DNA of 64,000 nt from Eledone cirrhosa. Taxonomy: Eukaryota. Below, in pieces: positions 1-64,000 of the stretch; position 1 is the first letter of the stretch, and each line of letters starts with the position of its first letter. The notes beneath the pieces were generated by a model that worked only from the letters and a program-made list of their open reading frames with translations, did not search any database and was not told the origin of the DNA. Both the position numbers and the translations under genes were made by a program. Location: the NCBI GenBank assembly GCA_964016885.1, contig OZ024740.1:199330001-199394000 (forward strand), written 5' to 3'.

Positions 1-309
1 AGAGAGAGAGAGAGAGAGAGCAGGAGAGTTAATTATTCATTAAAAACTACGTAAGGCCGGATTGGAAGCTTTCTTTAAAAATTTAATTCTGCGAAACCAC
101 TATATATTTTTCAATGGTGCAGTTCCATCATCCGATCATGAATCAAGACTTAGTTAATTCTATCAGCTGTTGATTAGATATTTAATTATATAAAATAACA
201 GGTTTACGGCGAACACGAACGGAGACTAGAAAATAGAGGATAGATTTGTTTCGGGGATGGCTTGCCAACTCGACGTTATTGCAATATATTAAATTCACCA
301 CACATATAT

Positions 310-353
<44 letters not shown>

Positions 354-549
354 GATAAATCTACCAAGAGTTTACGGTAGTGTCCAATCCGTATGAAGAA
401 CTCAATGTATTCCGGATATCATGGAAAGAAGAGATGTAATGAAAAATCACTTTCGGTGAAAGATAAACGGTATACAGAGTCAAGATAAAATATTAAACAA
501 ATAATGAATAAACAATGAAAACAGTTCCTTATATTAAACAAAAAAAGTT

Positions 550-699
550 CATTATTTAACGATCGTTTCTAGGATATATATGTGTTAGAATTGGCATGCA
601 TATTCAACAGATCTATGTACAAAATTATACAAAATTATACAAACTATCAAGATTAAATATACATACCAACACATATATACGCCGTCTTCAGAAATAATG
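550..699 (-). ncRNA. Type I hammerhead ribozyme with ~115-nt extended stem II
   Basis: Minus strand reads cattattt-CTGAAGA-[cggcgtatatatgtgttgg...ctaacacatatatatccta]-GAAA-cgatcg-TT-aaataatg. Stem I is 8 bp, stem III is palindromic (acgatcgt), cleavage triplet GUU. A second copy lies at 63436-63571. Confidence 0.8.
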
Positions 700-949
700 A
701 AATATATTTATTGATAATAACAACAATTCAAAATTTCAGGTCCGTTTGGGAACAAAATTGACCAATGAAAATACAAAAGGTTTAATGCAGTTCGGTGTGT
801 GTATATACATGTAACTACCCTTACACATATTTTACAAAAATGTATGCACAACTTGTATACGCATACGAAAAGGATGGATGCAAATACAAAATTTCAAGGT
901 TAATGTCTCTGTAAGTTTATAATGCACAGATAAGATGCGTATAGACACA

Positions 950-1336
950 TAAATATGAAATAAGTGTATATACATATTTTCATACTCACTCATATCCGTA
1001 CAATCACACATACACACGCGTATATGCATAAACATACACATAAACTACGAACATACAAACACACACACACCCCCACTCACATATATATATGTGGATATAA
1101 AATCCTAAGCACATGGATATTAATTCACTCACATAAACACTGGCACACACATTTAGATCAAGATACAGAAATTAGGTGGGAGGGGGGGGAGAGGTCAGTA
1201 TTCAACTGTTTGGGCAGACTGCTTAATATAGATGTATCTATAAACTAAGAAAATAAAAAATAATAAATAATAAATAAACATTAAAAAGGAAAGAAAAGAA
1301 AAAGAAAAAGAAAAAAGAAAAAAGAAATATATCAAG

Positions 1337-1394
<58 letters not shown>

Positions 1395-1561
1395 CATACA
1401 CGTACATACACACATACATATACACATACACACATACAAACACATACATACATATACACACATCCACACTTAGAACATACATACACACACATATATAAAC
1501 ATATACATATACACACATACATACATATACACACATACATATAAATACACATATATATATA

Positions 1562-1607
<46 letters not shown>

Positions 1608-1904
1608 TACATATATACACTCATACATACACATATAATCACACATACTATATAGACACACATATATATACACACATACACGCACATATACATACACTTA
1701 CATACATATATACATACAGATATACACATACATACCTATATATACACACAAATACATACAGACATACATACATACATACAGACAGATACTTAGGCATCTA
1801 TATATCGGTATATACATACAAACACCACTACACTCTCACACAACTCAGACATACAAAGAAAAAGGTATATACCTATACACATATACATATACAAATAGAG
1901 AAAC

Positions 1905-1971
<67 letters not shown>

Positions 1972-2179
1972 CATACATATACACATATACACACATACAC
2001 ATACATACACATACATACATGTACACACACATAGATATATATACACATACACACATACACACATACATATTTAGTCATACACACACATACACCTACACGA
2101 ACATACACATACACATATATAAAGATATATATACACACACACACACACATACACACACACACATATATATAAAAAATGA

Positions 2180-2228
<49 letters not shown>

Positions 2229-2822
2229 CATACATATACATACACACATACATAGACATATATGTACATACATACACATACATAGATACATACACACACA
2301 TACATACATATATATATATACACACATAGACATATACTTACATACACACACAACATACATACACACATATATACTCATACATAGAATTAGATATATAATC
2401 ATACATACATACGCACTTACATATACTCATATATACAAATACATACGCATCCATATATGCGTATATACATAGAAACACCACTACACCCTCACCCAACTCA
2501 GACATCCAAAGAAAAAGGCATATACATATACATATATACACGCATTAATAGAGATATATATACACATATATATATATATATATATACACACATACACTTA
2601 TATATATATACTCACACCCACATACAACCAAAAATACACATACAAACACCCACATATACATATATATACACATATATATATATACACACACATAAAAAAC
2701 AGACATGCACATATATATTTTTTTACACACATATATACACATATATATACATATACACACCCTCACATATACACACATACACATAAGTTATATTATAATA
2801 ATAAATAATATATATATATAAC

Positions 2823-2877
<55 letters not shown>

Positions 2878-3150
2878 CGAATATAGACATATATACGCAC
2901 ATAGATACATATATATATATATATACACATACATATACACACACACATATACACACTCACATATACATGTGTGTGCACACACACATATATACACATACAC
3001 ACATATACACATAAACACATATATGTGTATACATGCGCACACACACATATATCCACATAGATACGAAGATAGACATATAAATAGAGAGACATACATATAT
3101 ATACACACACACACATATACATACATACATACACACACATATATATATAT

Positions 3151-3213
<63 letters not shown>

Positions 3214-3300
3214 CACACATACACATACACATATATATACACACATGCATATATACACATATACACATACATACACACACATATATATATACACACACAA
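950..3300. repeat. Compound (TA)n/(CA)n/(TACA)n microsatellite field
   Basis: Direct inspection; source of the YI/VC/HT pseudo-ORFs. Confidence 0.95.
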
Positions 3301-3599
3301 TCTTACATTCTTATTTGCATGCGCATATATGTATTTTTATATTCAGATATAAATACCCAAACATATATACACCTACCTACATATATATTCATACATACAC
3401 GCCTACAAAGACAGATGGTAATAGTATGGGGGAAAGGGGGGGGTTGGAGAAGGGGATTATAGTAAATATATGTTTCAAGAAACATAGAATATTATCCGTA
3501 TCAGGATCCAATGTATATTTTTTTACATAGTTTCAGTGTTAGGAAATACAATAAACCAGAAATAAGGCAAAATTTATGCATTTCAAAATAAATAAGTAT

Positions 3600-5640
3600 A
3601 CCATTAAATTATATGTTAACTAAACTAAAGATAGTTAACATATTGATTTCTAAGGTGTAAATTAGTTAGGTTTATAATATTTGAAGCAGAATTTTGAAGT
3701 TAAATAGTAGTAGAGTATTAATTATAGTATAACTAAATTAAAGTTAATAACGTTATGGTATCAATATTAGGAACTGAATTTAGTAATAGGGAAAAAACAA
3801 ATAAAGTATTACATCGGTAGTAGAATATAAATTATAGGTTAACTAAATTAAAAATTATATATTTATTTCTATAGTATATGTTAATTAGGTATATAATAAA
3901 TAAAACAGATATTGTATTTTATCAATAGCAGAATATAATTATATGCAAATAGAAATCAAAATTAATACATATACATATACATATACATACACATATATAT
4001 ATACACATATATATACATATATATATATACATATATACACATATACACACACACACACATACATATACACATATACATATACATATTTTTTCAAAAATTG
4101 CAAAGAATATATTAACTAGGTATATATCCAAAACACATCCCATTCTATGATTACATGACATTCTGCAATTCGTCTGTATAAGGATACTAATTTTAAGCCA
4201 ATTAAATTAAATTTTTAGGTTGATTAAAATTAAAGCCAAATTATAAATATATTTCTAAAATGTATATTAATTAGGTCTATAATACTAAAAATTAATTCTC
4301 TGTCATTGGATACACGATATTTTGTTATATTTTATCTGTAAAAGAATTATAATAAAAGGTTTAAATAAATTAAAATTAATCTATAAATTAAATTACTAAG
4401 TATATATTAGTAATATTTAAAGGTTTTTCACAATTTATGATTACATAATATTTTATATTCTCATCTGTAATAGAATTTTAATTAAATTAAATTTATAGGT
4501 TAACTAACATTTAAATTAAAATTAAATTAATTTCTAAAATAATGTTATTAATTAGGTTTATAATATTTAAATGTTTTTTTTAATTTATGATTACACGATA
4601 TAATTAATTCCTGTCGTTTATTTAATAGGATATCCTTAGATTTCATTATTTCAAATAGTTCTTGGGAACATAATCTACATTCATTTCTATTATTTTGATA
4701 AGGGGTGGCTCTTTTGAGCACACTCCAGGTCAAATCATATTCTATATTCTTATTTTTATAAATATTGATTTTTTCTGCTAGAGATGTTGTATTAGCCAGT
4801 GCGGCATTTTTAAAACTATGCTTGTGGGTATTAAACCTTGTCTTAAAATTGTTAGAGGTAGCTCCTATATATGAGCAAATAGAATCTTTAGTTTTAACAT
4901 TACATTTATAGACTATGTTGTTAACAAGACAATTCCCTTTTAATGGGCAGTTTGCTTTGTTTCTACAGTTACAACCTTTCGTTAATTCTGTATTTGAGGA
5001 GATATAATGGTTAATTTGATGTACTGGTGGTATACTTATGGTTTTCTTACATTTATATGCATTATAGGCACTTATATTTTGTTTTATGTTATTTGTTGTA
5101 GAATATGAGAATTTAACTGTAGACCTATTTAAGATTTGATGGTATTTGTGGTTTGGCGGGAAGTTTTTCTCTAGGATATAAAAAATTTTTTAGCAATATT
5201 ATCCTTAATTTGTAAATTAAATGGAGCATTATACCAAGTAACCCGTCTATTACGGTTTCTATGTTGTTTATTATTTTTATTATTTTTATAGGTTGTATCG
5301 TAATTTTTACTAGGAGGATTAATGTTAATGATCTCACCACAACCATTTTTAGTTATATTTGTAGATTTAGGTGTTTTATCCTTTTTATTAGGAGTTTTAT
5401 TATTAATGTTTATTAGAGTTGTATGATGAGTAGTTTTTTGAGAGTTACTATACTTTATATTAGAAGATTTGGTATTTTGGGGTATAGTGTGGGTGGCATT
5501 TAGGTGTGTACTTTTCATTTGGTGTTTGTTGGTAATATTAGGTTGTATGCTTTCAGTATTTTTAGTAGAAGGTATATATTCTAATCTATTTTTGTGGCCA
5601 CTTCTATCTAGAGCTTCGTTATAGAAGGTCGCATTTTTAT
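3600..5640 (-). mobile_element. 5'-truncated Penelope-like element (RT thumb end, linker, GIY-YIG, 3' UTR), probably Nematis-like
   Basis: Frameshifted translation: FYNEALDRSGH, VTWYNAPF, CNCRNKANCPLKGNCLVNNIVYKC..YIGATSNNFKTRFNTH, CRLCSQE..LLNKRQELIISCNH. Clade label is from recall of the Cys patterns. Confidence 0.85.
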
Positions 5641-7004
5641 CAATATATATATATATATATATATTAAAATAAGTGTTTACCCTCCTTAATCGATTCACAG
5701 TGGTGTTTCATTAATATTCACTATCAAATCAATAAACAAAATCGATAAATAACGTACGGGAAAATAGTTAGTTTACATTTATCACAGCTTGGTGAATTTC
5801 TAATCGAACATGATGTGTAAATCTATTAATATGATAAACTGTATAGATTTATCTTAGTGTGAAAATCATCAATAAACCCATAATTAATATACAAATGAGT
5901 TACTGTAGTAGTATCAGGGAGCATTACTAATTGAACATTTCAAGGAAAATATCTGATTTTCTATTTTCACATATATAACTGATGACATTGAATTAGTCTT
6001 AAACTCTATATATACGTAAGCCTCATGGTGATGTAACTGGGTGTGAGTGAGTGCCTGTCTATTGTTGTTGATGTTATGTCAGCTTAGCGAACACTGTAAG
6101 ATTTAAGACGGCCACCATTCTGTTCGCAGACTTATCAATAAACTTTTTTGGATAATTCAGCCACGAAAACACAGGATATTGTATTAACTTTTGGTATTGT
6201 TAAGTTTTTATTTCCTTTTTTTTTCATGAAATTTGGATTGTATTTAATTTTGGTGTTTTATAGTGATTATGGTTTCTTTTTAATAATTTTAATAATTTTC
6301 CGTTAAACTTGATTATTAACATATCATTGAATTTAACTGTAATGATCTGGTGCCTTTAAATTCTTTTATAAAATAATTTAGTCTTTGCGTTTGGTTTGAA
6401 ATATTTAAAAACGTAGAATATAAAATGTACACTTAGTGAACATTACAGGCACTTCGCAGGTGCTAACTGCATGTGAGAGAAGCGAGTGTATCAGCTAATG
6501 TGGTACATTGTGTTATTTGATAGAAATCTTTTATTTTAAGCCTATATAACCTTAAATAATTTATCATCGATAGGTGAAGTCGGAAATACAACTATTTAAT
6601 CATAAATGCATAAACATATAAACATACCTACAAATGCACTCACACATATCCACAAGCATGAAATTGCACGCGGATGTCCCTGCACATAGCGATAGAAAAA
6701 ATAATAGGTGAATTTAACAATTCACAATTGTGCTGTCCTCATACCAGGATGTATTACCTACGAGGTATATCGCATGGTTTAATGATCATCTTAAGCGCAA
6801 TGTTACTGGAAGGATGGACATGATGTCAGTAAGAAACAGATCACGATCTAGTCCACACATATGCTATGTTTTCCACCGGTATACTATGCTGCATTCATTA
6901 AACTTCTTCTCGTGTGGCCTCGACTCAATCCTATATACTTGTCCTTATATCCAAATAATGTTCAAGATCCCTAAGCTCAAAGATAATCATTATATTCAGT
7001 CATT

Positions 7005-7191
7005 GGCCAGTGGATTGGCAGTATCGGTAGAGGGTCGGACGCCATGCTTTGACGCATAGAGTTACGGCCCTTGTCATTCTGAGTTCAAATCCTGCCGAGG
7101 TTAACTTTGCCTTTCATCCTTATGGGGTCGATAAAATAAAGTACCAGTAATACACTAGGTAATTGCTGGCCTTGTGCCAAAAGTAGAAACA
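7005..7191 (+). mobile_element. tRNA-derived SINE (octopus-type), full length with TSD
   Basis: A-box-like tggcagtatcgg, B-box gagttcaaatcc, conserved core gcctttcatcctt..ggggtcgataaaataaagtaccag. 16-bp direct repeat attatattcagtcatt at 6989-7004 and 7192-7207. Confidence 0.9.
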
Positions 7192-8558
7192 ATTATATTC
7201 AGTCATTTCCTTCCAGCACTTGAGTCATTTGCAATATTGTTCTTGTCCATGACGTCCCACCACACATCGATTTGCAACAGTGAAATTATGGGAAATACTT
7301 TGAATGCTCTAAGGTCATCAGATTACGAGTGATGTTATTGGAATCAATCAGGTTCACTTGGAATGTCCTAGGAAGTGCATCATTTTAAGCAAACGTTTCC
7401 GGAATTAATTAATCATTTTGACTTCTCTAAAAAGGCTACAGTGTAATCGTGTTGTTATCGGAATCATTCACAGTCGTCTTAAAGGCCCTATAAATCTAGA
7501 TAATCCCCTTACCCAGACCAATTGATAAATGAAAACACTCTTTCACCTTCTTGGCGATTGTTTATCATTAAACATATAGTTCATCAAATAAAAAATATAT
7601 CTGTATTTTGGGAATATTTTATCCCGCTAAATACACACTATTATAGTAACCTCGTATATGTGGGCCTTATGCCAAATGCAGAAACAATTATTGTAGCTTT
7701 GTATTATTTCAAAACATCGTTGGATGTAGGAGATTTGTAATAGCAAAATTAAGTCATTTTCTTATTTTTCCACCACCCCAGGAACATATTTTAGCCCACA
7801 TTGCAGCATCCACCTCTCAAAAATCTCTTAACCGTTAAATCAACATAGAAAATGTTCGTGCCACTGGTTACATTCTGCTGGAGAATTTATGAAAAAATGG
7901 GAGCAATTACATTTTTAGCCGGTTGTTTTTTGAATTGAATTTGATAACTCGGAAGCAGTTATAAAGTTTATTTTTCATTGTCACCGATCAAGTTTGAAAT
8001 GAATTTAGTCTTTTATATTTTCTTCTTTACATGTCATCATAACAGTTTTACATGTCTCATTTCAATTTCCTCTCACACAGATTCCAGCGTGAAATATTAA
8101 CGCACAATTTACCTTGGATATTAAACCGTGATATTTCCTTCACACCAAAGGGAATGTAGATAGAAATCGTTGAATTGATAATGGTATTTTCACTAGATAA
8201 TATATAAACTCTTGACATGATGGATGCCCGTGTATCATAATCAATCCAAAAACATCCTGTAGTAATCAAACCGGATCTGAAATAAGATTTCTGTTAGACG
8301 CTAGATTGAAATAGTAGTGTTTTATTTTTCATTAGCAGTGGGTTCTATTACGAGAAATTATTTAACCTTGGTAGAATCATTAGAGGGTTGGGGGAGATGA
8401 CAAGCATTACTTGAATGCGGGATTCCACGATTCTAATATCAAACCCCACTGTCATTATTTATATATTATGGAGTCGGCCATTAGAGCGACAGTGAAATGC
8501 TAGAGCCCACTCGACTTTCCCACTAAAGCAGCTGCTCTTATAGCCTCATATTATTAAA

Positions 8559-8646
<88 letters not shown>

Positions 8647-8649
<3 letters not shown>

Positions 8650-9150
8650 CGTTTCTGAATTTGTTTAGCAAGATTCTTTATCTGAAAACGTGTGTTGAAA
8701 CCGATATTGTTATACTTTGGGAGGGTCATGTTGCCAATAAGAAACACACGCACCAGTTGTTTCACTTCAATTTATTATAATAAATTTATAAATTTAGGAA
8801 TTTATAAATTTCCGGTTGGTTGGTTCCACAACCAGATGGTTGTTTATATATTGTCAAAGTTCTTTCCTCACACATTCTGTGACCTCTTCAGTGACTGGGG
8901 ATTCTTTTCTTTGTTTTTTTGTGCTTCTCCTTTGCTCTGTCCTACGCCATCTTGTTTTTCTGCGTGTGTTGTGTGATTAGTTTGCGCATGTGTTACATCC
9001 GGGTGTCTGTGTGTGTTTATATTCGTTTATTTATTTGTTTAATTACATGTTACTGGTTGGTTGTTTGTTCTATGTGCGTGTGTGTTTTCATTTTGTCCTC
9101 GATTGTAAGTTGTGATGTTGCTGTTCCACTCATGTTTTCTATTTAATTTT
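8647..9150 (-). mobile_element. Naiad-like PLE 3' fragment (last GIY-YIG codons plus 3' UTR), family B
   Basis: Begins with codons KLNRKHEWNS, matching RLNRKNEWNN at the end of the GIY-YIG ORF at 34964-35512. Carries the terminal motif atgaccctcccaaagtataacaata and abuts (TA)n. Confidence 0.75.
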
Positions 9151-9159
9151 GAATTACAA

Positions 9160-9520
9160 TCAAAATTAAATAGAAAACATGAGTGGAACAGTAACATGAC
9201 AACTTACAAATAAGGACAAAATGAAAACACACGCACATAGAACAAACAACCAACCAGTAACATGTAAATAAACAAATAAATAAACAAATATAAACACACA
9301 CAGACACCCGGATGTAACGTATGCGCAAACTAAGCACACAACACACGCTGAAAAACAAGATGGCGTAGGACAGAACAAAGGAGAGGCACAAAAAACAAAG
9401 AAAAGAATCCCCAGTCATTGAAGGGGTCACAGAATGTGTGACAAAAGAACTTTGACAATATATAAACAACCATCTGGTTGTGGAACCAATCAACCAACCG
9501 GAAATTTATAAATTTATTAT
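9160..9520 (+). mobile_element. Inverted partner of the Naiad-like family B fragment
   Basis: Reverse complement of ~8780-9150 with scattered mismatches; apex atttaattttga-attacaa-tcaaaattaaat. Confidence 0.8.
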
Positions 9521-9656
9521 AAACAAATATTGACATACCCTTAACGAATGCAAAAATGTCAGTTGGAAGCTCCTGGATAGTGGGGTTACTCACTATCCGG
9601 GAGCTACCAACCGACATGGTTGCATTCTTTAAGGGTATGTCAATATTTGTTTATAA
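9517..9656. repeat. ~140-nt near-perfect hairpin
   Basis: ttataaacaaatattgacataccctt...ggatagtggg / ctcactatcc...aagggtatgtcaatatttgtttataa. Confidence 0.9.
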
Positions 9657-9671
9657 AACTGATCTATATTA

Positions 9672-9736
9672 TATTTTATCTGATGAAAGCGCACCATAAT
9701 TTGCTTCGGTGTCCTTGAAATATGTATAATGAAATA
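9672..9736 (+). ncRNA. Minimal type I hammerhead ribozyme
   Basis: tattttat-CTGATGA-aagcgcacc..ggtgtcctt-GAAA-tatgta-TA-atgaaata; stem I 8 bp, stem II 8 of 9 paired. Confidence 0.75.
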
Positions 9737-9870
9737 AATATGGTTTTATAAATATAGTTTCCATGTGTTAATATATTGTATTTTTACTCTAAACATTTGT
9801 TGAGTGCATTATATCAATTATAAAAATATTTGCTTGTTGTATCCCCACAAATTAAATATGACTTATATAG

Positions 9871-9901
<31 letters not shown>

Positions 9902-10113
9902 TAAGTGGATGGTGAAACTTGATCTTTCAACACATTTATATTAGTCCATTCATTTTCTCTGAGATCTAGTTATGTAATGGCGCATATATAAATGTAGAAA
10001 CACGCATAATATGTAGAAACATTTTGTCTAGAGAATTTCTCACACTTGAATCATAGTTAAATTTGAATTAGTAGTGGTGAATTTAGGCTCAGTGGATATT
10101 TTATATATATATA

Positions 10114-10260
<147 letters not shown>

Positions 10261-10432
10261 TATATATGTATGTATAAGTAGAAGGGGTATTTAACTTGTT
10301 GGAAGCCCCACAAATATAATTGCTTATAACTGATTTAGAGCACTCAAAAGTGTACTGGAGTAAATTCAGTGAATTTCCAACCGATAAGGTATTATTTACA
10401 TGGGTATGTCTCTATTTATAAAACAAACTTTG

Positions 10433-10495
10433 TATTTTTTCTGATGGAATCGTACCAATGTGTCTTGGTACCCTTGAAATATATATAATTAAATA
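10433..10495 (+). ncRNA. Decayed hammerhead, same family as 9672
   Basis: CTGATGG (A9G)-..gtacca/tggtac..-GAAA-tatata-TA; flanks 10380-10540 resemble 9610-9780. Confidence 0.55.
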
Positions 10496-10537
10496 AATAA
10501 GGTTTTATAAATATAGTTTCCATTCATTTAATATCAT

Positions 10538-10616
<79 letters not shown>

Positions 10617-10751
10617 CTATATATCTATATATCTATATATATATATATACATATGTATATATATAGTAATAATAATAAATTTGAACACTAAAATCCAAAG
10701 GGGGCTCGATACTTTAATCTCTTATTTTAATCTGTTATATATATATATATG

Positions 10752-11550
10752 TAGACGGCATGGAGCTCAGAAAATCACCGATGCTGACTATGCGGATGAC
10801 TTAGCGGTCCTCGCTGACTAGCTTAAGGATGCAACATCACTACTTCACAGAATTGAATCAGTTGCAAAGGAAATTGGACTCTATGTCAACGCAGGCAAAA
10901 CAGAATATATTTGCCTGAACCAAGAATTCTCAGTTGGTATGAGAAGTCTAAACGGCGATATAATCAGGCAAGTTGACGACTTTAAATACCTGGGTAACTA
11001 TATCGCCTCCACAGAACATGATGTTAACATCAAACTGGGAAAAGTCTGGGGAGCATTGAATGCAATGGAAAAGATATGGAAATCAAACCAGCCGGCCAAA
11101 CTGAAAAGGAATTTCTTCAGAGCTGCTGTGGAATCTGTGCTTGTTTATGGCTCTATCACTTGGACGCTAACGTCGAAACTATTGAAAATGCTAGACGGGG
11201 CATACACACGTATGCTCCGCGCTGCTTTAAACGTGTCTTGGAGGGAACACCCAACAAATAAGGATCTCTATGGCAATATACCACCTATCAGCAGGTCAAT
11301 ACGTGGACATAGACTAAGATTTGCTGACTGCTGTTGGCACAGCAAGGAAGAAATAGCAGGTGATGTGTTATTATGGAGTCCATTTAATGGAGCAAGAATC
11401 GCTGGTCGTCCCAAGAAGACATACGTCAAGCAACTTGAGGACGATGCTGGATACACTGCGGAAGAACTCGCAACAAACGCTATGAGAGACAGAGATGGAT
11501 GGAGGAAACGTGTCGTAGAAAGCCGAGTAAGCTCGACCTGATGATGGTGA
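10752..11550 (+). mobile_element. RTE-clade LINE 3' fragment (RT C-terminus)
   Basis: [59 protein letters not shown]; ends in a (tga)n-like tail. Confidence 0.9.
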
Positions 11551-11561
11551 TATATATGCAT

Positions 11562-12080
11562 CCCTACAAGAGAGTGCGGAAACGATCGGCCTGAGAATCA
11601 ACACAAAAAGACCAAGGCCATGAGAACTGTCAACAACACAGCTCTAGTGATCAGTCAATCAACACAACCTCGAGGAAGTCGATCACTTCACCTATCTGGG
11701 CAGCATCCTGATAAGCAGCGGAGACGCGGAGCTCAACATCAACTGTCGGATCGGCAAACGAACCGCAGTTTTCCAGCGGCTGTGCCCAGTCTGGTCGTCT
11801 TCATGCATTAGCACTAAGACCAAGCTCCGCCTGTACCAGAGCATCGTGCTGCTGACAGTACTTTAGGCGGGCGAGACCTGGAAATGTACGGCAAAAATAG
11901 AGAGACGGCTGAACGCTTTCCACCAGCGGTGCCTGCGAAAGATACTTCATGTGTCTTGGGACGACCGAGTGCAAACTAGGAGATCCTGCGGAGAGCCGAG
12001 TCGTCGACGCTACATAGAGTGTTCACGGAGCGTCGGTGCCGTCTGGCTGGCCATATTCTGCGTCTGCCGAATGGATACAT
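11562..12080 (+). mobile_element. Second, GC-richer RTE-type LINE RT fragment (frameshifted)
   Basis: IGLRINTKKTK, EEVDHFTYLGS, TKLRLYQSIVL, ETWKCT, NAFHQRCLRKILHVSW. Confidence 0.85.
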
Positions 12081-12084
12081 TTGC

Positions 12085-13335
<1,251 letters not shown>

Positions 13336-13652
13336 ATGTATCCATATGCAACAAATAAAATCCATGGATGAGAAAAATGAAGAAGCAAAACAATGCTCAA
13401 TATATTGGAAGAACCCTAATATATTATTTATTTATATTCATACACAGAACATGAAAACACTTAGTCAGAGTGCAAAGTGCAGTTATGGCCATCACCCTAG
13501 ACTGCGCAACGGGGTACATAATGAGCGATATTAGCCAATCCCTAGTCATCAGATACTGGGAAGATGGCCATAACTATACCTTGAAGTCACAGGTTGCGCT
13601 TTCTTGTTCTGTGAATGGAAAATAAATAAATAAATATGTATAAATATATATG

Positions 13653-13829
<177 letters not shown>

Positions 13830-13867
13830 AGTTTATGAAATGGAAATGCGGGTATAAAGAATTTATT

Positions 13868-13983
13868 AGGTAACAATTGTTTCTATAGTGTATGGGTTAC
13901 CTATACCTCGCTACTTGAATAATATAAAATATTATCATAAACCGAAGGTACACTGTAAGCAAACACACCATGTCGTCAGAGCT
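13868..13983 (-). ncRNA. Hammerhead in the 3' pseudo-LTR (stem I disrupted)
   Basis: agct-CTGACGA-[89 nt]-GAAA-caattg-TT-acct. Confidence 0.65.
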
Positions 13984-15568
13984 TTGTATTGGAATGATAT
14001 GAAAATATTTTATACACTAGATAAAAGAGAAAGAAGGAGGTAGGAAGAGAAGGGGAAGAGGGAAGTGAGTAAGGGGGAGGGAGTCCTAGAATTTAAGACT
14101 GTCAGACTAGTAGAGATTGTAAGGAGAGAATGTTTTGGCAGCAGTTAGCTTAATGAGGCGTGTTAGGGTTGGTGGGGGAAGTAAATTCTTCTAGTGGTGT
14201 TGTTTGTACAAAATTTAGTTAAAGGGGTCAAAGTGGTACAGAGTTACATACAAGTTATTGGGACTATTATAGTAGCAGGTTATTTCTAAAGTGGTCCAGA
14301 AAACAGTGTTTAGTACTATTATTATAGAAAGCCATATCCTGTGTATAAACATATAAAACAGAAATTTGCAAACGGTGGTGTAAAAAGGTAACATTATATG
14401 CATTTAAAAAAAGGAAAAGTCTTTTTCAAACGATGGTTACAGTACAGTGAACGTTCAATTTTGCTGTTCAAAAGTTTGTTTACCGACGTTAAAATGCAGT
14501 ATATCTCCATATTGCATAATTTACAGAATCAATGATTTTGCTGATATGCAGGCGCAGCAGCAATAATTTGCCAATCAAGGGAGAATGCTTGATTGTTCCT
14601 CCGGAGCTGCCAGGCTTTATCGGCGACGGTTGTTACGGAGCGCATTTTATTGTGCCTGATCGAAGATCGATGTTGGTATAGGCGAGCTTTGAAGGAAGTT
14701 GCGGTACATCCGACGTAATACCATTTGTTGGTTCTGGAATTTATTGTACATCGGTAGACAATATTGCGTGCTAGGCACTGGTTATTCAGTGGACACGTAC
14801 CTGGTTTGGTGCAGTTACAATTATTTTTATGTGTTGCAGTTATATCCTGGATAGTTTGGTGGGGTTGTAGTTGCGTGTTAGTGCGTTGTATGTTGCTATG
14901 CTGGTGCGCTGAGTCATTAGGGATGTACTTATTTAGTATAGCTGAGTTGAGTTTTTTAATTAGTTGTTCTATGTTAGGTGCAGTGGAGTATGAGAGTCTA
15001 ATGGTTCGCGAGTTAAATATTTTATAGTATTATGTGAAGTTGTAAAGTGTTTATTGATTAGTGTATAGAATTGTGAGATAATCTTAGTGCTAATAGAAAT
15101 ATTGTACACGGGGTTATACCATATGTACTCTCTACATCTGACTCTATTTGCTGGATTCTACCTATTAGTATGCCTATTGATGTGTGTGTGTGGTGCAATA
15201 CTAGTTCGACTTACATGTGTTTTATTCATAGTACTTATGTGGTTATCGTCTAGATATTCTATTTTCTCGTAGTAACCCGCTTTTCTAAGTGCGTCATTAT
15301 AATATTCAGCATGCTCGTTGAAGGTCTGCAAATTAGACGACAGTCGGGAGATCCTTATGGATATATTTTTAGCGATAGATTTAATAATGGAGTGGGGATG
15401 GTTCGATTTTACATTAACGTACTTGAGATTTTCATTAAGTTTGTGAAATGGCTCTATATTATCGTTATTAAGGTTGAAGGTGACATCCAAGACGTTGACC
15501 ACCTTAAGATTGTGTTCGAAGGTAATATTAAGCCCTAGTTCTAAGAAAAGTTTCCTAATGTTTTTACG

Positions 15569-16459
15569 TCACCTTTCTAGGTTTTGTTTGTTCATATTCT
15601 TGACTAATAGAAGTGTATCGTCGCGGTATATTCCGCCATGGAGGCCCGTAAATTCGCTCTGGAGTCTGTGGGCTATATAGATCCCAACCAGATCCGTGAC
15701 CTCCGCCGAATCATTAGAACCCATCGTAATGTCGAATTCCGAGGGTCTATCTCTGCGGACCCAATAACTATTTTCAAAATGCACTACTGTGCGTCTAGCT
15801 TCAAGTATAATATTAATTTCCTCGTTTGTGAGGTCCGAGTTAGTCTTAGCGAATGAGAGGGCCTTATGCAGGGTTTCGAGTGAAATAGAGGAATAGTATT
15901 CATCTATAGCGAATTGAATAAAAGAAGATTTGTTTTTGTCACTAATGTTATTTAACCATCTTATTGCCTGTTGAGTATTACCCCATAATTTAATATCGAC
16001 CTTAGCCTTAACTTGTGGGATAATACGATCTAATATGTACTTACTGATTCTACCTATATCGGAATTTGAAGGACATATTAATCTAATTTTAGGGTTAGTA
16101 TCGAAGTTATCCTTATAGTCCTTCAGATTAAAAGTCGGTGTAGCTGAAGATAGGGGTACCGTTCTGTCGTCGATTTTCAGTTTCTTAACAATATCACATG
16201 CTGCGTTATTAATGTTGGTTAGTGTAGTTGCGTTTGTTTTTTTGAACTTCCTATGTAATTCCTTACGTATGAAATTATTATATGTTTCTATATCCAGGGT
16301 GTATAGATTCGATGTTTTGTCGGCCTTTATGATAATTCCTTTGGTATTTCTTAGGTTGTCGAGTAGAGTTTTAATATCTCGTTGCAGTTCGTTTTTCCTT
16401 CCGGTGGTAAATTTGATTCCGGTTATCATTTTCATTAAGTCCTGCTCGAAATAATCCAA
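15569..16459 (-). pseudogene. PLE reverse transcriptase segment
   Basis: 296-aa ORF with ADKT, RLI and YRDD motifs; continues after a frameshift into 15158-15502. Confidence 0.9.
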
Positions 16460-16883
16460 AAGAGGGTTAGTGGGTGGGTTTTTGTAGGATTTGAAACTAA
16501 ACTTATCGTTGTTGGTGTCGGAAGTTTGTGTAATCCTTTTTCCTATCGAAGTGGAAGGCCATCCATCTAATCCGCCGAATAAATTCGTTGGTCCTTTGTA
16601 TCATACCAAGAATGTATTCTTTTTTACCCTCAATGGGTATGTTTTTTAAGGACATGCCACAATGATGTTTTTCCATTTCAGATACGTAGGTTGATAGGTT
16701 ACTCGACTGTAAAGGAGTGTGAAGAATTAGTAAATTTGTATTCCAATGTTACTAAGTAGTTGCATTGGATGAAGTCAACCGACGTCGGAGATTGCTCAAC
16801 GTATAATAAAGTGTGTTTTGAAATACGGAGAAAATATGGAGAAGAAGATTCTGAAACGGAAATGCGGGTATAAAGAATGTATT

Positions 16884-16999
16884 AGGTAACAATTGTTTCT
16901 ATAGTGTATGGGTTACCTATACCTCGCTATTTGAATAATATAAAATATTATCATAAACCGAAGGTACACTGTAAGCAAACACACCATGTCGTCAGACCT
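16884..16999 (-). ncRNA. Hammerhead in the 5' pseudo-LTR with 89-nt stem II
   Basis: aggt-CTGACGA-catggtgtgt...atacactata-GAAA-caattg-TT-acct; stem I aggt/acct, palindromic stem III acaattgt. Confidence 0.75.
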
Positions 17000-17741
17000 T
17001 TGTATTGGAATGATATGAAAATATTTTATACACTAGATAAAAGAGAAAGAAGGAGGTAGGAAGAGAAGGGGAAGAGGGAAGCGAGTAAGGGGGAGGGAGT
17101 CCTAGAATTTAAGACTGTCAGACTAGTAGAGATTGTAAGGAGAGAATGTTTTGGCAGCAGTTAGCTTAATGAGGCGTGTTAGGGTTGGTGGGGGAAGTAA
17201 ATTCTTCTAGTGGTGTTGTTTGTACAAAATTTAGTTAAAGGGGTCAAAGTGGTACAGAGTTACAGACAAGTTATTGGGGCTATTATAGTAGCAGGTTATT
17301 TCTAAAGGGGTCCAGAAAACAGTGTTTAGTACTATTATTATAGAAAGCCATATCCTGTGTATAAACATATAAAACAGAAATTTGCAAACGGTGGTGTAAA
17401 AAGGTAACATTATATGCATTTAAAAAAAGAAAAAGTCGTTTTCAAATGATGGTTACAGTACAGTGAACGTTCAATTTTGCTGTTCAAAAGTTTGTTTACC
17501 GGCGTTAAAATGTAGTATATCTCCATATTGCATAATTTACAGAATCGATGATTTTATATTATGCAGGCGCAGCAGCAATAATTTGCCAATCAAGGGAGAA
17601 TGCTTGATTGTTCCTCCGGAGCTGCCAGGCTTTATCGGCGAGGGTTGTTACGGAGCGCATTTTCTCGTGCCTGAACGAAGATCGATGTTGGTATAGGCGA
17701 AATCAAAGACGAAATCAAAAGATGGTTAAAAGAGTTCCATA

Positions 17742-17811
17742 TATTTTATTATGCGCATTTCGAATACAAAATCATCCTGGGACAATAATTGTGTACTCAT
17801 CAGATAAAATA
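17742..17811 (-). ncRNA. Type I hammerhead at the 3' end of the next PLE
   Basis: tattttat-CTGATGA-gtacacaattatt..gatgattttgtattc-GAAA-tgcgca-TA-ataaaata; stem I 8 bp, palindromic stem III. Confidence 0.8.
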
Positions 17812-18142
17812 AGGTGACATGATATGAGGCATAATAGCACTTGTTTACAGGAAAGTGCTAAGTCTACATATTACAGAAATATAAGTGTCAATACTATAGT
17901 AAGAAATAGATATGAAAATAGAAGAAAAGGAAAGAAGAGGAGGAAAAGGGAAAAAGAGAAGAAAGGAAAAAAAATGAACAAAAAAAGGAAGAGAGAGAGA
18001 GACTTTTGATCAGGAAAGCTGTCAAAATGAAAACAGCTGTAAATAACGGTTAAAGAGTAAATTGATGAGGTGTACGTGCGAATATTATAGACGATATTTA
18101 AATATTAGAGGTCTAAATATAGAAACTGGGTATATTATTTAT

Positions 18143-18328
18143 GTGAATTGGCAGTATTGGTAGAGGGTTGGATTATACTTTCCAGCATAGTTACGTCCCT
18201 TTTCGATCTGAGTTCAATTCCCTCCGAGGTTAACTCTGCCTTTCATCCTTACGGGGTGGATAAAATAAAGCACCAGTAATGTACTGGGATAATTGCTGGC
18301 CTTGTGCCAAAAAGTAGAAACAATTATT
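18143..18328 (+). mobile_element. tRNA-derived SINE copy
   Basis: Same head and core as 7005-7191. Confidence 0.88.
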
Positions 18329-20483
18329 TATATTGGGTTTAAATGCTAAAAATTGGATTAAGAAGTGTAAAAATGTATTAATAAAATAAAATAAAATAGA
18401 TTAAAATAAATATAAAGAAATGATTTTTATAGAATAAAATATCTATGTCAACATTAATAATTTCTAGTAAAAATCTATATATGTGGGGTATACTATTTAA
18501 TTTTTATTTGATATCAACAAGTAAATAAAGGAAATTGTTAGGATGATTTATAAACGTAGAAAAACATATGACGTCATAATTTGTTTACACAATCTACGAC
18601 GGTTTGAGCGAAAATCTGAGACTATAGAAAAAAGATCAAAGGCTTAATATATGATGAGAAAACCAAATTAATACATTGTAGAATATAATGAAAGATATGC
18701 AAAGATAACCGTGACCTCGTGGAATATGTTATAGGACATCAGCTATATACTTTGTGAAAGGTCTTGTAGGATTTATGATTACAAAGTCCAAATAAATCGG
18801 TTCTTCGATTTATTATTGTGTTGGAATTCTAGATAATGGTAAACTTTTCAACTAGGCATAAATTACAAACTCTAGATATGGAAGCATTGGAGTATAGAGA
18901 TGCGTTGTAGATTTTACGCCAAGAAATTTCGTAATTTATGCTTTTGTCTTTTAAGGACCAAATAAGTTCTGAGAGTGCGCTGCTGGTACTTTTGAGTGGA
19001 GATTTAAATGTAGAAGAATGATTATAGAATCTTGCTTTAAAGGAGGTAGAAGTAGAGCCAATGTAGGTATAGGTATTGGTAATAGTTACCACTTTACATT
19101 CGTATACTAGGTTTTTATCGAGACAGAAATTACTAAGAGGACAATTAATAGAGCAGTTGCATTTACGATTACAATTATTTACAGAGTTATTTGCAACATG
19201 CCCAGGGTTAATTATATTAGGAACTTGAGTGGTGGAATTAACTAAAGGAGGTGCTAAAGTTTCCAGATTACTATTTGATACATTGCTCAAAGTTACGTTT
19301 GACGTCGTATTTATACTTGTGTTATTTTGCCTAGAGTTTACATTGACGTCGAGCCTTATAGTGTTATTAGTATGGCTCTCATAGTTGGATGCATATGAGT
19401 TATTATTTAATATTTTAGAATTGTCTTGAGATAATTTTACAAAATTTCGAAGTAGTAGAATACGAAAATTTAATAGTACGCCTATTGAAAATCTGGCTAT
19501 ATATATGTGTGAAGGAGGGAAGCTGTTATGTAATGCCTTAACAAATAATTTAGGGATATTATTAATAACGGAAAGAGAGAAGGCAGCGTTGTGCCAAAGG
19601 ATATTTTTATATCTAGGTCTCCTACTTTTGTTAACAGTATGATTATTACTAGCTACATTATTATAAGCTCTGACAAGATTAAGTTCTTTAGTATACCTAA
19701 TTTTGTCTAAATATCCAGCCCTAGATAGCGCATTATTATAATAGTTGGCATTACCTTCGAAGATATCTTTATTAGAGGATACATTAGCAATTCTTTTTTC
19801 TACACTTTTGACTATAGCAGTTTTAACATTATTAGGGTGGTTAGATTTAAAGTTAACGTAATTTAAGTTCTCGTTATCCTTATGATATGGGTAATATAGG
19901 CCGGTATCTAGATTAAGGTATATATCAAGGAAATTTGCTAGGTTATCATTATTTTCAAATTCAATTTTTAAGTTAAGCTGCTTAAATAGATCAAGTATAT
20001 TTTTCTTAATTATATTAAAGTTTACATTGTTACAATTAGAGACAGTAAAGAGAGCAACATCACTATAAATCCCACCGCAAAGTTGGGTAATTGTGCGGTT
20101 TAAAGAATTCAAGATGAAAATTCCAACTAAGTCGGTCAGATTAGCCGAATCCGACGAACCCATGGTGATGTCGAAATTGTTGAAAATATCCACTCTTGTC
20201 CAATATTCATTCTTAAATTCCAAGATGGTTTTCCTAGCTGTGAGAATGTTGTTTATTTCTTCACTAGTAATGTCTGTATATTTTAAAGCATATGAGAGAG
20301 AGCCTTGTTTATGAGTGAAGGATAAATAGAAGAGTAATAGCTAGCGATGTCTAATTTTATTATATGTCTTCTTTATTATATATACTCCAGTTCTACCAAT
20401 TGTTGAGTGCTACTTATCTGATATATGCATAGTTTTATTGTTCTACAATATTACTCAGCATCTATATTATATATATATATATA

Positions 20484-23131
20484 CTAGCAGAAGTACCCGG
20501 CGTTGCCCGGGTGTAAGTCGATCTTCGCTCTGTTGTTAAAATGTGTGAAAGTTACTTCCCGCGCATCACAGGTGCAAAAACCTTCGGACCTCAAGGAAAA
20601 AAAACAGAGGTTAGTAGACGCAGGTGTGTAATTGAGAATAAATAATGGATCAAATGTAGGTTCACAGTGTACCGTTGAAATTGTTCTTTGCACGACTGAC
20701 GGAAGTCAAATTCACTTGAAATTGAATTTTCAGTTGATTTTTAAAGCAGGGTGAAAAGGTCGAATTTTTGACAGTTTTTTCTTTTTACAACTTTCGCGCT
20801 CACATGTGCAGAAGAAGAAATAAAAGGGACTTTATCTGAACCGCGGCATAATGGCGAGTCTTTTACGACAGTTTTCAAAAAATTCGAACGTTCCTGTAAA
20901 AGGTTTTCCCATGTGCAACTTTGCCTTGTTTTTTGCGCAAAGTCGAACCCCCGCTTCAGTTTTATTGATTTTTTACATGAATGCTTGACCTTTGAAGTAG
21001 ATTTGAGTAGCTAAAAACCTGTCCCGATAAATTTGCTATAGGTGAAAAAAGTTGATCAAAATTGTGTCTAGGGTTATTGCCCTTTGCAACAGCCTCAACG
21101 TGTCTTCAAGTATGGTTTGTTAATTTGTTGTGGAACTAAATCGACTTTCGTCAAATCGGACCGAGGAAACAATGTTTCCATTTGTCTTTCTAGCTGGTGT
21201 ACCCTGGTACACTCGGGGTTATAAGGCGCTGGATTTAAACGGGTCTGCGTTAAATTCCAGCAGGATGCTTTAACCGAAATAAATGAAGAACAAACGTTTC
21301 TTTTTTTGCTCCAATGTTGTGATATTGGTATTTTGAAAAAATAGTCCACAAACATCCATGGAGCATGTGTAACGCATGTATCAGGTTATGAGAAAGAGGG
21401 TTTTCGATTCTCCATTCATAAGATACCAAAAAATTGCACGCAAATAAACTGGGATTTTTAGGCACTGCCCGATTCTTAGCTGAAAGGTAAGAATAAAGTG
21501 GAATAATGTTTTGCGACATTGTCAAATATACAACCGTACAAAAACGAAGAATATAGCCATTGAAATCTAGGTAGACCAAAGAATTTGGTGGGGTTGAATA
21601 CAGAGGATTGTTTACCTTATGATTCGCGTCTAGCCTACAATGTGAAGTTAGATGATTGTAGTCGGTGTTGTATCAATAAAAAATAAAAGCATACGGAAGA
21701 CTGAACACTTACGAATTAAGTGAAAATCTCGTTGATATTCCTAACGGAGCAACATGTGCCGAAAAACCTGACGGACTGTTGTGTCAATATTGAAAGTGTA
21801 GACATTGCGAATCCTGACCTCTAAGATGTAATGGATAGGCCTTGGAGGTGAAGAAGAAGAATCGGTACAATTGCTTTGCTGAACACGTTGACCATTATTT
21901 TAAATGGACTTACGCATCATCATCATGCGGTTTTGTTGTTTATGGCCTAGAATGAGGGCCGGTAAAACGCGGCAGAAAAATAAGCCATGCTGATGATGTT
22001 TAGGGGCGTCGCAGGGAATAGATGCGGCGTTGTGAGTCAATTGTGAGGACAGTCGAAGGCACGCTGATCGCTTGAGAAGACAATATGCTACATAGGATGC
22101 AACTCGGCCATAATTGATAGAAAGGCATGTCAGGAGAAATGAAAGAGTTGCTATTCATCATTTGCGGCATGGTGAGGCATGACGATACAGTGGGACGACG
22201 GCGTGCAGAGAAGGGATAGGGGAGGGGTTGACGGTGGGAGTGATCAGTCTTGTTCAGGCATGGAAGTCTTGAGCTCTTCCGGCGTGTAGGCAATGGAAAT
22301 GGGCAGGGGTGGACGGTGGCAGGGATTCGGCATGTTGAGTCGTGGCAGTCCTTAGGGACCACGGATGGCAGGCAATGGAAAGGGCCGGGGAATTAATTGT
22401 GGCTTACAAGACAGATGGGCATGGTGTTGCACACCGATGCAGTGGGTCGACGGCGTGCAGTGAAGGGAGAGGGCAGGGGTTGACGTATGCCTCATTATGC
22501 TACTGTAGTGGGACCACAGGCTCGATGATCGCTTGAGAAGACTGGGCGCAATACATGATGATGCGCGGCGGTATAGTCTTGTTAGTCCTTATAAAAGAAA
22601 TGGAACAATCGGCATAAACGGTTTGCTGAATATGGGGAGCGTTAATTTAAAGAGACTTACGGATAATCCTGATAGATTGAACGGTTTTTGCATGGCGGGA
22701 GTCGCGGCAAATGGAAGCAAGAAGAATGGCGTTTTTCGGTTGCCGGATTTTCCCCACGTTGATTCACGCATCAAAATACATACCTACATCAAATTTCATT
22801 GGAATCGGACAAATTTCTTAAATATAGATGTTTGCCTCTGGTGATACAATTATCGATTTCTCAAAATTTTAATGTAGCCCACGTTTATCGCCTGATCAAG
22901 ATACACATTTGCCTCGAGTTTCATCGAAATCGGACGGTTTTTAAAAATATCGATGTTCGGCTTGTGTGGACCCGATTATCGAATTTTCGAAACTTTCCAG
23001 TAGCCTATTCCAATCTACGGATCGAGTTTCATATATGTGTCAAGTTTCATGAAAATCAGATGAACGGTGTAGCCAGCAAGTTCGGGACACCAAACAAACA
23101 AACAACGCCCAACTTCACTTTATATATAAGA
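20484..23131 (-). mobile_element. Non-autonomous Helitron
   Basis: Minus strand starts A|TCttatatataaag and ends with the hairpin acccgggcaacgccgggt followed by CTAG|T; no TSD; subterminal aaatttcat..aatcggac-type repeats at 22790-23070. Confidence 0.8.
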
Positions 23132-23800
23132 TATATATATGTGTGTGTGTGTGTATACATTTGTGTATGTATCATATCATCAAGTCTTTATTAACTCTAA
23201 AACTTTCATCTAAATTAAATATATTATATTCATACTCACTTATAACAACGTCATTTCCTCCCATAAATTGAATATCCGCATCGATTACATTTATTTCCAG
23301 GTTTCATTTCTAATACATATTTTATATTACATGAAGGATATTATGCTACCTAATATTTAATAACTACCACTAAGTACTGTCTCTTATTAAATATTTAATA
23401 AAACTATGTTAGCTCTGATAGAATTATTATTTCGTTCAACTGGAAATAATTCCCTATAATTTGTCTAATTTCGACGGGAAATCATTATATCTGTGGTTCT
23501 GTTTAATAAATGCCGAGAATGCAGGAACAAGATGTGAGAAAGTTATGCAACCGTGAGCGTTAATCAGATGACCAAATGACCGACAGCTGTATATGGATTG
23601 AGGATTTGCACAGACACAGAAACTCACAGGTGCCCACAGACACATACACGACGCACGCACTCAGTGGGAGACTGTAACTAACTGAAACATATATAACTAA
23701 ACGTTCATGTTTTCCAAAATTATAAATCGAGAAATGTATGTATCCTGGCACACTCTCTCTCTCTCTCTCACTCACACACAAACACACAAACACACACACA

Positions 23801-23898
<98 letters not shown>

Positions 23899-24003
23899 TA
23901 TTGAAGTTTCTGTTGAAAACAGAAAAAGTCATATGAGTGAAGAGTGCTCTATGTAAGTACCAGAGCAAAATTTTATGTATAAAACACAATACAATATAAT
24001 TAC

Positions 24004-24071
24004 CTCATTACCGGAGGTTTCCCGAATAAGGCGAATACGAAAGAAACGTCTTCATTCGTTCGTCGGACGAG
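24004..24071 (-). ncRNA. Type I hammerhead with U4C core change
   Basis: ctcgt-CCGACGA-acgaatgaag..ccttattcgg-GAAA-cctccgg-TA-atgag. Confidence 0.6.
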
Positions 24072-24823
24072 TCAATATAAAACATATCTAAATATTTGGA
24101 AAGTCTCCTCAAGAAAGGCAAAAAAAATTATATAAATATAGATAATACAATAGACATATAAAATATATACAAATTTTTTAAGAAATATAGTTAGGTGTGT
24201 TTATATGCATGTATATACACTCACAGGTGTACATATGTATGTATGTACAAATGTGTGTGTATAGTGAAAATGTGTGCGTAAATATATATACGAGGGCAAG
24301 TATATCTGTGTATCTATAACTACAGACACAGACATGATATGAGTGTCCGGTTGACAAGTATACAGAAAAACAGGCTATTAGATACATTATAAGAATATGA
24401 AGGCACGCGTATAAACACACACACACGCGCGTACACTTATATGCGGAAGAAAAAGAGGTAAGGGAGTGTAATAGTAAAAAGAATGTATCATTCTCGATAT
24501 ATTTATAAAAATGGAACAATAATTTAGAAAGAATTGCAAAGTAAACAAAAGAAAACAAACAAGGTACACACGTACATATACACATATATCTATAAGAAAC
24601 GTATATCTATAAAATATATATATATATATACACGCAAAACGTGCAGACAAAAGCTTATGCAATTATACATACACACACATGATGCACATATATATATACA
24701 TACACCTCGCCCCATGTATATCTAATCACGCGTACGTACGCGACTGTATACACAGACATACACACACATAAATATATACATACATATATACATACGCACA
24801 CTTACAAATCCATACATTCAGTA

Positions 24824-24863
<40 letters not shown>

Positions 24864-25429
24864 TACACTCACGCACGTTGACCCGCTTACATGCACACAC
24901 ATACAAATGAGAATGTAAAAAAACATAGATGTAAAAAACACAGATATAAAAACACACATACATACACATATATATATATATATACACGCACGCACGCGCA
25001 CATACGAAAGCGTTCGTGTACATATACAGAAAGTATACATAAAGTCGCCCAGACACATAGATACAGGGTGTAAAAACAGCCTTGTGAATAAGTGAGTACA
25101 AATATAAAAATAAAAATATAAAATTGGCTGCGAAATAGCAGAAAATATCTGAAGTGGAAAACGCAAGTGACTTGTGTAATCAGGTAGTGAAGAGAATAGG
25201 GAAGTAAAAAGTGGAAAGTGAAGATATTAGGTAAGTGAATTGGAGAATAAAGGGGGGGTGGGGTTAGTGGTGGATGTGAAGTAAAAATAAAATAAAAATA
25301 AATAAAAATAAAAATAAAAATAAAAATAAAAATAAAAATAAAAATAAAAATAAAAATAAAAATAAAAATAAAAATAAAAATAGAAATGAAATTAATAATA
25401 AGGTTAAAAATGAAAGTAAATCAGAAAAG

Positions 25430-25930
25430 GTAGTCTTAAAGAGAATAATAAGAGCTTATGGAGGATATGTATCTGAAAGTGTGTTAAGTTTATATGAGCT
25501 GGAAAGCAGGTGTGATTTCATGTGTGGGCAACTGGTGAAAATTTCTGTCTTTGTGATTAGGCAGGTCTTTGGTGATTTAAGGTTTTGCAAAATCCAATAT
25601 TTTTCATTTATGCAGAGCGTGCATTTTCTTGTTCATCTTGCATATTCTTTAGATTGGTTCAACATTGACCAATCTAATTTATATTGGATACCGTGGTCTT
25701 TCAAATCCTATATTCTGCTAGCCAGAGCTGTTGTAAATCTTTTTTTCTGGATGTCGAAAGGATGCGACGCGTTTTGAATTTGTCTTGCGTCATACCCACA
25801 TCTCGTTCACTGGTGGCTGGTTGGTTGTTGCTGATGGTAGTCACGTTTGCCGCATATACAATGTCTTTGGTGTTACATTTACCTTGTAATGGGCATTCAC
25901 TTTTGATTCTACAGTAGCAATTTTGATGTT
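25430..25930 (-). mobile_element. Degenerate PLE GIY-YIG fragment
   Basis: CRIKSECPLQGKCNTKDIVYAANV..VGMTQDKFKTR..CTLCINEKYWIL..KTEIFTSCPH. Confidence 0.8.
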
Positions 25931-25972
25931 CTCATACTGTGAAAGAATATACTATGTATGAAAGCATATACT

Positions 25973-26477
25973 ATTAAATAGAAAACATGAGTGGAACAGC
26001 AACATCACAACTTACAATTAAGGACAAAATGAAAACACACACGCACATAGAACAAACAACCAACCAGTAACATGTAAATAAACAAATAAATAAACGAATA
26101 TAAACACACACAGACACCCGGATGTAACACATGCGCAAACTAAGCACGCAACGCACAGACAAACACAATATGGCGTAGGACAGAACAAAGAAGAGGCACA
26201 AAAAACAAAGAAAAGAACCCCCAGTCACTGATAGAGGTCACAGAATGTATGACGAAAGAACTTTGACAATATATAAACAACCATCTGGTTGTGGAACCAA
26301 CCAACCAACCGGAAATTTATAAATTCCTAAACTTATAAATTTATTATAATAAATTAAAGTGAAAGCAACTGGTGCGTGTGTTTCTTATTGGCAACATGAC
26401 CCTCCCAAAGTATAACAATATCGGTTTCAACACACGTTTTCAGATAAAGAATCTTGCAAAACAAATTCAGAAACGAA

Positions 26478-26478
<1 letters not shown>
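25973..26478 (+). mobile_element. Naiad-like family B 3' fragment
   Basis: Near-identical to the reverse complement of 8647-9145; same 5' start (ttaaatagaaaacatgagtgg); ends in (TA)n. Confidence 0.78.
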
Positions 26479-26509
<31 letters not shown>

Positions 26510-26587
26510 GTATATATATATATAGTAATAATAATAAATTTGAAGACTAAAATCCAACATTTGCTTAAACTTTAATCTGTTATTTTA

Positions 26588-26683
<96 letters not shown>

Positions 26684-26959
26684 CAATCATAACAATATCG
26701 GTGGTATTTTATCGTTCTTGAAACCGCGATGGGGGCGACATCGTAAAACCTTCTACATGTGGGTTGCTTTCCTAGGAATCTATCCGTAGGGAAAGATGGT
26801 ATTGAAGTACTCTTATTTTAGATTTCTCTACTGAGAATCATATATGTATGGGCACCACTCATAGTCATTAATTTATTTTGCTCCTCCTGCATTTCATATC
26901 GCAAACGTTAACATTTAATAAACCTCAGCTTTTTAGAAATACATGCATTCATATAATTC

Positions 26960-27012
<53 letters not shown>

Positions 27013-28649
27013 GTGTGTCTGTGTGTGTGTGTATACATATATATATAAAATGCTGGTAATATTAAATATTAGATATTATCCAATTACAAGTATAAGAGTA
27101 GCTCAATGTAAAATAACATATATAATACAGAGCCGAAATATTTTATAAATAATAATCAAACAGTGTTTAAGAACATTTAATTACTAATGATCCTTTCATC
27201 CAAGCATAAGGCCAGAAACATCGGAGTATAGATCAAAAGTTAGAACACAGATAACTTTGTCAAACAACATTTTGTGGATGCCGCATATGGGAAGAAAGTA
27301 AAAATAATAGATAGTATCATTGATATAAGAGAGGAAAGCAAGAAGCCCATGAAAAGCATGCTCATATAAATATAAATAAGAGCAGCTAGAAGCATTAAAA
27401 AACTTAAAAACAAGCTGGTATAAAGAAAAATGCTGCTATATGGAATTTAAGCATAATGCAAGGCTATCATATACTGACAAATTTACATACAACATAAGCA
27501 TTACAACAGTCTATTAAAGCTAGTGTATGGATCAAATATAAATTTAAGAATGCAAAAATACATCTTTAAGGTATATTTTTACTATATTTATAATAACAAG
27601 TTCCGCTCCTTCTTTCAGTCCTAAGTGTATATATAGATAATCTATTATACTTCAAATGTAATAATATCCGCTGGGTGCAGTCAGCAAAATAAACGTTAAA
27701 ATGTTAAAGTGTTGTTATTATCAATAGATGGTAAAACCAATCGAAATGATTAATATGAAGAAAATGACAGCAAATAAAAGTCCAATATATAATAGTTTCT
27801 TTCATCTGCAAAAGGTGCCACTTATAAGAATAGGATGGAGAAAGTCATATATTAATTATACACGACCCTATTTAACATAGAGATTTTTAAATTTATCAAA
27901 TAACGGTTGATGAAATGAAGAGGTGAAAGGGATTTATTTCCTAAATATTATTTTAAAGGAGATTTACAAATCATTAGATGTTTATTTAGTAAGTCAAGGT
28001 ATAATAATAACAGTAATAAATATTAGGGCTAATGATTATAGAACTAAAAAAGTTATTTTAAGGATTATTAATCATAATTTTAGAATAATATATTAAAACT
28101 AATAAAAATAAAAATAAATATAAATTATCGATGTATAGTAAAATGCAGTATATTATTTAATTTTAACAAAATATTTTATCAAAAGGTTTCTATCAAAAAG
28201 TTTCTATCAAAACATTTTATCAAAAAAAAATTTGAAACTCTTTAAAGAAACTTGGAAGGATAAAAGGAATAACAAATCACCTAACGTTAACAAACAAATA
28301 TTAATTAATTAATAATCTAATAACTTATCTACAACTTGAGGGTGGAAAAAACAAGATGTTAATGGCTAATATAATGATAAAATATTAATAAAAATAAAAA
28401 TACACTTAAAAATAAAAATGAATATGAAATCAGATCAGGTGGGCTTATTAAAGATAATAATTTAAATGTAATAAAATAAAATAAATTAAATAGTTGGCTA
28501 AATGTGATGGGGTGTTTGTAATAGATTGTAATCTAAGTGGAAGTGATCATAATAGGGATGTTATAAACATATAGTGATATTAATATTACTAAATAAATAC
28601 ATATACATCTGCATATACATAAGTCTACCTTGATATAAATTAGTTACTA

Positions 28650-29680
28650 GGTTTAAAAATAGTGAAAATAGTGATGAATGGTATATTTACAAGTGGAAAC
28701 GATCTCAGATTTCCTATTTAATAAATTTAATTTAGTGAAGATAATAGTATGGGATTCAAGAAGACAAAGGTGGCAGAATTTATTGAGGGTCTATAAGAAG
28801 CAGCTTGTGCGATCACATTCCAGGTTATCAAAAGTGATACGAAATTTGATAACGAGGTTGCATGTTTAAGCTTAGAATTCTTAAAAGCATAGAGATGGGA
28901 ATTATACCTCGTCTTGAAACTATTCGATGTAGAACCAAGATAGGTTTTGAGTTGGTAGAAGTTATGACAGTGCAGGAATAAATAATATTCTTAACAAGGC
29001 AGTTTCCATTAAGAGGGCATACATTATTGGGCCTACAATTACAATTATATCTATTGATTAAGCGGTCTTGAGGATAAAGGTGTAAAGGGGCATTAGTAAT
29101 ACGAGTGCTATAATTACTATTATCATTCCTATAAGTCCTAGATACTAATGTGTTATTGGATTTGTTTGTACAATTACTAGGCATAACATTGCTAATCCTA
29201 TCATCAGGTTGTGAATTACTATTTATATTACCTGAAGAAAAGTATTTACTAATTTTCTTATTATTACTACTCGCTATATGAATAGCAATGTTAGGTGTGG
29301 TAGAATAAGAGATTTTAATGGTATTCTTATTAATCAAACTGTGATATTTATGCTCAATTGTGAAATTTTGTTCCATAGTAGAGAAGAATACTCTAGAAAC
29401 ATTAACATTGAAGGGTGGATTAAAATATGAATTTAGCTTTTTACTATTATTTTTTCTTTTGTTACAAATGAGTGGGTTCATATGATTATAATCTTCTATT
29501 TTATATCTAGTATTACAGATATCAGGTTTAGTTAGTACACTATGCTTTTTATTCATTATATTTGTCTTATCTTTAAAATGTATTTTATTAGTTTTGGGAG
29601 GACCTGTAAATGGGTGCATATCATCATTTAAACCCCTGTTTGCCCCAATAGCACTACCACCATTTTCTGGATATTTATAA
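28650..29680 (-). mobile_element. Penelope-like fragment (linker plus GIY-YIG)
   Basis: YFNPPF, TIKISYSTTPNI, CNCRPNNVCPLNGNCLVKNIIYSC; downstream frame CHLCLLES..LNRKSEIVSTCK. Confidence 0.82.
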
Positions 29681-29704
29681 AGTATATATATATATATATA
29701 TAAA

Positions 29705-29749
<45 letters not shown>

Positions 29750-29808
29750 AGAGAGCGTGTGTGAGTGTGTGTGTGTGTATATGTGTGTGTGTGAGAGAGC
29801 GTGTGTGA

Positions 29809-29859
<51 letters not shown>

Positions 29860-29867
29860 GTGTGTGT

Positions 29868-29962
<95 letters not shown>

Positions 29963-31049
29963 CATATATCTGCGAAATATTAACTTTGGCAAGAATGAAA
30001 AACACATACCAGACTGGAGATTCATTTAATCTTTATTGGAGCCGAAATCGTTGCGCGTTACTCTGCGATTACACCAGTGAATTCATATAGCCATCAGACA
30101 AAACTACATTTTCAGAGGCGGAGGACAGTATATATAGAACAAAGCCTAGAAGGGGGGGGGAATAGGTGGAGCAATAGACAAGGTAGAGAAGAGCTGATTG
30201 TGGTAATAAACGAAAAAATGAAATATTCTCACATCGAACTTAACTGCTGGAGTCTTAGCAATAATTGCGTTAGAGAAGATTTCTTTTTCTGCAAAATAGC
30301 ATAATGCTGAAATGATTTTCTTTTGGCAGAAAACCCCCTATTCCTTTTAATATTATTATAATAGATGTTTTTATCACACCCAAGGTGCAGGTGGTTTTAT
30401 GTTGGTCATAGTTTAAAGTTCATAGTGTTATTTAAAATCTGAATGGAAATAACCAAATCTGTTCAGTAAAAAATATATTAAGTTTTCTGCGAATGAGAAA
30501 GGAAAGAGAAAACATAATAGAAATGCATGGTAGTTAAAGTTAGTGGTGGTAACAACAAGTAAGGGTGAGTTAGAAAATATATACATATTGATTTAATACT
30601 ATTGTAGCAATGGAAATATGGTGATAGCTACAAAAAAAATGAAGAAGATGGGGGATGTGATCATACACACACACACACAAACACGTGCGCGCGCACAGAC
30701 AGCTTTATATGTAGAGAGAGAAAGAGTGAGAAAAGGGGAAAAGAGTTATCCCTTGCTTCAAGCATTGTGAAATATTGTTATGTTTTGGAAGGCGGTGGAA
30801 TTTCATTGGCAGCAACTCTGGCCAGCCTCTCCCATAGATTAATATAATGGGTGGCAGTTAGCGTGCAACGATACAGCCACAAGATATGATGGATAGTTTT
30901 GATATATGCGGGTTTTACTCGAAAATCAGCAACACTCGACCAGCTGTGGCAAACTGGAAACTGAGATGGAATTATTGGTGACACTGTTAGCTCCCAACAA
31001 AACTATTATAACGCAGTGTTATAGCTCCGACGAAATAAGAAAGAACCGG

Positions 31050-32130
31050 CTATGCAGACATGCAATATACTTGTGGTCAAGTGTACATTCATTTGGACTA
31101 CTTGTTTCGACACAAGATGAGATCCGAGCCATTTATGTTAAAAGAAGAAACGGGCCTACTGTGTCTGGAAGTTACATAATGATACAGACCACCTCTACTT
31201 AAAATGTTAACAGGGATGCAGACGTATAACATCGATTCAAAGAATATTTAATGACACGTTATGTTCATTCGACAACAAGAGTAGAAGTGCATCTAAAACA
31301 TAATTCCTGAGTATACACGAACGGTAATTGCATAGCATTACCGATGAGAAGCTCTATCCTTATCAGCAATATGTCATGCATGGCTATATTATCAGGTAGC
31401 CTCAAACGAAGGGTAATATGAGTAACCAACGAAGTCGATCTTGAAGCATCAATCAGTATATTATCTCTCATTTTCAAGGATACACATTAGAAAAGCAGAA
31501 ACAGGAAAAAACATCGAAATACATATGCGCCTCAAAAAGATATAAGTGAACGCCAAACACCGATATGTGATAACAGATGCAAAGAATGTGGAATAATCAT
31601 AGATGATAACCCCCACATCAGAAGCAGTTGTTCAAAGATGTCATCACAATGATATTTAATGGTCAAAACACAATATAATGCATGCTGTGGAATGGATCAT
31701 ACTGAGTATAAAAGTATAAAAAGTTGAAGCTTTGTATATAGCGTATGCACACATATCATGATAGAAAACCGGTGGCATATTTCAATCAAACCCCCTATAA
31801 CATCTAACCATAACAGAATGAAAACAAAGATATGACTATCATTCTCTTTGGTGGAAATGAACTACCCAGCAGTTAATATAGTATTAATCATTAGCGAAAA
31901 CTGAATATTTATTCCTATCTAATGAGGAGCCTGAAAAATCTCGGCCCTGACTACAATTTTAGACTGTACCTATGATCATTAGGACTCTTGGATGTCTAAC
32001 TAGCTGCTTCAGAAGATATCTTGAGAAACTCTGCACAGATAGAGAAAGGCTTTGCTTAATAAGATAATTACAATTTTACTCTATTAATAAAAGTATGCAA
32101 AAATCTCCAGAAATGTAAGATGTAATAACT
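31050..32130 (+). mobile_element. Old degenerate R4/Dong-type LINE 3' fragment
   Basis: Remnants MHGY, DNRCKECG..HIRSSCSKMSS, VEMNYP, IKVCK, collinear with the 3' half of the element at 37841-41400. Confidence 0.6.
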
Positions 32131-32728
32131 GCATATTCTTTGATACAGACTAATAAACATATGTATATTGACAGCTATAACCCACATACAAATCCATACA
32201 TGCAATGACATCCATAACTGCGTGCGCGCACACACACCCACACAGATGAACACGCAGTCACACGCACACACACACACACACACATATTCCTATATAATTG
32301 CCTAGTTGATGTTTTCTAAATACCACTGAAACTTTGTCGTCTCTGTGCTAGACAGCGGCTCTCTAATAGTGAGCAATAAATAAAACAAAATAAAACCAGA
32401 ATATACACACATACATACATGCATACATACATAATGCATACAGACATACATAAATACATACATACATACATACATACATACATTTATATATACGTACATA
32501 CATTGATCACATATATGGTTAGAATATATACATAAATGTTCTTTCTTTCATCTCTGTCACGTTTGTAGACATGACTCTCAATCTCAATGAAAATATTCCT
32601 CATATTGACTGTTATATATTTCATCAGCTCTTTTAGAATTGGTTCTGGCATCACTCCATATGAAGAGAGGAAAACGTATTTAATATATTATCCGAGATTA
32701 AGTAATAAGGTGGTTTACTGGTTATAGT

Positions 32729-32799
<71 letters not shown>

Positions 32800-33017
32800 T
32801 CATATGAAATAATTGTTTCTACATTAGGCACAAGGCCGGAAATTACCCCGTGCATTACTGGTACTGTCTCATATTAAAGAATACAGCCAATTTTCCACAC
32901 AATACATTTAGTTAGCACCCCAAACGCTTAATTAGGAATATACTGACTTATTTCCTAATGTTTGTTGAGTGAGTTGGAATTTGGCCGGAGTATCGCTAAA
33001 AGCTTTCTCAGATAATG

Positions 33018-33062
<45 letters not shown>

Positions 33063-33134
33063 ATACTTTGGGAGGGTCATGTTGCCAATAAGAGAATGAT
33101 ATATATATATATATATATATATAAATATATGTAT

Positions 33135-33280
33135 TCTGGAGTCAGAAATAGCCGTCGAACGGCTTGAGCTCTGCCGTCGGGGTCATACTTGTTCCTATTA
33201 CCCACTCTACTACCCTAAGTATTGAGTACTTTGGTGCGTTATGGTCCAACTGGTTCCCTACTACTAATCCTTCGTTATAT
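33135..33280 (+). repeat. Dispersed repeat carrying a hammerhead 3' half (same family as 54582-54800)
   Basis: gtcgaa-cggc-ttgagctct-gccg-TC-gg followed by ~100 bp matching 54715-54800. Confidence 0.6.
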
Positions 33281-33322
33281 ATATATATAATATATATATT
33301 CCAAATTACACACCATGGACTA

Positions 33323-33378
<56 letters not shown>

Positions 33379-33471
33379 TATATAGTCCAGGGTGTGTAAT
33401 TTGGAGTTACTGTGTATTCCTTCGTTATATATATATATAATATATATATTCCAAATTACACACATGGACTA

Positions 33472-33527
<56 letters not shown>

Positions 33528-33772
33528 TATATATAGTCCAGGGTGTGTAATTTGGAGTTACTGTGTAGAGCAAGACAGAGTGTATTATGGGGAAATAAAA
33601 TAACATAGACGATCGGTTACTTCTTCATTTTGTTTATTGGTTGTTTAACTCGCGTTTCGCCACTGTTCAGCTCAAGTTTCGATCTGTATCGATCTGACCC
33701 GAAATATATAAAAACCAAACAATAAACGTAATGAAGGAGTAACCAATCGTCCCTGTTATCTTTCACTCTATA

Positions 33773-33883
<111 letters not shown>

Positions 33884-33940
33884 ATATATTTATATATACA
33901 TACAGAAAGAGAGGGAGAGAGAGAGAGATATAGAGAGAGG

Positions 33941-34074
<134 letters not shown>

Positions 34075-34250
34075 TGTAAAATCCGGCCCGCAGAACGAAA
34101 CGGTTTCGGCTTGTGTGTTCACCAGCACTCACCAGTTTCGAGGACTGTCGGCATATTAAAATCTCTATATCCATTCTGCATCTTCCCAATCGTTCAGTAC
34201 TACCTTGATTAGTTATCTCGTCGGTCTCACCAACGCAGACTATCCGTATG

Positions 34251-34311
<61 letters not shown>

Positions 34312-34484
34312 GACATATCTGTATACGCAAACATATCATAAGTTCGTGAGTCGAAATATATACTGTATGTCTAACAAATAAACATTTGAACAGCCTAGCT
34401 ATGAATATTGAAAGGGTAACAGTTAACACCCTCTAGCAGATACCAGCAGACGCAGCAGTATTTCACGCTCTGGCTATATATGCA

Positions 34485-34568
<84 letters not shown>

Positions 34569-34649
34569 TATGTATTTATATATATATATATATAAATACA
34601 TATATATATAAATACATATATCAAGCAAACTTACATACTCTCATATATA

Positions 34650-34718
<69 letters not shown>

Positions 34719-34772
34719 CTCTGATACCATCAACACAATAAACACAGAGCTGGCATATGTAAGAACTGACTA

Positions 34773-34828
34773 ACTGCCTGATGAGGTCATACCCATTCAA
34801 TGGCTATCATCGAAATATATATAGCAGT
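34773..34828 (+). ncRNA. Minimal type I hammerhead
   Basis: actgc-CTGATGA-ggtcatacccattcaatggctatcatc-GAAA-tatata-TA-gcagt. Confidence 0.75.
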
Positions 34829-34887
34829 AAATAAAGGATTATGAGTTCATGCAATTGACTTATGTTTCGTCACTATATATATATAGT

Positions 34888-35995
34888 GCTTAGATAGGGC
34901 TAGACATAAGATAGGAAAAACACCTCATGGTACGACAACCAGAGATACCAGAGTGTCATCTTTGTGGACGCTACCCCTGGAGGGAAATTAGCTAACCAGT
35001 GTAGAAAGGCCCTGAGAAAGACACACTTAAAAATAAAGGTGGTAGAAAAGAAAAGAATCACCATAAAATCCCTGATCAGCAAAACCTACCCTTTTAAGAA
35101 AACCCACTGTACCAATAGGAAAGGTATCATATGTAAGGTCAACCCCCGGATAAACTGTAAAACTAGAAACGTAGTCTATAGCATAAGATGTACAGAGGGT
35201 ACTTGCAGAAACATGACAACAACATACATAGGTGAGACAGCTCTTAGCATAGGTGAAAGAATAGACCAACACAGGGGGGAACTAAAAGGACGAAAAAACG
35301 GGTCAGTACTATACGAACATGCTAGACAACAACATGACGGTAACATAGACAACATAGAAATTAGAATAATATCTAAACATAGAAATGACCCAGCAGGTAG
35401 GCAAATCAGAGAGGTCAGTGAAATAGAAATTAGAAGACCAAGGCTAAACAGAAAGAATGAATGGAATAACAACAACACCCAAACAAACAACACTGACCTA
35501 AGAGAAGTATAAATAAGTAAATAAAATAAAATAAATAAATAAATAAATAAATACATACACAAGCACAATAACAACAAGCACATAAACACACACTAGTCAC
35601 CCATCACACAGCAAACAAAACACTATACACACACGCAAACGCATGCGCAAAGAAGACAAAATAAAATAAACAAACAAGCAAATAAATAAATACATATATA
35701 TACAGACTGAATAAAAATGGCGTAGACATACAATACAACAGGAGGAAAATATAGCACCACTGACGATGTTGCAGATGTGCAACGAAATATTTATGATAAA
35801 CTATATATATGTGTTTGTGCCTATATTGTATCTGTATTATTTTTGACCGCCGGTCAGTCAATGGCAACATTGAGGACCGAGTATATTAGATTACCGATAT
35901 AAAAGACACAGAAGCGAGAAGCGAAAACCAACGAAACAGTGAGTGTGTTCTGTTATTAATTCTGGCAATATTACACAAATATGACCCTCCCCAAG

Positions 35996-36000
<5 letters not shown>
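34888..36000 (+). mobile_element. Naiad-like PLE family A, 5'-truncated (GIY-YIG plus 3' UTR)
   Basis: ORF 34964-35512 NVVYSIRC..YIGETALSIGERIDQH..LNRKNEW; matches 51595-52712; ends atgaccctccccaagtataa(ta)n. Confidence 0.88.
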
Positions 36001-36069
<69 letters not shown>

Positions 36070-36076
<7 letters not shown>

Positions 36077-36783
36077 ATTAGTATATTTACCAACATATGC
36101 GTACAGATGTACACTAATGCTATCAAATACATAAGTTATGTCATAGTACCTAGGTGGTTCAATGCAGGAGGATGCAGAGCAATTATATGAAAGACGTAAA
36201 ATAAGAACATTTTAAAAATTAATAATTAACTTACTAAAATTTTCACTCCAACTAATTAGTTTCTGTAATGGAATAAAGATAGTTACGCAATGTAACCATC
36301 GAGAATTCATTACATCATCAGGGAGTCTATTCTCAGCTAAGTCTCCAGGCAATGCGCGGACACTAGGGACTCATATAAAAATAATAATAATTCGGTGGAT
36401 GGAACAGCTAGCGGGGACTGAATTCCAAAGCACTGAAAAAGTTCACTGTCTCTGGTCAAATGGCAGATTCTAAAGAATCAATCACGTGACACTGAGGCTA
36501 GTCGGAAGGAGTGGGGTGGTAAAATGACAAAAGCCTACTACCACTACAATGAGTTAGTAGTGGATTTGGCAGGTTTGCTCAACAAATAAATAATTTGGAG
36601 ATAAATATAGAGAATTAGTATATTTACCAACATATGCGTACAGATGTACACTAATGCTAGCAAATACATAAGTTATGTTATAGTACCTAGGTGGTTCAAT
36701 GCAGGAGGATGCAGAACAATTATATGAAAGACGTAAAATAAGAAAATTTTAAAAATTAAAAATTAACTTACTTACTAAAATGT

Positions 36784-36790
<7 letters not shown>
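36070..36790 (-). mobile_element. Small non-coding HHR element (retrozyme-like) with ~175-bp direct repeats
   Basis: 36070-36248 matches 36608-36788; an intact hammerhead lies at the inner edge of the left repeat. Confidence 0.7.
36245..36326 (-). ncRNA. Intact type I hammerhead
   Basis: actcc-CTGATGA-tgtaatg..gatggttac/gtaactatc..cattaca-GAAA-ctaattag-TT-ggagt. Confidence 0.85.
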
Positions 36791-36814
<24 letters not shown>

Positions 36815-36841
36815 GGAAAGAGATGTCGGGGGGGGGGGGGA

Positions 36842-37587
36842 TTAGAAATAGCACGGAAATTACTTTTAAGGATCTGACTTCTTTTCTCCCTCTTTGATTC
36901 GTCAACATGACATTTTTGAAAGAATGAGAGAAACAATTCTTTTCTAAAAAAAGGACTTTTATAATGTACATAAAATACATCAAATATACCCGGTTTCGAT
37001 GTATGAGTGTGAACCATCTTATCAAATGCTGAACATACAATTAAAAAGAAAAAAAAAAATTATAATTCTAAATTACGTGTTAATTACATGTCTCATTTAC
37101 CCCCCCCCCCCCCTTTAGTAATTGTCTCTAGCTTACATTATCCCCATTCACCACTCCCATCTGAACATTTGACCAATTCTTTAACACAATTGAGACTATT
37201 CCTAAAAATTATTTTGTCCTGTGAAAAAATACAACTACCAACACTACTACTACTACTACTACTATGACTATCCACCCTCTGTATGTATAAGGCTCCATTT
37301 TAGACCCAGTCTTCACAACAAGAAAGATGAACAGACCTTTTCAACTCTTAATTTAAAATTTGTTATACTTTCTAATTTCTTTTAATAGAGATATTCAAAA
37401 TTTGGTAAGATAGTTCACGCTGATACATCGAAACCGGTTATAGTTTATATATTTTATGTACATTATAAAACACCACTTTTAAAAAGAGAATTGCTCCTCT
37501 CATTTTTTCAATAATATCACTTTCACGAATCAAAGAAGAAAAAAAGTATATCAGATACTTATATATATTTTTCGTGCTATTTCCAAT
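36842..37587. repeat. Diverged ~200-bp inverted repeat, each arm with a decayed hammerhead
   Basis: 36842-37038 vs 37392-37587. Minus arm TTGATAA-gatg..catc-GAAA-ccgg; plus arm TTGGTAA-gata..catc-GAAA-ccgg-TT. Confidence 0.7.
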
Positions 37588-37634
37588 TCCACCATTTCCC
37601 TATAACCCCTGTTTTGTATAGAACCTTACTCTCT

Positions 37635-37709
<75 letters not shown>

Positions 37710-37810
37710 CGTATATACAAATTCACATACATACATACAAACATTCACAGAAACAGAAAGAACACGACTACCTACAAAGGTGTTGTGACATACATACATA
37801 CATACATACA

Positions 37811-37840
<30 letters not shown>

Positions 37841-37841
<1 letters not shown>

Positions 37842-39133
37842 GAAGCATACAAACAATATGAATCCCAAAAGTTCGGTTTTATGCAAAGGCTAAACACTTT
37901 ATGGAACCCCAAACACCCAGAATTAGACTATTCTCCAAAGCATTTAAATGGACAGGCAAAACGTATCATTAGATGTAAATTGATACATCTAACAGAATTG
38001 AGTGATACTACAAATACAGCACTTGTAGACAATCACCCCACCTCCACTGACAGACAAAGAGAATGGCCAGCTAAAGCTAACAGTGAACAGCTCACCAACA
38101 ATTTTGCTGAAATCCATCCCACTTCCACTGAAGAACAGCGAGAAAGGTCAGCTAACTCTAGTAGTAATTGTCACCACATCAACAACGAGGCTGAAATTCA
38201 TAACCCTACTGAACAAACAGAACACTAAAAGCTTGTGGACACCTTACAAGTGATATAGAACAATATGTTTCAAGAGATACACAGCCTTAATGAGAGTGAC
38301 AGACCATACAACACCAGAATCAGTAAAGAACCCACTAAATTGGAATTGGAAGCGGTGAACGAAATAGCTGGCAATTATCTGAAGGCTATACGATCTAAAG
38401 GTGTAGAGATGACATTTGAAACGCTTAATATTTTGTTATATGTTTCAGCTGTCACATTGCTATCATATAACACACATCTAAAACCACGCAATCAAGATAC
38501 AAACAGAAAGCCTGAACCAGCGTGGATGCGAAATTTAAAAAGCAAAATTTTGTCCCTGAGACGAAGTATCTCACACATCGCCGTCGTTATGAAATGCAAC
38601 ATAGAGAGCAACTTCACACGACACCAGGAAGACCTAAAAAAAAAGTTAGAGAGACGATTTGTAGATACAAAATTTAAAACTTTGAACTCCAAATTACACC
38701 AGTTGAAACAACAACTCACAGCTACAACAGAAATACTAAAATATAAGTCAACAAACAGAACATAAACGACAAGTGATAAATAGATTGTTTGCCAGAGATC
38801 CTAAATCAGTTTATCGCAGCTTCGGTGGCAAAAGCTCAATCCCTGTAAATGACACTCCTTCAAAAGAACAGGTTGAGAGCTACTGGAGATCTATATGGGA
38901 AACGGATGACGGATTCGACAGACAAACTAACTGGCTAAAAGAACTGGAACAGGACTACTGGCAACTTGTCCGGACAAAACAATATGACATAGATGGGTCA
39001 ATACTTGAAACAGCTCTACAGAAAATGTCGAATAGGAAATCACCAGGCCCAGAACACATAACAGGATACTGGTTGAAGAATTTCACCTTCTATCGGCAAG
39101 ATCTCATACGGCTGTTTACAGAAACCATTAAAG

Positions 39134-39224
<91 letters not shown>

Positions 39225-41400
39225 CTGCCCAGATGGTTATCAACTGCCACTACTATCCTCATTCCCCAAAATAGCCAAACCACCCTTGCTAAAAGTTACC
39301 ACCCAATAGCCTGCCAAAACATCATGTATAAATTATATACTGGGTGCCTTAACCTGTTCTTACAGGATCACTGTGCTACCAACAACATCATAACACCTGA
39401 GCAAGCTGGTGGAAAGAGGGAGGTGTGGGGTTGCATAGATCACCTACTAACTAACAACATGATTCAGGAAAAAACAACAAAGAATTGCAGAAACATGACT
39501 GTGGTGTGGCTGGACTATCAAAAAGCATTTGATAGTTTACCCCGTGGGTGGATTATTAAGGCTTTACAGTTAGCCAAAGTCCCACAACCATTGGTAGCTG
39601 CTGTTGAACGCCTGACCAAGAACTGGTACACCAATTTGATCCTTAGAGGTGAGAAGGAGAAGTTAAGACTGATAAGATACATTACCAGAAAGGCATCTTT
39701 CAGGGTGATAGCTTGTCAGTGATACTATTCGTTCTCTCACTGAATCCACTATCTTACCTACTCAGGAAACAAGATGGACAAAGAAGTGTGTCCAGAAGTA
39801 TCTCCCATCTTTTCTTTGTTGATGACCTAAAGTTGTATGGGCCAAATATCAATGACATCAAGAAACAATTGGACCTCATTACACAATTTTCAACCGACAT
39901 CAAAATGAAATTTGGTGAGTCCAAGTGTGCATATTTGGCAGTAAAACGTGGAAGAGCTGTGCCCTCCTCTAGAAATCTAGAGATGAACGGCCTGACAATA
40001 CAACCTCTACAGGACAAGATGAGAATGTCAGATATGATGGACCCATAAATAAGGAGAGAACCAGAACTGAATTCCTCAGAAGAGTAAAGAAAATATGGTC
40101 ATCAGAACTGTCTGCGTACAACAAATACATTGCCCACAATACTTATGCTGTGCCAATTCTAACGCCAACATTTGGCCTGCTGAACTGGTCATTGCAAGAA
40201 CTAAGTGAGATGGATGTTAGAACTCGCAAACTTCTCAGTGTTACTGGGAACTTTAACATCAATGGTGATGTGGATAGGCTATACTTCTCACGCAAGGAAG
40301 GTGGCCGGGGTCTAAAATCAATATTAACAACATATGAGACTCGGATAGTAACACTGAAGCAACACGTTCAACAGAGGAAAAAGGTTGGCAACCATCTTGC
40401 CCAGGTTTATGAGCATGAAAAAAAAAATATCATTAGAATAGCGACTGATCTGGAGGAGAGATATGGAATAAAGCCTTATATAAATCTCTCACCCAGAGAA
40501 ATCGGAAGATCCTATTCAATGTTCAAACAAGATAAAAAAATTGACCAATTTACAGAAAAAGGTGTGCATGGATACTTGAGACGTAAAACAACGACCATAG
40601 AGGGGATAAACCACTCAAAAGCCTGGCATGGAGTTCCGACAAGTTTATGACATCACACCTTGAGGGATATCTCTATGCAATACAGGAAGAAGAACTCCCT
40701 ACCAAATATCTGCTGCACAAAAGAGGAGGGCCAGCAGCTGACAATAAATGTAGGCTATGTAAAACAAAGATCGAGGATGTAAGCCACATTGTTGCCAGCT
40801 GCGAAAGGATGTCATCTCGCTACTACCTCCCCATGAGACACGATGGAATAGCTAGAACCATCTGGAACGCACTTCGGAAAACAAAATTAATAACAAACGA
40901 GGAAGAATATATTGAGACAGATGGCACTAAGGAATACTGGTGGAACCTGAAAATAAAAACTGCCACCAAATTAAAGCACAACCGGCCTGACATTGTTGTT
41001 CGGGACCACACATTGAAAACGTGTTCTGTTGTGGAGATCAGCTGCCCACTTGATGTAAACGTTGTCAGAAAAATACAGGAGAAGGAGGACATCTACGGAC
41101 CAATGATGAGGAGTTTACAAATCCAGTATCCAAGATACGCCTTTAGCATCATACCTATCATTATTGGAGCTACGGGTTATATACCAACCCGCTTGGACCA
41201 AAGTATGATTGAACTTGGATTTGCAGACAAAAAGCGCAGCTCCCTAATTCATAGTCTACAAATGGCTGCGATAGCTGGCACCTTCAAAATTTGCAAAACA
41301 TTTTTGCGATTCAAGGGATGACAATTTATTTCTTTTACAACCTTGCCACCAGGAAGGTGGCCGGTCAAAAAAATATACTCGAAATTAAGAGAAAGAGATA
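37841..41400 (+). mobile_element. R4/Dong-clade non-LTR retrotransposon (RT, CCHC, REL endonuclease), frameshifted, within (TACA)n
   Basis: KSPGPEHITGYWLK, WLDYQKAFDSL, GIFQGDSLS, HLFFVDDLK, DRLYFSRKEGGRGL, CRLCKTKIEDVSHIVASC, RHD, RPDIV..VEISCP, KTFL; (TACA)n on both flanks. Confidence 0.9.
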
Positions 41401-42223
41401 ACATACATACATACATACATACATACATACATACATACATACATACATACATACATACATACATACATACATAAAAAAAGTTTCTCTACTTTAATTTCTT
41501 TCTTACTTACGAAGTTCTAAAATCCAAAGCATTAAGACATTTATTTGTCTACTACATCAAGAGTTGAATATACATCATGAATAATCTATTTCATTTTTCG
41601 AACGGTTTTTTTCCTTCTTGACATTTCTCATATATTTAAACGATGATGTATGTCAAGCTCGTGGCTGTGGACTACGACAATGTTGTTAAGTTAGAAGTTG
41701 TTAGTTTGTATTAGTTATCAATAGTGAATGCTTTGGGATCTATAATTCTTCTTCAGGCTATTTCCTGCAAGTCTGACATTAAACATCCAACAGACGATGA
41801 TTCACTGGGTCTGCATATCCTTCGCTACAGGAATAGCTAACGTCATCTCTATAGGAGGGACAGGAGTAGGGACATCTTTCCCCACCCAGTTCCGGCGTTT
41901 CCACATGACATAAAACCTTATCTGGCAACAGTCATGGACAGATGTGGTGAAGCCATTGTAGCAGGATATTTTCAGACAAACTTTGGGAAGGTTCTGTCGG
42001 TGGACTGCTTCGTGGTCCTTGGTATTCAGCGGGTGGGGGCGTACGCAGTGACATATGACACAAGCCAAATCTATCTGCTTATAATGCTAGCAACAAACGC
42101 AACATTTCTTAGAACAGGGACACTGATGAAAGAAACAAGAACAACAATATCACTAACAAACCAAGCCATATAAGAGAGAAATGAGAAAGAATGAACAAAA
42201 CAAAACTTCGGATTCAGATTCAG

Positions 42224-42325
<102 letters not shown>

Positions 42326-43318
42326 AAAAAGGAATAAAGAAAAAAAAAAGAAAGAAAGAGAGAAAGAAAGAATAAAAGGTGAGAGCAAAGAAAAGAAACT
42401 GTTATCATATTGACCTGCCACACCACGGACCGTAGAGAGAAAACTGTTTAATAACTTGTATCAACCGGCTAGATTTCCTAGTGTGAATAACGAGGCGTGG
42501 GCGGACATTGATACAGTGCTTCTCACAGAACAATTACGATGACGAAACCGGGTGATATGGGCGCTGTTCCATTACAGACAATACCCTCACAGTATACAAT
42601 ATAAACTTAATATGCTAGAAACACCACAGAGTGTACGAGTTGACAACTGAAAAACTTCCGCATTGCTGCACACCCGAGTGCAGTATTCGACCCCAGGAAA
42701 GAATGTGGAAGAGCTATAATAACAAAAATACTTGCTGAACAGCATAACATGTTAAACCTCCAAAATGCGAAGGAGGATTGCATTAGGAAGTTTATACGTA
42801 TCCTAACCCATCGCAGATTATCTAATTTTATGGAAACACCTTTACACGTATTCCAGGCGGTAACAGTTTTACTATACCCTCTTAAGCAACAACAAAATGA
42901 TTCTATTTCACAGCTACGAGCCTGTATACAGTATTTTAATTAATTTATATTTTATTTGTCTAGATTTATTTCATCATTTCGCCATTTAATCCTAATATAT
43001 ACTAAATTTGGCTATCCACTTCCACTCCACATATACACACATCTATCTTTCCAGATTCTTCATCTAAACGAACAATGAAGTAAAAAACAGATACCGCTTG
43101 AAAACAATATATGTCTCGTTTTATTTTGTTTTCTTTCATCTCATTTCAATCCACTCTTCTTCACTCTCTTCTCTTCCCCTTGCCTCATGGCTCACTTGTT
43201 TTCTTGCTTACATACACTACCTTGAACCGCAGGTGAATTCAACGAATAGGAAACGAACTCAAAGACACCCCCAAAACACACACACGCACACGCACACACA
43301 CACACACGCACGCGCGCG

Positions 43319-43374
<56 letters not shown>

Positions 43375-43444
43375 ATAGAATTAGGATTTAGCTTCATGCA
43401 TAGCTGTATACAGATATGTATTGAAATTTCGTATTTCTTTCGAA

Positions 43445-43505
<61 letters not shown>

Positions 43506-45279
43506 CATACAGAGAGAGAGTGTGTGTGTGTGAAAGAGAGAGAGAGAGAGAGAGTTTGCGGTATTGAGAGCGAGGAGACCACAAATCATGTGAGTACTCG
43601 ATACATATGGAGATGTAAAGTGTGTGTAGAGATATGTAAAATGTCGATCGTTACAAATGTGTCACACATGATTGTTCGAGATCTATATCGATGTGACACA
43701 CCTGAATTGCGTCCACGCGTCCTAGGAGGAGATCAATGCTGTAATTTCCATTTGTCAGTTAGTTACATATGAAATAATTTTTAGAGTTAGATTCACTGGG
43801 GTTTGTTTTTGATGTATAGATTTTCATGCATATATTCATGCAATTAAACATGTTTTATTTATAACTTATCTGTATACACACAAATAACATATGCAGTATC
43901 TAATTCATTGCACATTTCTTCTACAATCTTAAACATAACTTCATTTATACATATTCACTTTACTACTGGCGCCCATGCAATATATCTATTATTCATAAGA
44001 TTTTATAGAGTGCGGTTTCATATATATTTTGCTGCTCTTTCTTGCAGAAATAGCGACAACATATAGATAACTACCTGGCTCATTATTATTTAAATTTCAT
44101 TATAATGTATTAAATTTAAATTTCATTATAATGCAACAAATTAATACTGTAATTATTCTCAAATTATTTTCAATTAATAAAGAAGTAATTTATTTTCTAC
44201 GACTAATTTAAATCGTTACTTGATTAACAGTGTTGTGTTGTGTTTAAACAGATCTTAGTTAAGCAGCATAACTTTTAGGTAATTATACATGATTTCCTTT
44301 TTTCATTCATGAAATTCACAAAACTAAAAACGCGCCTGTTGTAATTACAATAAATGCCAACTAGACGCTCGATCCATTTAACAGTCTTCTATAATTGCTC
44401 TTTCGAAACATCGGGGAATTCACTCTTTTAAGACTGCCTATGATTTTAGAGAGTGAAGGAAAAGTGAAATTAGTTATTTAGCTATTTAATTGAATTGCTG
44501 TTCTCTACAACTCTACAGAAATCCTAATGGCAAAGTGTTGAATAGTTTGATATACCTCCAAATAAAAAGGAGGGCGCAAAGATCCAGCGTTAGAATTAAG
44601 GGCAACTCAGCCGACGGGTGGTTGCAGCCGTAACAAAAGGAGTATTACTGAACATTAAAAGATCACAAGCTTATACACATTTTTATAATCAAATTTAATA
44701 TATAATAATTTCCAGTCATCAATAAATACATCGTTAAACGTCTATTCCGCGTAGCAGTGGACATATTCAAGGAAAGTCATATGGTGGTATGTCTAATCAC
44801 ATAATTTGAAATGGGTAAATGTGGACTATGTAATCGAAACGTCGTTATTTTCGGAATGGTGTAAGAGCAAGAATTGATATAAACTAACTTTGTTAGCAGA
44901 CCAAATGAGGCGTGTCACTGTTAGAAGGTGGTGCACATTATAAAACCAACCCAGTGTACTCTACACCTAGGTGAGTGCTCTGGTTGAACATAATAGTGAT
45001 AAATAAAATGGGAACTGAAAAAGGGGAAATGTCATAGAAATTGTAATAATGGAAGAATAATAAATATCTAGTTAACGTGAAACATGCTACATTACATATC
45101 AAAAATATCACACACCGCATCAAGAAAAAAGGCTGAGAATAATTAAATATTTAATATTAGTTAGTTAACTAGAAGTATAGATACATTTCTCAATGAAGAA
45201 ATCAATATTTAATCTCGATTCCGGCCTTTTGTCTAGTGTAAGCCAACATATTTATATTATGTCGGACACCATGCTTTGG

Positions 45280-45421
45280 AGCACAGTTACGTCCCTTTAC
45301 GGACTGAGTTCAAATCCCGCCAAGGTTAACTTTGCCTTTCATCCTTACGGGGTCGATAAAATAAAGTACCAGTAATACACTGGGAAAATTGCTGGCCTTG
45401 TGCAAAAATTAGAAACAATTA
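45280..45421 (+). mobile_element. 5'-truncated SINE copy
   Basis: gagttcaaatcccgcc..gcctttcatccttacggggtcgataaa..ggccttgtgc. Confidence 0.85.
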
Positions 45422-45507
45422 TATGTAAAAAGTATATTTTTCAGCCAGTGGAAAACAATATCTTGGATATACATCGACTGGAGAAAATAGCAAACACCAA
45501 GTCCAAG

Positions 45508-45553
45508 ACTCATCACATTTCGCCACAATGCCTTTGCAGCTTCATCAGAAGTT
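45508..45553 (-). ncRNA. Decayed hammerhead-like motif
   Basis: CTGATGA-a-gctgcaa/ttgtggc-GAAA-tgtgat; no clean NUH triplet or stem I. Confidence 0.4.
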
Positions 45554-46721
45554 CATTACATATCTCACCATTTCTGCTGATTTTAAAATAAGTTAGAATC
45601 TGATAGGTTTTTCCTCGTGTATAAGAGCTGAAGGAGGTCAAGGCTTAATTTAAAGTTTGTATTTGTAATCCCGCATAGATATATACAAATATATGAACAC
45701 ACTTTTAATTTAAGCTTCACCGGCTATCGCTCCGTATGCAAATGAGTTCAATCAGCTCATGTACATAAACAAATATGTATAAAACTCTTGCTTATTGTAA
45801 GCACTGCAGAATTGGGGAGATATGTAGTCTTCATAAATGCAAAAGGGTGAGAAAGATCGCGTTGTGATTACCTCCTTCTGCTTTTGCTGAGTGTAGGTGT
45901 GTGACATAGGTTACATAGCGATAGTCTATCAAATATTTTTCATAAACATGCCATATATTATTCAATATACAATACGTACATATATGTGCATAACGCTATG
46001 TTGCAGCACAAATACATGCTTTATCTATCTGCTTATATATATGTATATATATATATATATTTCCAGCCTTATGTAATTATGCTTATACACGTACATACAC
46101 ACATATTGACATATATGCGTGTGTGATGTGTATGTCGTTATGTATTTTTGTTCTCAGGAAAATAATTGCGTAGATATGTTTTTTAAACTTTTGTAATTAA
46201 AGTCCATAATGAACATAGGACGACCGATTTCATGGCCGACCACACCACAGTAAACACTAATACATTCTTCATTTCTTTTGTCTTGTATTAAATTAATGGC
46301 CATTACTTTAAATTTTCTGTTGTATTTCGTAAATCGATAGTATGTATTATGTTTCCATACCATACGCCGTTGAATGTAATAGTTATAAATTTCATCATTG
46401 TTTTTGTACATTGACAGTAAGGAAAAAAAACGGAAAAATAATCAGATTTACGAGCGATCTAACATGTCTGTCTACAATATGTTTTAAGGCGGTGAATTGG
46501 AAGAGTCGTTAGCACATCCGCTATAAAGCATTATGGTAATCCTATTAGTCTTATGTTCTCTAGAATTCATCTTCACCTTTCGTCATCTGTTGGGAACATA
46601 CTGGCACCGCCTAAGGGAAGATGAGGTTTGGGGGGCGGGGGGAACCAAAGAGGTAGACAACCGTGTGAAAAACTGAAAATTAGGGAAATGAGAGATACAA
46701 ATATACACTTTGTTGCTAGTC

Positions 46722-46847
<126 letters not shown>

Positions 46848-47799
46848 AGAGACAGAGAGAGTTAAATGGCCAAGGTTTTTTAATTAAATCTATTTTTAAT
46901 ATCTACATTCGTTTCCGGACAGGCGATAAGATTGCATGTATATGCAAACAAATAATCAATCAGTTTTATTTAATTAACGATTATTTACACAAAATACAAA
47001 GCCCCTGAATATCATGAGATTTGTTAAGAGGGATTGAATTCAACAAAATCACCTATCAAGGACATTATCAATAGCAACTGTCGAATATAAGCGATCAATG
47101 AAAAACGCAAGCAAAGCAGGTAGACGTACAAGGTGGTAATTAAGGCGAAGAATTAACATTTTAGGCTTAATTAACATTCTTGCATTCGTTAGTGATATGT
47201 TGCAACATACTGAGAGAAAACCAAAACTTCCCAAAACCAGAGTAGTTTTTGCATTAATACTTGTGAAATTGGTAAGTATATAATTATTATTAATCAAATT
47301 ACTCACTCTAATAAGGAGTAGAAAACAGAGTGATTGATAATGACTGCATTCTTAGCCTGGCTAGAAGAGAGTCGGGAGATTCAGTTAGATATATTGTTAA
47401 CGATAGTAAATGTTAGTATTGATATTGGATGGCTGGACTGTTTATTATGGTAGAATAGATGTTCGCCCAGTTTAAGAAGGGCTATAATACTGAGTCATGG
47501 TTCAAATTTACGTCTAGAAAGTTTACTACTTTATTAGTCGTGTCTAAGTTATTGTTATGCTGTACACCTTAAATAATCTATGCAAACATTATTTGTGGAA
47601 AATCAAAGTTCAATATATTCTTATTACAGGTGAAGAGAGCACCATCGTGATATGGGCCCCCTTCAAAGGATATTACAATGCCTCTTATTTTATATAGTAA
47701 GAAAATACACAGGAAATCGGTGACTTGAGCACTTGAACCCATGGTATATCGACATTATTATGGAGGTTTAAGCTCAATTATCGTCTTCCTGCATATTCT

Positions 47800-48034
47800 A
47801 CTGTTTTACTCTTTTACCTGTTCCAGCCGACCGGCTGGGGTGATGCTACACAATCTATCTAAAGCCTGTGTTGGCTGGCCATTTATGTAAGAGGGAGTGC
47901 GTTCCTGCTGCCCTTAGGTTACATTTGTACCATGCTGTGGGCTCATCTGGGAACCTGGATAGCAGGGTGTTAAGATGTTTCTTGAAAACATCCACGTCCA
48001 CACCATGCAGATCTCTCAAATTTCTTGACATCTT

Positions 48035-48035
<1 letters not shown>
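47800..48035 (-). mobile_element. CR1-type LINE 3' end
   Basis: [35 protein letters not shown] resembles CR1-clade ORF2 C-termini (recall). Confidence 0.65.
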
Positions 48036-48075
<40 letters not shown>

Positions 48076-48084
48076 TACATATAA

Positions 48085-48135
<51 letters not shown>

Positions 48136-48770
48136 GAAAAATTAGAATTGGAGCTCTGAAATAGCAATATATATATGAATGTATATATAATGTATTTTGC
48201 AATACACTTTATGCTTAATTAAAAGCATTTTGAAGACCGTATGCTATTGCTTTAGAGTAGTGACAACTCACTTACTTTAATCTCAGCAAACAAGGGGAGA
48301 TAAGCCGACAAGTCCTTGTTCCTGATTATTTACTAGAATTCTATAAGAATATAACATCAGTGATCTCAGTAGACAGGAGGGAGTAGTTAGCCTTGATAAG
48401 CATCAGCAAATGCGAAACAAGGCTTTGTCGGCTTATCTCCCCTTGTTTGCTGAGATTTAAGTAAGTGAGTTTGTCACTACTCTAAAACAATAGCATACGG
48501 TCTTCAAAATGTTTTTAATTAAGCATAAAGTGTATTGCAAAATAAATTATATATACATTCATATATATATTGCTATTTCAGAGCTCCAATTCTAATTTTT
48601 AATTTCTGCCTGACCGGCAACCGCTCTGTATAATCAGTTCCTGATTATTTACTAGAATTTTATAAGAATATAACATCAGTGATCTCAGTAGACAGGAGGG
48701 AGTCGTTAGCATTGAATGCTTTTAATTAAGCATAAAGTGTATTGCAAAATACATTATATATACATTTATA
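48136..48770 (+). mobile_element. Retrozyme-like HHR unit: 319-nt tandem period plus an inverted 5' arm, in (TA)n
   Basis: gttcctgattatttactag at 48318 and 48637; 48136-48320 is the reverse complement of ~48415-48600. Confidence 0.75.
48379..48441 (+). ncRNA. Type I hammerhead with U3-A8 core and bulged stem I
   Basis: gggag-tagtt-agcc-TTGATAA-gcat(cagcaa)atgc-GAAA-caa(ggct)ttg-TC-ggct-tat-ctccc. Confidence 0.8.
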
Positions 48771-48792
48771 TATATATACTGTATATATATAT

Positions 48793-51700
48793 ACATTTTA
48801 GTACTGCATTGACTAAGCTTTAGAATACGGCCAAGCTAGCGTATATGCATAATCGGTCTGTAGCTTGAGCATTCAGATGAGGAAAGACCCCAGAGTTATA
48901 ACATTACGTTCAGACAGCTTAGCCAATCAGATATAGCGGTCGGCAGTCCAGCCGCATCACTAGAGCAACGAACATACATATATTCTCAAAAATACCCAGA
49001 TAACATCGAAAATATTCGTATGACTGATGTAGAACTACCGGAAGAATTTACCGATGACCACACAGTAAATATTTATGGCAAGACTTTAATCAGTGAACAA
49101 GAACAACAAATCCTGCAGCTACTACCAAAATTTGCCATCTACAAAAAGATTAACCCTATTGAGTGAAAAACGGAGCTGGAAAAGTGTTTCACAAAAATAC
49201 GTTGGAATGCAAAAGTAAACAACAACAACAACTATACGTACAACAACAACAATAATAACGGTAGTAATAATATAAACAATAACTCTGAATATAGAAATAA
49301 CAGCTAAAATAGTAATAGTCATAACAATAACAATAGCAAGAGTGTGAGAAATAGTAATAATGGTAATAATATTAACGATAGACAGAACAACAACAACAAA
49401 CACAATAATAATAATAATAATAAAAACATTAACTACAGACACAGCAGCAGCGACCACAGTAGTAATAGCGGTAACAATACGAATATCAACAAGAACAACC
49501 ACAGTGGTAACAATAGAAATAATACATGTAGCAACATTAATGATAGACACAACAAAAACAAGGAACATAATAAAAGTAACAACCACAATGGTAGAAATAA
49601 CAGTAACAACAACACCAACGGTGGAGAAAATAACAACAATACATCTAACAATCAGAGCAACAATACATCTAGCAATCATAACAACAATACATCTAACAAT
49701 CACAGCAACAATACATCTAGCAATCATAACATTAATAATAATGCTAATGATAGGAACAACAACAACCACCATCATAACAATAATAGCAACACACACAACT
49801 ATGACGATAGATATAATGACAACCCATTAGATAAACTATTCCAGCTGACAAAACATATAAGATGGGTAATATCTATCCTACGAGGTTACCCTTTAATAAA
49901 AGAGTTTGTATACCACAACAAATAGATGACGAGATAGAGGCACAGTTCACCATAGTTAGAAATAAGATTAGACAAATAGTAGACCGGTAAACTAAGAGAC
50001 AAAGCAGACCAGAGGGCCAACAACTTGGGAGGAAACCTGTAGAAGGTTTCCTTAGCCTCAAGCAGAGCACAAGGGATGGTGAGGTAGTATGTATACCCAC
50101 GGATAAGTCTGGTAGGGTGTCAATAGACAGCATGCCGAACTACATTAAGGCTATGCAAACCCACATCACCAACACGAGCGAAATTGCACAGCAAATACAT
50201 GATAGGAGAGAGAAAATCCTCAACGCTCATATGATGATGTGGACCGATATCCTAAAGCCAAGCAGACGCACTGCCAACAACTTCCAGGCGTCTAACAATG
50301 GCATACCACGCTTGTATGGGCTCCACAAAGACCACAAGACAGTCGACTACCCGACAACAGGACCACCAACAAGACCCGTAAGCGGAGCCAATATAGCTAG
50401 CAACTACAGGATCTTCTACTTCCTCTCAATGGTTATACGCCCCATACTCAAGATGTCCCCAGATGTATGTGACAGTACAGAGGACCTCCTCAGCAGAATC
50501 AGTGAGTGCAACAAAAACAGAAACCTATCCAACTGCATAATAGGCAGCATGGATGTGGTATCACTGTACCCATCCATTAACATTGATTTTGCTGTGAAAA
50601 GATGTGTGGAGATGATCATTGATAGTGAGGTGGAGTTCTGCGACGTCGACACAGACGAACTGGGCCTCCTACCTAGACTTACCTACGACACTGAATACCT
50701 AGACAGCCATGACCTTAGACTTTTCTGCCCCAGTAGACCTATAAGAGGTAGACCCCCACCATAACCTCAATGGCTAAAAAGACTCCCATGGGAAGATGGA
50801 TTGGGTGGACCAAAGCTATACGGACCCCCCAAAACAATGATCAGGTAAGAAAAGTGGTCGCACATGCAATAGGGGCTAGTATCAAAACTACCCTAAAGGG
50901 TCACATATTCAAGTTCAACGAGAAGATCTACACCCAAAATGAGGGAGCCACCATTGGCGTCAGCATAGCTGGTGACGTTGCCAACCTTTTTTATGGTATG
51001 GCGGGAACGGAGACTTAAAGATCTGCTTGATGAGAGCTCCTTAGACCTCATCATGTACTCTCGTTACGTAGACGATATCAATATAGTAATAAGAACATCC
51101 CCACAAGATAGCACTAAGAAGTTTGATTTAGAACGTAGCACAATGTAAAGAATCAAGCAGATAGCTAATTCCATACACCAGAGTATAACTGTAACTATCG
51201 GCTACCCTTCCAAACACCCTAACAATAGACTACCTGTATTAGACACGGAACTCTGGATTAATACTATAGGCGAGAGAGTCCAAATTCTCCACTGACACTC
51301 TGCTAAACCCATGGCCTCCAAATACCTGATACTGAACAACTCAGCAATGTCCAGTAGTGCTAAGTTTAATATTCTGATCGCAGACATGGTACGAGTGATG
51401 AAGAACGTGTCCCACATGTCCGACCCAACAAAAATGGAAAGACACATCCAACACTTCATCAACCGCATGCAGTTCTCAGGCTACAACCAAAGAGAGATAA
51501 TCAGAGTATACGAAGGAGACACGGAGAAGTATAAGACCCTCATAGAACTGGACATGAAAGGAATTTGCCCATTATACAGGAGCTAATCATTGAATAGCTT
51601 AGATAGGGCTAGACATAAGATAGGGAAAGCCACCTCATGGTACGATAACCAGGGATACCAGAGTGTCATGTTTGTGGACGCTACCCTTGGAGGGAAATTA

Positions 51701-52714
51701 GCTAATCAGTGTAGAAAAGCCACTTAAAGATTAAGGTGGTAGAAAAGGCAGGAACCACCATAACATCCCTGATCAGAACAACCTACCGTTTTAAGAAAAT
51801 CCACTGTACTAATAGGAAATGTATCATATGTAAAGTAAACCCCCGGATAAACTGTAAAACTAGAAACGTAGTATATAGCATAACCTGTACAGATGGTACT
51901 TGCAGAAACATGACAACAACGTACATAGGCGAGACAGCTCGTAGCATAGGTGAAAGGATAGACCAACACTGGGTGGAACTAAAAGGACGAAAAAACGGTT
52001 CAGTACTACACGAACACGCCAGATAACAGCACGGCGGTAACATAGACAACATAGAAATTAGAATAATATCTAAACATAGAAATGACCCAGCAGATAGGCA
52101 AATCAGAGAGGCCAGTGAAATAGAACTTAGAAGGCCAAGGCTAAACAGAAAAAAATGAATGGCATAACAACAGCACCCAAACAAACAACACTGACCTAAG
52201 AGAAGGATAAATAAATAAATAAATAGATAAATAAATAAATAGGTAAATAAATAAATAGATAAATAAATAAATACATACACAAGCACAATAACAACAAACA
52301 CATATAAACACACACTAGTAAAGATAGAATACATTAAACAATACACAGTCACCCAAACACGAACACACATCAAACAAAACACTAACACACACGCAAACGC
52401 ATGCGCAAAGAAGACATAAAAATAAACAAATAAATACATATATAAACAGACTAAATAAAGATGGCGTAGACATACAATGCAACGGGAGGAAACAATAGCA
52501 CCACTGATAGACTATATATATGTGTTTGTGTCTATATTGTATCTGTATTTTTGACCGTTGGTCAGTCAATGGCAACAATAAGGACCGAATAAATTAAATT
52601 TACCGATATAAAAGACACAGAAGCGAAAAGCGAAAACCAACCAAACAGTGAGTGTGTTCTGTTATTAATTCAGGCAATATTACACAAATATGAACCTCCC
52701 CAAGTATAACAATA
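48793..52714 (+). mobile_element. Near full-length Naiad-like Penelope-like element (family A), disabled
   Basis: LLPKFA..KIRW, PTDKSGR, PRLYGLHKDHK, GSMDVVSLYPSI, RT insertion ELGL..CPSRPIRGRPP, QNEGATIG, RYVDD, LPVLDT, KPMASK, CxxxxCxxC linker, C-terminal GIY-YIG. No pseudo-LTRs; (TA)n on both sides. Naiad label is from recall of these traits. Confidence 0.85.
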
Positions 52715-52724
52715 TATACATATA

Positions 52725-52790
<66 letters not shown>

Positions 52791-52791
<1 letters not shown>

Positions 52792-54365
52792 GGTGATACC
52801 TTGAGTACGATTGAACCGAAATACGAGTTTTTTGAGATACGAGACTCAACTCAGCTAATATTTTGCCTTGTGATACGAGCCGAGTTTTGAGATACGAGCT
52901 ACGAGCTAGTGGGTGCCTGAGAGGGGGTGCAGAATTAACTTCGCCACAGAATTAATTTAGCCCGGTGTTTCCCAACCAAAGTTACTCCCGTCGTTCATAT
53001 CTGTCATGTGACTAAAGATTAAAACAAATGTAATATTATTACGGTTAGGGTTAGGTTTAGGGTTGAATTAACCCTAACTCTAAAAAATAACACTAACCCT
53101 AACCCTAACCGTAAATATATTACATTTGTTTTAGTCAGTTTACGGATATAAACGACGGGAGTAACTTTCGTTGGGGTTCACCGGGCGAAATTAATTCAGT
53201 AACCCCATGAGAGCGATCAGTCGACATGGTAACCTCGGCGCGCGAGCATCTTTCAATTTTAGTTGCTTTTGGTTTATTTCGATAAAAATCTTAGTTTCAA
53301 CCATGAGTCCTCAGAAAGTGCCAAGAAGACGGGTGAGAAAAATAAAAGGATGATGTCTATGGATATTAAGCACGAAATCGTAGAAAAACATGAGCGTGGT
53401 GTGCGTGTTATTGACTTGGCAAAGGAGTACGATCGTAGTACTTCTACAATATGTACTATTTTGAAACAAAAGGATTCAATAAAGGCTATGACACCAGCCA
53501 AGGGTGTTAAGATAATTTCTAAGCTCCGGACCTATGTCCATGTAGAGATGGAAAAGATGCTGTTGGGGTGGTTGACCAAGAAGCAGCTCGCTGGAGATAC
53601 CGTAACCGAGACAATCATCTGTGAGAAAGCACGTGTTATTTATAGAGATTTGGTGCGGCAGACGGCGGGATCATCCTCGGACGAGACATTGGAAGAGTCA
53701 TTCAAAGCCAGTCGGGGATGGTTTGATAATTTAAAAAAAAGGACTGGCATTTACTCCGTCGTCAGGCATGGTAAGGCTGCAAGCTCAGATTTTAAGGCAG
53801 CTGAAGAATTTACTTCATTTTTTGGTGAACTGGTAGAAGCCGAAGGATACATCCCCCAGCAAGTCTTTAAGTGTGACGAGACAGGGCTATTTTGGAAAAA
53901 AGATGCCAAGTAGAACGTACATAACAGCAGAGGAGAAGAGCTTGCCAGGCCACAAACCTATGAAGGACAGGTTGGCTCTTGCACTGTGTGCAAATGCGAG
54001 TGACAATTTAAAGATTAAACCGCTGGTCGTATATCACTCGGAAAACCCTAGGACATTTAAAAGTCATAAGATTCTTAAAGAAAAACTGCAGGTTATGTGG
54101 AAGGCAAAACCAAAGGTATGGGTCACCAGAGAGTTTTTTGTGCAGTGGGTAAACCTGGCTTTTGGTCCTGCCGTCCAGAAGTATCTTTTAGATAATAACC
54201 TGCCCCTGAAAGCCCTACTCGTCCTTGACAATGCTCCCGCACACCCACCTAATCTCGAGGATGACATCTTAGAAGAATTCAAGTTTATTAAGGTATTGTA
54301 CCTTCCAACCAACACCACCCCTATCGTTCAGCCCATGGACCAGCAGGTGATTTCGAATCTTAAAT
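52791..54365 (+). mobile_element. Tigger/pogo DNA transposon, 3'-truncated (CENP-B HTH plus DDE), frameshifted
   Basis: TA|cggtgatacc.. left end; FKASRGWFDNLKKR, QQVFKCDETGLFWK, LLVLDNAPAHP, PTNTTPIVQPMDQQVI; interrupted by a SINE at ~54370. Confidence 0.92.
52924..53206. mobile_element. Palindromic MITE with inward (TTAGGG)n/(CCCTAA)n tracts, inserted in the Tigger 5' region
   Basis: Whole element is an imperfect inverted repeat gggg...cccc; flanks ctgagag / atgagag resemble a 7-bp TSD. Confidence 0.75.
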
Positions 54366-54371
54366 AGCTCT

Positions 54372-54462
54372 TCTGGTACTTTATTTCATCGACCTCCGTA
54401 AAGATGAAAGGCAAAGTCAACCTCGGCGGGATTTGAACTCAGATCGTAAAGGGACGTAACTA
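54372..54462 (-). mobile_element. SINE fragment
   Basis: Reverse complement of the SINE B-box and core. Confidence 0.85.
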
Positions 54463-54581
54463 CGATTCGTTTGCAATTATGCAAACAAGCCTCAATTGTA
54501 TAACCATGTTACTAGAATGAACACTTCGTTCTTGCTCTAAATGTTGGCAGGCTAACAGAACTGCATATAAATATAGATATA

Positions 54582-54718
54582 TGAACATGTTCAAGACGCC
54601 GACGGCAGAGATCAAGCCGTTTCGACTGCTATTTGTTGACACAAGAGTCTGGACTCTGGAGTCCAGAAATAGCAGTCCAAACGGCTTGAGCTCTGCCGTC
54701 GGCGTCTTGAACATGTTC
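54582..54718. repeat. ~137-nt hairpin made of two hammerhead 3' halves
   Basis: Minus arm gact..agtc-GAAA-cggc(ttgatctct)gccg-TC-ggcgtc; plus arm is the same with CAAA; CUGANGA is missing at the apex. Confidence 0.7.
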
Positions 54719-54799
54719 CTATTACCCACTCTACTGATCTAAGTATTGAGTATTCTGGTGCGTTATGGCACATCTGGTTCCTTACCACACTACCTTCGT

Positions 54800-54912
<113 letters not shown>

Positions 54913-55182
54913 GTATATACATAAATATATGTATATATATATATACATATTTATAAATATATATGCATATATAGTTGTAATACATATATATACACGCACA
55001 CAACCGCACACACTAATACACCCCCCACACACAAATATACATATATATCTTGGCATTGATAAATATGCTGGGTCCGTCAATTCCTTATTACTATATACAC
55101 ATATATATATATTTGGAAAAAAAGAAAAGAATGACTTCACTTGTAGTTCTAAATAATTTGATTTAATTTAATAATATTATAA

Positions 55183-55290
55183 TTGTTTACTTTTTGGCAC
55201 AAGGCCAGCAATTATCAAGCGCATTACTGGTACTTTATTTTATCGACCCCGTAAGGATGAAAGGCAAAGTTAACCTCAGCGGGATTTGAC
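55183..55290 (-). mobile_element. SINE fragment
   Basis: Reverse complement of the SINE core and tail. Confidence 0.85.
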
Positions 55291-55544
55291 ATAATATTAT
55301 AATATTATGAGATGGTAGATCTAGTAAGTCCTTTGTTAACTTCGGTGGGAAGAATTTTAAAGATTCCTGGTTAATTTTCTTGAGAACTTTCTCGCATTCA
55401 TCGGTGGCGATTGTCAAACGGAGATCAGACAGTAGTGTGATGTGTGACACTATATATAAGAGAGATTTAGATGTGTTGATGAAGATTTAAAGCAATAAAG
55501 CATACACACATACACATACGCGCACAAAGACACACACATACATA

Positions 55545-55732
55545 ATTGTTTCTACTTTAGGCACAAGGCCAGCAATTACCCAGTGCATTACTGGTACTTT
55601 ATTTTATCGAACCAGTAAGGATGAAAGGCAAAGTCAACCTCGGCGGGATTTGAACTCAGATCGTAAAGGGACGTAACTATGCTGGAAAGCATGGCGTCCG
55701 ACCCTCTACTGATACTGCCAATCCACCGCCCT
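55545..55732 (-). mobile_element. Full-length SINE with TSD
   Basis: Complete head gggcggtggattggcag through tail; flanked by acacacacata(c/t)ataat on both sides. Confidence 0.9.
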
Positions 55733-56449
55733 TACACACACATATATAATACACACGGAAAATGGTGAAGTTTGACAGCAAGATAAGGGTGTTTAAGAAA
55801 ATGGCTGTAAAATCCCCTCCTGCTGGTTTTATTTCAATAGATGACCTTTGATGAATGTAATGGCAGGATATTTTAAAAATCGTTTCTTATAGCTGAATCA
55901 ACTCTATTAAATTTATAAAGAATATCTTCTACAAATTTCTATATCAAAGTTGAATTTAGGTACCTGTTTGGTGGTGGTGGTGGTGGTGGTACTGATGGTG
56001 GTGGTGGTGGGTTTTAATGAGGTGTAATATACATGACTTTTGATAAGAATGGGATGACAGTAAAAAGAAAAAAAGAAGGATAATTTTGGAATATTTGTCA
56101 GAAATGTATGTTGTTGATATTGGTTTGGGAGGAGAAGTGTGTAAGTGTGTGTGTGAGTGGAGGGGGGGGGGGTATGCTAGCTCACATATTCACTTCCGTA
56201 TATGTAAATAGATTTACATATATGTTACATACACACACACATACACACATACACACACACATATCTACACACATATATATTTATATATACACACATACAC
56301 ACACACATATACACATACATGCATACATATATATATATATATATATGTGTGTATATGTGTGTGTGTATGTGTATATATATATATGTGTGTGTAGATATGT
56401 GTGTGTATGTAACATATATATGCATATACGTATATATATACACCTATAT

Positions 56450-56985
56450 GTTGACTGCCAACTCGTTTTCGAGTACGGCCACTACTTTATATCCATATAG
56501 CAGAACCTCTACCGATGCACTGAACGAGTGTGACATTTTAGTCCAGCCAGCGACTTGAAAACTCTGTCACTACAATTATTGACACATAGTGCTGGGCCAT
56601 GGTACCATGTGACGACAAGTGCCGAGATATCTCCAGATATAAAGCAATGCCTGTGCCGCGAAGCTTTTATATCATGGTCGGGTCGTTGGCGACTAAACTG
56701 GCAACCCCACCAAGGTTTCTTGGTGAGGAGGGTGACTTTGGAGATCCTGCAGGACTAAAACCAAAACCTGTCAAAGGGAAAAGGAGCTCTTAAGAGTCAA
56801 TGGCCATCCAAAATCACCGGGAGAGAGGATCCTTTAACCCTTGTCAAGGCAGAATTCTAGGAGAAGGAAAACTCTGATATAACACCTGCAACCCTGATGG
56901 AATCCAATGATGTTGACTTGTTCTTCTTTTTGGTAAATATCATCTTGGTTAAGAGAGTGGGACTGGCTTGGTGCAGTGCCTTTGG

Positions 56986-56990
<5 letters not shown>
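56450..56990 (+). mobile_element. Probable RTE-type LINE 5' UTR or derived repeat
   Basis: ggcgactaaactggcaacccc and ctaggagaaggaaaactctg resemble RTE 5' UTR motifs (recall only). Confidence 0.4.
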
Positions 56991-57038
<48 letters not shown>

Positions 57039-58559
57039 ATACTTTGGGAAGGTCATGTATATACATATATATATATATACATGCATACGTTATTCTATGG
57101 GAAAACATGTTTCGAATGTAATAAATACAAAGACACGTTGGTTGGTCATTCATAATCTTCAATAGTATCTCACGAAACTAACTCATCTGAAACAGTGAGA
57201 TTATCTTCCTAGCAAATGTTATCGTGTTGCCTATAAAAGAAAAGTAACAAAATCAACAGTTATGTTTATATTACTAAAATAAAATAAGTTGCAACAAGAT
57301 TTTCAATTGAAATTGCAAACATTTCGTTTCTTTATTGTATATATGAAATTGTAATTATTATGTTGCCACTGTTCTGAAAATTACAATAGAATGACAGAAG
57401 GTGAGATGTGCTCGATTTAGTGTTCATACATTTATTTTTTAATTGATGATGTCAATTTTTTTTCCTATTCTTATGTGATAGAAGATCATTACACACGCTA
57501 TGTTAACAACAATTTTAATCTTACTTTATTTAGAGTGTGTTGATTTGCGTTTTATTTTTTTGTTTGGAAAAAAGAGCAGCTTTCTATATTCCACCTTGGA
57601 TAATTATTGAATATTTAGTAGTGCCAAACCAATATCAGTTTCATAACATATGCGAGAGAAAGAAGTGAGATGATGAAAGACAGAATGAAGGAGAAAGCGA
57701 GAGTTGGGAATCAATTTAGTCACGTTTAATTAAGAATCTATTGAACTTCAATAGTGTAACCAGCTTGATATTTTATGTTATGTTGCCACATTTTTATTAA
57801 ATTTCCATCGTAAAATTTCATCGTTAATATCAAGTAATCGGAATTAGGCATTCATGCTCAAATTTGAAAGAAAAAAAAACATATTTATCATTTAGTTATA
57901 CAACAAAAACAAATGAAAGTTAAGGACATTTTAGGTAGATAGATCGAAAGAAACATATACAACGATATATCGATTTTAAAAACTTAAATGTGCGATGTAT
58001 CCATTACGTTTTATCTTAGCTTTTCATAAACTGATATAATTTTGTATATCTTTGTCATAACCAAGTTTCAGGAAAAACTACATGATTATTATTTCTCTTT
58101 GAGCATGGATTTTTAAATTAAAAGCTGTACACAATTTATCAAACATTACAGCCTTGATATTCTCCTTGTTATTCATAAGCCTAAAGGCATATATGATACA
58201 AACATAAACAATAGTATTTCAGCTGGTGTATAGAGGTACACATAATATGTTGTTATAATTGCAGGCAAAAAACATTAATGATTGATTGAATAACATCTGG
58301 TGAGTCACGAAGCCAAGTCTTTTTCAAATGAATCCGGCGATGCTATATATTGTAAAAAGATAGTGATAACAACATGCGAAGAAAATGTCGATCGTGGATT
58401 AAATAAATTGACATCAATGGGGAAGGATATCATGTGTCTGGACACATTGCCTTGTTTACATAATGATTAACTGGGGTGCAGCTCGGGGCTTAAAAGTGAG
58501 AGGGGATCCGTCTCGTTTTCAACGTATATTAAAATATATATTAAATCTTACCAGTGAAA

Positions 58560-60460
58560 CCCGACGATCTTTTCAGTATTTAGATTCTTATCTCTGTTAT
58601 TAAATACATTTATTTTTCGTTGGGCACCGCCCACATTTTTTTATAGTGAAGAATAATTTGTTTCCGGGATCTAAACATCATTCTATATGTAGAAGTATAT
58701 CCTGCATTTTAAATTCTCATTAAGTTACTTTTGAACAGGGTTCCTTGTTTATTTACTCTAACTGTCCAGGAGAATCTGTCCAGTTTTACAGCATATATCA
58801 GAAATATAGCTCTAACACATAAAACTTTTCAATAGTTAGAATATTATGATAATTATTAAATAATCTTTTATTTGAGATTCCCGCTCCATTTTAGAGATAA
58901 ATATTGCTCGATACTGGAATCTCAGAATGTTTCCTTGGGTAAGCCAGGAGTGATTAATTGTTCATTGTTTCTTTCGAGCAGGTGTTGAAGGGCACACATA
59001 TTTTCCTGCACAGGGCCCCTTGCTTTTTTAAAACGACTGTCTGGTTCTTACTTTTTATAATGAGGAAGAATGAGAAGATTGTCCTGTTGTTTGGGAGGGA
59101 ATAAATAGATAATTCTAACTCAGGAGCAAGTCTGGAATAAATCGACTCCACTACAAATATGGTACTTTATTTTCCCGAATAAATGAATCAAAGTCTTGAA
59201 AAATAAGGTATTCCAAATAAATGTTTCAAACCAAACAAATGGATTAAGACCATCCTACATGTTTTTACTAGTATATCGATCATTTGAATGCGAAAATAAA
59301 TTATGTATATTTCGTTAAGCAAAAAGGAGTGGTGATTTCTAATATGTATTATGGCGGAGATTGTTTTAGCTATAGATTCCAGAAGAAAAAGAGTTCACTC
59401 TAATTTACCTGGCTTTTATGTGGAGAGATGGAAAAAAAAACAGAAGGAAAAGAAAGCAAATTGTTTCCAAATAATATCTACCACTAAAGCTATAATCGTT
59501 GAATTTCAATAGAAAGTTTCATTGGGGAATGATAATAACATTTAGAGGAAGAGAAGTATTGGGTGTAAGGAAAGAAAGGAGAACATTTGAGAGCGTGGGT
59601 TGAGAGAGAGATAGAGGGAGAGAATCAGTAAGATCGTTAGTACATAAGTAGGTTACGCTGCTAATATATCGAGTTGTTAATTAATAGGAAAAAGATGCGA
59701 AAATTAAGCCGATTGTTTTGATGAATGTTTTAGAATCAAATCAATGAAGATATAATAAACTATAAAGCGTTGAAAATGGCAGATCCGTTGCAGTGTTGCA
59801 CCGGCTCCGTGCTGCAGCTATCTAAATAAGGAGTTCAAATCCTGCCGAAGACGAAATTGACTTTTCCCTATTCAGTACTAGGTGAATCGATTCGGCGACA
59901 TATTTAAATAGTTGGCAGCATTTTTGAGGTATTTGATCCGGCATATTGTGCTCTCAGTTCTAATATCATCCCTTGCTGCCATGGAAAGAGCAACAAAGAT
60001 ATTCTGTTCCAATCTGACGATAGGTTCTTTTCCATGCCATTGTTAATTAATTAGCTGTCTATTTAAATGATTTATATATTTAAGATGTATTAATCAGCGC
60101 AGTGTTTGAGAGAAATCTTGAGTGAAATAATTACGAAGAAAAGGAACAAGTTATATGAGTGAGTGAATAGGGGAAAGCAAAGAAAAGGTTAGTGATGTAG
60201 AAATATCCAATTCTTGAAATCTGTCTGAAAACTGAAAGTAATAGGATATGATTTTACCGAGGTAAGAGTAAAGTTTCTTACTACGTGGACATATGAAGTT
60301 TTTTTTTTATAAAACTGAGTGCTACAGAGAACCCAGTAAAAAGGCAAAATTATATTATAGGCTTCTAACATTTTTACTGGATTCATTAATTCATTGATCT
60401 GAACTAGTTTCTTATATCGAGTCAAGGATACGTATTTTTTTACGTCTGGTACATATTTAA
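58560..60460 (-). mobile_element. Possible very old PLE remnant
   Basis: Weak echoes only (LEQNIF, SLPNNRTIFS..VVLKKQGALCRKIC); many stops. Confidence 0.25.
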
Positions 60461-61579
60461 TCATTCCCCGTGTTTTGAAGCGCTATCATGTGAGACATAA
60501 ACACATACATAAACACGCACGTACACACATACGCGCGCGCGCGCACACACGCACACACATAAACACACGCACACAAACACACACACACACATAAACACAG
60601 ACACAGGCACACACAGACACACACACACACACCCAATACACATATATAATATATAAATATATATGGAGTATGGTTGCTAGGATGCGTCCATATGCGGTAT
60701 GCTGGTTGAGCACTCTATGCTCCTTCGGAGAAGAGTATGATGATATGGAAAACGAAGAATCAGTGATGCATCGGAACACAATTTATTACGTATTACAATT
60801 GTTTCTCCAGCGAACAGCTCAGCGTGCGATCTGTTTGTGGTTCGCACCTGACTCTGGATTCGCAAGTTCATCAGATACGTCTAGTGATTTCGAAACAAAT
60901 TCTCTTTCTGTTGGACTCTGATCCTTCGAATTTTTATCATCTGCCATCATCCTGTTTGTGCGACACTTAGATTGGTTGATAGTTCGCGACCTCATCATAG
61001 TGCTTGACCATTGAAATCTGCGCACTGGCTATCTCCATTCACGCGTAAGCTATCGCTCACCCCAGTCCCGTCGCCATGAATTACTGCTGATAGTTTTTAT
61101 GAATTATCGTGCCAATACCTTGCTTCTCTGCCTCCCCATACATATACACACACACGCACATGTGTTCAAACCTATATACAGGCATTCCGAAACATTAATC
61201 GTACACTTCTCTGTGTGGAACTACACACACACACACACATACACACACACACACATAAAGCTTGCGTTCACACATCTACATACATATATATATTCACCTC
61301 TCATATATAGGCACATTCATACGCAGACACAAACCCACACGTACACATAACATTTTCTTGTTTCTTTGCTCTTTTATAAATGTACAAACACGAATATTAT
61401 GTGGTTATTTTTGTCTATACAGTTTCTTACCCTTGAATTAATGTTCTACTACTCCTAATGATAAATCTTAAATTTATATCAGTAGAGTACACTTTACCTT
61501 CAAACATTGACTGTATTTAACACAATGATTAACCTATACTTTTATCAGAAAATATCATTAATAATTTTACGTAATAATC

Positions 61580-61668
<89 letters not shown>

Positions 61669-61669
61669 G

Positions 61670-61803
<134 letters not shown>

Positions 61804-63007
61804 GGGTTGACGGACGCACCATACTTATCAATGCCAGTACCGGTTGTATCTCAGCGCATTCAATGGGCAATGTAAGATACATTACCAGAGTATACACATA
61901 GTTATTTGCCTCAACACAACACACGTAAAACGGGTGCCTATAAGGAATCCCGGACTCGAGTTTCTGCCGCACTAATGCAGCAATAAGGTACACTGCACCA
62001 TGTGTGTGCATATATTAAGCAACAATGCACAATCGGCTTATGCGGCTTCATCAGCGGGTAACGTCTAATCAATAACCAATCGATCGACATAATCCAAACA
62101 CCGGCCCGTGCGGGTCATGACTGTTTGTGACAACCGACACGGTAAAGCGATTAACTCTATCTCTCAACTAGCCACTGATTTACAAATTTTACGTGGGGAC
62201 GGAAAGCTAAAAAGAATCAATCTATTAGCTCCTGTCAGAAGCACTCAGCCAACGTGTCTCACACTCAAATTATCAAGGGGTGAAAAGATGGCTATTAGAA
62301 ATAGCAGTTCACATTGATATAATATACAATGGTAGCATTCGGTTCATGTCTCCAAGCCTCATGGTTAGAGGAAAGCGATGGTAATAATGGTAGTGCCAAG
62401 AACCTTTAACGGACTTTAAATGCGATCATCCATTATATACCAATATGGTAGCGAGCTGAAATGTGTCAGCCATGTGCGTAGATAACCAGTCTAATTCAGA
62501 ACTTAAAAGAGTGACAGACAAAATTAGTAGCAGGAAAAAGAGTGCATATCAAAACAAAACCACAATAAAAAGTGAAAAATTGTTTAACTTACTCTCAATA
62601 TTCCGCTCGTTGGGAGATAATAATAATAAGGGTTGGCGAACCCAGCAAAGTAGATTTGAGATGGAGGGTCTGCGGTTTTTCTCTAAAGTGGTAGTATCGT
62701 AGGTAGGTACGTAGGTAGTTAGCTAGTGATGGTAAGTAGTGAAGGTTCGCGTCGAGGAGGAACTAAAAAGATGGCTTCAAGATGAATGTGGCCCCGGGTA
62801 GCCCAGAAGGTAGAGACCATTATTTTAATTTAAAAAATGAAAATATTTTAAATTTTAGATAAAGGAGATTGAAACCCTACCTCCTATCTACATATACTTA
62901 AAGCTTGCATAGGTACAACACAACTACCCACACGTCCACCTAGAGACCGACGAAAGCAGACGGGAAATTAATGTGAGAAAAACCACAGACCCTCTATCTC
63001 AACTCTA

Positions 63008-63043
63008 CTTTTGAAAAGCAGAAGAACTGCGAAACCGGTAAAG
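63008..63043 (+). ncRNA. Minimal hammerhead with U3-A8 core
   Basis: ctt-TTGAAAA-gcag(aagaa)ctgc-GAAA-ccgg-TA-aag; stem I is only 3 bp. Confidence 0.55.
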
Positions 63044-63136
63044 GAACCAAATAAATATATATATATTTTTTTAAATAAGACTCCAGTTGCATTTTCGATT
63101 TCATCTTTTTTCATTATATTTATATATATATATATA

Positions 63137-63271
63137 TTTTAATATAGAAGAGCTTCTACAGGACTAGAACTGTTTCATTCATGAGAAATCATCAGGAAGC
63201 TTCCTGATGATTTCTCACGAATGAAACAATTCTAGAGTTTCCCATCCTGTAGAAGCTCTTCTATATTAAAA
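63137..63271. ncRNA. Palindrome encoding two divergent hammerheads (minus 63151-63201, plus 63198-63257)
   Basis: Centre tcatcag-gaagcttc-ctgatga. Minus strand: agcttc-CTGATGA-tttctcatgaat-GAAA-cag(ttctagtc)ctg-TA-gaagct. Confidence 0.75.
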
Positions 63272-63345
63272 CATTTATATACTGCTGTGTATTGAGTGCC
63301 TTACTTACTGTGGTTACCTCCGATTCAACCCGGAATAACTTATAA

Positions 63346-63383
<38 letters not shown>

Positions 63384-63435
63384 TAATAAAAATAATTAAT
63401 AAAAACAAAGAAACAGTTCCTTATATTAAACTATT

Positions 63436-63571
63436 CATCATTTTACGATCGTTTCTAGGATATATATGTTTGTGTTGGTATGTATATCATATAGATCTAT
63501 GTAAAAATTTTACAAACTATCAGAGGGAATATACATACCTACACATATATATGCTGTCTTCAGAAATAATG
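63436..63571 (-). ncRNA. Long-stem-II hammerhead, second copy of the 550-699 family
   Basis: cattattt-CTGAAGA-cagcatatatatgt...acatatatatccta-GAAA-cgatcg-TA-aaatgatg. Confidence 0.8.
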
Positions 63572-64000
63572 ATATTTGTTTATTGACAAAAACCAACAAA
63601 GATTTAATATAATAGGTCTGTTTGGGAACATGTTTTGAATTGACCATTAGAAAGGTAGTGAGTGGTCAAGATGGTAGAATAGTAGTAATAGAACTTTAAT
63701 TTAGAGGTAGAGGAAGGCAGATTTCAGTTTTGAATGGAAAGAGTATGATGAATGAAAAGATTATTTGAGGGATGAAAATAGGTCAAGTCGGTAAAAGGTA
63801 CACGAAGAAATGATGTTATAAAAGAATAATGCTAATGTAAATCTCTAAGGAGAATAACATTTTACGATAAATGTGTTAGTGAAAAATATCAATCTTATTC
63901 TAAATATAGGGAATTTACATCTATAAAAAGAAAATAAATTAATAAATTGATAGGTATATTTATATTGATAAATTTATATTAATTCATATAGATATGATAA

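What the first reader, a model, noticed from the sequence alone, without database searches (positions are those of the whole stretch)
36070..36790. Mini-element that starts at its own ribozyme cleavage site: ~540-nt monomer plus 175-nt terminal redundancy
On the minus strand the element begins ..agtgaacattttagtaag (36788). This matches the sequence 2 nt after the GUU cleavage site of the intact HHR (ggagtgaaaattttagtaag, 36249). The insert thus equals one cleavage-to-cleavage monomer plus a partial second round, and it encodes no protein. That is the footprint expected from reverse transcription of an HHR-processed (possibly circular) RNA, i.e. a retrozyme likely mobilised by PLE RT.
Basis: partly seen in the sequence, partly recalled or inferred. 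Interest (0 to 1): 0.82.

Follow-up and report, generated by a model that had tools for sequence, protein, structure and literature searches.

The report
Ribozyme-bearing mini-transposon with paired start sites
This is one of thousands of copies of a protein-free, ribozyme-bearing mini-transposon whose copies end at two fixed sites, each just before a small conserved RNA hairpin also found in this genome's Penelope-like transposons, which likely lend it their reverse transcriptase and likely start copying at both sites at once.

Summary
The copy is one of thousands (9,169 exact ribozyme-junction matches) of a non-coding repeat (unit about 520-590 nt) with a covarying type I hammerhead: a non-LTR retrozyme, a known class. 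The 175-nt redundancy is not a leftover second round. Copies end at two fixed sites 112 nt apart (A and B) inside (TA)n, and head-to-head insertions pair A with B in 65 of 70 cases. Each site lies just upstream of a bulged hairpin (43 and 45 of 52 units, none elsewhere). The hairpins, paired ends and TA targets recur in intact Hydra-clade Penelope-like elements of this genome, two families of which also share the odd ribozyme form. They are the likely helpers; no parent family was found. 5' ends pile up just after the cut site (4.7-fold in a sample, 7.6-fold genome-wide), yet about 80% of passes read through it, and RT pausing is not excluded. Five of seven long arrays alternate ABAB, hinting at dimeric circular templates. 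Cleavage and circles remain untested.

The parts
36072..36788 (-). Whole insertion: one ~540-nt unit plus the first ~178 nt of the next unit, ending at priming site B
36250..36788 (-). Unit from +3 after one cut site to the next cut site; non-coding
36072..36249 (-). Terminal repeat (+1 to site B); inferred first stretch copied by RT
36245..36327 (-). Type I hammerhead: stem I 36326-36322/36249-36245, core 36321-36315, stem II 36313-36308/36270-36265 with long branched loop, GAAA from 36263, palindromic stem III 36261-36250; predicted cut 36250^36249 after GUU
36229..36343 (-). Predicted extension of stem I to about +21; a possible RT pause site
36721..36729 (-). Priming site A (TTTCATATA, +70), internal here; second copy at 36192-36184
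36694..36717 (-). Bulged hairpin A, 3' of site A; second copy 36180-36157 has one stem change
36609..36620 (-). Priming site B (TACTAATTCTCT, about +182), internal copy; terminal copy 36083-36072
36578..36600 (-). Bulged hairpin B, 3' of site B
36058..36075 (-). (CT)9 run, 7 units longer than the template; inferred RT stutter or later expansion
36789..36814 (.). (TA)n target, 5' flank
36000..36057 (.). (TA)n target, 3' flank
13830..17660 (-). Context only: broken Hydra-type PLE of a candidate helper group, with hairpins at 16830-16795 and 16717-16702 (113 nt apart)

Best explanation
It is a non-coding, hammerhead-bearing tandem mini-element with thousands of copies, likely copied in trans by the RT-endonuclease of Hydra-clade Penelope-like elements, and this copy likely came from a multimeric RNA that had been cut by its own ribozyme at the 5' end. 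Shown: dispersed copies sit in (TA)n; there are two fixed 3' ends, A (+70) and B (about +182); head-to-head insertions pair A with B; a bulged hairpin follows each site in the mini-element and in autonomous Hydra-type families; 5' ends are enriched at +1 to +20; most copies read through the cut site; several long arrays alternate ABAB. Inferred: (1) tandem transcripts self-cleave only partly, probably as double hammerheads through the palindromic stem III; (2) the Hydra protein binds the hairpins and cuts both strands of (TA)n; (3) one broken end primes at A and the other at B, helped by a few U-A base pairs; (4) each cDNA runs until it stalls or reaches a cut RNA end; (5) the cDNAs are joined head to head by microhomology, or a single cDNA is joined to the other TA end, as in this copy; (6) some templates are dimeric circles.
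For: Copy number: 1,766 exact A-ends and 546 B-ends, 9,169 junctions. Pairing: the partner of A-anchored inversions is B in 58 of 63, and the partner of B-anchored ones is A in 24 of 24; the two sets share 17 insertions. In a sample not chosen by 3' end, 36 of 40 loci end at A or B and 8 of 8 two-strand loci pair A with B (tallied by eye). 21 of 65 arm pairs are not nested, so they are separate cDNAs; arms of one insertion are 95.5% alike versus 85.6% for others (37 pairs). Hairpins: 43 and 45 of 52 units, 0 elsewhere, 0.06 per shuffled unit; also in three autonomous families with intact 745-784 aa ORFs bearing RW, DKT and CxCx5C motifs. L284 and L337 show A/B-paired inverted ends. 5' pile-up: 38 of 168 arms at +1 to +20, 4.7-fold, against 6 just upstream; 2.6-fold without the 9 palindrome-prone doubles; genome-wide TA-abutting starts 48 of 3,212 versus 7 of 3,534 mid-unit. 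Alternation: 15 of 20 informative columns, no AABB.
Against: No parent PLE shares significant primary sequence with the mini-element (6 to 138 of 200 shuffles reach the score). The ribozyme is atypical: a C-A mismatch at the base of stem II in 118 of 125 copies, a GUU triplet and a short stem III, so it may cut poorly or not at all. The pile-up peaks at +7 to +15, where a palindrome (AAAATTTT), AT-rich microhomology and the extended stem I could also stop or join cDNAs. Only 5 of 162 arms end at +1 to +4 (p = 0.027), and non-inverted sample copies alone are not enriched at +1 to +20 (3 versus 1.7 expected). Of 35 TA-abutting starts listed, 6 begin upstream of the cut. Array L179 looks amplified after insertion, so ABAB could also be DNA-level. 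One insertion (L094) has arms of two subfamilies. There are no RNA data.
Confidence: 0.7

Rival explanations
1. One reading: RT goes once round a monomeric circle plus a partial second round, and that makes the terminal repeat.
For: 153 of 191 passes cross the cut site. Units within an insertion are closer than between insertions (1.5% versus 2.7%). 16 rare alleles are shared by all units of an insertion. The unit folds stably as a circle (z -4.3 to -6.8).
Against: The repeat length is fixed by site B. A closed circle gives no stop at the cut site. 20 rare alleles are shared by only a subset of units, 5 of them across arms. Long arrays mostly have period 2, not 1.
Confidence: 0.15
2. The ribozyme does not cut in vivo; 5' ends gather at +1 to +20 because RT pauses at the long stem I and palindromes favour joining. 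The rest of the model stands.
For: Stem I is predicted to extend to about +21. Ends are also raised at the inner hairpin, +481 to +520. 10 of 38 ends fall at +7. In the anole PLE, cleavage was dispensable in vitro and no reads ended at the site (PMC11167929).
Against: Several copies start at +1 or +2, including both arms of L002, L070, L094, L135, L345, L346 and L347. 12 of 35 TA-abutting starts lie at +1 to +6 in G-rich sequence with little microhomology. The core is kept in 124 of 125 motif-selected copies as CUGAUGA or CUGACGA, and the helices covary.
Confidence: 0.25
3. Inverted arms arise by fold-back self-priming of one cDNA, as proposed for rotifer Penelope elements.
For: Some junctions sit on palindromes (L065, L071, L098, L100, L118, L150). 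44 of 65 arm pairs are nested.
Against: 21 of 65 are not nested either way, arm reaches are uncorrelated (rho 0.006), and the second arm still ends at a fixed site.
Confidence: 0.1
4. The family spreads at the DNA level (satellite-like duplication or extrachromosomal DNA circles) and the ribozyme is a passenger.
For: L179 shows local amplification; ABAB can come from two-unit unequal exchange.
Against: Thousands of dispersed copies with fixed 3' ends, ragged 5' ends, TA targets and covarying RNA structure.
Confidence: 0.05
5. The helper is another RT (a Neptune-type PLE or a LINE), not a Hydra element.
For: No parent found; such elements are present in the window.
Against: Hairpins, 92-113-nt site spacing, TA targeting and the ribozyme form match the Hydra-type families. 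The other candidates' ends were not examined.
Confidence: 0.08

Closest known systems
Metazoan non-LTR retrozymes (Cervera and de la Pena 2020, PMC7229834; read parts 2-4 of 6)
   Same: Non-coding tandem repeats with a type I hammerhead, low GC, no LTR; proposed PLE mobilisation through circRNA.
   Different: Unit 520-590 nt versus about 170-400 nt; PLE-style atypical ribozyme; fixed paired 3' ends and head-to-head insertions are not described in the parts read; circRNA not tested here.
Retrozymes as non-autonomous PLE derivatives (bioRxiv 10.64898/2026.07.22.740005; read parts 1-3 of 5, all main text; supplements closed)
   Same: Same class and same conclusion on origin; unit size within its 51-972 bp range.
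   Different: It rests on co-occurrence and pLTR homology in Xenopus and gives no insertion mechanism. Here the link is shared cis-signals with Hydra-type families. Only 1 of its 9 tested elements cleaved.
Hydra-clade PLEs (Craig et al. 2021, PMC8557442; read section 11 and passages)
   Same: (TA)n targets, hammerhead, partial tandems, an inverted copy, and a tail often at one end only.
   Different: No ORF here; the tail is 112 nt rather than 30-40 nt; the hairpin signal is not mentioned in the passages read.
PAc Poseidon in vitro system (Frangieh et al. 2024, PMC11167929; read parts 1-2 of 4; three text supplements searched without hits, figures not seen)
   Same: Two internal RT start sites that define the tail; both strands cut in AT-rich DNA; RNA needed 3' of the start sites; predicted dimer.
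   Different: PAc shows no strand difference in site use and no homology at priming, and no reads end at the ribozyme site. Here A pairs with B, both sites are UA-rich, and 5' ends are enriched after the cut.
L1 twin priming (recalled, not read)
   Same: Two target ends prime on the RNA and give an inversion.
   Different: The second site is fixed here, and the arms overlap and vary independently.
PLE min-HHR variants (Cervera and de la Pena 2014, PMC4209133; read parts 1-2 of 4)
   Same: Long stem II, short stem I, an extra base after position 9, palindromic stem III, weak dimer-dependent cleavage expected.
   Different: An additional A before GAAA and a 45-50-nt branched loop II.

Membership tests
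Non-LTR retrozyme | Tandem repeats with a type I hammerhead in each unit | tested here: met
   45 of 52 units keep CTGATGA; arrays up to 6 units
Non-LTR retrozyme | No protein-coding capacity | tested here: met
Non-LTR retrozyme | Dispersed, retroposition-like copies | tested here: met
Non-LTR retrozyme | Ribozyme self-cleaves | not testable with these tools
   indirect only: covariation, 5' enrichment
Non-LTR retrozyme | Expressed as linear and circular RNA | tested here: inconclusive
   no read-level data obtained; ABAB arrays are indirect
Type I hammerhead | Core CUGANGA...GAAA, NUH triplet, three helices | tested here: met
Type I hammerhead | G10.1-C11.1 pair directly before G12 | tested here: not met
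   an extra C and an extra A flank the G-C pair in 118 of 125 copies; U-A in this copy
Non-autonomous PLE (Hydra type) | Tail from two 3' ends, inverted and partial-tandem copies | tested here: met
Non-autonomous PLE (Hydra type) | (TA)n target | tested here: met
Non-autonomous PLE (Hydra type) | Sequence homology to an autonomous family's pLTR | tested here: inconclusive
   shared hairpins and short motifs, alignment not significant; only three of many families examined
Hydra-clade PLE (candidate helpers) | RWK-like, DKT and CxCX5C motifs, C-terminal GIY-YIG, hammerhead | tested here: met
   read in the L284 ORF against PMC8557442 section 11; no phylogeny built; Pfam gave no hit on L284
Plant LTR retrozyme | Type III hammerhead in LTRs, PBS/PPT, 4-bp TSD | tested here: not met
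   type I motif, tandem units, TA flanks

The most novel reading that the evidence does not exclude
Hydra-type Penelope elements and this retrozyme use a two-hairpin code. One protein dimer cuts both strands of (TA)n and starts one cDNA at each hairpin-marked site, which explains the PLE tail and the head-to-head inversions. The ribozyme makes cut linear and dimeric circular templates whose footprints (starts at +1, ABAB arrays) are written in the genome.
Probability: 0.4. Interest if true: 0.78.

Novelty: new variant of a known kind. Interest (0 to 1): 0.58.

Why it matters
How PLEs make their tails and tandem or inverted structures, and what their hammerheads do, are stated open questions (PMC8557442, PMC11167929), and rolling-circle copying of retrozymes is still a proposal (PMC7229834). 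This family gives a 540-nt substrate, nearby intact helper ORFs, a candidate RT-recognition hairpin with natural covariation, and countable predictions: A pairs with B, some starts lie at +1, and dimers serve as circular templates. The class itself is known, which caps the score.

Tried and rejected
Rfam scan: no hit. Search for public RNA data: no RNA holder listed; no read-level evidence of expression, cleavage or circles was obtained, so these stay open. First structure count was mis-registered and replaced. The TAAG indel and the A-to-C / T-to-G changes in AAAATTTT first looked like inherited differences between the window's two repeats; they recur in a palindromic, slippage-prone context, and the +50 to +178 stretch showed 0 shared and 3 private differences, so they were not used against the circle model. 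Parent search through neighbouring ORFs (L046, L084, L091, L211, L222, L224, L227, L247, L343) found nested or fused unrelated pieces, none joining site B to an ORF start. Alignments to three Hydra 5' regions were not significant. The window's PLEs were first taken for Naiads and re-assigned because their nuclease is C-terminal. A count of restart duplications at the ends was mostly false hits. L119 was mis-fetched and dropped; of the first 100 listed A-ends, 3 near-duplicates and the last 7 were not fetched; 17 B-anchored loci duplicated A-anchored ones and were removed before counting. Earlier-findings look-ups returned nothing.

Full report
Observation. The minus-strand element runs from 36788 to about 36072 between two (TA)n tracts. 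It holds a type I hammerhead with the predicted cut between 36250 and 36249, and its first base matches position +3 after that cut. The two terminal repeats differ by 6 substitutions and a 4-nt indel. Positions below are counted from the cut.

It is a large family. The genome search gave 3,249 candidates and 9,169 exact 22-nt junction motifs against 0 for the reversed control. Complete units were 519-554 nt in 52 distinct copies, 76-98% identical to this one; other subfamilies reach 571-594 nt. No ORF over 66 aa was found in four units tested. Stems II and its inner hairpin covary. The ribozyme is atypical: an extra C and A flank the base of stem II in 118 of 125 copies, and stem III is a 12-nt palindrome that pairs between two molecules but not within one. 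From PMC4209133 such motifs cut weakly and as dimers.

3' ends are fixed. Copies stop at +70 (site A; 1,766 exact matches followed by TA) or about +182 (site B; 546). I analysed 89 of the first 100 listed A-ends and 30 B-ends, 102 distinct insertions. Seventy are head-to-head inversions and 65 of these pair A with B. The partner of an A end was B in 58 of 63; the partner of a B end was A in 24 of 24. A 76%-identical subfamily keeps the same 112-nt spacing. In 40 loci anchored on the ribozyme instead, 36 ended at A or B by eye. The 175-nt repeat of the finding is therefore the distance from the cut to site B, the first stretch copied. This is the PLE tail, which PMC11167929 traced to two RT start sites, but longer and strictly paired. 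Arms are separate cDNAs: 21 of 65 pairs are not nested, and junctions show microhomology (34), blunt joins (7), filler (20) or other (4).

A hairpin follows each site. The motif YUC-stem-loop-stem-U(U/C/A)-GAR occurs after site A in 43 and after site B in 45 of 52 units, nowhere else, and 0.06 times per shuffled unit. The descriptor was written after seeing these examples, so the shuffle rate shows rarity, not an independent discovery. The same hairpins occur upstream of intact ORFs in three autonomous families, 92, 108 and 113 nt apart, and after the first end of a fourth; some of these have only a 2-bp upper stem. The ORF read in full (L284) carries the Hydra-clade motifs listed in PMC8557442. 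L284 and L337 show A at one end and B at the inverted end in (TA)n. Two of the families share the mismatch at the base of stem II and the long loop II. Primary-sequence similarity to the mini-element is not significant, so the helper group is inferred and the parent is unknown.

5' ends. 38 of 168 arms end at +1 to +20 (4.7 times background, P = 2e-14) and 6 in the 20 nt upstream, but 153 of 191 passes cross the site. Without the 9 insertions where both arms end there, the excess is 20 versus 7.6; non-inverted copies alone give 3 versus 1.7. Genome-wide on one strand, 48 of 3,212 anchors near the cut have (TA)6 within 14 nt upstream versus 7 of 3,534 mid-unit anchors (odds ratio 7.6). AT-rich microhomology inflates this. 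Among 35 listed loci, 6 start upstream of the cut, 12 at +1 to +6 and 17 at +7 to +10 (tallied by eye). L002 has both arms starting at +1 and +2. A minority of templates therefore likely had a ribozyme-cut 5' end, with RT pausing at stem I as the main rival. Breakpoints come from BLAST extension and are good to a few bases.

Circles. Units within an insertion are closer than between insertions but not uniform. In seven arrays of four or more units, 15 of 20 informative columns alternate strictly, five arrays are mainly ABAB, and none shows AABB. L176 is ABABAB with 9 private changes and no nested sharing. This fits RT rolling round a dimeric circle or jumping end to end on a dimer. Two-unit DNA duplication is not excluded, the sample is small, and L179 shows later monomer amplification.

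Mechanism for this copy (inferred). A Hydra-type protein cut a (TA)n tract and primed at site B, stuttered on CUCU to leave 7 extra CT units, read through one uncut ribozyme, reached an RNA end at the next cut site, and the cDNA was joined to the other TA end with loss of two or three bases.

Relation to print. Non-LTR retrozymes and their PLE origin are published (PMC7229834; bioRxiv 10.64898/2026.07.22.740005). One-sided tails, inversions and TA targets are known for PLEs (PMC8557442, PMC3846280, passages). Seven full-text searches listed no paper describing paired A/B priming, the shared hairpin or ABAB arrays for these elements; subscription journals, preprint supplements and supplementary figures were not visible and may bear on this.

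Verdict. Real feature, known class, new mechanistic variant. Interest 0.58.

Noticed in passing
window 13830-17660 (-): Broken Hydra-type PLE with partial-tandem ends and a (CT)n end; relatives with intact 778-784 aa ORFs exist.
   Followed up: partly
window 18780-20340 (-), 28828-29961 (-), hammerhead core near 17803 (-): Further Hydra-type PLE fragments; relatives of the first end at two sites about 96 nt apart (L224, L227).
   Followed up: partly
window 9680 (+) and 34778 (+): Two more type I hammerhead motifs; 34778 precedes a GIY-YIG-like ORF fragment at 34910-35512.
   Followed up: no
window 36881-37058 and 37369-37546: 178-nt inverted repeat (79%) beside the element, with a degenerate hammerhead-like stretch; probably another head-to-head PLE end pair.
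   Followed up: no
window 37515-41321 (+) and 53263-54367 (+): Broken LINE (RVT_1, zf-RVT) and a Tc5/pogo-like transposase.
   Followed up: no
L329-L336: Very young Hydra-type family with near-identical 781-aa ORFs and the core variant CUGAAGA; the L284 family has the same core variant.
   Followed up: partly
site B ends in many loci: (CT)n runs up to about 30 units follow site B where the template reads CTCT and are absent from 41 ends reading CTTTA; the element may seed microsatellites.
   Followed up: partly
L003, L157, L345: Short stretches next to the priming site repeated two or three times, like abortive starts and re-priming.
   Followed up: partly
L161:2010-2130: Mini-element arm joined head to head to the tail region of an autonomous-type PLE; possible mixed-template insertion.
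   Followed up: partly
L003, L138, L009, L061, L002, L019 flanks: Several other hammerhead families sit in neighbouring (TA)n hotspots, three motifs in L138; more retrozyme families are likely.
   Followed up: no
window 33265-33567: 150-nt tandem repeat with internal TA palindromes.
   Followed up: no
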